DNA of 64,000 nucleotides from Mustelus asterias (taxonomy: Eukaryota). Positions within the stretch are counted from its first letter, which is position 1. Every line of letters begins with the position of its first letter. A model generated the notes under the pieces. That model was not told where the DNA came from. It did not search any database and worked only from the letters and a program-made list of their open reading frames with translations. Made by a program: the position numbers and the translations under genes. Location of the stretch: contig NW_027590160.1 in assembly GCF_964213995.1 (NCBI RefSeq), forward strand, positions 1-64,000, given 5' to 3'. Shown in pieces: positions 1-64,000 of the stretch.

Positions 1-64
1 TCTCTGAATGAAGATTGAGCTTCAGACAGGCTCAAACTTCCTTCTGTCTTCAACATCTGTGAGT
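1..64 (+). other. 3' end of a putative non-coding 5' exon of ZNF unit 1 with splice donor
   Basis: CAACATCT|GTGAGT donor at 59-64; homologous sequence at 26231-26281 and, reverse-complemented, at about 13880-13978 upstream of ZNF unit 2. Confidence 0.5.
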
Positions 65-139
65 AAAACACTTTCTTTTCTCACCCTTTCCATTTTGTTT
101 CTCATTCTGGGGGAAATTGTTGACTTGCAGCAACTGATC

Positions 140-1664
140 ACGAGAAATAGAAACAGGAGCGGCCACCAGGCCCTTGAAGCCTGTCCCGCCATTCAATCCG
201 ATCATAGCTGACTGATGCCGGTTTCAACTCCTTTACTGTGCCATTTCCCCATAGCCCTGTATTCCCCGATCTATCAAATATGTATCCCCCTCCACTTTAA
301 ATACTTCTAACGATCCAGCCTCCACCACCCTTTGGGGCGGGGAATTCCAGAGCTTCATCATCCTCTATGAGAAGAAATTCCTGCACACCTCAGTTTTAAA
401 TGACTGACCCTTTATTTTGTTTGAGACTCTCCCACTCGTGACAATATCTCACCATCTACCCTGTCAAGCCCCCTCAGGATCTGAAATGTTTCAATAACTC
501 CCTTGTCTTCAAAACGTCAAGGAACACAGACCTTGACAATTTACTCCCTCTTGATAGGACAACCCTCCTATCCCAGGAATTAGCCTGGTGAATTTCCTTT
601 GGACTATGTCCAATATTACTATATCCTTACTTAGGTAAGGGGATCAAAACTGTATGCATTATCCCAGGTGAGGCATCACCAACACACTGTACAGTTGCAA
701 CAAAACCTCCCTGTTTTTAAACTCCAACCCCTTTGCAATAAAAGCCAAAATGCCATTTTCCTCCTTAACTCGTGTGGGACCTGCCTGCTAGCTTTTTGTG
801 ATTCATGCACAAGAACACCAAGATCCCTCTGTACTTCACTCACCGGCAGCCTCTCTCCATTTAGATAATCTCCCTGTTGATTCCTCCTACTGAAATACAT
901 GACCTCACACTTCCCCACTTTAAACTCCATTTGCCAGGTTTAGAAGACAGAGGGGTGACTTTATTGCATCTTCCCCAACTCTCGACTTATCTTTCCCGGC
1001 CCTATCCCTGTAGCCCTACATTTTTACCCCACTAATCCACCTAATCTACATCTATTGGGACACAAAGGGGCAATTTAGCATGGCCAATCAATCTAACCCG
1101 CACATCTTTGGACTGTGGGAAGAACCTGGAGAACTCAGAAATCCACACAGACATGGAGAGAATGTGCATACTCCACACAGACTGTCACCCAAGGCTGGGA
1201 TTGAACGCAGGTCCCTGGCACTGAGGCAGCAGTGCTAACCACTGTGCTGCCATGGCGCCATATCTAAATAAACTACAGATTTCTCGCGATCTACCCTCCT
1301 TCTTATATCCTCAAACAATTCAAGCAAATTTGTCAAACATAATTTATCTTTCTGAGAACCATGTTGACGAGGTTTGATTATATTCAGCTTTCCTAAATGA
1401 TTAGCTATTTGCTCTTTGATTATTGACTCCAGCGTCTTGCCAATAATAGATGTTAAATTAACTGGCCTCTAGTTCCCTGCCTTCTGCCTTTCTCCCTTTT
1501 TGACCAAGGGAGTCACATTGGCTGACTGCCAATCTTCTGATACTCTCCCGGAATCTAGCAAGTTACAAAAAATTTCAACAAAATTCTCCACTATCTCTTC
1601 AGCAACCTCCATTAAAAAGCTGGCACGCAGTTCATTGGGTCCTGGTGATTTGTCCGCCCTTAGT
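140..1664 (-). mobile_element. Degenerate CR1 LINE fragment (RT and 3' end) inserted in a ZNF intron, interrupted by a SINE
   Basis: Minus ORF 676-930 MEFKVGKCEVMYF...QRDLGVLVHES matches the CR1 ORF2 C-terminus; QHGF/CLTNLLE-like remnant near 1310-1365; ACTGA on both flanks; uninterrupted paralogous site at about 13885-13900. Confidence 0.8.
1000..1252 (-). mobile_element. tRNA-derived V-SINE (HE1-like)
   Basis: Reverse complement begins GGCAGCACAGTGGTTAGCACTGCTGCCTCA with a B-box-like GTTCAATCC, same body as the other copies. Confidence 0.85.
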
Positions 1665-2004
1665 CACTGAAGGGAAAGGAAGTGAGTCCAGTCTATATAA
1701 TCCATACATTTTTGGTCCAGTCATATAGACATACATCTGTCTGGCAGCCTGCATGGAGATTTCCAGCTCTCTGTGTCCAGGACAGGAAGCAGTGAGCATG
1801 GATCTGTCAATCAGCACCTTCAGGAGAATATGGAGGGTGAATATTAGATACAGCAGAGTGAGAATGGAGGGAGAGTGTGTGGGATGGAGATTCACAGCTT
1901 TTGGGGAATGAGAGAGAAAAGAATGTTCCTTAGAAACTTGATTTGTCTGTTCGGAATTTCTATCCTGTGCTGACACTGATGACTTTTGTAAATTCCTTTT
2001 ACAG

Positions 2005-2365
<361 letters not shown>

Positions 2366-3208
2366 ATGGGGAAACTGTGGAAATGTGGGGACTGTGGGAA
2401 GGGATACATGTGCCCATCTCGGCTGGAAATTCATCGACGCAGTCACACTGGGGAGAGGCCCTTCAGCTGCTGTGTGTGTGGAAAGGGATTCACTCAGTCA
2501 TCCGAACTGCGGACACACCAACTAGTTCACACTGGGAAGAGGCCATTCACCTGCTCTGTGTGTAGGAAGGGATTCACTCAGTCATCCAGCCTGCAGAAAC
2601 ACCAGCGGGTTCACACTGGGAAGAAGCCATTCACCTGCTGCGTGTGTGGGAAGAGATTCAGTCAGTTATCCAACCAGCAGAGACACCAGCGAGTTCACAC
2701 TGGGGAGAGACCATTCACCTGCCCTGTGTGTGGGAAGGGATTCCGTCAGTTATCCACCCTGCGGACACACCAGCGAGTTCACACTGGGGAGAGACCATTC
2801 ACCTGCACTGTGTGTGGGAAGGGATTCACTCAATTATCCACCCTGCAGAAACATCAGCGAGTTCATACCGGAGAGAGGCCGTTCACCTGCTCTCAGCGTG
2901 AGAAAGGATTCACCAAGTCTTCCAGCCTGCAGACACACCAGCGAGTTCACACTGGGGAGAGACCATTCACCTGCTCTCAGTGTGGGAAGGGATTTATTGC
3001 CTCATCCAGTCTGCAGACACACCAGCGAGTTCACACCGGACAGAGGCCATTCACCTGCCCGAAGTGTGAGAAGGGATTCACTAACTCATCCAGCCTGCGG
3101 ACACACCAGCGAGTTCACACTGGGGAGAGGCCGTTCACCTGCTCTCAGTGTGGGAAGGGATTCAGAGTTTCATCCCAGCTGCTGAGACACCAGCAAATTC
3201 ACGAGTGA
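2366..3208 (+). CDS. C2H2 zinc-finger protein, 10 fingers (finger 7 has C>R), no effector domain (ZNF unit 1)
   Basis: 280-aa ORF of CxxC-x12-HxxxH repeats with TGERPF linkers. Confidence 0.9.
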   Translation: MGKLWKCGDCGKGYMCPSRLEIHRRSHTGERPFSCCVCGKGFTQSSELRTHQLVHTGKRPFTCSVCRKGFTQSSSLQKHQRVHTGKKPFTCCVCGKRFSQLSNQQRHQRVHTGERPFTCPVCGKGFRQLSTLRTHQRVHTGERPFTCTVCGKGFTQLSTLQKHQRVHTGERPFTCSQREKGFTKSSSLQTHQRVHTGERPFTCSQCGKGFIASSSLQTHQRVHTGQRPFTCPKCEKGFTNSSSLRTHQRVHTGERPFTCSQCGKGFRVSSQLLRHQQIHE

Positions 3209-3399
3209 TTCCAGGGGTTGGATTCTGCTGTTGTTGTTTCTGCTCTCAGTTACATCCAGGACTGCATTTTGTTCATTCTCACAGTTGGTCAATGGGGAGG
3301 GTCAGAGGGTTTCTTTCTGCTGGACTGGCCGGTCTCACGATTTTGCCTCCAGTGGCTGGTGCTCGGTAGTTAAGAGATATTTAGTTAGTATTTCTGTTT

Positions 3400-3715
3400 G
3401 AAAGCCCCCAAATGCTCATCCAATTTCCTTTGTAATTGTTTATTGTCTCCACTTCCTCCACCCTCGTAGGCAGCAAGTTCCAGGTCATTACCATTCGCTG
3501 CATCAAAATATTCTTCCTCACATCGCCCCCCTCCCCGCCCCTCCACCCCCCATCCCACATATCTGAACCAAAATCTGCACCCCCTTCGTCCTTGTCCCAT
3601 CAGCTAATGGGAACAGCTTTTCTTTGTCCACCTTATCTAAACCTGTCCGAATCTTGTCCACCTCTATCAAATCTCCCCTCAACCTCCTTTGCTCCAAGGG
3701 GAACAACCCCAGCCT
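3400..3715 (-). mobile_element. CR1 3' fragment
   Basis: LGLFPLEQRRLRGDLIEVDKI on the minus strand; same insertion in the paralogous flank at 24790-25070. Confidence 0.8.
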
Positions 3716-4543
3716 GACCTTGACAATAAAGAACAAACTAACAGAATGTGTTAATACCTGAAATTAAATAGGAATGTTTAATTTCTGTTTTAAAGATATT
3801 GTGATTATACTTTCCTGGACAATAAAGGAATTGGAATAACTCACCTTGGGTGTGGTTGAATGGAATATATCAATCTGGTATCCACCTACAGTCCAGTGAA
3901 AGTCTGGAATGTGTAGCTGGAAATCCCTCCCTAACAGCACTGTGGGTGTACTTACACCTCAGGCATTGTAGCAGTTCAGGAAGGCAGTGTTGGGGTTGAC
4001 CACGGCCGAGGCAGCTACACACAGCCACATATTCTGTTATAATTGAAGGACTGCAGATTGAATGTGAGGCATTATGGGACTGGACTATCTTGACCACATT
4101 CCTGTGACTGCTCAGTTTCTGCAATCACGGACCATGAAAGCTGCTTAGCAGGGCCCTGATAGAGGACCTGGTGAGAATATTTACTCAGAATGAGTGAGAA
4201 TTAAACTTATTCCAGGACTGGCTGGTGTTCAGCGGCTGAGATACTTGAATCTGTAAAAAGGGGGTCTGACCAATCAACAAACGATGATAGGTAGTTGGTT
4301 CAAAGCGTTTTCAGGCATTATTTAAATTATTTTATCATATATTTGTGACCTGATAGTCGGTGAAGTGACGGCATACTCCAAGTAGCAATGGACTGAAAAG
4401 CGGACCTCTGAGAGTAGATTCTAATAGTTATAATCTTACCCAAGCATGGCCAGTGAAAAATCAGAGCTCAATTGGGGACTGGACAGGTCTCTTACCTGCC
4501 ATTTGGAAACTAAGAACAAGAAACATATTGATTAAAATGATAA

Positions 4544-4720
4544 GAGAATAGAGCCAATCTTTCGAGTCTGGATTACATTTCAGAAGAGCTCTTATGAAGG
4601 GTCATCCAGACTCGAAACATTGGCTCTATTCTCTCTCCACAGATGCTGTCAGACCTGCTGAGATTTTCCAGCATTTTCTGTTTTTGTTTCAGATTCCAGA
4701 ATCTGCAGTATTTTACTTTT
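4544..4720 (+). mobile_element. Penelope-type terminal-repeat element with inverted head and degenerate hammerhead motif
   Basis: Inverted repeat GAGAATAGAGCCAA...TTGGCTCTATTCTC; core CTTATGA-A-GGGTC/GACTC-GAAA at about 4591-4617; ATGATAA direct repeat on both flanks. Confidence 0.6.
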
Positions 4721-5066
4721 ATGATAAAATGATTAGTTCTGATTGGAATCCCCACGACCCTCCCGCAAAACAGAGGGAGTGGTGGCAAAAGGAGATAAAG
4801 GATAAAAAGGAGATAAAGGGTTTAAAATCGGAGGTTTTTTTCATAACCGGAAGTAGGGCCAGGAGAGGCCAGGGGAAGTTTTTGGAGGGTTTAAAAGTGC
4901 ACCAAAGTATACAGCGGGCAGCATCGTAGCGGGCAGCAGAGTGAGTGGGAAGTTGAGTGAGCTGTCAGGGCTTTGGCTCACAGGGCTTGGACGAGCAGGG
5001 GTGAGTTTTTGTTTCCTTACACTCTTATTAACTTTTCACGGTCTTACTTGACATAAAGTGTCCAGT

Positions 5067-5996
5067 ATGAGTGTGAAACCAGTGTGCTGTTCCCAGTGTA
5101 GGATGTGGGAGGTCCTGGAGGCATCTGGCCTCCCGGACATCCACATCTGTGAGGGGTGTGTCGAGCTGCGGTTCCTGAGGGACCGTGTTAGGGAGCTGGA
5201 ACTGCAGCTCGAGGATCTTAGGCTGATGAGGGAGAATGAGGAGGTGATAGACAAGAGCTATCATCAGGTGGTCACACCAGGGCCACGGGAGGAGGCCAAG
5301 TGGGTGACGGCCAGGAAGGGTAAGGCTAGGGTGGTTGAGAGCACCCCGGTGGATTTGCCCCTGCACAACAAGTACTCCTGCTTGAGTACTGCTGGGGGGG
5401 ACAGCCCGCCTGGGGGAAGCAGCAGTGGCCGTGTCTCCGCAGTGGAGTCCAGCCCTGTAACTCAGAGGGCTAAGGAAAAGAGGAGGAAGGCGGTATTAAT
5501 CGGGGACTCGATGGTGAAGGGGACAGACAGGCGTTTCTGCGGAGGTAGGCGGGATTCTCGCATGGTGGTCTGCCTCCCTGGGGCCGGGATCCAGGATGTC
5601 GCTCGTCGCGTCCCGGAAATCCTGAGGTGGGAGGGAGAGGAGCCTGAGGTAGCGGTACATATTGGTACCGCTGATGTGGGTAGGAAGGGAGAAGGGGTCA
5701 TGAAAAAGGAGTACAGGGAATTAGGGAGACAGCTGAGAAAGAGGAAAGCAAAGGTAGTAATCTCAGGATTACTGCCTGTGCCACGGGAAGGTGAGGGCAG
5801 GAATGGAGTGAGGTGGAGGATGAATGTGTGGCTGAGGGACTGGTGCAGGGGGCAGGGATTCAGGTTCCTGGACCATTGGGACCTCTTTAGGGGCAGGGGT
5901 GATCTGTATACAAAAAACGGGTGGAACTTGAATCACACGGGGACCAATATCCTGGCCGGTAGGTTGGCTAAGGCTACTGGGGAGAATTTAAACTAG
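5067..5996 (+). CDS. CR1 ORF1p (zinc finger/coiled coil plus SGNH-esterase-like domain)
   Basis: CSQC...CEGC motif, leucine-rich heptads, LIGDSM, HIGTAD, ISGLLPVP motifs. Confidence 0.9.
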   Translation: MSVKPVCCSQCRMWEVLEASGLPDIHICEGCVELRFLRDRVRELELQLEDLRLMRENEEVIDKSYHQVVTPGPREEAKWVTARKGKARVVESTPVDLPLHNKYSCLSTAGGDSPPGGSSSGRVSAVESSPVTQRAKEKRRKAVLIGDSMVKGTDRRFCGGRRDSRMVVCLPGAGIQDVARRVPEILRWEGEEPEVAVHIGTADVGRKGEGVMKKEYRELGRQLRKRKAKVVISGLLPVPREGEGRNGVRWRMNVWLRDWCRGQGFRFLDHWDLFRGRGDLYTKNGWNLNHTGTNILAGRLAKATGENLN

Positions 5997-6001
5997 ATAG
6001 G

Positions 6002-9000
6002 TTGGGGGGAGGGGAGCTAGAAGAGTTGACCAGGATCAAGGAACTAATTGATGGGGGGGAGGATGCAGGGGTAAGGGGAATTACAAAATTAATGGTAGAG
6101 GAGAGGGTGCAAGTGAATGAAGGCGGTAATTTAGAAAAGGGAGTAGAGGGAGAGGGTGTTCGCGACTCATCAAAGCGGGTCCAGATAAAAGCTGGAATAA
6201 GGACACTTTGCCTGAATGCACGAAGCATTCGGAACAAGGTAAATGAGTTGATGGTGCAAATCAGCACAAGTGGGTACGATCTAGTGGCCATTACAGAAAC
6301 GTGGCTGAAAGGTGACCAGGACTGGGAGATGAATATCCAGGGGTATCAGGCGTTTAGGAAGAATAGACAGGAAGGAAAAGGTGGTGGGGTCGCGCTATTA
6401 ATAAGAGATAATATCAGGGTAGTACTGAGGGATGACATAGGCTCTGAGGAACAAAACGTGGAATCATTATGGGTAGAGATGAGGAATAGTAGAGGGAGAA
6501 AGACACTAGTAGGTGTGGTATATAGGCCCCCAAATAATAATGTTGAGGTAGGGAGGGCTATAAACAAGCAGATAAGGGATGCGTGTAAAAACGGAACGGC
6601 AATAATCATGGGGGACTTCAACATGCACATTGACTGGCAGACTCAAGTCAGTAAGGGTGGAATGGAGGAAGAGTTCTTAGAATGCTGTCGGGATAGTTTC
6701 CTTGAACAGCATGTTACGGAACCGACGAGGGAACGAGCTATTTTGGATCTGGTATTGTGTAACGAGGTAGGTAGAATTAAGGATCTTATTGTGAAGGACC
6801 CTCTTGGGTCTAGTGACCACAATATGGTCGAATTTCTGATTCAGATGGAAGAGGAGAAAGTTTGGTCCCAAACCAGTGTCCTCTGTTTGAACAGAGGGAA
6901 ATATGATAGGATGAGGGATGAATTGGCTAAGGTAGACTGGGAGAGCAGGCTGGCAGGTAGGATAGCTGAGGAACAGTGGAGGATTTTTAAGGAGATCCTT
7001 TTCAGTTCTCAGCAAAAATATATTCCAGCAAAAAACAAGGATTGTAAGAAAAGGGAGAACCAGCCGTGGACAACGAAGGAAATAAAGGAGAGTATTAAAA
7101 TAAAAACAGCTGCGTACAGAGTGGCCAAAAATAGTGGAGAAACAAGTGATTGGGAAAAATTTAAGAAACAACAAAGAGAGACTAAGAAAGCGATAAAGAA
7201 AGGAAGGATAGACTATGAAGCTAGGCTAGCAATTAATATAAAAAATGATAGTAAAAGTTTTTATAAATATATAAAAAGGAATAGAGTGGCTAGAGTGAAT
7301 GTTGGACCCTTGGAGGACGAGAGGGGGGAGTTAATAGTGGGAAATGAGGATATGGCTGAGTCTTTAAATAAGTTTTTTGTGTCGGTCTTCACGGTGGACG
7401 ACACAAATAGTTTGCCAAATATTAACGATAGAGGGTTGGCAGCAGGAGAAATACTTAATACAATTAATGTTACCAGAGAGGCAGTGCTGGGTAGACTAAT
7501 GGGACTGAAGGTGGACAAGTCCCCGGGTCCGGATGGAATGCATCCCAGGGTATTGAAAGAAACGTCAGAGGTAATAGAGGATGCGTTAGTGATTATTTAT
7601 CAAAACTCGTTGCATTCTGGGGTAGTGCCGGTTGATTGGAAAACGGCTAATGTTACGCCGCTGTTTAAAAAAGGAAGGAGACAAAAGGCGGGTAACTATA
7701 GGCCGGTCAGCTTAACGTCTGTAGTAGGGAAAATGCTGGAATCCATTATTAAAGAGGAGATAGCAGGGCATCTGGATAGAAATGGTTCGATCAATCAGAC
7801 GCAGCATGGATTCATGAGGGGAAAGTCGTGCTTGACGAACATGTTGGATTTTTATGAAGATGTGACTAGGGCGGTTGATGGAGGAGAACCGGTGGATGCG
7901 GTGTTTTTGGATTTCCAAAAGACGTTTGATAAGGTGCCCCATAAAAGGCTGCTGAAGAAGATTAGGGCACACGGAGTTGGGGGTAGTGTGTTAAAGTGGA
8001 TTGGGGACTGGCTATCCGACAGGAAGCAAAGAGTCGGAATAAATGGGTGTTTTTCCGGTTGGAGGAAGGTAACTAGTGGCGTGCCGCAGGGATCGGTACT
8101 CGGGCCGCAACTGTTTACCATTTATATAGATGATCTGGAGGAGGGGACGGAGTGTAGGGTAACGAAGTTTGCAGACGACACAAAGATAAGTGGAAAAGTG
8201 AATCGTGTGGAGGACGGAGAAGATCTGCAGAGAGATTTGGACAGGCTGAGTGAGTGGGCGAGGATATGGCAAATGGAGTATAACGTTGAGAAATGCGAGG
8301 TTATACACTTTGGAGGAAATAATAACAAATGGGATTACTATCTCAATGGAAACAAATTAAAACATGCTACCGTGCAAAGGGACCTGGGGGTCCTTGTGCA
8401 TGAGACGCAAAAGCCCAGTCTGCAGGTACAACAGGTGATCAAGAAGGCAAATGGGATGTTGGCCTATATTGCGAGGGGGATAGAATATAAAAGCAGGGAT
8501 GTCTTGATGCACCTGTACAGGGCATTGGTGAGACCGCAGCTGGAATACTGTGTGCAGTATTGGTCCCCTTGTATGAGGAAGGATATATTGGCATTGGAGG
8601 GAGTGCAGAGAAGGTTCACCAGGTTGATACCGGAGATGAGGGGTTTGGATTATGAGGAGAGGCTGAGGAGATTGGGTTTGTACTTGTTGGAGTTTAGAAG
8701 GATGAGGGGGGATCTTATGGAGACTTATAAGATAATGCAGGGGCTGGATAGGGTGGAGGCGGAGAGATTCTTTCCACTTAGTAAGGAAGTTAAAACTAGA
8801 GGACACAGCCTCAAAATAAAGGGGGGTCGGTTTAAGACAGAGTTGAGGAGGAACTTCTTCTCCCAGAGGGTGGTGAATCTCTGGAATTCTCTGCCCACTG
8901 AGGTGGTGGAGGCTACCTCGCTGAATATGTTTAAAGCGCGGATGGATGGATTCCTGATCGGTAAGGGAATTAAGGGTTATGGGGATCAGGCGGGTAAGTG

Positions 9001-9007
9001 GTACTGA
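6002..9007 (+). CDS. CR1 ORF2p (APE endonuclease and reverse transcriptase); true start uncertain
   Basis: LNARS, ITETW, GDFN, SDH (APE); QHGF, PQGSVLGP, FADD (RT); uninterrupted about 1000 aa; first ATG at 6092; frame open back to 5972. Confidence 0.93.
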   Translation: MGGGELEELTRIKELIDGGEDAGVRGITKLMVEERVQVNEGGNLEKGVEGEGVRDSSKRVQIKAGIRTLCLNARSIRNKVNELMVQISTSGYDLVAITETWLKGDQDWEMNIQGYQAFRKNRQEGKGGGVALLIRDNIRVVLRDDIGSEEQNVESLWVEMRNSRGRKTLVGVVYRPPNNNVEVGRAINKQIRDACKNGTAIIMGDFNMHIDWQTQVSKGGMEEEFLECCRDSFLEQHVTEPTRERAILDLVLCNEVGRIKDLIVKDPLGSSDHNMVEFLIQMEEEKVWSQTSVLCLNRGKYDRMRDELAKVDWESRLAGRIAEEQWRIFKEILFSSQQKYIPAKNKDCKKRENQPWTTKEIKESIKIKTAAYRVAKNSGETSDWEKFKKQQRETKKAIKKGRIDYEARLAINIKNDSKSFYKYIKRNRVARVNVGPLEDERGELIVGNEDMAESLNKFFVSVFTVDDTNSLPNINDRGLAAGEILNTINVTREAVLGRLMGLKVDKSPGPDGMHPRVLKETSEVIEDALVIIYQNSLHSGVVPVDWKTANVTPLFKKGRRQKAGNYRPVSLTSVVGKMLESIIKEEIAGHLDRNGSINQTQHGFMRGKSCLTNMLDFYEDVTRAVDGGEPVDAVFLDFQKTFDKVPHKRLLKKIRAHGVGGSVLKWIGDWLSDRKQRVGINGCFSGWRKVTSGVPQGSVLGPQLFTIYIDDLEEGTECRVTKFADDTKISGKVNRVEDGEDLQRDLDRLSEWARIWQMEYNVEKCEVIHFGGNNNKWDYYLNGNKLKHATVQRDLGVLVHETQKPSLQVQQVIKKANGMLAYIARGIEYKSRDVLMHLYRALVRPQLEYCVQYWSPCMRKDILALEGVQRRFTRLIPEMRGLDYEERLRRLGLYLLEFRRMRGDLMETYKIMQGLDRVEAERFFPLSKEVKTRGHSLKIKGGRFKTELRRNFFSQRVVNLWNSLPTEVVEATSLNMFKARMDGFLIGKGIKGYGDQAGKWY

Positions 9008-9489
9008 TCCACGTCAGATCAGCCATGATCTTATTGAATGGCGGGGCAGGCTCGAGGGGCTAGATGGCCTACTCCTGCTCCTATTTCTTATGTTCTTATG
9101 TTCTTATAAGGATGATAAAGTCTGGGTTCTGATTCTCATGTAGAACTAACAAAACGAATGAATCAGTTTATAAAGAACAGAAGTGACCCATCCCTAACAA
9201 AAACTGATCAAATTAAAATAATTCGGTTGAGGAAGAAAACAAAAAGAATAATAGATGAAGTTTAAAATTAAGATTGTTTTGTTGTTAGAGATTTTTTAAA
9301 TTATGTAAAGTGATGTAATTGTGTGCCAAGTTTTTTTCTGCTCACTCCCCACCCCTTTAGGTTCAGTAGAAAAGTTAATTTGTTTTTAAATCGCCCGGAA
9401 ACTTATGTCTATTTTGCTTTATAATTGAGGATTTATGGGAACCAGTTAAATGTGGAAATTTTAAGCATAGCCACTAAGACCATATTTGC

Positions 9490-9960
9490 TTGCGGTGTGA
9501 CCCCGAGTCAGGAACAGTTTCAGAGTCAACAACCTGTTCCTGAGAACATGGCAGAGGGTCATGCTGCTGTGGATGTTCACCAGGAAATGGTTCCAGCTTT
9601 GCCAGTTGACTCTGCTGTGGGAGTGGAAGAGGAATGTTTATGTACAGATTCTCAAACTACCTCTTCACCTCCCATTCCAGAAACACCATTACAAGATTTA
9701 CCAGTGGTATTGTACAGGTCGCAATGCAACCACAAAGCTTCTGACAGACTTCCGTATTGTTAAAGACATTACTTTGTTGTATTTCTGTCCTGATGGGGGA
9801 TTGAAATTTAAGGGGAGGAGAAGTGTTACAGAGTGTTCTTCTCAACCTCTCTCCCTTCTGAGCACGTGCGGACTTTGGGCGGGGTTTCAGTCTGCAAGTC
9901 CAGGCTGGTTCCAATGCTCCTGTTTCCTTTTGTTTGCCAATGATTTTTAAACTTTGTTAT
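9490..9960 (+). mobile_element. Possible LTR-retrotransposon remnant (pol tail, PPT, start of 3' LTR)
   Basis: ...VLYRSQCNHKASDRL resembles the RRSxRxxKxPxRL Gypsy pol terminus; purine tract AAGGGGAGGAGAAG directly followed by TGTT at about 9810-9827. Confidence 0.4.
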
Positions 9961-10261
9961 TTATTTATATAAAGAACATCCTGCTTTTAACAATGCATTT
10001 GCCGACCTTATCTGTGACTGAAGTTCCCACAATTGTAAAGCAGGAGATTAGTTAAATGGACAGCCTGAATTGAGAGACAATTAAAGAATAAATGATTCAT
10101 TAATACAGTTGTTAGGCTGGAAATGTAAATTTGAACACAAAAGTTTATAACGTTTAGAATTATAAAGATATAAAGAATGTTTAAAATGCTGTGGGAATTA
10201 TAAAATGTTCCCTTCTGAGGCCAACAGAATAGAAAAAAAACAGATAACAAGACTTGTTAGC

Positions 10262-10565
10262 GTGGTGCGGTGCCACAGTGGTTAGCACTGCTGCCTCACA
10301 GCGCCAGGGACCTGGGTTCAATTCCCGGCTTGGGTGACTATGCGGAGTCTGCACGTTCTCACCCGTGTCTGCGTGGGTTTCCTCTGGGTGCTCCAGTTTG
10401 TTCCCACAGTCCAAAGGACGTGCTGGTTAGGTGGATTGACGATGGTAAATTCTCCCTCAGTGAACCCGAACAGATGCCGGAGTGTTGCGACTAGGGGGAT
10501 TTTCCCAATAACTTCATTGCAGTGTTAATGTCAGCCTACTTGTGACACTAATAAATAAACTTTAA
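10262..10565 (+). mobile_element. HE1-like SINE, tail type B
   Basis: CACAGTGGTTAGCACTGCTGCCTCACAG head; tail ...TAACTTCATTGCAGTGTTAATG...AATAAATAAACTTT. Confidence 0.85.
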
Positions 10566-10884
10566 AACATTGTTAACATTGACTGGAGGGAATGAATCAG
10601 CTCCTGTTCAAGATGTCTCAACATTGAATGACTGATGTTAACCAATTATTGGTCAACACTCAGGCTCCCCCAAGCTAAGAGATATCGGTTGAGAGAAAGA
10701 ATTGTCTTAAAATTCAGACAATTTGTGCAACTAGCTAAAAACCAAACCAGTTTCATTATTGACAAGTTATAGACCAATTGGCTAATTCCCAACAATTGGC
10801 TGAGCTGGGCTTTCTACATTCTGAAAGTATAAAAAAGGGGATTCGAGAAACCAATTTGGCAGAAGTTTTTAAAAGTTCAAGGTT

Positions 10885-11150
10885 TTTTTAAGTTTATTTA
10901 TTAGTGTCACACATTCACACTGCAATGAAGTTACTCTGAAAATCCCCTAGTCGCCACTCTGGCGCCTGTTCGGGTAAACTGAGGGAGAATTTAGCATGCT
11001 CAATGTACCTAACCAGCAAGTCCTTCGGTCTGTGGGAGAAAACCCACACAGACAGGGGGAATATACAGACTCTGCACAGACAGTGACCGAAGGCAGAACT
11101 CAAACCTGGGTCTCTGGCGCTGTGAGGCAGCAGTGCGAACCACTGTGTCC
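10885..11150 (-). mobile_element. HE1-like SINE, tail type B
   Basis: Reverse-complement match to 10262-10565. Confidence 0.8.
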
Positions 11151-11604
11151 TACAGAGAGGTGTTGGGAGCTGTTGATTTTACAAGTTATCCGTGTTTTCA
11201 GTGCCACCACTTCATGTACTGGTCTGAGAGGGATGGAGAGAAGTTAAAGTTAAGCTTTCTCCTTTACTGTTGATCGATACTTTGCTTTTTTAAATCTTTC
11301 TGACTTGTTACATTTTTAATGGTGAATAAACTTTCTGAATTCACCATTGAAAGTGTTCTTTCTTGCCATATGGTTGAGTCACTGGAACCTGGGTGAGTTA
11401 TGATTAGGGAGGTTGTTGTAAACAAGTGAACCCCATAAATCTTAGTTCAAACAAATCAAAATTCTTACATATGGAATGCAATCCTTTATTCTGAGAGAAA
11501 TTGAACATTGAAGTAAAGACGTTATGCTTCAGTTATACAGGGCGTTGCTGGAACTGCATCTTGAATAGGGGCTGCAGTTTTTGTCTCCTATTAAACAAAG
11601 GATT

Positions 11605-11919
11605 GGAGAATCCCTACAGTACAGACAGAGGCCGTTCTGTCCATCGAGTCTGTACCAAACACCATCCCACCCAGGCCCTATTCCCATAACCACATGCATT
11701 TACTCCAGCCAGTCCGCCTGACACTAAAGGTCAATTTAACACGGCCAAATCAACCTAACCCACACATCTTTGGACTGTGGGAGGAAACCGGAGCACCCGG
11801 AGGAAACCCACGCAGACACAGGGAGAATGTGCAAACTCCACACAGACAGTGACCCAGGCTGGAATTGAACCTGGGTCCCTGGCGTTGTGAGGCAGCAGTG
11901 CTAACCACTGTGCTGCCCC
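11605..11919 (-). mobile_element. HE1-like SINE, tail type A, nested in an old CR1 fragment (about 11490-11970)
   Basis: SINE head and body with CR1-like tail; flanks read as degenerate CR1 ORF2 C-terminus. Confidence 0.85.
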
Positions 11920-12329
11920 ATTTTATAAATACCATGGAAACAGTTCAGAGGAGATTTACTAGATTGATTCCCAATCCAGTAGTGTGAAATATTAACACTG
12001 TTTCTCTCTCCACAGATGCTGCCAGACCTAATGCATTTTTGCAGTCCTTTCTGTATTTATTTTAGATCTCCCTGTAGTGGTAGGAAAAACACTATTTACT
12101 ATCCAGGATAAAATAAATGTCCTTCATCAGCTTTTGTGGATCATTTCAGTGGCAATGTGCTCTCCCAGGCTCAAAGAGCATCAGCCCACTGGAAGCAAAG
12201 TCGTGAGACCGGCCAGTCCAGCAGAAAGAAACCCTCCGACCCTCCCACTTCACCAACTGTCAGAATGAACATGGTTCAGTCCTGGATGTGATTAACAGCA
12301 GCAATAACAGCAGAATTCAACCCCTGTCA

Positions 12330-13172
12330 TCACTTGTGAACTCGTTGGTGTCTCCGCAGGCTGGATGACTGAGTGAATCCCTTCCCACACAAACAGCAGG
12401 TGAATGGTCTCCCCCCAGTGTGAACTCGCTGGTGCTCCCGCAGGCTGGATGACGTTCTAAATCTCTTTGTGCAGTGAGAGCAGCTGAACGGTCTCTCCTC
12501 AGTGTGAATGCGCTGGTGGATAACCAGATCCCGAGAACTTTTGAAACCACTGCCACAGTCAGAGCATTTAAAGGGTCTCTCCTGAATGTGAGTGAGATTG
12601 TGACTCAGCAGGCTGGAGGAATGAGTGAATCCCTTCCCACACACAGAGCAGGTGAACGGTCTCTCCCTGGTGTGAATTCGCTGGTGCTCCCGCAGGTGGG
12701 ATGATGTTCTAAATGTCTTTGTGCAGTGAGAGCAGCTGAACGGTCTCTCCCCAGTGTGAATCCGCTGGTGGATCATCAGTTCCCGAGAGCTTTTGAAACC
12801 ATTTCCACAGTCAGAGCATTTAAAGGGTTTCTCATTGGTGTGAGTGACTTTGTGTTTTGACAGGTTGGATAACTGCATAAATCCTTTCCCACACACCAAG
12901 CAGATGAATGGTCTCTCTCCAGTGTGAACGCGCTGGTGTCTCTGCAGATCAGGTAAATGAGCGAATCCGTTCCCACACTCAAAGCAGATGAACGCTCTTT
13001 CTCCAGTGTGAACCAGCCGATGTCGCTGCAGATGATATAACCGAGTGAATCCCTTCCCGCACACAGAACAGGTGTGCGGCTTCTCTCCAGTGTGAACACG
13101 TCGATGAATTTGCAGCTCAGAGGGGGTTTTGCAACCCTTTCCACAGTCCCCACATTTCCACGGTTTCTCCAT
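12330..13172 (-). CDS. C2H2 zinc-finger protein, 10 fingers (ZNF unit 2)
   Basis: 280-aa ORF starting MEKPWKC with all ten Cys/His sets intact; fingers 4-6 resemble 7-9. Confidence 0.9.
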   Translation of the reverse strand: MEKPWKCGDCGKGCKTPSELQIHRRVHTGEKPHTCSVCGKGFTRLYHLQRHRLVHTGERAFICFECGNGFAHLPDLQRHQRVHTGERPFICLVCGKGFMQLSNLSKHKVTHTNEKPFKCSDCGNGFKSSRELMIHQRIHTGERPFSCSHCTKTFRTSSHLREHQRIHTRERPFTCSVCGKGFTHSSSLLSHNLTHIQERPFKCSDCGSGFKSSRDLVIHQRIHTEERPFSCSHCTKRFRTSSSLREHQRVHTGGRPFTCCLCGKGFTQSSSLRRHQRVHK

Positions 13173-13327
13173 GTTGCAGGTGTCCTTGTGTTGCTCCAGG
13201 TTTGACCATCAGTTGAAGTCTCACACAGAACAAGATTATAGTGCCCTGCTGCGATGGTGCAATATTTTTTCAGGCTGTGTAACTGGGAGGCTCTTTCCAC
13301 AGTCACTGCATGGGAAAATCTCAGTTG

Positions 13328-13331
<4 letters not shown>

Positions 13332-13369
<38 letters not shown>
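13332..13369. repeat. (TG)n microsatellite in the fossil-finger leader of unit 2
   Basis: About 19 TG units replacing the short GACACACAC run of paralogs. Confidence 0.95.
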
Positions 13370-13371
<2 letters not shown>

Positions 13372-13978
13372 TGAGTCCTGTTCCAGTCACACTGATGTTT
13401 AAAGACTGCTAAAGCCGACAGAACAGAGAAACATTTTTCCTTCTGGATACAAAGACCCAAGATATTCAGGTCCCGATGAATTGAGTGACTCTGTCAGATG
13501 TTGATGTGATGTTTGGTTTGAGATTTCTGTCTGTAAAATCCTCAACTTCTGATATCCTGTAAAAGGAGTTTACAAAGGTTATCACTGTCAGTACAGGATA
13601 GAAATTCAGAACAGACAATTCGAGTTTCCATGGAACATTATTTCCACTCTCATTCCCCAAGAGCTGCAAATCTCCATCCCACACACTCTCCCTCCATTCT
13701 CACTCTGCTGTATCTAATATTCACCCTCCCAATTCTCCTGTAGGTGCTGATTGACAGATCCATGCTCACTGCTTCCTGTCCTGGACAGAGAGAGCTGGAA
13801 ATCTCCATGCAGGCTGCCAGACAGATATATGTCTATCTGACTGGACTAACAATGTGTGGAACATATCGACTGGATTCACTTCCTTTCCCTTCAGTTGCTG
13901 CAAGTCCCCAATTTCCCCCAGAATGAGAAAAGAAATGGAAAGGGGGAGAAAATAAAGTGTTTTACTCACAGATGTTGG

Positions 13979-14362
13979 CCTCTTTTAAGGCCAAACCAAA
14001 TAAACAAACTCAAGTTAAATCAGGACAAAGTAAAAGGGGCAGCTCCCCAAAAGGAGGGGGAACAGCCCGAACAAAAATCAAAGTACAAAGGAAACTTAAA
14101 AACATCAAATCAAAGTGTGATTATTAGGGTCGATAACGCACCCCAACACCTGCAGTGCCCAACGGGGGCGGAAGGCGTCAACCGCGCCCGTGGACACCAC
14201 ATGCTCCCTCTCCAGTGACACCTGGCCACGAACGTAGCCGCAGTAGAGGGGCAGACAGTGAGGGTGGACGGCCTCCTCGATCGCCCGCTGCCTGGACCGA
14301 TAAATGGCACGCTTCGCCAGGCCCAGGAGCAGGTTCACGAGGAAGTCGCCATCCTGACCCAC
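13979..14362 (-). mobile_element. Tx1-clade LINE 3' end
   Basis: LVNLLLGLAKRAIYRSR...AFRPRWAL resembles the Tx1 ORF2 C-terminus, followed by a T-rich 3' UTR. Confidence 0.7.
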
Positions 14363-14364
14363 CC

Positions 14365-14606
14365 CTCTCTGCGTGGGTTTCCTCCAGGTGGTCCGGTTTC
14401 CTCCCACGGTCCAAAGATGTGCGGGTTAAGTTGATTGGCCATGCTAAAACAAATTGCCACTTAGTGTCCTGGGATGCATAAATTCGAAGGATTAGCGGGT
14501 AAAATATGTAGAGATATGGGGGTAGGGCCTGGGTGGGATTGTGGTCGGTGCAGACTCGATGGGCCGAATGGCCTCTTTCTGTGCTGTAGGGTTTCTATGA
14601 TTCTAT
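14365..14606 (+). mobile_element. 5'-truncated HE1-like SINE, tail type A
   Basis: CTGCGTGGGTTTCCTCC body; GGGCCGAATGGCCT...TTCTATGATTCTA tail. Confidence 0.85.
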
Positions 14607-14985
14607 TGTCCCTCTGAAGACAGAGGTTCTGAACCAGCCCCTGAAACCACGCCCATTGTGACCCGCCACCGACAGCAGCGCATGCGCTCTCCTTCCCCGC
14701 TGAAACAAGATGGCGGACGATAACCGGGGCCTGTTCCCGGGATAAAAGCCTGGGAGCTGTAAACCCGGGACCTGCAGGGTCTATTCGGGCCGTGCGGCCT
14801 ACAGCGGGTGTTTGTGAAGTCATAGCTCCCTCCCTGCCCCGACTCCCAGCGACATTTCTCCCGCAGCCCCACCGACTCACCTGCTGAAAAAAGCATCTCT
14901 TCGCACTCATAGGGCTCCGGGCAAAGTGACACTGCGCACGCTCCAGATAAAGCACCGCGCCTGCGCAATAGGCTCCTGGGGAATG
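14607..14985 (-). promoter_or_regulatory. Promoter/first-exon module type II (likely serves unit 2)
   Basis: CpG-rich; NRF1-like GCGCATGCGC at about 14677; YY1-like AAGATGGCGG at about 14707; minus-strand donor CAG|GTGAGT at about 14880; paralog at 51888-52272. Confidence 0.6.
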
Positions 14986-15527
14986 AATAGGACACTTTCA
15001 CACCCGCAGCGGCACCTGGGAATTAATGGCGTCATTGTCAATCAAAGACAATAATAGAAAATTATCTTGTGCAATTAAGATCAATTAATTTTTAAAAATG
15101 CATTCCTCGGAATTTGTGCGCTGCCATTCTCTATTTCTAAAATTGATTTAAACCAGTGCTCTCCTGTGGGAATACCCCAAATTTTAAAAACTTTTCCCAC
15201 TGGTTTCCTCTCCTCTCTCTGCTCTCCTGAAGGTGCTCATACTGGTTGGGTAAATCCCACAGAGACAGGTTTCTTTCACTTTCTTTCTCCTGATGCTGAA
15301 TATTCTGTTTTATGGAATGATACATCACAGATGGAAACCACTTGGCACATCCTGCCCAGTCGGGCTGTCTTTAAGATCTGTCCAATTAATCCCACAGCCC
15401 TGCTGGCAGAGTGAGAACAACATCTATTTATACTGCAGAAATGCAGGAGGTGAATGGAAAATGTTTTCCAGTTGCATACCTCTCAGACACACTCACCCCT
15501 CGAAAGATAAATTGGCCTGTGTACAAA

Positions 15528-16475
15528 GAAGAAAGAAAATTACAGCACAGGAACAGGCCCTTCGGCCCTCCAAGCCTGCACCGACCATACTGCCCGACTG
15601 AACTGAAACCCCCAACTCTTCCGGGGATCATATCGCTCTATTCCCATCCTCGTCATGTACTTGTCAAGTCGCCTCTTAAAAGTCACTACCGTATCCGCTT
15701 CCACTACCTCTCCCGGCAACGCGTTCCGGGCACCCACTACTCTGTGTAAAAAAACTTGCCTCGTACATCTCCTTTAAACATTGCCCTCGCACCTTCAACC
15801 TATGCCCCCTAATAATTGATTCTTCCACCCTGACTATCCACTCTGTCCATGCCCCTCATAATCTTGTAGACTTCCATCAGGTCTCGCCTCAGCCTCCATC
15901 GCTCCAGTGAGAACAAACCAAGTTTCTCCAACCTCTCCTCATAGCTAATGCCCTCCATACCAGGCAACATCCTGGTAAATCTTTTTTCTACCCTCTCCAA
16001 AGCCTCCATATCTTTCTGGTAGTGTAGCGACCAGAATTGAACACTAGATTCCAAGTGCGGCCTACCTATGGTTCTATATAGCTGCAACATGACTTGCCAA
16101 TTTTTAAACTCAATGCCCCAGCCGATGAAGGTAAGCATGCCATATGCCTTCTTGACGACCTTCTCCACCTGCATTGCCACTTTCAGTAATCTGTGTACCT
16201 GTACACCCAGATCCCTTTGCCTATCAATATTGTTAAAGGTTCTGCCATTTACTTTATATTTCCTATCTGTATTAGACCTTCCAAACTGCATTACCTCACA
16301 TTTGTCCGGATTAAACTCCATCTGCCATCTTTCCACCCAAGTCTCCAACTGGTCTATGTCCTGCTGTATCCTCTGATGGTCCTCATCGCTATCCGCAAAT
16401 CCACCAACGTTTGTGTCGTCCGCAAACTTACCTATCAATCCAGTTACATTTTCCTCCAAATCATTTATATATATT
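15528..16475 (-). mobile_element. 5'-truncated CR1 LINE abutting ZNF unit 3
   Basis: IYINDLEE...KFADDT...[11 protein letters not shown] plus CR1 3' UTR and tail. Confidence 0.9.
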
Positions 16476-16482
16476 ATATATA

Positions 16483-17255
16483 TCCTGTGTGAATTCGCTG
16501 TTGTGTCCAAAGACTGGATGGCCCAGCAAAATCCTTCCCACACAAGGAGCAGGTGAACAATCTCTCCCCAGTGTGAACTCGCTGATGTGCACTGAGTTGG
16601 ATGAACATGAGAACCCCTTTCCACAGGTGGAGCAGCTGAACGGCATCTCCTCAGTGTGAATTTGCTGGTGTAACAGCAGGTGGGATGAGATAGTGAATCC
16701 TTTCCCAAACACAGAACAGATGGCCTCTCTCCAGTGTGACTGTGTCTATGGTTTTCCAGCAAGTATGGATAATTGAATCCTTTATCACAATCATCACATT
16801 TCCATGGTTTCTCCATTTTCCCAGCCCCAATGTGACCATGTCGATGGGTTTCCAACCGGGTGGATAATTGAATCCTTTACCACAATCCTCACATTTCCAC
16901 GGTTTGTCCATGGTGCTGGTGTTCTTCTGTCTCTCCAGGTTGGATGATTAGTTGAAGCCTCATCCACATACAGACCATGGTGTGATGTTTTTCTGGCGAT
17001 GTAACTGGTTAAAGCTTTATCCACTGTCAGGTCACTGGAGCACTCTCACTTGGGTGTATGTGTGTGTCTCAGTTCTTTTTCTGTCACGTTGAATTTTGAA
17101 ATTTTCTTCCACTGACAATACAGGGAATGATTTATCCCTCCACTGTCAAAAGCAATCATATTTAGGTCATGATGAATCGAATGGCTCTGTCAGACTTTGA
17201 TGTGAAGTTTAGTTTGAGTTTCCTGTCTGTGAATCCTCCTCTTCTAGTTCCCTGC
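16483..17255 (-). pseudogene. Frameshifted, 3'-truncated ZNF pseudogene (unit 3)
   Basis: [17 protein letters not shown] at 16911; finger fragments in three frames; ends at the CR1 junction. Confidence 0.85.
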
Positions 17256-17875
17256 AAAAAGAGTTTTAAAAAACTGCTTCAGAACTGACAATTTCAGTTT
17301 CCACAAAACATTTCTCTGTCTCATTTATCTTGAGCTGTAATCCCCATCCCACACACTCTCTCTTGTCCCTGAGCTGAAATCAAACTCATTGCCCCATCTC
17401 CACTCTGAGCCCAGCTCCCTCTTCCTCCAGCTGGATTCAGTCCTCCAGACCATGTGCAGATTGAGAGTACAATCAAGGAGTCAATTATTTTCCTTCCAAG
17501 TCAGGGGACGTGCAGCCCCTCTGACTCTATTGTTACCACAATAGGCACATGTGCTCTGCTCACCAATGAAACACCACGGTGACCATTAACATGAGCCGGT
17601 TCCTGGGAAAGGCTCCATTTTATTTGTGCCACAACACCAGGGGAATTACCTCCTGCACAGGCACAAAGGTATCATCAGTCACAGAAAATAATTGCAGCTG
17701 GTCTCAAACCTCATTTTACCATTTGCTCCCAGACATTCCCAATTGAATTTTGAAATGCAAACTGAAATCTGCAATTATGGGGTAAATTAAAACACATTTT
17801 AATGGTCATTTTCAGAATGACTATTCCCGAGAATTAAGTCCCAAGTCAGTAAATTAAAATTCTCATCAGCAATGT

Positions 17876-18196
17876 AGGCGGCACAGTGGTTAGCACTGCT
17901 GCCTCAGAGCTCCAGGGACCTGGGTTCAATTCCCAACTTGGGTCACTGTCCGTGTGGAGTCTGCCCATTCTCCCCATGTCTGTGTGGGTTTTCTCCAGAT
18001 GCTCCAGTTTCCTCCTATCGTCCAAAGATATGCCAGTTAGGTGCATTGGCCACACTAAATTGCCCCTTAGTGTCCTGGGATGAGTAGGTTAGAGGGATTG
18101 GCAGGTTACATTTGTGGGAATAGAGCATAGGTGTGATTGTTGTCGGTGCAGACTCGATGGGCTCAATATCCTCCTCCAGCCCTGTAGGGATTCTAT
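17876..18196 (+). mobile_element. HE1-like SINE, tail type A; empty site in the paralog at about 40078
   Basis: Full head to tail; flanks ATTCTCATCAG and GAAATACATTGG are contiguous in the duplicate. Confidence 0.88.
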
Positions 18197-18829
18197 GAAA
18201 TACATTGGGAGAATTGCTGTTTTAATGGGTATTTTCACAAGTGCTATAAAATGATTTTTCAAAACAAATTAATATTTTCTTCAACAGATGATTAATAAAT
18301 AAAAAGTATTTAATAAAACAACCACCCAGTGTGGGGTTCAGGATTCTAACCCACGGTTTCTGAGCTCCAGGAACCACTAACTGAACCAGCCGGGAATGGT
18401 CTCCACAAAACTTCCCCAACTCCCTCCCGGGAAAAAGCTGCAAACCCGGGAGCTGCAGCTTTTTACTGGGGGTGTTGGGGCCTCCAGCGGGTGTTTGTGA
18501 ATCCTCCCCGCCCACCTCCCAGGGTTTCCTTCCTTCCCAGAGATCAGAGTCCTCATTGATTTGAGGCCAAAGTGTAACCTCTTATTTATTGTCCCCCTCC
18601 CCCATCCTCTGATGTGAACCATCCTCCAATGGCTGAGCCAGGATGGGGCCGTTAACCTGGGCCTGTTCCCGGGAGGGAGGGAGGGAGAAGCCCCGCAGCT
18701 GCAAACCAGGGAGCTGACAATGATTCTGAAGGGTTTGCGGATCCACAAAGTGTTTCCAAATCCTCCCAGCCACCGCCTAACGCTGACTCCGCTTCTCCGG
18801 GACAAACAAGCGCCAAGGACAGCAGTGAC

Positions 18830-18980
18830 ACTGCGCATGCTCCACATCACAATGCCCGGGGACTGATTGACGGCAGCTCGGACCAATAGGAAGAGGGGGC
18901 GGGGCTGGAGGACCGAGCGGGAGCGGCTGGTCCTCCAACCAATCGGAGTGAATGGGGGGCGCGACCTGAAGCATGCGCAG
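18830..18980 (-). promoter_or_regulatory. Promoter cassette type I (CCAAT x2, GC box, NRF1-like sites, 9-bp inverted repeat)
   Basis: CCAAT, GGGGCGGGG, GCATGCGCA and TGGAGGACC-n14-GGTCCTCCA; six copies in the window. Confidence 0.7.
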
Positions 18981-19250
18981 TGCCGGTAATGGCGACGGAT
19001 GGATGGTTTTGACTCGGAACCGAGATCAATACGAGGTAGAGGGCGGCGTGCGGGGAATGATAAATGTGGCGGGTGGGTGGAGAGACTTTGTAAACATGTT
19101 GTTCAAACCCAAACCCCGGAAATGAACTTCCCGGTTCCCCCCCTTTGTACCCAATGGAGCGGCAGCTTGTAGTGTTAGACCCGGGCTGACTGCCGCCATT
19201 GAGGCTGCATGTGGGAGGCCGGCAGGGATTGTGATCGGAGAGTGAAGCCC

Positions 19251-19410
19251 TGACGTCACAATGGAATGGGTGAGGGTGTGACATCACAATGGAATGGGTG
19301 AGAGTGTGACATCACAATGGAATGGGTGAGAGTGTGACGTCACAATGGAATGGGTGGGAGTGTGACGTCACAATGGAATGGGTCGGAGTGTGAGGTCACA
19401 ATGGAATGGG
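19251..19410. repeat. 28-bp tandem repeat (about 5.7 copies) carrying CRE-like TGACGTCA/TGACATCA
   Basis: Unit TGACGTCACAATGGAATGGGTGAGAGTG. Confidence 0.9.
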
Positions 19411-19419
19411 AAAAGATAT

Positions 19420-21525
19420 TGACTATCTCGCTGATCTATGCCCCTCATTATTTTATAGACCTCTATAAGGTCACTACAAAGCCTCCTACGCTCCAGAGAA
19501 AAAAGTCGCAGTCTATCCAGCCTTATAACTCAAACCATCAAGTCCCAGTAGCATCCTAGTAAATCTTTTCTGCACGTTTTCTTGTTTAATAATATCCTTT
19601 CTACAATAGGGTGACCAGAACTGGACACAGTATTCCAAGTGTGGCCTTACCAATGTCTTTTACAACTTCAACAAGACGTCCCAACTCCTGTATTCAATGT
19701 TCTGACCAATGAAACCAAGCATGCTGAATGCCTTCTTCACCATTCTGTCCACCTGTGACTCCGTTTTCAAGGAGCTATGAACCTGTACTCCTGGATCTCT
19801 TTATTCTATAGCTCTCTTCAAGTCCCACCATTAACTGAGTAAGTCCTGCCCTGGTTCGATCCACCAAAATGCATCACCTTGCATTTATCTAAATTTAACT
19901 CCATCTACCATTCATCAACCCACTGGCCCAATTGACCAGGATCCTGTTGCAATCCTAGATAACCTTCACTGTCCAATATGCCACCAATCTTGGTGTCATC
20001 TGCAAAATTAATAACAATGCCTCCTATATTCCCATCCAAATCATGAATATAAATGGCAAATAACAGAGGGCCCAGCACCGATCCGTGAGGCACACTGCTG
20101 GTCACAAGCCTCCAGTTTGAAAAACAACCCTCCACAACCACCCTCTATCTTCTGTCATCAAGCCCATTTTGTATCCATTTGGCTACCGTACCCTGGCTCC
20201 TGTGAGATTTAACCTTCTGCGACAACCTACCATGTGGTACCTTGTCAAAGGCCTTGCTAAAGTCCATGTAGACAACATCAACTGCACTGCCCTCATCTAC
20301 CTTCTTGGTTACCCCTTCAAAAATATAATATCAAGGGTAAGACTCTTAGCAGTGTAGAGGATCAGAAGGACCTTGGGGTCCGGGTCCATAGGACTCTTAA
20401 ATCGGCCTCGCAGGTAGAGGAGGTGGTTAAGAAGGCGTATGGTGTGCTGGCCTTCATCAATCGAGGGATTGAGTTTAGGAGTTGGGAGATAATGATGCAG
20501 CTTCATAAGACCCTCGTCAGACCCCACTTGGAGGACTGTGCTCAGTTCTGGTCACCTCATTACAGGAGGGATGTGTAAATGATTGCAAGGGTGCAGAGAA
20601 GATTTACAAGGATGTTGCCTGGATTGGTTGGCATGCCTTATGAGGATAGGTTGAGGGAGCTCGGTCTTTTCTCCTTGGAGAGTCGAAGGATGAGAGGTGA
20701 CCTGATCGAGGTGTACAAGATGTTGAGAGGTATAGATCGAGTGGATTCTCGGAGGCTTTTTCCCAGGGCTGAAATGGCTGCTATGAGAGGATACAGGTTT
20801 AAGGTCCTGGGGAGTAGCTACAGAGGAGATGTCAGGGGTAAGTTCTTCACTCAGAGGGTGATGGGTAGTGGAATCGGCTGCCGTCAGGGTGGTGGAGGCA
20901 AACTCGATAGGGTCTTTTAAGAGACTTCTGGATGAGTACATGGGACTTAATAGGATTGAGGGTTATAGGTAAGCCTATATATAAGCCTAGGTAGGTAGGG
21001 ACATGACCGGCGCAACTTGTGGGCCGAAGGGCCTGTTTGTGCTGTATTTTTTTCTATGTTCTAAGTTCTAAAAAACTCAATCAAATTTGTGAGACATGAT
21101 TTTCCACTCACAAAGCCATGCTGTCCCTAATCAGTCCTTGCGTCTCTAAATGCCTGTAGATCCTGTCTCTCAAAATTCCTTCAAGCAACTCAGCCACTAC
21201 AGATGTGAGGCTCACCCACCGGCCTGTAGTTCCCAGGCTTTTCCCTGCAGCCCTTCTCAAACAAAGGCACAACATTTGCCACCGTCCAATCTTCAGGCAC
21301 CTCACCTGTGACTATCGATGATTCAAATATCTCTGCTAGGGGACCCACAATTTCCTCCCTAGCCTCCCACAATGTCCTGGGATCCACTTCATCAGGTCCC
21401 GGGGATTTATCTACCTTGATGCACTTTAAGACTTCCAGCACCTCCTTCTCTGTTACATGTGCACTCCTGAAGACATCACTATTTATTTCCTCAAGTTCCC
21501 TAACATCCATGCTTTTCTCAACAAA
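19420..21525 (-). mobile_element. Degenerate CR1 fragment (host of a nested insertion)
   Basis: Minus ORFs VDKSPGPD...PGNYRPV and SVPHGSVLGP...FADDTKIGG; host sequence is contiguous across 20323/21071. Confidence 0.85.
20324..21070 (+). mobile_element. CR1 3' fragment nested in opposite orientation
   Basis: [12 protein letters not shown]...RGDLIEVYK; TTCTATGTTCTA tail. Confidence 0.85.
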
Positions 21526-21544
21526 GGATTCCTCAAAGGATTGT

Positions 21545-21933
21545 GAATGAAGCCCAGTCCATCACCCAAACCTGCCTCCCATCCATTGACTCTGTGTACA
21601 CATCCGGGTGCCTCGGAAAAGCAGCCAGCATAATCAACCCTCGCACCCCGGACATTCACGCTTCCACCTATTTCCTTTGGGAAATGAAACAAAAGTCTGA
21701 GCTCACGTACCAACCAACTCAAGAACAGCTTCTTCCCTGTTGCCATCAGACTTTTGAATGGACCTACCCCGCACTAAGTTGATCTTTCTGTCCACCTTAG
21801 CTATGACTGTAACACTACATCCTGCACTCTCTCCTTTCCTTCTCTATGAACTGTATGCCTTGTCTTGATAGTGTGCAAGAAACAATTCTTTTCACTGTAT
21901 ACTAGTACATGTGACAATAATAAATCAAATCAA
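21545..21933 (+). mobile_element. Rex1/Babar-like LINE 3' fragment
   Basis: AAGAACAGCTTCTTCCCTG (NSFFP) and GTGACAATAATAAATCAAATCAA tail, shared with about 35020-35312 and 59395-59630. Confidence 0.6.
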
Positions 21934-22791
21934 GTGCATCCTCTGATCTTGTGGGAGTTTGGGGAAGAAATTGCAGAGGCTCTTGCAGAAATATTTGCTT
22001 CATCCCTTTCCACTGGTGAAGTTCTGGAAGACTAGAGTGTGGCTAATGTTATTCCATTGTTGGAGAAGGGTTGCAAAGAGAAGCCTGGTAATTACAGGCC
22101 GGTGAACCTGACAACAGTGGCGGGTAAGTTACTGGAGAGGATTTGGCCAACCTTTGGGTAATCAAGGTCTGGTTAGGGAGAGTTGTCAGAGATCCTGGGT
22201 ACCAGCAACTTTAAGCATTCTTAGTCAACTTGAGTACAAACAGCACTGGACACCAGGCATAATCCAATGTGGGCCCTTTAATAACTTGTGCACAAGGAGA
22301 AACCCTGTGCAGCTGTCCCGCAAGTGGTTCTGATGTTACAGAAAAATAACTTGGCAATAATAGTCAATTACAGCAAATCAGAAACCAGGAATGTTTCTAA
22401 TCCTTCATTGACGGACATATTCGCCAATTAAATCCTAGCTTTTCGCCCTTTCGCGTTCAAAATTGACTTCTGCTAATCTTTTATTTGCATAGCATATCCC
22501 CATATCTCGCCTTTGGTATTTGTTATGGAGAAATCTGGTCTTGCTCACCCTCTGGTGAAGGCCGAAAAGCAGAATGTTCTGGGGCCTACGTAGGTGAAGA
22601 TTAGCCTGTTCATGCTGAAATAGCAGACACTGACTCCTTTGAAGGTCTGCAAGCCGATAAACATTTTCACTCGCTGTTAAAGAGAAGGCAGGAAACTTTA
22701 ATCTGAGCATTTCCACATAGTCAGCACTGCTTCGTGCATGTGTTAGAGTGGGCCAAGGCTGAGGCAGCTGTCGTATATATATTTATAGAGT

Positions 22792-22968
22792 GAGAATAGA
22801 CTAACATTTCGAGTCTGGATGACCCTTTGTCAGAACTCTGATGAAGGGTCATCCAGACTTTAAACGTTGGCTCTATTCTCTCTCCACAGATGCTGTCAGA
22901 CCTGCTGACATTTTCCAGCATTTTCTGTTTTTGTTTCAGATTCCAGCATCCGCAATATTTTGCTTTTA
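22792..22968 (+). mobile_element. Penelope-type repeat with inverted head carrying two degenerate hammerhead motifs
   Basis: About 45-bp-arm palindrome centred near 22835; CTGATGA-A-GGGTC at 22838. Confidence 0.6.
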
Positions 22969-23265
22969 TATATATTTATATATCCAAATGTGCTATGTTA
23001 ACAAAATGGGCAGTTACTAACCGAAATATAAAGCATCATGTGATTTAGCTGACTTGACCATATTCCTATAGTTATTCAGTCATTAAAGACACAGTCATGG
23101 AGCATTAAACTTGCCTCGCAGGGCCCCTCGTATCAACACACAGGCAGCTGCTTTGTGAGACTGCGAGCAGCACAGACAAGTCAGAGATAAGAGTGTCCTG
23201 AGAAGAGAGATTCATTGTGAAGGCTCAGGGACAGTTGATAAGATGTATTAATTCTATGATTCTCA

Positions 23266-23424
23266 TGAACATTTTTTCCCCTCTCATTCCCAAAAGCTGT
23301 AAATCTCCATCCCACACACTCTCCCTCCATTCTCACTCTGCTGTATCTAATATTCACCCTCCCAATTCTCCTGAAGGTGCTGATTGAGGCTGATTGACAG
23401 ATCCATGCTCACTGCTTCCTGTCC
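23266..23424 (-). other. ZNF intron block in inverted orientation relative to unit 4
   Basis: Reverse complement of 1780-1928 and 55378-55527. Confidence 0.8.
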
Positions 23425-35449: not shown

Positions 35450-35720
35450 AGAATCATAGAATCCCTATAGTGCAGAAGGAGGCCATTCGGCCCATCAAGC
35501 CTGCACCGACAACGATCCCATCCAGGCCCTATTCCTGTAATCTCATGCCCCAACATGAAAGGGGCAATTTATCATGGCTAATCCACCTAACCTGCACATC
35601 TTTGGACTGTGGGAGGAAACCCACGCAGACACGGGGAGAATGTGCAAACTCCACACAGTAACCTGAGGCTGGAATTGAACCCAGGTCCCTGGCGCTGTGA
35701 GGCAGCAGTGCTGACCACAT
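35450..35720 (-). mobile_element. HE1-like SINE, tail type A
   Basis: Reverse-complement match to the other copies. Confidence 0.85.
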
Positions 35721-35854
35721 GTGACCAATAACCAAGGACATGGCAGACATGACCAGTGTGTGAATTGCTGATGAATGGTCTTGTCCCTGTTGTTCCAATC
35801 TGTGTCCACAAAGGGACAATCCAATGGCAGAGCCATTGCCCAGCATTCACTGCG

Positions 35855-36210
35855 GGAGCTGCTGCGCATGCGCACTGTCAGGCTGTGATTGGAGCATGCG
35901 CGGTGCGGGTGCTGCAGCTTGACGGAAGCGCGAGGCGGTCGTGTGGCTTTCGCAACGGGTGAAATAAAACACCGAGTGTGGATGGGGAACGGAGCCGGTG
36001 GGTGGAGAGATTTCATTACCACCAGACTCGGCTCGCAAAGTTCGAGTAAAAATCTAACGGTCCCCCATTTGGACCGAGACGGTTGTTCTCTCGGTGTCGG
36101 GCCGGGCTCGCCGGCCGCCATCTTTATAAGGGGCAATGTTCCGGCAAGGGCGCTGCCATCTTTATAAGGGGCAATGTTCCGGCTAGGACGCTGCCATCTT
36201 TATAGGGGGC
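35855..36210 (+). promoter_or_regulatory. CpG-rich promoter-like region for unit 6 with a 38-bp triplicated GCCAT unit
   Basis: TGCGCATGCGCA at about 35863, GATTGG, CCGCCATCTT; GCCATCTTTATA(A)GGGGCAAT x3 at about 36117-36213. Confidence 0.6.
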
Positions 36211-36556
36211 AATACCAGCAGCAGGACAGAGCTTTATGCATTTCTATGTTAAAAGCAAAATTCTGTGAGTTCTAGAAATCTGAAATAAAAACCGAAAATG
36301 GTGGATTGCTAACCTGGACTGACAATAATGTATTTACAGGATACTCGGAGGAGAGAATTCACAATTCAAAACATTGTATCTAGATTCAGTCGATTCATCA
36401 AGATCATTGACCTTTGAATGTGTAAAGAAGCTGTTCTGTCTGTGGGAAATTATTTCAGCTATCAATGTGTCTGGTATTTGGATATAAGACTGATAATTTC
36501 AAAATCAAGATTCCGCTTGACTGGAAATCATGACAAAGTACTGCAGATGCTGAAAT

Positions 36557-36652
36557 CTGATGAAGGGTCATCCTGACTCGAAAAGTTGGCTCTATTCTCT
36601 GTCCACAGATGCTGTCAGACCTGCTGAGAGTTTCCAGCAGTTTCTGCTTTTG
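36557..36652 (+). mobile_element. Penelope-type repeat with hammerhead core (stem I apparently lost)
   Basis: CTGATGA-A-GGGTC-ATCCT-GACTC-GAAA. Confidence 0.55.
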
Positions 36653-37199
36653 TTGTGACTGGGAATCAATGTGGGTGAGCAGGCACTGAGGTCTTGGGGC
36701 TAACTGGACTTGCTGTCATAGAGTCACACAGCACAGAAAGAGGTCCTTCAGCCCATAAGTGAACAAGCGAGGAAAAGATGTTCCACAGCATCAGAATTGT
36801 CTATTTAGAATTTCTGTCCTGTACTTACGAGGATTCATTTTATAAACTCCTTTTACAGGCTATGAGAAAGGGAGGAATTCCAAACAAGAACATCAAACCA
36901 AACATGACATCCAACATCTACTCACTTGATTCATCAGCGCTTGAATATTGTGAACCTTTGAATGTGGAATGAGAAATGTTTCTCTGTTTCTGTCTGAGGA
37001 TTTCAAACTGAAAGTTTTGAAACAATTGACTGGAAAAGCACCGAGTGAGAGTGTTCCAGTGAACTGACTGTGGAAAGAGCTTTAACCAGTTATACAGCCT
37101 GATAAAACATCACATCATTCACAGCAAGGAGAAACCATACAGTTTGGACAAGGTTTCAACTGATTGTCCAATCTGGAGAGTCACAAGGACACTGGCATC

Positions 37200-37867
37200 A
37201 TGGAGAAACTGTGGAAATGTGGGGACTGTGGGAAGAGCTTCAATTACCCAAAGCTGAGAAAACGTTATCATTGTCACACTGGGGAGACACCATTCACCTG
37301 CTCTGTATGTGGGAAGCGATTCACTCAGTCATCCCATCTCACTGACCATCAACTTGTACACAGTGATCAGAGACCTTTTAAATGCTCTGATTGTGAGAAG
37401 AGGTTTAAAAGCAAGAAGCATCTGGTAGCACATCAGCTTGTCCACACTGGGGAGAGGCCGTTCCTCTGTTCTGTGTGTGGGAAGAGATTCAATCGGTCAT
37501 CCCACCTTCTGACACATCAGCAAGTTCACACTGGGGAGAGACCATTCCTCTGCTCTGTGTGTGGTAAGGATTCATTCAGTCATCCCAACTTCTGAGACAT
37601 CAGCGAGTTCACACTGGGGAGAGGCCATTTACCTGCTCTGAGTGTGGGAAGGGATTCAGTCAGTTGTCCGACCTTCTGGTACACCAGCGAGTTCACACTG
37701 GGGAGAGGCCATTCACCTGTTCTGTATGTCGGAACAGCTTTGCTCAGTCATCTACTCTTCAGAGACACCGAGTTCATACTGGAGAGAGGCCATTCACCTG
37801 CTCTGAGTGTGAGAAGGGATTCATTCAGTTATCCGACCTTCTGAGACACCAGCGAGTTCACAAATGA
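37200..37867 (+). pseudogene. ZNF unit 6, 8 fingers with a frameshift near 37570 (or a truncated 3-finger product)
   Basis: MEKLWKC start with a degenerate first finger; 1-nt loss in GGTAAGGATTC; the rest continues in another frame to HK*. Confidence 0.8.
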
Positions 37868-38389
37868 TTGTAGAATTTGGAGTTTGTCATTGCTGCTTTT
37901 AGTGACATCCCGGACTGAACATGTGGCTGTGTAAGCTGAGGTGTGTAAGGAATGTGTCCCAGCCACGCTCTTCCATGATTCAGTGGTCCTGGAGGGAGAA
38001 CAGAAACTCCTTTACAACTGGGTTTAGAGTCAGGAAGAACAACGGTGAATATTGGAAATGTGATGTCAAGTCAGAGATTGGTGTTAAATTGGGATCTGTT
38101 CCAGACTGAGACTTTGAGAAGAAATAGAAATGTGGAATGAACATTTAAAATGTTTGTGATATTCCTGATCTATCATTGTCAGACAATAACAACACTCTAC
38201 ATTTATATTGTCTCTTTAACAGAGTAAATGTGAAAACTGACACTGTTTTCAGATGTTGTCACTGATGGGAATATGTTGATAAGAAATAAGAGGCCAAGCC
38301 TCTGGAGACACCAGAGGTAAGTGTGGGAATGGGAAGGGAAGATATTATAAGTGATTCTCTGACTCTGATTGAAGAGAGAAGAATAGGTT

Positions 38390-38662
38390 TAAAGTTTAAT
38401 GTTTATTTATTAGTTTCACAAGTAGGCTTACATTAACATTGCGATGAAGTTACTATGAAAATCCCCTAGTCGCCACATTCCTGCGCCTGTTTGGGTACAC
38501 TGAGGGAGAATTTGGCATGGTCAATGCGAACCAGTACATCTTTTGAACTGTGGAGGAAACCAGAACATCCGGAGGAAACCCACACAGACAGTGACCCAGA
38601 ATCGAACCCGAGTCCCTGGTGCTTGAGACGGCAGTGCTAACCACTGTGCCACCGTGCCGCCC
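38390..38662 (-). mobile_element. HE1-like SINE, tail type B
   Basis: Reverse-complement match. Confidence 0.82.
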
Positions 38663-38934
38663 ATGTAGAACCAGAAGAGAGTAGCCCCACCCAGCTGGAC
38701 GACAGTGGAGAGGGATGGAGCAGAATGATGTGGGCGACCTTGCCAAAGGCTGCAAATAGGTCGAGGATAAAAAGGGAAAGTTCATTTTTGTTGCAGTCAC
38801 ATAGGATGTCAGTGCGGACTTTGATAAGAGCTGTTTCAGTAATGTGGCAAGGCAGAAACCTGATTGAAGAATTCAAATATGGAGTTCTGGGAAAGATGGC
38901 CTTGGGTTTTGGGAGAAGGCAAAACATTCAGAAT

Positions 38935-39470
38935 GAATGAGGGGGCGGGGCTGGAGGACCGAGCGAGAGCGGCTGGTCCTCCAACCAATCGGAGTGAATG
39001 AGGGGCGGGGCTAAGGGCCAGTTGCGCTGTGGTGATCTGGAGCATGCGCAGTGCCGATCACTGGGGATTGAGGCGGTTGCGGAAATATTCAGTCCGGGCG
39101 ATAACACCGGGTAAATCAGGAATGAGTGATGGAGCCGGTGGGTGGGCGGACTTCGAGGCTTCATAAAAGTCCCGTGGAGGCCGCAAGCCCCCAATAGGAA
39201 GCTCGGATTCGATATTTGAACCGTTGAAAGGTTGTTCGGGCTTTTCCCCCGATTCAGGCCCGGGTGAACGACCGCCATCTTGACAGTGTGCGGCCGAGCG
39301 CACGCGCAGACAGAGGGAGCTCCATGCTCAGCCCCCTCCGCCCCGATTCAGTCTGATTGGTTGGAGGACCAGCCGCTTGTGCTCGGTCCTCCAGCCCCGC
39401 CCCCTCCTCCTATTGGTCCGGAGCTGCCGTCAATCAGCTCCCGGGCATTGTGATGTGGAGCATGCGCAGT
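38935..39470. promoter_or_regulatory. Two type I cassettes in inverted orientation flanking an NRF1/YY1-containing spacer
   Basis: Minus cassette 38935-39012; GCATGCGCA at about 39042; CCGCCATCTT at about 39272; plus cassette 39345-39470. Confidence 0.65.
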
Positions 39471-41069
39471 GTCATTGCTGTCCTTGTCCCGGAGAAGCGG
39501 AGTCAGCGTTAGGCGGTGGCTGGGAGGATTTGGAAACACTTTGTGGATCCGCAAACCCTTCAGAATCATTGTCAGCTCCCTGGTTTGCAGCTGCGCGGCT
39601 TCTCCCTCCCTCCCTCCCGGGAACAGGCCCAGGTTAACGGCCCCATCCTGGCTCAGCCACTGGAGGATGGTTCACATCAGAGGATGGGGGAGGGGGACAA
39701 TAAATAAGAGGTTACACTTTGGCCTCAAATCAATGAGGACTCTGATCTCTGGGAAGGAAGGAAACCCTGGGAGGTGGGCGGGGAGGATTCACAAACACCC
39801 GCTGGAGGCCCCAACACCCCCAGTAAAAAGCTGCAGCTCCCGGGTTTGCAGCTTTTTCCCGGGAGAGAGTTGGGGAAGTTTTGTGGAGACAATTCCCGGC
39901 TGGTTCAGTTAGTGGTCAATGAAGCTCAGAAATCCTGAGTCAGGATCCTCATTGGGTGGTTGTTTTATTAAAATATTATTATTCATCTGTCGAAGAAAAT
40001 ATTAATTTGTTTTGAAGAATCATTTTTATAGCGTTTGTGAAAATGTCCATTAAAATAGCCGTTTTTCCAATGTATTTCTGATGAGAATTTTAATATTACT
40101 GATTTGGGAATTGATTCTCGGGAATGGTCATTCTGAAAATGATTATGTTTTAATTTACTCCATAATGCCAGAAGTCAGTTTGTATTTCAAATGTAATTTA
40201 GAATGTCTGGGAGCAAATGTTAAAATGAGGTTTGAGACACCAGCTGCCATTACTTCCTGTGACTGATGATACCTTTGTGCCTGTGCAGGAGGTAATTCCC
40301 CTGGTGCTGTGGCACAAATAAAATGGAGCCTTTCCTCGGAACAGGTCCGTGTTAACGGTCACCGTGTTGTTTCAGTGGTGAGCAGGGGACGTGTGGCCAT
40401 TGTGGTAACAACAGAGTCGGTGGAACTTCATGTCCCCTGACCTTAAAAGAAAATAATTGACTCCTTGGTTGTACAGTCAATCTGCACATGATCTGGAGAA
40501 CTGAATCCAGCCAGAGTGACAAGGCAGAGGGAGCTGGTCTCAGAGTGGAGACATGAAATGGTGGAGATGGGGCAAGGAGTTTGATTTAGACCAGGGACAA
40601 GAGAGAGTGTGTGGGATGGAGATTACAGCTCAAGATAAATGAGATGAAGAAGTGTTCCATGGAAACTCGAATTGTCTGTTATGAATTAGTTTTTTAAGCT
40701 CTTTTTGCAGGGAACTAGAAGAGGAGGATTCACAGACAGGAAACTCAAACTAAACTTCAGGTCAAGGTCTACAGAACCATTTGATTCATCATGACCTCAG
40801 TATGATTGCTTTTTACAGTGGAGGGAGAAATCATTGCCTGTTTTGTCAGTGGAAGAAAATTTTAAAAATTCAATGTGGCAGAAAAAGACCCGAGACACAC
40901 ACCCCCGAGTGAGAGTGTTCCAGTGAACTGACTGAAAAGAGCTTTAACCGGTTACACAGCCTGAAAAAAATCACACCATTCACAGTGAGAAGAAACCATA
41001 AACGTGGTCCGTGTGTGGATAAGGCTTCAACTGATCATCCAACCTGGAGAGACACAAGGTCACCTGCAC

Positions 41070-41950
41070 CGTGGAAATGTGAGGATTGTGGTAAAGAATT
41101 CAATTATCCATACTTGCTGGAAAACCATAGACACAGTCACACTGGAGAGAGGCCATTCACCTGCTCCGTGTGTGGGAAAGGATTCACTACCTCATCCCAC
41201 CTGCTCTTACACCAGCAAATTCACACTGAGGAGAGGCCGTACAGCTGCTCCACCTGTGGAAAGGGGTTCTCATATTCATCCAACCTCGGTGTACATCAGC
41301 GAGTTCACACTGGGGAGAGATCGTTCACCTGCTCCTTGTGTGGGAAGGAATTGCTGGGCCATCCGGTCTTTGGTCACACCAGCGAATTCATACAGGGGAG
41401 AAGACATTCACCTATTCTGTGTGTGGTAGAAATTCACTCTGTCATCTAACCTGCTGTCACACCAGCGAGTTCACACAGAGGAGAGACCGTTCAGCTTTCC
41501 TGTGGAAAGAGGTTCAGGTCTTCATCCAACCTCAGTGCACACAAGCAAGTTCACACTGGGGAAAGGTCGTTCACCTGTTCCACGTGTGGGAGGGAATTCA
41601 CCAATTCATCCGGCCTCCTGTCACATCAGTGAATTCACACTGAGGAGAAGCCATTTATTTGCACATACTGTGGAAAGAGTTTCAGGCAGTTATCAATCCT
41701 CACTGCACATCAACACACACACACTGGGGAGAGACCATTCACTTGCTCCATGTGTGGGAAGGGATTCACTCAGTCGGGCAGCCTGCATTTACACGAGCTC
41801 ACCCACACTGGGGAGAGGCCATTCACCTGCTCTGTGTGTGGGAAGGGATACACTCGGTCATCCCACTTGCTGACACCTCTGCAAGTTCACAATTGTCAGC
41901 AGGAGTTAGATTTTGCAGTTACTGCTGCTGTTAATCACATTCAGGATTGA
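41070..41950 (+). pseudogene. Multiply frameshifted ZNF pseudogene (unit 7), duplicate of unit 3
   Basis: [23 protein letters not shown]; start ATG lost; several frame changes; ends VNHIQD*. Confidence 0.85.
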
Positions 41951-42818
41951 TATTCTGACAATATTGGTTTGTTTCTGCTGACATTAACAATCCCTACAAC
42001 TGGAATTCTGCTTTAATATTCTGAGATGTCACTGATTTTCAGGGCTGTTGTGTCCCCTTTTAAACGTACTATCTGTGATTTTTTTTTTTGTTTTATTCAG
42101 GAACTTGTTTATAATACATTTTCCTTCAGTCTGAAATTGACATTTGGTACAAACTACAATTCAGTGTCTGAAAGATTCCACTGATTAAGATTTCCAATGA
42201 GAAAATGCTGACAATTCTTACTGACTTACACATTCTTCACAGTGACACTTCCACGATCACATTTAATTATCAAGGAACATAAAACAATGCACAGATACTT
42301 GTTGGTACTGAACTTGAATATTGCTGACAAGAGAGACATGTTGCTGAATCTTTTCAGCATGCACTCATCAGGACAAACGGAAGAATGCCAAATTTTAAAT
42401 GATTGCAATTTATACTACAGGAGAAAAGGGTGCTAATTGGTGGACTCTCATTGACTTGAAGCTTTGCCATGGAGAAACCAATAGGAGACTGTAGGTTTCT
42501 CAAGCTTCTGGGAAATTCAAAAAAGGTGCAAGGCTTTTGTTTGCAGGGAAAGGATCGCTGCATATATATGTATGTCACTTCTCGCAAATATAACTGAGCC
42601 GTATTATGAACTCGACTGATTATCTTCAATTGATTGAGTGTAGCTATTAGCACACTCAGGATTGTTCAGCAAGTGCTGCCCAATCTGTAATCACAGTAAA
42701 CATTGTATTTTTGGTTTTGTGAGTGTGGGCTGCTGAAAAGAAAATCACGACCCATTATGAACAAATCGAGGAACATGCTGTTTTATTCTGTCAGCCATTT
42801 ACTGGGCTAGCCGGCACT

Positions 42819-45800
42819 GTAATGTTCACCATTTTATATTCAAATCTGGGGGGGATAATGTTCACTGTTTTATATTCGGGTCTGGGGGATAATGTTCACC
42901 ATTTTATATTCAAATCTGGGGGGGGATAATGTTCACTGTTTTATATTCGGGTCTGGGGGATAATGTTCACTGTTTCATATTCGGGTCTGGGGTGGATAAT
43001 GTTCACTGTTTTATATTCGGGTCTGGGGGGGGATAATGTTCACTGTTTTATACTCGGGTCTTGGGGATAATGTTCACTGTTTTATATTTGGGTCTGGGGG
43101 ATAATGTTCACTGTTTTATATTCGGGTCTGGGGGGGGATAATGTTCACTGTTTTATATTCGGGTCTGGGGGGGGGGATAATGTTCACTGTTTTATATTCG
43201 GGTCTGGGTCAATAATCTTCACTGTTTTATATTCGGGTCTGGGGGATAATGTTCACTGTTTTATATTCGGGTCTGGGGGATAATGTTCACTCTTTTCTCT
43301 TCAGGTCTGGGTCAATAATCTTCACTGTTTTATATTCGGGTCTGGGGGGGATAATGTTCACTGTTTTATATTCGGGTCTGGGTCAATAATCTTCACTGTT
43401 TTATATTCGGGTCTGGGGGATAATGTTTACTGTTTTATATTTGGGTCTGGGGGGGATAATGTTCACTGTTTTATATTCGGGTCTGGGGGGGATAATGTTC
43501 ACTGTTTTATATTCGGGTCTGGGGGGGAGAAAGTTCACTGTTTTATATTCGGGTCTGGGGGATAATGTTCACTGTTTTATATTTGGGTCTGGGGGATAAT
43601 GTTCACTGTTTTATATTCGGGTCTGGGGGATAATGTTCACTGTTTTATATTTGGGTCTGGGGGATAATGTTCACTGTTTTATATTCGGGTCTGGGGGGGA
43701 TAATGTTCACTGTTTTATATTCGGGTCTGGGGGGGATAATGTTCACTGTTTTATATTCGGGTCTGGGGGGATAATGTTCACTGTTTTATATTCGGGTCTG
43801 GGGGATAATGTTCACTGTTTTATATTCGGGTCTGGGGGGGGATAATGTTCACTGTTTTATATTCGGGTCTGGGGGGATAATGTTCACTGTTTTATATTCG
43901 GGTCTGGGGGGGGATAATGTTCACTGTTTTATATTTGGGTCTGGGGGATAATGTTCACTGTTTTATATTCGGGTCTGGGGGTGGGATAATGTTCACTTTT
44001 ATATTCGGGTCTGGGGGGGGATAATGTTCACTGTTTTATATTCAGGTCTGGGGGGGATAATGTTCACTGTTTTATATTCGGGTCTGGGGGATAATGTTCA
44101 CCATTTTATATTCAAATCTGGGGGGGGATAATGTTCACTGTTTTATATTCGGGTCTGGGGGATAATGTTCACTGTTTCATATTCGGGTCTGGGGTGGATA
44201 ATGTTCACTGTTTTATATTCGGGTCTGGGGGGGATAATGTTCACTGTTTTATACTCGGGTCTTGGGGATAATGTTCACTGTTTTATATTTGGGTCTGGGG
44301 GATAATGTTCACTGTTTTATATTCGGGTCTGGGGGGGGATAATGTTCACTGTTTTATATTCGGGTCTGGGGGGGGGGGATAATGTTCACTGTTTTATATT
44401 CGGGTCTGGGTCAATAATCTTCACTGTTTTATATTCGGGTCTGGGGGATAATGTTCACTGTTTTATATTCGGGTCTGGGGGATAATGTTCACTCTTTTCT
44501 CTTCAGGTCTGGGTCAATAATCTTCACTGTTTTATATTCGGGTCTGGGGGGGATAATGTTCACTGTTTTATATTCGGGTCTGGGTCAATAATCTTCACTG
44601 TTTTATATTCGGGTCTGGGGGATAATGTTTACTGTTTTATATTTGGGTCTGGGGGGGATAATGTTCACTGTTTTATATTCGGGTCTGGGGGGGATAATGT
44701 TCACTGTTTTATATTCGGGTCTGGGGGGGAGAATGTTCACTGTTTTATATTCGGGTCTGGGGGATAATGTTCACTGTTTTATATTTGGGTCTGGGGGATA
44801 ATGTTCACTGTTTTATATTCGGGTCTGGGGGATAATGTTCACTGTTTTATATTTGGGTCTGGGGGGGGATAATGTTCACTGTTTTATATTTGGGTCTGGG
44901 GGGGGATAATGTTCACTGTTTTATATTTGGGTCTGGGGGGGGATAATGTTCACTGTTTTATATTCGGGTCTGGGGGGGATAATGTTCACTGTTTTATATT
45001 CAGGTCTGGGGGATAATGTTCACTGTTTTATATTCGGGTCTGGGGGGATAATGTTCACTGTTTTATATTCGGGTCTGGGGGGGGATAATGTTCACTGTTT
45101 TATATTCGGGTCTGGGGGGATAATGTTCACTGTTTTATATTCGGGTCTGGGGGGGATAATGTTCACTGTTTTATATTTGGGTCTGGGGGATAATGTTCAC
45201 TGTTTTATATTCGGGTCTGGGGGTGGGATAATGTTCACTTTTATATTCGGGTCTGGGGGGGGATAATGTTCACTGTTTTATATTCAGGTCTGGGGGGAGA
45301 ATGTTCACTGTTTTATATTCGGGTCTGGGGGGGATAATGTTCACTGTTTTATATTCGGGTCTGGGGGGGGATAATGTTCACTGTTTTATATTCGGGTCTG
45401 GGGGATAATGTTCACTGTTTTATATTCGGGTCTGGGGGATAATGTTCGCTGTTTTATATTCGGGTCTGGGGGGATAATGTTCACTGTTTTATATTCGGGT
45501 CTGGGGGGGATAATCTTCACTGTTTTATATTCGGGTCTGGGGGATAATGTTTTCTGTTTTATATTTGGGTCTGGGGGGGGATAATGTTCACTGTTTTATA
45601 TTCGGGTCTGGGGGGGATAATGTTCACTGTTTTATATTCGGGTCTGGGGGGGATAATGTTCACTGTTTTATATTCGGGACCGGGGGGGAGAATGTTCACT
45701 GTTTTATATTCGGGTCTGGGGGATAATGTTCACTGTTTTATATTTGGGTCTGGGGGATAATGTTCACTGTTTTATATTCGGGTCGGGGGGGGGGATAATG

Positions 45801-46670
45801 TTCACTGTTTTATATTCGGGTCTGGGGGGGATAATGTTCACTGTTTTATATTTGGGTCTGGGGGATAATGTTCACTGTTTTATATTCGGGTCTGGGGGGG
45901 ATAATGTTCACTGTTTTATATTCGGGTCTGGGGGATAATGTTCACTGTTTTATATTCGGGTCTGGGGGATAATGTTCACTGTTTTATATTCGGGTCTGGG
46001 GGGGATAATGTTCACTGTTTTATATTCGGGTCTGGGGGGGGATAATGTTCACTGTTTTATATTCAGGTCTGGGGGATAATGTTCACTGTTTTATATTCGG
46101 GTCTGGGGGATAATGTTCGCTGTTTTATATTCGGGTCTGGGGGGATAAGATTCACTGTTTTATATTCGGGTCTGGGGGGGATAATGTTCACTGTTTTATA
46201 TTCGGGTCTGGGGGGGGGATAATGTTCACTTTTATATTCGGGTCTGGGGGGGGATAATGTTCACTGTTTTATATTCGGGTCTGGGGGGGGGATAATGTTC
46301 ACTTTTATATTCGGGTCTGGGGGGGGATAATGTTCACTGTTTTATATTCAGGTCTGGGGGGAGAATGTTCACTGTTTTATATTCAGGTCTGGGGGGGATA
46401 ATGTTCACTGTTTTATATTTGGGTCTCGGGGGGATAATGTTCACTGTTTTATATTCAGGTCTGGGGGGGATAATGTTCACTGTTTTATATTCGGGTCTGG
46501 GGGGGATAATGTTCACTGTTTTATATTCGGGTTTGCGGGGGAGAATGTTCACTGTTTTATATTCGGGTCTGGGGGGCATAATGTTCACTGTTTTATATTC
46601 GGGTCTGGGGGGGATAATGTTCACTGTTTTATATTCGGGTCTGGGGGGGAATAATGTTCACTGTCTGGGG
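42819..46670. repeat. G-rich satellite, unit ATAATGTTCACTGTTTTATATTCGGGTCT(G)n, about 33-38 bp, over 100 copies
   Basis: Direct reading; variable G-run; about 1.2-kb higher-order duplication. Confidence 0.97.
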
Positions 46671-47997
46671 TTTGTGAGCTCGGGTTGATTCTGCCTACGG
46701 TGCATTCTCAGTTGTCAGAGCTCTCATTAAAAGCCCTAATTTCCAGTCAGTGACTGAGTTGTCTCTGATGGGATGGAGAATCAGAGTGGGGGTAATGTGC
46801 TTCATGGACAGCGATGGGTGGGAGTGAGTATAAAATAAACCAGGACTACACCAAGTAGTTTTGAGAACATTGAAACCATCACAAAATATCACAGCATCAT
46901 GTTGGAAAACAGAATACTTTATCTGAATCTTTGATCAATTTTGTTTGATTCAATATTGTGAGTGACTTGTTGGATTGCTGGTTATTTTCTAAAGGCAGCT
47001 CAGCACCATCATTTTGGCCATAAACTCGGCCCTGGTAACTGCTGCTTTTTTTCTGCACCTTCTGTTTTAATTTTAAGTGGAACCTTAATATTTGCTTGGT
47101 ACACCGGCCGATTGATCTTTCCAGGGGTGAGTGTGTCTGAGAAATATACAACTAAAAAAATTCTCTATTTACCTCCTGCATTGCTGCAGTAAATATACAT
47201 TGTTCTGACTCTGCCAGCAGGGCTGTGGAATTAATTGGATCGATCTTAAAGAGAGCCCGGCTGGGCAGGATAAAGTCACAGAGGTTTACAGCATGGAAAC
47301 GTGAGCCAAATGGTTTCCATCTGTGATGTATCATTGCATAAAACAGAATATTCAGTCTCAGGAGAAAGAAAGTGAAATAAACCAGTTTCTGGGGGATTTA
47401 CCCAATCAGTATGAGCACCTTCAGGAGAGCGGGGGGAGGGGGGAAACCAGTGAGAAATGTTTTAAAAACTCAGGGTGTTCCCACAGGAGAGCACTGGTTT
47501 AAATCAATTTTAGAAATGGAGAATGGCAGTGCACAAATTCAGAGGAATGTATTTTAAAAAATTAATTGATCTCAATTGCACAAGATAATTTTCTATTATG
47601 TCTTTGATTGACAATGGCGCTGTTAATTCCCAGGTGCTCCTGCGGTTGTGAACGTGCCCTATTCTTCCGGTGAAGCGGGCAGAGAGGGGAGTGATTTTTG
47701 GAGGGCAGAACTGGAAGATAAGATAAGCTGAATTTATTTTTACTTACTTTTTTCGGAGTTGTTTTTTTCCTGAGAAACAGGAAACTGGAAGTCAGCCGTA
47801 GGGAGACCTGGGACGTTTTTTTTTTTTGCCCACTAAATTTGAACGGGGAGGTAACCCGAGACTCTACACGTGTATAGAGTCTCCCACCCTCCCTCCTCCT
47901 CTAACCTAAAAAAAAAGACTCGGTGTGAGAGCAGGTGAGCTTTCTTTTTCTTTTTCTTCTTTTCTCTTTCGTTTATTAGTTCGGGAAGTTAGCAGGG

Positions 47998-48921
47998 ATG
48001 TCAGTGCAGGCAGTGCAATGTTCCTCCTGTGGGATGTGTGAGGTGAGGGACACCATTAGTGTCCCAGCTGAGTACACCTGCAGGAAGTGCACCCAATTCC
48101 AGCTCCTTGAAGACCATGTTAGGGATCTGGAGTTGGAACTGGATGAACTCAGGATCATTCGGGAGGCAGAGACAGTTATAGATAAAAGCTACAGGGAGGT
48201 TCATACTCCTAGGAATGAGGATACTTGGGTGACTGTTAGAAAGGGTAAGAAGCAGACAGTGCAGCGATCCCCTGTGGCCGTTCCTCTGTATAACAAGTAT
48301 ACCGTTTTGGATACTGTTGGGGAGGGCGACTTACCAGGGGTAAGCCATGGGGTACAGATCTCTGGCACAGAGTCTGTCCCTGTTGCTCAGAAGGGAAAGG
48401 GGGGGAGGAGTAGAGCATTAGTCATTGGGAACTGCATAGTTAGGGGGACAGATCGGAGATTCTGTGAGAGCGAGAGGGACTCGCGGCTGGTGTGTTGCCT
48501 CCCAGGTACCAGGGTCTTTGATGTCTCGGATCGTGTTTTCAAGATCCTTAAGGGGGAAGGGGACCAGCCCCAAGTTGTGGTCCACACAGGCACCAATGAC
48601 ATAGGTAGGAAAAGAGATGGGGATATAAGGCAGAAATTCAGGGAGTTAGGGTGGAAGCTTAGAGCGAGAACAAATAGAGTTGTTATCTCTGGTTTGTTAC
48701 CCGTGCCACGTGCTAGTGAGGAGAGGAATAGGGAGAGAGAGCAGTTGAACACGTGGCTACAGGAATGGTGCAGGAGGGAAGGATTTAGATACCTGGATAA
48801 TTGGCGCTCATTCTGGGGTAGGTGGGACCTCTACAAACGGGATGGTCTTCACCTGGACCAGAGGGGTACTAATATCCTGGGGGGGAAATTTGCTAATGCT
48901 CTTCGGGAGGGTTTAAACTAA
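47998..48921 (+). CDS. CR1 ORF1p (zinc finger plus SGNH-esterase-like domain)
   Basis: CSSC...CRKC, GTND, DGLH; the GDS motif reads GNC. Confidence 0.85.
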   Translation: MSVQAVQCSSCGMCEVRDTISVPAEYTCRKCTQFQLLEDHVRDLELELDELRIIREAETVIDKSYREVHTPRNEDTWVTVRKGKKQTVQRSPVAVPLYNKYTVLDTVGEGDLPGVSHGVQISGTESVPVAQKGKGGRSRALVIGNCIVRGTDRRFCESERDSRLVCCLPGTRVFDVSDRVFKILKGEGDQPQVVVHTGTNDIGRKRDGDIRQKFRELGWKLRARTNRVVISGLLPVPRASEERNREREQLNTWLQEWCRREGFRYLDNWRSFWGRWDLYKRDGLHLDQRGTNILGGKFANALREGLN

Positions 48922-51800
48922 TTCGGCAGGGGGGTGGGAACCTGGATTTCTGCTCCAGTGTACAGGAGGATGTGAGTGGTGAGGTGATGAATAAGATTTC
49001 AAGGTCGCAGGAGTGTACCGGCAGGCAGGAAGGTGCTTTGAAGTGTGTCTACTTCAATGCCAGGAGCATCCGGAATAACGTGGGTGAACTTGCAGCATGG
49101 GCTGGTACCTGGGACTTCGATGTTGTGGCCATTTCGGGGACATGGATAGAGCAGGGACAGGAATGGTTGTTGCAGGTTCCGGGGTTTAGATGTTTCAGTA
49201 AGATCAGGGAAGGTGGTAAAAGAGGAGGAGGTGCGGCATTGTTAGTCAAGGACAGTATTACGGTGGCAGAAAGGATGTTAATGAGGACTCGTCTACTGAG
49301 GTAGTATGGGCTGAGGTTAGAAACAGGAAAGGAGAGGTCACCCTGATGGGAGTTTTCTATAGGTCTCCGAAAAGTTCCAGAGATGTAGAGGAAAAGATTG
49401 CAAAGATGATTCTGGATAGGAGCGAAAGTAACAGGGCAGTTGTTATGGGGGACTTTAACTTTACAAATATTGACTGGAAATGCTATAGTTCGAGTACTTT
49501 AGATGGGTCAGTTTTTGTCCAATGTGTGCAGGAGGGTTTGCTGACACAGTATGTAGATAGACCAACAAGAGGCGAGGCCACATTGGATTTGGTACTGGGT
49601 AATGAACCAGGCCAGGTGTTAGATTTGGAGGTAGGTGAACACTTTGGTGATAGTGACCACAATTCGGTTACGTTTACTTTAGCAATGGAAAGGGATAGGT
49701 ATACACCGCAGGGCAAGTATTATAGCTGGGGGAAAGGAAATTATGATGCGATTAGGCGAGATTTAGGATGCACAGGATGGGGAAGAAATCTGTAGGGGAT
49801 GGGCACAATTGAAATGTGGAGCTTGTTCAATGAACAGCTACTGCGTGTCCTTGATAAGTATGTACCTGTCAGGCAAGGAGGTAGTGGTCGAGCGGGGGAA
49901 CCGTGGTTTACTAAAGAAGTTGAATCTCTTGTGAAGAGGAAGAAGGAGACTTATGTAAAGATGAGACGTGAAGGCTCAGTAAGGGCGCTTGAGAGTTACA
50001 AGTTCGCCAGGAAGGAGCTGAAGAGAGAGCGAAGAAGAGCCAGGAGGGGACATGAGAAGTCTTTGGCAGGTAGGATCAAGGAAAATCCTAACGCTTTCTA
50101 CAGGTATGTCAGGAATAAAAGAATGACTAGGGTAAGATTAGGGCCAGTCAAGGACAGTAGTGGGAAGTTGTGCGTGGAGTCTGAAGAGATAGGAGAGGCG
50201 CTAAATGAATATTTTTCGTCAGTATTCACACAGGAAAAAGACAATGTTGTCGAAGAGAATACTGAGATACAGGCTATTGGACTAGACGGGATTGAGGTTC
50301 ATAAGGAGGAGGTGTTAGCAATTCTGGAAAGTGTGAAAATAGATAAGTCCCCTGGGCCGGATGGGATTTATCCTAGCATTCGCTGGGAAGCTAGGGAGGA
50401 GATTGCAGAGCCTTTGGCTTTGATTTTTATGTCATTGTCTACAGGAATAGTGCCAGAAGACTGGAGAATAGCAAATGTTGTCCCCTTGTTCAAGAAGGGG
50501 AGTAGAGACAACCCTGGTAATTATAGACTGGTGAGCCTTACTTCTGTTGTGGGCAAAGTTTTGGAAAGGATTAGAAGAGATAGGATTTATAATCATCTCG
50601 AAATTAATAATTTGATTAGGGATAGTCAGCACGGTTTTGTGAAGGGAAGGTCGTGCTTCACAAACCTTATTGAGTTCTTTGGGAAGGTGACCAAAGAGGT
50701 GGATGAGGGTAAAGCAGTTGATGTGGTGTTTATGGATTTAAGTAAAGCATTTGATAAAGTTCCCCACTTTAGGCTATTGCAGAAAATACAGAGGCATGGG
50801 ATTGAGGGTGATTTTGAGATTTGGATCAGAAATTGGCGAGCTGTAAGAAGACAGAGGGTGGTGGTTGATGGGAAATGTTCATCCTGGAGTTCAGTTACTA
50901 GTGTACCGCAAGGATCTGTTTTGGGGCCACTTTTGTTTGTCATTTTTATAAATGGTCTGGATGAGGGCGTAGAAGGATGGGTTAGTAAATTTGCGGATGA
51001 CACTAAAGTCGGTGGAGTTGAGGACAGTGTGGAAGGATGTTGCAGGTTACAGAGGGACATAGATAAGCTGCAGTGCTGGGCTGAGAGGTGGCAAATGGAG
51101 TTTGATGTGGAAAAGTGTGAGGTGATTCACTTTGGAAGGAGTAACAGGAATACAGAGTACTGGGCTAATGGTAAGATACTTGGTAGTGTGGATGAGCAGA
51201 GAGATCTCGATGTCCATGTGCATAGATCCCTGAAAGTTGGCACCCAGATTGATAGGGTTGCTAAGAAGGCGTACAGTGTGTTAGCTTTTATTAGAAGAGG
51301 GATTGAGTTTCGGAGCCATGCTGTCATGTTGCAGCTGTACAAAACTCTGGTGCGGCCGCACTTGGACTATTGCGTACAGTTCTGGTCGCCGCATTATAGG
51401 AAGGATGTGGAAGCATTGGAAAGGGTGCAGAGGAGATTTACCAGGATGTTGCCTGGTATGGTGGGAAGGTCTTATGAGGAAAGGCTGAGTGACTTGAGGC
51501 TTTTTTCGTTGGAGAGAAGAAGTTTAAGAGGTGACTTAATAGAGGCATTCAAGATGATCAGAGGATTAGATAAGTTGGACAGTGTAAGCCTTTTTCCTCG
51601 GATGATGATGGCTAGCACGAGGGGGCATAGCTTTAAATTGAGGGGTGATAGATATAGATCAGATGTCAGAGGTAGGTTCTTTACTCAGAGAGTAGTAAGG
51701 GTGTGGAATGCCCTGCCTGCAACAGTAGTGGACTCGTCAACATGAAGGGCATTTAAAGGGTCATTGGATAAACATATGGATGAGATTGGAATAGTGTAGG
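48912..51800 (+). pseudogene. Disrupted CR1 ORF2 (APE-RT)
   Basis: FNARS...; frameshift near 49290, stop at 49793-49795, premature TGA at 51743; FADD present. Confidence 0.88.
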
Positions 51801-51887
51801 TTGGATGGGTTTAGATTCGTTTCACAGGTCGGTGCAACATTGAGGGCCGAAGGGCCTGTACTGCGCTGTAATGTTCTATGTTCTATA

Positions 51888-52295
51888 GTCATTCCACAGG
51901 AGCCTATTGCGCAGGCGCAGTGCTGTATCTGGGGCATGCGCAGTGTCACTGCTCAGAGTCCTGAATGCGGGAGACGCTTTTTTCAGCGGGTGAGTCGGCT
52001 GGGCTGCGGGAGAAGTGGAGCCGGGAGTTGGGGTAGGGAGGGAGCGAGCGGAGGCTTCACAAACATCCGCTGTAGGCTGCACGGCCCGAATCAGACCCTG
52101 CAGGTCCCGGGTTTACAGCTCCCAGGCTTTTATCTCGGGAACAGGCCCCGGTTATCGGCCGCCATCTTGTTTCAGCGGGGAAGGAGGGCACATGCGCTGC
52201 TGTCTGTGACGGGTCACAATGGGCGTGGTTTCGGGGGCTGGTTCAGAACCTCTATCTTCAGAGGGACAATAGGTAGCAGGGCGCATGCGCAGCTA
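51888..52295 (+). promoter_or_regulatory. Promoter/first-exon module type II
   Basis: TGCGCAGGCGCA, GCATGCGCA, donor CGG|GTGAGT at about 51990, GCCGCCATCTT; paralog of 14607-14985. Confidence 0.6.
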
Positions 52296-52629
52296 TCCAA
52301 GAACATCGGAATAAGAATTCGAAACAGGAGCCCGTCATTCGGCCCATCGAGCCTGCTGCATCATTCAATAAGATCATGTCTACTTTGCTACCCCCAGCCC
52401 GTCCATACCCTTAACTCTCTTGTGGATCAAAACCTCAGCTTTGAATATATTCAATGACCTGCCTCCAATCCTCACTGGTGAAGACAGAGTTCCAAAGATC
52501 AACAACCCGCTGAGAGAAAAGATCTCTCTTCATCTTCATCTTAAATTTGAGATCCTTTATTTTTACTTGATTCCCACACCTGAGGAAACATCCTCTCAGC
52601 ATCTACCTTGTCAAGCACCTTATATCATA

Positions 52630-52931
52630 TGAATCACAGAATCCCTACAGTGCAGAAGCAGGCCATTTGGCCCATCGAGTCTGTGCCGACCACAATCCCA
52701 CCCAAGCCCCATCCCCACAACCCCATGCATTTGACACGAGGGTCAATTTAGCATAGCCAATCCACCGAACCACAGTCTTTGGACTGTGGGAGGAAACCAG
52801 AGCACCTGGAGGAAACCCACACAGACAGTGCACAGAAAATGTGCAAACTCCACACAGACAGTGACCCAAGGCCGGAATTGAACCTGGGACCCTGGCGCTG
52901 TGAGGCAGCAGTGCTAGCCACCATGCCGCCC
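52630..52931 (-). mobile_element. HE1-like SINE, tail type A, nested in an old minus-strand CR1 fragment (about 52310-53090)
   Basis: SINE match; flank reads LGLYSLEFRRLR. Confidence 0.82.
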
Positions 52932-53489
52932 TTAAATTCCCAGATATTTCAATAGGATTACTTCTCAGTCTTCTAAACTCCAAAGAGTACAGGCCCAAGC
53001 TGCTCAACCTGAAAGATAAAACCCCTCATTTCAGGAATCAACCAACTGGATCTTCCCTGAACTGCCTCCACTGCAATTTTGTCCCAGCTGAAGTAATTCT
53101 GTGCCAGGTTAAAGGAGGAGTGAATGTTTGGAATTTCTGTTCTGGACAGATGCTGATGGATTTTGGAAACTCCTTTTACAGGGGATTAGAAGGGAAAGAT
53201 TTACACACAGCAAACTCAGACCAAAAGAAATGTTTGTCTGTCTTGAATTTCTAACCTTGAATTACACCTATAACTTTCCTCATTTACAGGGACAAGATTT
53301 GAAGATTGCAACATTTTTCCCGGACACCAATCTCTCTGAGATCTTTGCAGATGTAGACTCCAGCGGATTTAAAATGTTGAAAACAGTGAAATGGTTTTGG
53401 GGTGAGTGCTACTGAGCATTAAGTTAAATTTAGAGCATGCTCTGATTCCATGGATCTCGGGCTACTGTGACTCCTTTACCATGGATGGG

Positions 53490-53765
53490 CAGGCAATGGT
53501 GCAGTGATAGTGTTATTGGATTAGTAATACAGGGATCCAGGGCAATGCACTGTGAACCCTGGGTTCGAATCCCACAGTGGCAGATGTTGAAATTTGAATT
53601 CAGTAAAAATCTAGAATTGGAAGTCCATTGATGACAATTGTTGTAAAAATCCATCTGATTTAATAATTTCCTTTAAAGAAGGAAATCTACCACATCCCCC
53701 AGCAATGCAAGCCACTCAGTTCAAGGGCAATGAGTTATGGGCAGTAGATGCTGATGCAGCCAGCA
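53490..53765 (+). mobile_element. Deu-type (SacSINE1-like) SINE
   Basis: B-box GGGTTCGAATCCC followed by GGCAGATGTTGAAATTTGAATTC. Confidence 0.6.
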
Positions 53766-53769
53766 CATA

Positions 53770-55350
53770 GAGTCATAGAGCAATACAGCACGGAAACAGG
53801 CCCTTAGGCCCAACTGATCCATGCCAACCATGGTGCCCTCCCAGCTAGTCCCAAATGCCCGTGTTTGGCTCATGAATTGGAAAGGATTAGAGAGATATGT
53901 ACTTATCCAAATGCTTTTTAAATGTTTAAACCTGCTGTTTGAACATTCAACCACTTTCTCTGGCAGCTCAATCCATGTACACATCACCCTCTGCATGAAG
54001 AATTTGCCCCTCAGGTCCCTTTTAATCTTTCCCCTCTCATATTAAATCTATGTCCTCTAGTTTTCAATTCCCCGACCCTGGCAAAAAGACAATGTGGGTT
54101 CATCCTATCTATGCCCCTCATTATTTAATACACCTCAATATAGTCACCCCACATTCTCCTACATTCGAAGGAATAAACCCGAGCCTGTCCAACCTCTCAT
54201 GATCATTCAGACCCATTAGTCCCGGCAACATCCTCATAAATCTTCTTTGCACTCTTTACAGTTTATCAATGTTTTTCCTATAACAGGGTTACAAAAACTG
54301 TCCGCAATACTCCAAGTGCAGCCTCACCAACGACTCATACAACTATAACATAATGTCCCAACTCCTATACTCAGTGCCCTGACTGATGAAGGCCAGTGTG
54401 CTAAATGCCTTCTTCACCACTCTGTCTACCTGTGACATCACTTTCAACGAACAATATACTTGTACTCCTGGGTTCCTCTGTTCCTCAACACTCCCCAGGG
54501 CCTTACCATTCACTGTATAAGTCCTACCCTGGTTTGACTTTCCAAAATGCAACACTCACACTTAAGACCATAAGACATAGGAGCAGAATTAGGCCACTTG
54601 GCCCATTGAGTCTGCTCCGCCATTCAATCATGGCAGATATTTTTCTCATCCCCATTCTCCTGCCTTTTTGCCATCACCCCTGATCCCCTTATTAATCAAG
54701 AACCTATCTATCTCTGTCTTAAAGACAGTCAATGACCCGGCCTCCACAGCCTTCTGCGGCAAAGAGTTCCACAAATTCCCCACTCTCTGGCTGAAGAAAT
54801 TCCTCCTTATCTCTGTTTTAAAGGATCGTCCCTTTAGCCTGAGGTTGTGCCTCTGTGCTCTGTATTATTTGTACTGAAATCCATTTGCCAATCATCGGCT
54901 CACTTCCTTAACCGATCAACTGATGAAGATCCCCCTGTATATATATATATTTCCAGACGTCTCTTCCCTCAGAGGGCTGTTAGTCTTTTGGATTTCTCTT
55001 CTACAGGGACCAGTGGAGGCTGAAGATCATTGAATATATTCCAGTTAGACAGATCTTTGATGACAAGGGTGTCAAGGGTTATGGGGAACAGACAAGAAGA
55101 TGGAGCAAAAGCTAAGATGTGGGGGGATTTCTTCACTCAAGGATGTGGTAAAGCTTTGGAATTCTCAATCCCTGAGGACAGTGAAACCTCAGTCATCAAC
55201 TACTTGCAAGAGAGCGATTGATTGGTTTCTAGATATTGAGGATATCAAGGGATATGGGTTTAGTGTGGGGAGAATGATGCTGAGGTAGATGAACGAATTA
55301 TCTCATTGAATAGTTTAAAAGGCTCGATGGGCCAAATGGCCGACTGCAGC
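53770..55350. mobile_element. Cluster of CR1 3' fragments (minus 53770-54900, plus 54950-55350)
   Basis: MLHFGKSNQGRTY...; CR1 3' UTR motifs GGCCAAATGGCC and TTCTTCACTCA. Confidence 0.75.
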
Positions 55351-55952
55351 TCCTATTTGTTATGGTCTCTGTGTCCAGGACAAGAAGCAGTGAGCATGGA
55401 TCTGTCAATCAGCACCTTCAGGAGAATTGGGAGGGTGAATATTAGATACAGCAGAGTGAGAATGGAGGGAGAGTGTGTGGGATGGCGATTTACAGCTTCT
55501 TGGGACTGAAATAGGAAAGAATGTTCGATAGAAACTAGAATTGTCTGTTCTGAATTTCTATCCTGTACTGATACTGATGACTTTTGTAAACTTGTTTTAC
55601 AGGATATTGAAAGAGGAATCACAGGCCGAAATCTCAAACGTCACGTCAGATCTGACAGAGTCATATTCCATGGGAGCTGAATATCATCGGCCTTTGAATC
55701 TAGAAGGAGAAATGGTTGTCCAGTCTGTTGATTTGAAAAGATTTCAAACATCAGTGTGACTGGAAAAACACCAACACACGGCCACACTGGAGTGAGAGTC
55801 TTCCAGTGCACTGACTAAAGAGCTTTAACCAGTTACACAGCCTGAATAACTATCACACCATTCACAGCGGGGAGAGACTGTACCCGTGTTCTGTGTGTGG
55901 ACAAGGCTTCAACTGATTGTCCACCCAAGGGAGAGGCAAGGACACCTGCACC

Positions 55953-56963
55953 ATGGAGAAACCATGGAAATGTGCGGACTGTGCGAAGAGATACAGATAC
56001 CCAAATGAGCTGGAAGCTCATCGGCGCAACCACATTGGGGAGAGGCCATTCACCTGCTCTCAGTGTGGGAAGGGATTCACTCGGTTATCCATCCTGCAGT
56101 CACACCAGCAAGTTCACACTGGGGAGAGACCGTTCACCTGCTCTCAGTGTGGGAAGGGATTCACTCGGTTATCCACCCTGCAGAAACACCAGCGAGTTCA
56201 CACTGGGGAGAGGCCATTCACCTGCTCTCAGTGTGGGAAGGGATTCACTCGGTTATCCATCCTGCAGTCACACCAGCGAGTTCACACTGGGGAGAGGCCG
56301 TTCACCTGCTCTCAGTGTGGGAAGGGATTCTGTGATCCATCCAGCCTGCGGATACACCAGCGGGTTCACACTGGGGAGAGGCCATTCACCTGCTCTCAGT
56401 GTGAGAAGGGATTCTGTAATCCATCCAGCCTGCTGAGACACCAGCGAGTTCACAGTGGGAAGAGGCCGTTCACCTGCTCTCAGTGTGGGAAGGGATTCTA
56501 TGATTCATCCAGCCTGCGGATACACCAGCGGGTTCACACTGGGGAGAGGCCATTCACCTGCTCTCAGTGTGGGAAGGGATTCACTTGGTCAAACCAGCTG
56601 CAGAGACACCAGCGAGTTCACACTGGGGAGAGGCCATTCACCTGCTCTCAGTGTGGGAAGGAATTCACTCGGTCATCCCAGCTGCAGAGACACCATGAAG
56701 TTCACACTGGGGAGAGGCCATTCACCTGCTCTCAGTGTGGGGAGGGATTCACTCAGTCATCCCACCTGCTGAGACACCAGCGAATTCACACTGGGGAGAG
56801 GCCGTTCACCTGCTCTCAGTGTGAGAAGGGATTCACTCGATTATCCAGCCTGCGGATACACCAGCGAGTTCATACTGGGGAGAGGCCATTCACCTGCTCT
56901 CAGTGTGGGAAGGGATTCAGTCTTTCATCCCAGCTGCTGAGACACCAACGAGTTCACGAGTGA
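55953..56963 (+). CDS. C2H2 zinc-finger protein, 12 fingers (ZNF unit 8)
   Basis: ATG at 55953; twelve intact fingers, eleven of them with near-identical FTCSQC backbones. Confidence 0.92.
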
Positions 56964-57056
56964 TTCCAGGGGTTGGATTCTGCTGTTATTGTTTCTGCTC
57001 TCAGTTACATCCAGGACAGCATTTTGTTCATTCTCACAGTTGGTCAATGGGGAGGA

Positions 57057-57461
57057 TGCTCTGATTGTGGGAAGGGATTCACTGATTCATCCGACCTGCT
57101 GAAACACCAGAGAATTCATAATGGGGAGAGGCCATTTATCTGCTCCGAGTGTGGGAAGGGATTTACTCAGTCATTCAACCTGCTAAAACACCAGCCTAGT
57201 CACACTGGAGAAAGGCCATTCACTTGCTCCAGTTGTGGGAAGGGATTTATTGATTCATCCAGCCTGCGGAGGCACCAGCGAGTTCACACCAGGGAGAGAC
57301 CATTCACCACCTCTGATTGTGGCAAGGGATTCAGTCAATCATCCAACCTGGTAAAGCACCAGCGAATTCACACTGGGGACAGGCCATTCACCTGCTCCGT
57401 GTGTGGGAAGGGATTCACTCGGTCACCTCACCTGCTGAAACACCATCATGTTCACGAGTGA
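57057..57461 (+). pseudogene. Orphan 5-finger segment (one degenerate), in frame with unit 8
   Basis: [21 protein letters not shown]...HHHVHE*; no own ATG or leader. Confidence 0.7.
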
Positions 57462-57600
57462 TTGCAAGGACTGAATTTTGCTGTTAATCTCATCGAGGTC
57501 CCAACCATTTTCATTGGTGTCTGTTTCTGCTGATGTTAATAAACCCTGGCCCAGTTGTAAGATTTGTATTGTGGATTGTCTTGTCTGAGTCCTGAACTCG

Positions 57601-57780
57601 TAAATAAAAACAAGAAGTGCTGTAAAAACTCAGCAGGTCTGACAGCATCTCTGGAGAGAGAAACAGAGCTAATGTTTTGACACTGAAGAAGAGTCACATT
57701 CAACTGGAAACATTAATTGTTCCTGTCTTTACAGATTCTGTCAGACGTACTGAGATTTTGCAGCAACTTCTGCTTTTAGA
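57601..57780. mobile_element. Old Penelope-type inverted-repeat element
   Basis: AAAACTCAGCAGGTCTGACAGCATCT ... AGATTCTGTCAGACGTACTGAGATTT; CTGAAGA...GAAAC remnant. Confidence 0.5.
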
Positions 57781-58479
57781 CTGACGGTGAATGCTGGACA
57801 CATGAATCAGAGATTGGTGTAAAACTGGGATCTGCTCCTAAATGAAAGTGAAACAGCAGGTTAAAGTTTCCAGTCTGAAAAGTACCATGGTTGTTATACA
57901 TACCATTTTAAGGCTGGTTTTAACTCATTTAAAATAAACCTATTTAAAATATATTTGTTAAAGTCAGTATTAAAATACGAGTTGGATGAGTTCACAGGAG
58001 CCTGTTAACCACTGGGACAATTATTCAACAAACATTGGATTTCCAGATAGAGAAGAAGCTGCAGTTTGTTTGCAGGAATTCCCTGTTTTATTGATGTGTG
58101 TGTGTTAGACATCAGGATAACTAAAAATACACAAACCTGGACATCAATGGTGATCTGATTGACAGTTACTCTGGGAATCACTCCCACTGTGAAACTTCAG
58201 CACTGACACTGCTGAATGTTGTCGGCTCAGGGAGTGGGACCTCCAGGAGTGGACTGTAAAAAAGCTGGGTTTCAGTATCCTGACTAATATATGGTGAGGA
58301 ACCAGAAAAATCCTTACTGAGGAACTGCCTGGGGTTTTACCAGTGTAGGTTCAGGGGCGAATGATTCCTGACTCCCTGAAATGTCTGATATTGAACCCAG
58401 TTTGGAACAAGATTCATTCAGTTTCCAGGAGAATAGAGACAAATATCACCCACAACTGAGAGAGAGAAAAACAGCCACC

Positions 58480-59240
58480 TTGATCAATGACTTGGATGAA
58501 GCCAGAATTGATGATACAAAGATAGGTAGAAAAGCAAGCTGTGAGGTTGTTACAAAAAATCTGTAAGGGGCACAGATAAGTTACCTGAATGGACAGAAAA
58601 ATGGCAGATGGAGTATAGTGCGGGAAAGTGGGAGCTTTTCCGCTTTGGCAGGAAGAATAGAGAAGCAAAAAATTGTTTAAATATACAGAAACTGAAGAAT
58701 ACTGCCGTAGAGAGGAATCTGGGTGTCCTTGTACATGAATCGTGAAAAAATAGGATGAAGGTACAGCAAGTAAAGAAGAAGGCAAATGGAGTGTTGGACT
58801 TTACTGCAAGGGGTGGAGTTTGAAAAAGGGAACTTGCTGCACCTACACAGGACATTGCTGAGATAGCAGCTGGAATACTGTGTAAGGTTCTGGTCTCCCT
58901 ACTTATGGAATGACATGCTTTCCTTGGAATGAGTTCAGAGAAGGTCCATTCCTCAGATGAAGGTGTTGTCTTTTGAGGAAAGATTGTAAGGTGTAGGTGA
59001 GAATTCTCCCATCTCGCCCACCACAGGAATCGTCGCGGGCCGGGGGGGGACCACAAAGGCCCATTGACCTCGGGCAGGATTCTCCAGTTTTGGGGTGAGC
59101 GCGGCCGGAGAATCCAACTCATTGTCTTTTGAGGAAAGGTTGCACCTCTAATCATTAGGTTTAGAAGAATGAGCAGTGAACTTTCTGAAACATATAAGAT
59201 TCTCATGGGGGGTTGACAGGCTAGAGGCCAAGAGGATGAT
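58480..59240 (+). mobile_element. Highly degenerate CR1 ORF2 fragment with an internal small insertion
   Basis: INDLDE, DDTKIG, RNLGVLVHES remnants. Confidence 0.65.
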
Positions 59241-59394
59241 TCATGAAGGAGTCTTGAACTTGGTGCCACAGATCAACAAGAGTCAAGGGTATTGTTTCAG
59301 CCCTTACAGACACCAATACTTTATCCTCAGTTTTAGTCATGTTAGCTGGTGTTGTCCACCCAATGGGACAGGCCCTGTTTCATGTGAGAGTTTT

Positions 59395-59630
59395 TGATTT
59401 GATTTGATTTACTATTATCACATGTATTGGGATACAGTGAAAGGTAGTTTCTTGCGCACTATACAGACAAAACATACATTCATAAAGTACATCGGGGGAA
59501 AGGAAAAAAGAGGGTGTAGAATATAGTGTTACAGTCATAGCGAGGGTGTAGAATAAGATCAATTTAATATACGTTGGTCCATTCAAAAGTCGGATAGCAG
59601 GGAAGAAGCTGCTCTTGAGTCAGTTGGTAC
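59395..59630 (-). mobile_element. Rex1/Babar-like 3' end
   Basis: Reverse-complement match to about 21710-21933. Confidence 0.6.
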
Positions 59631-60647
59631 ATCACGTGGGTGGGAGGATGGCTGCGTTTGTTCGTTTTTGTGCATGAGGATGTGGGTATCTGAGTGAAGC
59701 TGCTTCTCATCAGTTGCAACACAACCTTCCTCCGAGCAATGATAGGTCTCCGAGTTTCCAACTGAGTGATTTGAGTGATTCAGAGATTTTCCATCCAGAC
59801 TGACTGAGTGCTGCGTAAAACCTGACATCTACACAACCTGACCCCACTTCTCCTGGAACAACATGAAGTGTTGGCTGCTTTCCTGATCCCTTCCTTTCCC
59901 CTCACCATTATCCTCAGATAGTTCACAAATTCCATTGTACCTCATCCTCCAATGGTCTCCATTTTAAATATTTCCATCAGTCTTGCCAACAGATAGCAAT
60001 GGGATTGGTGCCATCACAGTGATAAACTCTGAAATACTGCCTCTCGGATCTAGATCTCCCCACCAAATCTTCACCTGAGTTCCACTTTTTAGTCTGAAGA
60101 AATTAATATAATTTAACTTTCAACAGTACCTTCCAACACTGCGACCTTTACCTTCCAATCCTACAAACTCTACCACCGAGAGACAAGGGCAGCAGATAAT
60201 TGGCAACATGGACAACTGACATTATCAAAGAACGAAGAACAGTACAGCAGAGGAACAGACCCTTTACCGAAAAACAATGGCACCCAAGACATAAACAATC
60301 CTGACTTGGAATCATGTTGCTGTCCTTTCACTGTTGCTGATCAAAAATCCTGGAAATCCCTTCGTAACAGCATCTTCGACTGCGGCAAACTTATAAATAT
60401 AGGAGAGGAGTAGATCATTCAGCCCCTTGACCCATTTAATTAGATCACGGCTGATCTGACAGTAACTTCAAATCTGCAGTTCAAGAAGGCAGCCCCAATC
60501 ACCTTCTCAAGAATAATTTGGGGTGGGCGATTGATGCTGGTCGAGCCAGCAATGTCCACATTGTATAAACAAATATAAAACCCCATTAAAACTGATTCAG
60601 CGCGCCCCCTCCCTACAGAATGAAAAAGATTGGTTTTAAGATCAGTT

Positions 60648-61610
60648 AGAACCACAGAACATTACAGCACAGAAACAGGCCATTTGGCCCTTCTTGGCTG
60701 TGCTGAGCCACTTTTCTGTCTAGTCCCACTGACCTGGACCATATCCCTCCACACCCCTCTCATCCATGTACCTGTCCAAGTTTTTCTTAAATGTGAAAAG
60801 TGAGCCCGCATTCATCACCTCATCTGGCAGCTCATTCCAAACTCCCATCACTCTCTGTGTGAAGAAGACCCCCACTAATATTCCCTTTAAACATTTCCCC
60901 CCTCACCCTTAACCCATGTCCTCTTGTTATTTTCTCCCCTAGCCTCAGTGGAAAAAGCCTGCTTGCATTCATTCTATCTATACCCATCATAATTTTATAC
61001 ACCTCTATCAAATCTCCCCTCATTCTTCTACGCTCCAGGGAATAAAGTCCTAACCTTTCTCTGTAACTCAGTTTCTCAAGTCCCGGCAACATCCTTGTAA
61101 ACCTTCTCTGCACTCTTTCAACCTTATTAATATCCCTCCTGTAATTAGGTGACCAAAACTGCACAAAATACTCTAAATTCGGCCTCACCAATGTCTTATA
61201 CAACCTCACCATAACATTCCAACTCCACACACAGCCCTTCTATTTGTGATTTTGCATGAACTATTAACATCATTTATTTTCACCCCAGCTCCACTGTCTG
61301 CTCTGGCACTCTGGTTCCCATCCCCCTGCAAATCTAGTTTAAACCCTTCCCAAGAACACTCGCAAACCTTCCTGCAAGTATATTGGTCCCCTTGTAGTTC
61401 AGGTGTAACCCATCTCTCTTGTACAGGTCCCACCTGCCCCAGAAGAGGTTCCAATGATCTAGAAATCTGAAACCCTGCCCCCTACACCAGTTCCTCAGCC
61501 ACGTGTTCATCCACCTGAGCATCCTACTCTTACCCTCACTGGCACGTGGCACAGGTAGCAATCCTGAGATGACTACCCTCGGGGTCCTGCTTTTTAACTT
61601 CCCACCAAGT
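60648..61610 (-). mobile_element. Internally deleted CR1: ORF1 C-terminus and ORF2 start joined to the ORF2 C-terminus and tail
   Basis: 61334-61610 VVISGLLPVP...DGLHLN...GLN*; 60832-61230 LYKTLVRPNLEY... Confidence 0.85.
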
Positions 61611-61652
61611 TGTTCCTTTGTAGTCACTGATATTTAACTGATATTCCTTTAT

Positions 61653-61693
61653 AGTCACCTGATGAAGGAGCAGCGCTCCGAAAGCTAGTGGCT
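61653..61693 (+). ncRNA. Minimal type I hammerhead ribozyme motif in a Penelope-type repeat
   Basis: AGTCAC-CTGATGA-A-GGAGC(AGC)GCTCC-GAAA-GCT-A-GTGGCT: full core, perfect stem II, 6-bp stem I, palindromic AGCT stem III. Confidence 0.75.
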
Positions 61694-61827
61694 TTTGCTA
61701 CCAAATAAACCTGCTGGACTTTAATCTGGTGGTGTGAAATTTCTTACTCTATTCTCTCTCCACAGATGCTCAGTCCTGCTGAGATTTTCCAACATTTACT
61801 GTCTTTATCTCAGTGATAAATGTTGAT

Positions 61828-61922
61828 GTGTTTGCTCCGCACCCACAGGGCTCCATCTGTTTGCTCTGCACCCACAGGGCTCCATCTGTTTGCTCCGCAC
61901 CCACAGGGCTCCATCTGTTTGA
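61828..61922. repeat. 29-bp tandem repeat (about 3.2 copies)
   Basis: TGTTTGCTCCGCACCCACAGGGCTCCATC. Confidence 0.9.
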
Positions 61923-62019
61923 AGCCACAAACAGAAAGATCCAGTTTTCCCCTGGAGTTTGACACAGAGCAACTTTCACAATGATGCAGAGTTTCAGACA
62001 ATGAGGGAGATCCGGACTC

Positions 62020-62575
62020 AGCCCCGCCCCCATTCACTCTGATTGTTGGAGGACCAGCCGCTCCCGCTCGGTCCTCCAGCCCCGCCCCCTTTTCCTTGGT
62101 CCGGAACCGCTGTCAATCACTGTCCGGTCATTGTGATGTGGAGCATGCGCAGTGCCGCTGGGAGCTCAGGATTGCGGCGGTGGGAATTTTCAGCGGATCC
62201 GACGCCGCCGGGTGGGGAATGAGGGGGGGATGGAGCCGGCGGGTGGGTAATGAGGGGGGGATGGAGCCGGGGGGTGGGTTCGAGGCTTCATAAACACCCC
62301 GTGTCGGCCCCAAGCACCGAATACAAAGCTCGGGTGCGGGTTGTGAAGCGGGGAAATCAGCTCCCGCTTTTCCCCGGAACAGACCCAGAATCCCCGCCGC
62401 CGTCTTTATCGGGAGCCTCTCCGGCTCGGCGCATGCGCACTGAGGAAGCATCGAGCGAGGCTCCTCCCCTCATTCACTCCGATTGGTTGGAGGACCAGCC
62501 GCTCCCGCTCGGTCCTCCAGCCTCGCCGCCTCTTCCTATTGGTCCGGACCTGCTGTCAATCACCCCGGGGCATTG
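62020..62575 (+). promoter_or_regulatory. Two direct type I promoter cassettes (unit 9)
   Basis: Cassettes at about 62020-62155 and 62465-62575; GCGCATGCGCA at about 62429. Confidence 0.65.
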
Positions 62576-62679
62576 TGAGGTGGGCGGGGAGGATTCACAA
62601 ACACCCGCTGGAGGCCCCAACACCCCCAATAAGACCCATTGGTTTTATTGTCAGTCTGCAGACAGGAGCTGGAGAACTG

Positions 62680-62817
62680 TTCACAATAAGAAGTCTCAAC
62701 ACCAGGTTAAAGACCAACAGGTTTATTTGGTAGCAAATGCCATAAGCTTTCAGAGCGCTGCTCCTTCGTCAGATGGAGTCTGTGTTCACCCCAGTCCAAC
62801 GCCGGCATCTCCACATC
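62680..62817 (-). mobile_element. 138-bp Penelope-type insertion with 7-bp target-site duplication
   Basis: AGAACTG at 62673-62679 and 62818-62824; single AGAACTG in the paralog at 27831-27837. Confidence 0.75.
62740..62776 (-). ncRNA. Minimal type I hammerhead ribozyme motif
   Basis: Minus strand CCAT-CTGACGA-A-GGAGC(AGC)GCTCT-GAAA-GCT-T-ATGG. Confidence 0.65.
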
Positions 62818-63372
62818 AGAACTGAACACAGGCAGAGGAGAGGGAGGGAGAAAACTGGGGGTGGAGGAAAGAAATGGTAGAGATGGGTTTGGATTTCAGC
62901 CCAGGGAGGAGGGAGAGTGTGTGGGATGGGGATTTCCAGATTTGGGGGAACAAGAGAGGAAAAAATGTTCCAGAGAAACTAGAATTGTCTGTTCAGAATT
63001 TCTATCCTGGACTGACGGTGATGACTTTTGTAAACTCTTTTTACGGGATCTTAGAAACGATGATTGCAGATGGGAAACTCAAACCAAACTTAAGTTTGAC
63101 AGTCAGTTGGTTCATCATGACCTGAATATCATCACCTTTGAGGTTGAAAGGATAATTGTTCGTTTGTTCTGTCTGAGGGAAAATATTTTAAACATCAGTG
63201 TTACTGGAAAAGCACCAAGAGACACACGCACAGCTGAGTGAGAATGTTCCAGTGAACTGATTGCAGAAAGAGCTTTAACCAGTTCCACAGCCTGATAAAA
63301 CATCACACCATTCACAGTGTGGACGAGCCTTCAACTAATCATCCAACCTGGAGAGACACAAGGACACCGGCA

Positions 63373-64000
63373 CCATGGAACTGTGAGGACTGTGGGAAAG
63401 AATTCAGTTATAGATCCCAGCTGGAATACCATAGACACAGTCACAGTGGGGCCGATGCCTTGGAGAAACCGTGGAAATGTGAGGATTGTGGGAAAGGATT
63501 CAATTACCCATCCCTGTTGGACAACCACTGGCACACTCACACTGGGGAGCGGCCATTCACCTGTTCTGTGTGTGGAAAGGGATTTACTCAGCCAACCGGC
63601 CTCATGTTACACCAGCGCATTCACACTGAGGAGATGCTGTTCAGCTGCACTCACTGTGGAAAAAGGTTCAGGTCTTCATCAGACCTCAGTCAACATCATC
63701 GCGTTCACACTGGGGAGAAACCATTCACCTGCTCCATGTGTGGGAAGGGATTCACAAAGTCCTCCAACCTGGTGACACACCAGCAAATTCACTCTGAGGA
63801 GAAGCCGTTCAGCTGCACTTTCTGTGGAAAGAGGTTCAGGTATTCACACAGCCTCGAAGAACACCAGCGAATTCACACTGGGGAGAAGCCTTTCACCTGT
63901 TCAGTCTGTGGACAGGGATTCACTCAGTCATCCAGTCTGGTGAATCATCAGCGAGTTCACACTGGGGAGAGGCCATTCAGCTGCACCTCCTGTGGGAAGA
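63373..64000 (+). CDS. C2H2 zinc-finger ORF (unit 9), at least 7 fingers, truncated by the window end; canonical start lost
   Basis: Frame open from [11 protein letters not shown] to the window end; first in-frame ATG only at 63604; TTG-GAG-AAA-CCG at 63460. Confidence 0.7.

Follow-up and report, generated by a model that had tools for sequence, protein, structure and literature searches.

A candidate programmed -1 ribosomal frameshift at the ORF1/ORF2 junction of CR1 retrotransposons

CR1 retrotransposons very probably make ORF2 mainly by programmed -1 ribosomal frameshifting at the end of ORF1, which would yield an ORF1-linker-endonuclease-reverse transcriptase fusion. In the mechanism that we propose, the majority of ribosomes would decode UUA AAC and halt at the next codon to give ORF1p (about 35 kDa for the intact element described below, copy 1). 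For a minority, the Leu-tRNA and Asn-tRNA on U_UUA_AAC would re-pair one base back and bypass the stop codon, and the shifted ribosomes would cross a variable linker to enter the endonuclease and reverse transcriptase region. This would yield a single protein of 1,313 aa and about 150 kDa in copy 1, which we presume to be the active enzyme. Pfam searches found no protease domain in ORF1 or ORF2, so the fusion may stay whole. The slip is probably aided by the adjoining stop codon and by a G-run 10 nt downstream, without a local stem.

How LINEs translate ORF2 is a long-standing question, and its answer is usually drawn from the unusual reinitiation of L1. If CR1 frameshifts as proposed, its reverse transcriptase would be joined to the esterase protein in a fixed proportion, much as in gag-pol, the annotated ORF2 starts of these CR1 families would be wrong, and the junction would have to be retained in engineered CR1 assays. 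A junction cassette of roughly 60 nt makes the proposal directly testable, and the G-run, for which no pairing partner is conserved, could represent a novel type of stimulator. According to the cited passages of two sources, no interspersed repeat of chicken is more abundant than CR1 (PMC11835228), which is also the major LINE of reptiles (PMC6609765). No report of a CR1 frameshift emerged from the literature available to our search, which did not extend to Haas 1997, Kajikawa 1997, Kapitonov and Jurka 2003, or the supplements of PMC3905857, whose lists of esterase elements may be relevant to earlier notice.

Junctions of three CR1 copies in the window

The window, the whole 64,000-nucleotide stretch of Mustelus asterias DNA that was analysed, holds three CR1 copies that retain the junction (Table 1). 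We assign these elements to the CR1-clade LINEs, judging from their architecture and from ORF1 relatives in named vertebrates. Pfam domains comprise Lipase_GDSL_2 in ORF1 and Exo_endo_phos plus RVT_1 in ORF2. CR1-clade elements end in a 3' stem-loop and short terminal repeats without poly(A), and this arrangement is present in the window CR1. Copy 1 alone is intact. The ORF2 of copy 2 is broken, with a frame break near 49270 and more beyond, and copy 3 is, from its structure, an internal deletion or a chimera. The three belong to different CR1 families, with 61-68% identity across the 75 nt 5' of the heptamer and 51% identity between the ORF1 proteins of copies 1 and 2. Neither copy 1 nor copy 2 yielded a convincing target-site duplication, and an Rfam search matched only a tRNA.

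Table 1. Features of the three CR1 copies in the window
Feature	Position	Strand	Remarks
Copy 1 ORF1	5067..5996	+	309 aa; N-terminal Cys motif; ends Leu-Asn-stop
Copy 1 SGNH/GDSL esterase	about 5553-5912	+	C-terminal in ORF1
Copy 1 ORF2 frame	5972..9007	+	1,011 codons between stops; -1 relative to ORF1
Copy 1 slippery heptamer, T_TTA_AAC	5987..5993	+	
Copy 1 linker	5993..6214	+	-1 frame open until first conserved Asn of endonuclease (6215)
Copy 1 ORF1 stop codon (TAG)	5994..5996	+	Abuts 3' end of heptamer
Copy 1 G-run	6004..6014	+	G6 then G4; candidate stimulator
Copy 1 APE endonuclease	about 6248-6820	+	
Copy 1 reverse transcriptase	about 7673-8320	+	
Copy 1 3' UTR	9008..9107	+	Predicted stem-loop; short terminal repeats
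Copy 2 ORF1	47998..48921	+	307 aa; Leu-Asn-stop end
Copy 2 ORF2 remains	48897..51793	+	Linker and endonuclease start in -1 frame
Copy 2 slippery heptamer	48912..48918	+	Followed by TAA stop
Copy 2 G-run	48929..48938	+	Spacing as in copy 1
Copy 3 ORF2 3' part	60726..61224	-	From about residue 841; joined to linker
Copy 3 G-run	61315..61326	-	Starts at 61326; spacing as in copy 1
Copy 3 ORF1 3' end	61334..61612	-	Heptamer 61343-61337; TAG stop 61336-61334

The original prediction placed T-TTA-AAC-stop at all three ORF1 ends, and its coordinates are exact (5987-5996, 48912-48921 and 61343-61334). It was also right that the heptamer is phased X_XXY_YYZ in the ORF1 frame, with the -1 frame of ORF2 reading F-K-L across it, and that a G tract lies downstream, which begins 10 nt past the heptamer in every copy (6004, 48929 and 61326). 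The heptamer alone occurs at 34 places on both strands of the 64-kb window; the heptamer followed by TAR occurs at three, precisely the three ORF1 ends found by tblastn. Layout and the conservation described below support the predicted ORF1-ORF2 fusion by -1 frameshifting, and the pseudoknot stimulator that accompanied it is not supported.

Conservation of the candidate slip site

The original prediction named as a refutation the loss of the heptamer through synonymous changes in other CR1 families; we applied this test, and it did not refute the prediction. We retrieved 82 loci without using the heptamer, either by an upstream esterase motif or by a whole-ORF1 profile, and set aside 25 identical to counted loci, 18 that fell short of the last esterase motif and 3 that ended before the junction. 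Among the 36 scored, TTTAAAC is unaltered in 30, at a constant distance from the last esterase motif (one shifted by a deletion), and the other six are three changed CR1-type copies and three loci from other esterase clades. Exact heptamers are thus found in 30 of 33 CR1-type junctions, a count that ignores relatedness and draws about half of its loci from one family. Judged from these loci, the T-TTA-AAC-stop site is clade-wide in CR1, and ORF2 is 38-45% identical over 900+ aa among three types that include the shark and the bird/reptile-type elements.

Protein ends carry a further trace of the first base of the heptamer. The residue before a terminal LN is E, Q, K, M or W in one of 45 representatives of 50% clusters, compared with 15% at adjacent positions (p 0.005). 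In pooled tails, a pre-terminal residue unable to end in T precedes LN in 1/61 cases and GN, the ending of a separate clade, in 16/18, a contrast fitting what U_UUA_AAC and G_GGA_AAC would respectively predict, with GN represented by protein ends only. KN protein ends are compatible with A_AAA_AAC. Of 89 representatives, 28 have an ending other than LN, GN, KN, EN, SN or FN. All three heptamers are among the most shift-prone on mammalian ribosomes, as stated in the cited part of PMC5009743.

The linker and other explanations for ORF2 expression

An ATG in the -1 frame 5' of the heptamer is absent in 24 of 27 junctions, and in 14 that frame closes within six codons 5' of it. The endonuclease motif is reached in frame in 16 of the 27 (one with a stop), the others being cut or decayed. 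Of the junctions that reach it, we picked 11 for examination of their linkers, which span 38-90 codons, and in all 11 the -1 frame has no stops and each other frame has 1-12. Stop-codon readthrough was ruled out by the 1-12 further ORF1-frame stops in the linker. Two families (L003, L037 and L039) have their first in-frame Met 14 codons past the conserved endonuclease Asn, a residue that an alignment search of the PDB places at the L1 endonuclease's first strand (the single-sequence PDB search gave no match). One of these loci, L037, is intact, with 365 open codons in ORF1 and 962 in ORF2. The original prediction had named dependence of ORF2 output on the downstream ATG alone as evidence against it, and the AUG-less families remove this route as a general mechanism.

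Termination-coupled reinitiation, an explanation that we consider unlikely, would have ribosomes terminate after ORF1 and then resume translation in the -1 frame from an AUG or non-AUG codon close by, as has been proposed for L1, to make free ORF2p, with the conserved bases as its signal. An in-frame ATG stands 2 nt past the stop in five bird/reptile-type loci (L001, L004, L005, L013 and L032) and the stop and start codons overlap in L025. A short stop-to-start spacing is not conserved: it is present in 5-6 bird/reptile-type loci and absent elsewhere. The in-frame ATGs that had been pointed out at 6092 and 48987 are indeed present in copies 1 and 2, but they are preceded by out-of-frame ATGs (6051 and 6063 in copy 1, 48970 in copy 2), and the position of the first Met is scattered (codon 5, 22, 23, 26 or 36) or the Met is missing. 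Even AUG-less linkers are compatible with reinitiation, since L1 ORF2 translation is thought to be AUG-independent (cited passages of PMC5009743). However, reinitiation leaves unexplained both the X_XXY_YYZ heptamer and the covariation of LN and GN ends with the preceding residue. In some bird-type families, it may yield an additional product.

A second alternative, which we regard as very improbable, is that the slippery appearance is incidental to protein constraint on a C-terminal Leu-Asn of the esterase, or to common ancestry. Vertebrate CR1s are kin, and an identical 26-residue tail is present in 29 of 45 LN-ending representatives. However, in the comparison that the original prediction had called for, codon choice and the preceding T go beyond amino-acid need: nearby conserved Gly and Leu residues use 4-6 codons, whereas the heptamer codons are fixed despite synonymous options, which largely refutes this explanation. 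For the three free choices in T-TTA-AAC, the joint expectation is 0.003-0.043 per lineage. Moreover, the preceding residue is limited by its third base only, LN tails differ in length (25 to 39 aa), the G-run sits past the stop with its Gly codon always GGG (16/16), and a sister esterase clade has nine members with nine different ends. Least credible of all is a DNA or RNA-processing motif (a TATA-like internal promoter with a G-box, a splice acceptor or polymerase slippage) that generates an ORF2 message, for although TTTAAA with a G-rich box behind it looks like parts of a core promoter and the TAG form offers a terminal AG, the TAA form of copy 2 and the TGA form have no such AG, in L003, L037 and L039 an ORF2-only message would have no AUG ahead of the endonuclease, and the motif is tied to the ORF1 frame and stop at a site without a long homopolymer.

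No natural family with ORF1 and ORF2 fused in frame was found in what was a weak search, which returned one unrelated gene model. In two single copies (P0025 and P0030), ORF1 continues into the linker frame, probably through indels.

The downstream element and comparable systems

A stem-loop or pseudoknot is usual, although not universal, 3' of -1 slip sites. Neither a hairpin nor a pseudoknot was retained as the CR1 stimulator, given that nested folding, shuffles and helix listing revealed nothing conserved, and nested folding and helix listing, the two methods applied to the interval 5-9 nt past the heptamer, gave neither structure there. Folding z-scores lie mostly between -2 and +2 and drop below -2 in three of about 75 folding windows. 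The H-type pseudoknot once drawn for copy 2 has helices that exist as sequence, but it is implausible in that form because its 10-bp pairing takes up the whole loop of the 4-bp stem. In a 50-nt fold of copy 2, the 10-bp pairing forms a plain hairpin (z -0.6), and these helices have no counterpart in copies 1 and 3. No conserved pairing partner was found for the G-run, and junctions have G4Hunter-type scores of 0.96-2.40. In copy 1, L037/L042 and L039/L041, the junction pairs with the 3' end of the element better than 99% of other windows do, but when G-matched 30-mers serve as the reference such pairing is favoured only in L037/L042 (p 0.09 for copy 1 and 0.06 for copy 3). It is absent in copy 2, L001 and L013, no family-specific diagonal was found, and we regard it as a lead.

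We tentatively suggest, as a possibility that we hold to be rather doubtful, that an ancient signal composed of the heptamer, the adjacent stop and an unpaired G-run after a 10-nt spacer is common to the CR1 elements of vertebrates and other animals. The G-run might be read by a trans-acting protein (a host G-tract binder or ORF1p), form a G-quadruplex, or engage the stem-loop at the 3' end of the same element, 3 kb away. If true, a chromosomal element would have a natural frameshift under protein, quadruplex or end-to-end control, linking reverse transcriptase synthesis to particle assembly.

The passages cited here describe several systems with which CR1 can be compared. Coronavirus ORF1a/1b, retroviral gag-pol, and luteo- and dianthoviruses (PMC5009743) share with CR1 the heptamer class and phase, a polymerase in the -1 frame, an upstream structural-protein ORF and a downstream element at a fixed spacer, whereas CR1 is a chromosomal non-LTR retrotransposon in which neither a local stem nor a pseudoknot was found. 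For the APE-type LINEs TRE5-A and TRE3-A of Dictyostelium, a -1 frameshift is stated to be necessary for ORF2; they belong to another lineage and host, their ORF1 is unrelated, and the slip site is not given in the cited part of PMC5911963. Penelope-like elements have an optional ORF1 joined to the reverse transcriptase by frameshifting (PMC8557442), as proposed for CR1, and some share its esterase class (PMC3905857), but they form a different retroelement order and their frameshift is pseudoknot-stimulated (PMC8557442). The PRRSV nsp2 -2/-1 frameshift uses a short linear motif 10 nt past the slip site, the same distance as the CR1 G-run, and this motif works across a range of 9-11 nt; it is rich in C, and a known pair of proteins binds it (PMC4937337), whereas protein binding to the CR1 G-run would be hypothetical. 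Mammalian L1 and Zorro3 are, like CR1, bicistronic LINE RNAs whose ORF2 encodes an APE endonuclease and reverse transcriptase, but their ORFs do not overlap and (re)initiation gives a separate ORF2p (PMC5009743, PMC1965478).

Broader scans were also made. Scanning for the pattern G_GGA_AAC returned 46 matches, none of them flanked by 80 open codons on both sides, and DNA of the GN clade was not found; a T_TTA_AAC scan gave 10 matches, none of them CR1 and one of them L089. Among 301 genomes of one order, matches came only from one genome that was already known. In contigs from four runs, the heptamer is untouched among the 40 of 136 differences listed, an observation that we do not use as evidence. 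Viral contigs scanned with alignments of ORF1 yielded no relative. In favour of frameshifting, an unrelated, RNA-virus-like contig carries the same heptamer, stop and G-run before an RdRp in the -1 frame.

Candidate slip-site layout at the CR1 ORF junctions

All three CR1 LINE copies in the window close ORF1 with T-TTA-AAC and a stop codon and carry ORF2 in the -1 frame, at the very sites named in the original prediction. The heptamer TTTAAAC alone occurs 34 times on the two strands of the window, and three of these sites, those that close the ORF1s, are followed by TAR. Each copy belongs to a different family (upstream likeness 61-68%), and ORF1 relatives come from sharks, rays and skates. 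Besides the intact copy 1, there is one copy with a broken ORF2 and one that is internally deleted or chimeric; copy 3 represents either a single deletion or a non-autonomous family. The last esterase motif of copy 1 (5910-5930) lacks the usual Asp and His present in relatives, and because of this its esterase may be inactive even with both ORFs open.

Features of the window and their coordinates
Feature	Position	Strand
Copy 1, intact CR1-type LINE: ORF1 with SGNH esterase	5067-5996	+
Copy 1, ORF2 frame: APE endonuclease and reverse transcriptase (RT)	5972-9007	+
Copy 3, junction: ORF1 3' end and ~110 nt linker joined straight to last ORF2 part	61612-60726	-
Heptamer, copy 1	5987-5993	+
Heptamer, copy 2	48912-48918	+
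Heptamer, copy 3	61343-61337	-
C2H2 zinc-finger ORF cluster, interspersed with many 3' CR1 fragments	2321-63775	
GC-rich repeated cassette	18377-19311, 26884-28209, 38928-39912, 62223-63241	both
tRNA gene match (one)	26291-26363	

Recurrence of the GC-rich cassette was judged by near-identical spurious translations, and the cassette may serve the zinc-finger genes as a common promoter.

Conservation of the heptamer in DNA and protein

Queries with either an esterase motif upstream of the junction or a profile of the whole ORF1 yielded 82 loci, from which we excluded 25 identical over 140 nt to a counted one, 18 without the last esterase motif and 3 that ended too early. Exact TTTAAAC is present in 30 of the 36 scored loci, at 71, 86 or 89 nt from the last esterase motif according to clade, with one exact locus at 48 nt after a deletion. 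The junction is changed in three CR1-type copies (L007, L012 and L057), and the heptamer is absent from three members of other esterase clades (L066, L067 and L075), of which L067 carries an ATG of its own immediately ahead of the endonuclease. One family on animal-like contigs in a bacterial genome bin accounts for about half of the exact junctions; the remainder are bird/reptile-type subfamilies and one further family. Between the shark, bird/reptile and remaining types, ORF2 identity is 38-45%. CR1-type LINEs occur in three bacterial genome bins, G001-G003 (L037-L045, L039, L041); G001 (17.8 Mb) probably holds much animal DNA, given its 30 ORF1 matches.

From ORF2 codon use, T-TTA-AAC is expected by chance at 0.003-0.043 per lineage. 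The codon table takes the heptamer as its anchor, which leaves the 36 scored loci as the unbiased count. Among 18 representatives, the conserved Gly and Leu residues shortly before the heptamer are encoded by four to six different codons, and the ORF1 stop varies (TAG, TAA or TGA). The expectation that the TTA-AAC codons and the preceding T are kept beyond amino-acid need was thus confirmed. Layout and conservation are directly observed, and the slip-site layout is a real, deeply conserved feature. Protein constraint as its cause fits these data poorly and is very improbable, and a promoter or splicing role, fitting as poorly, is more improbable still.

LN closes 22 of 30 close ORF1 relatives; of the other eight, one ends in IN, one has three residues after LN, and six are truncated or shifted. 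A profile search, clustered at 50% identity, gave 150 representatives; 89 of them retain the last esterase motif with a tail of 20-70 residues, and these end in LN (45), GN (9), KN (2), EN (2), SN (2), FN (1) or otherwise (28). Named hosts of LN-ending proteins include a snake, turtles, a swallow, two lizards, a frog and an eel. If U_UUA_AAC sets the end, the residue before LN needs a T-ending codon, and E, Q, K, M and W have none; these occupy it in 1 of 45 proteins versus 15% at the seven preceding positions (p 0.005, ignoring kinship). In a clade ending in X-G-N, X is Q (15), V, K or A, and every one has a G-ending codon, as G_GGA_AAC requires; X is unable to end in T in 16/18 versus 1/61 pooled LN tails, again ignoring kinship. 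Judging from protein alone, the change from LN to GN would reflect a swap of U_UUA_AAC for G_GGA_AAC. A well-supported sister clade of nine esterases (one teleost), taken as putative L2-type, has nine different ends. In seven ORF1 tails (P0203, P0205-P0207, P0121, P0114 and P0141), GF or KN lies a few residues ahead of the C-terminus, as would be expected of G_GGU_UUU or A_AAA_AAC sites set apart from the stop.

Probable frameshifting and possible reinitiation as routes into ORF2

We consider it highly probable that tandem -1 slippage on U_UUA_AAC yields an ORF1-linker-endonuclease-RT fusion beside ORF1p. A minority of ribosomes would bypass the adjacent stop, giving a 1,313-aa fusion and the 309-aa ORF1p; slippage, its rate and its stimulator are what we infer. 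The -1 frame upstream of the heptamer has no ATG in 24/27 junctions and is closed within six codons in 14/27. Downstream, the -1 frame of 16/27 leads into the first endonuclease motif, in 15 of them without a stop; the other 11 junctions are decayed or cut by contig ends. In 11 linkers examined closely (38-90 codons), the -1 frame has no stops and each other frame has 1-12.

Reinitiation is unlikely as the general route, and it may coexist with frameshifting in bird-type families. An in-frame ATG lies 2 nt past the stop in five loci (L001, L004, L005, L013 and L032), and stop and start overlap in L025, which counts against a single mechanism. In L003, L037 and L039, the first Met lies 14 codons past the conserved endonuclease Asn, so that AUG initiation, as predicted from these sequences, cannot yield a whole endonuclease in their families. 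In the L1 endonuclease structure, the motif bearing this Asn aligned to the first strand. Changing a conserved Zorro3 endonuclease Asn, which is probably equivalent, reduced retrotransposition to <5% (PMC1965478).

Frameshifting at the CR1 junction would work as viral -1 frameshifting does, and the sequence features agree except for local structure. Dictyostelium TRE5-A/TRE3-A (PMC5911963) and some Penelope-like elements (PMC8557442) are described as using -1 frameshifts. The available part of a 2016 review (PMC5009743) has no CR1 case, and 'frameshift' is absent from the main text of the esterase structure paper (PMC3905857). While -1 frameshifting itself is known, we found no report of its use by CR1 in a literature search that had early CR1 papers outside its scope and included parts of PMC11835228, PMC4255032, PMC6609765, PMC5006619 and PMC5408684. 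Those early papers may have remarked on the ORF overlap, which we would guess to be possible if somewhat doubtful.

The downstream G-run as candidate stimulator

Counting from the first T, G occupies positions 19-22 in every sequence long enough to cover them (16-17), position 18 in 15/17 and position 15 in 15/18; the run thus begins 10 nt past the heptamer. The pseudoknot proposed for copy 2 did not hold up: it would need all ten loop bases paired, its helices fold as a plain hairpin (z -0.6, 50 nt), and copies 1 and 3 have no counterpart. Folding revealed no conserved local structure at the junctions, and no homologous partner of the G-run was found. Some families favour pairing of the junction with the 3' end of the element and others lack it, with no family specificity, and quadruplex scores are 0.96-2.40. 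A spacer of the same 10 nt precedes the linear motif of PRRSV (PMC4937337). A similar arrangement occurs in an RNA-virus-like contig unrelated to CR1 (L089:991-1100), one of ten matches to a CR1-derived pattern and, because it was found with that pattern, an analogy and not a test. Its 324-codon ORF ends T-TTA-AAC-TAA, an RdRp occupies the -1 frame, and a G6 run spaced as in CR1 makes up the 5' arm of a long local stem (-35 kcal/mol).
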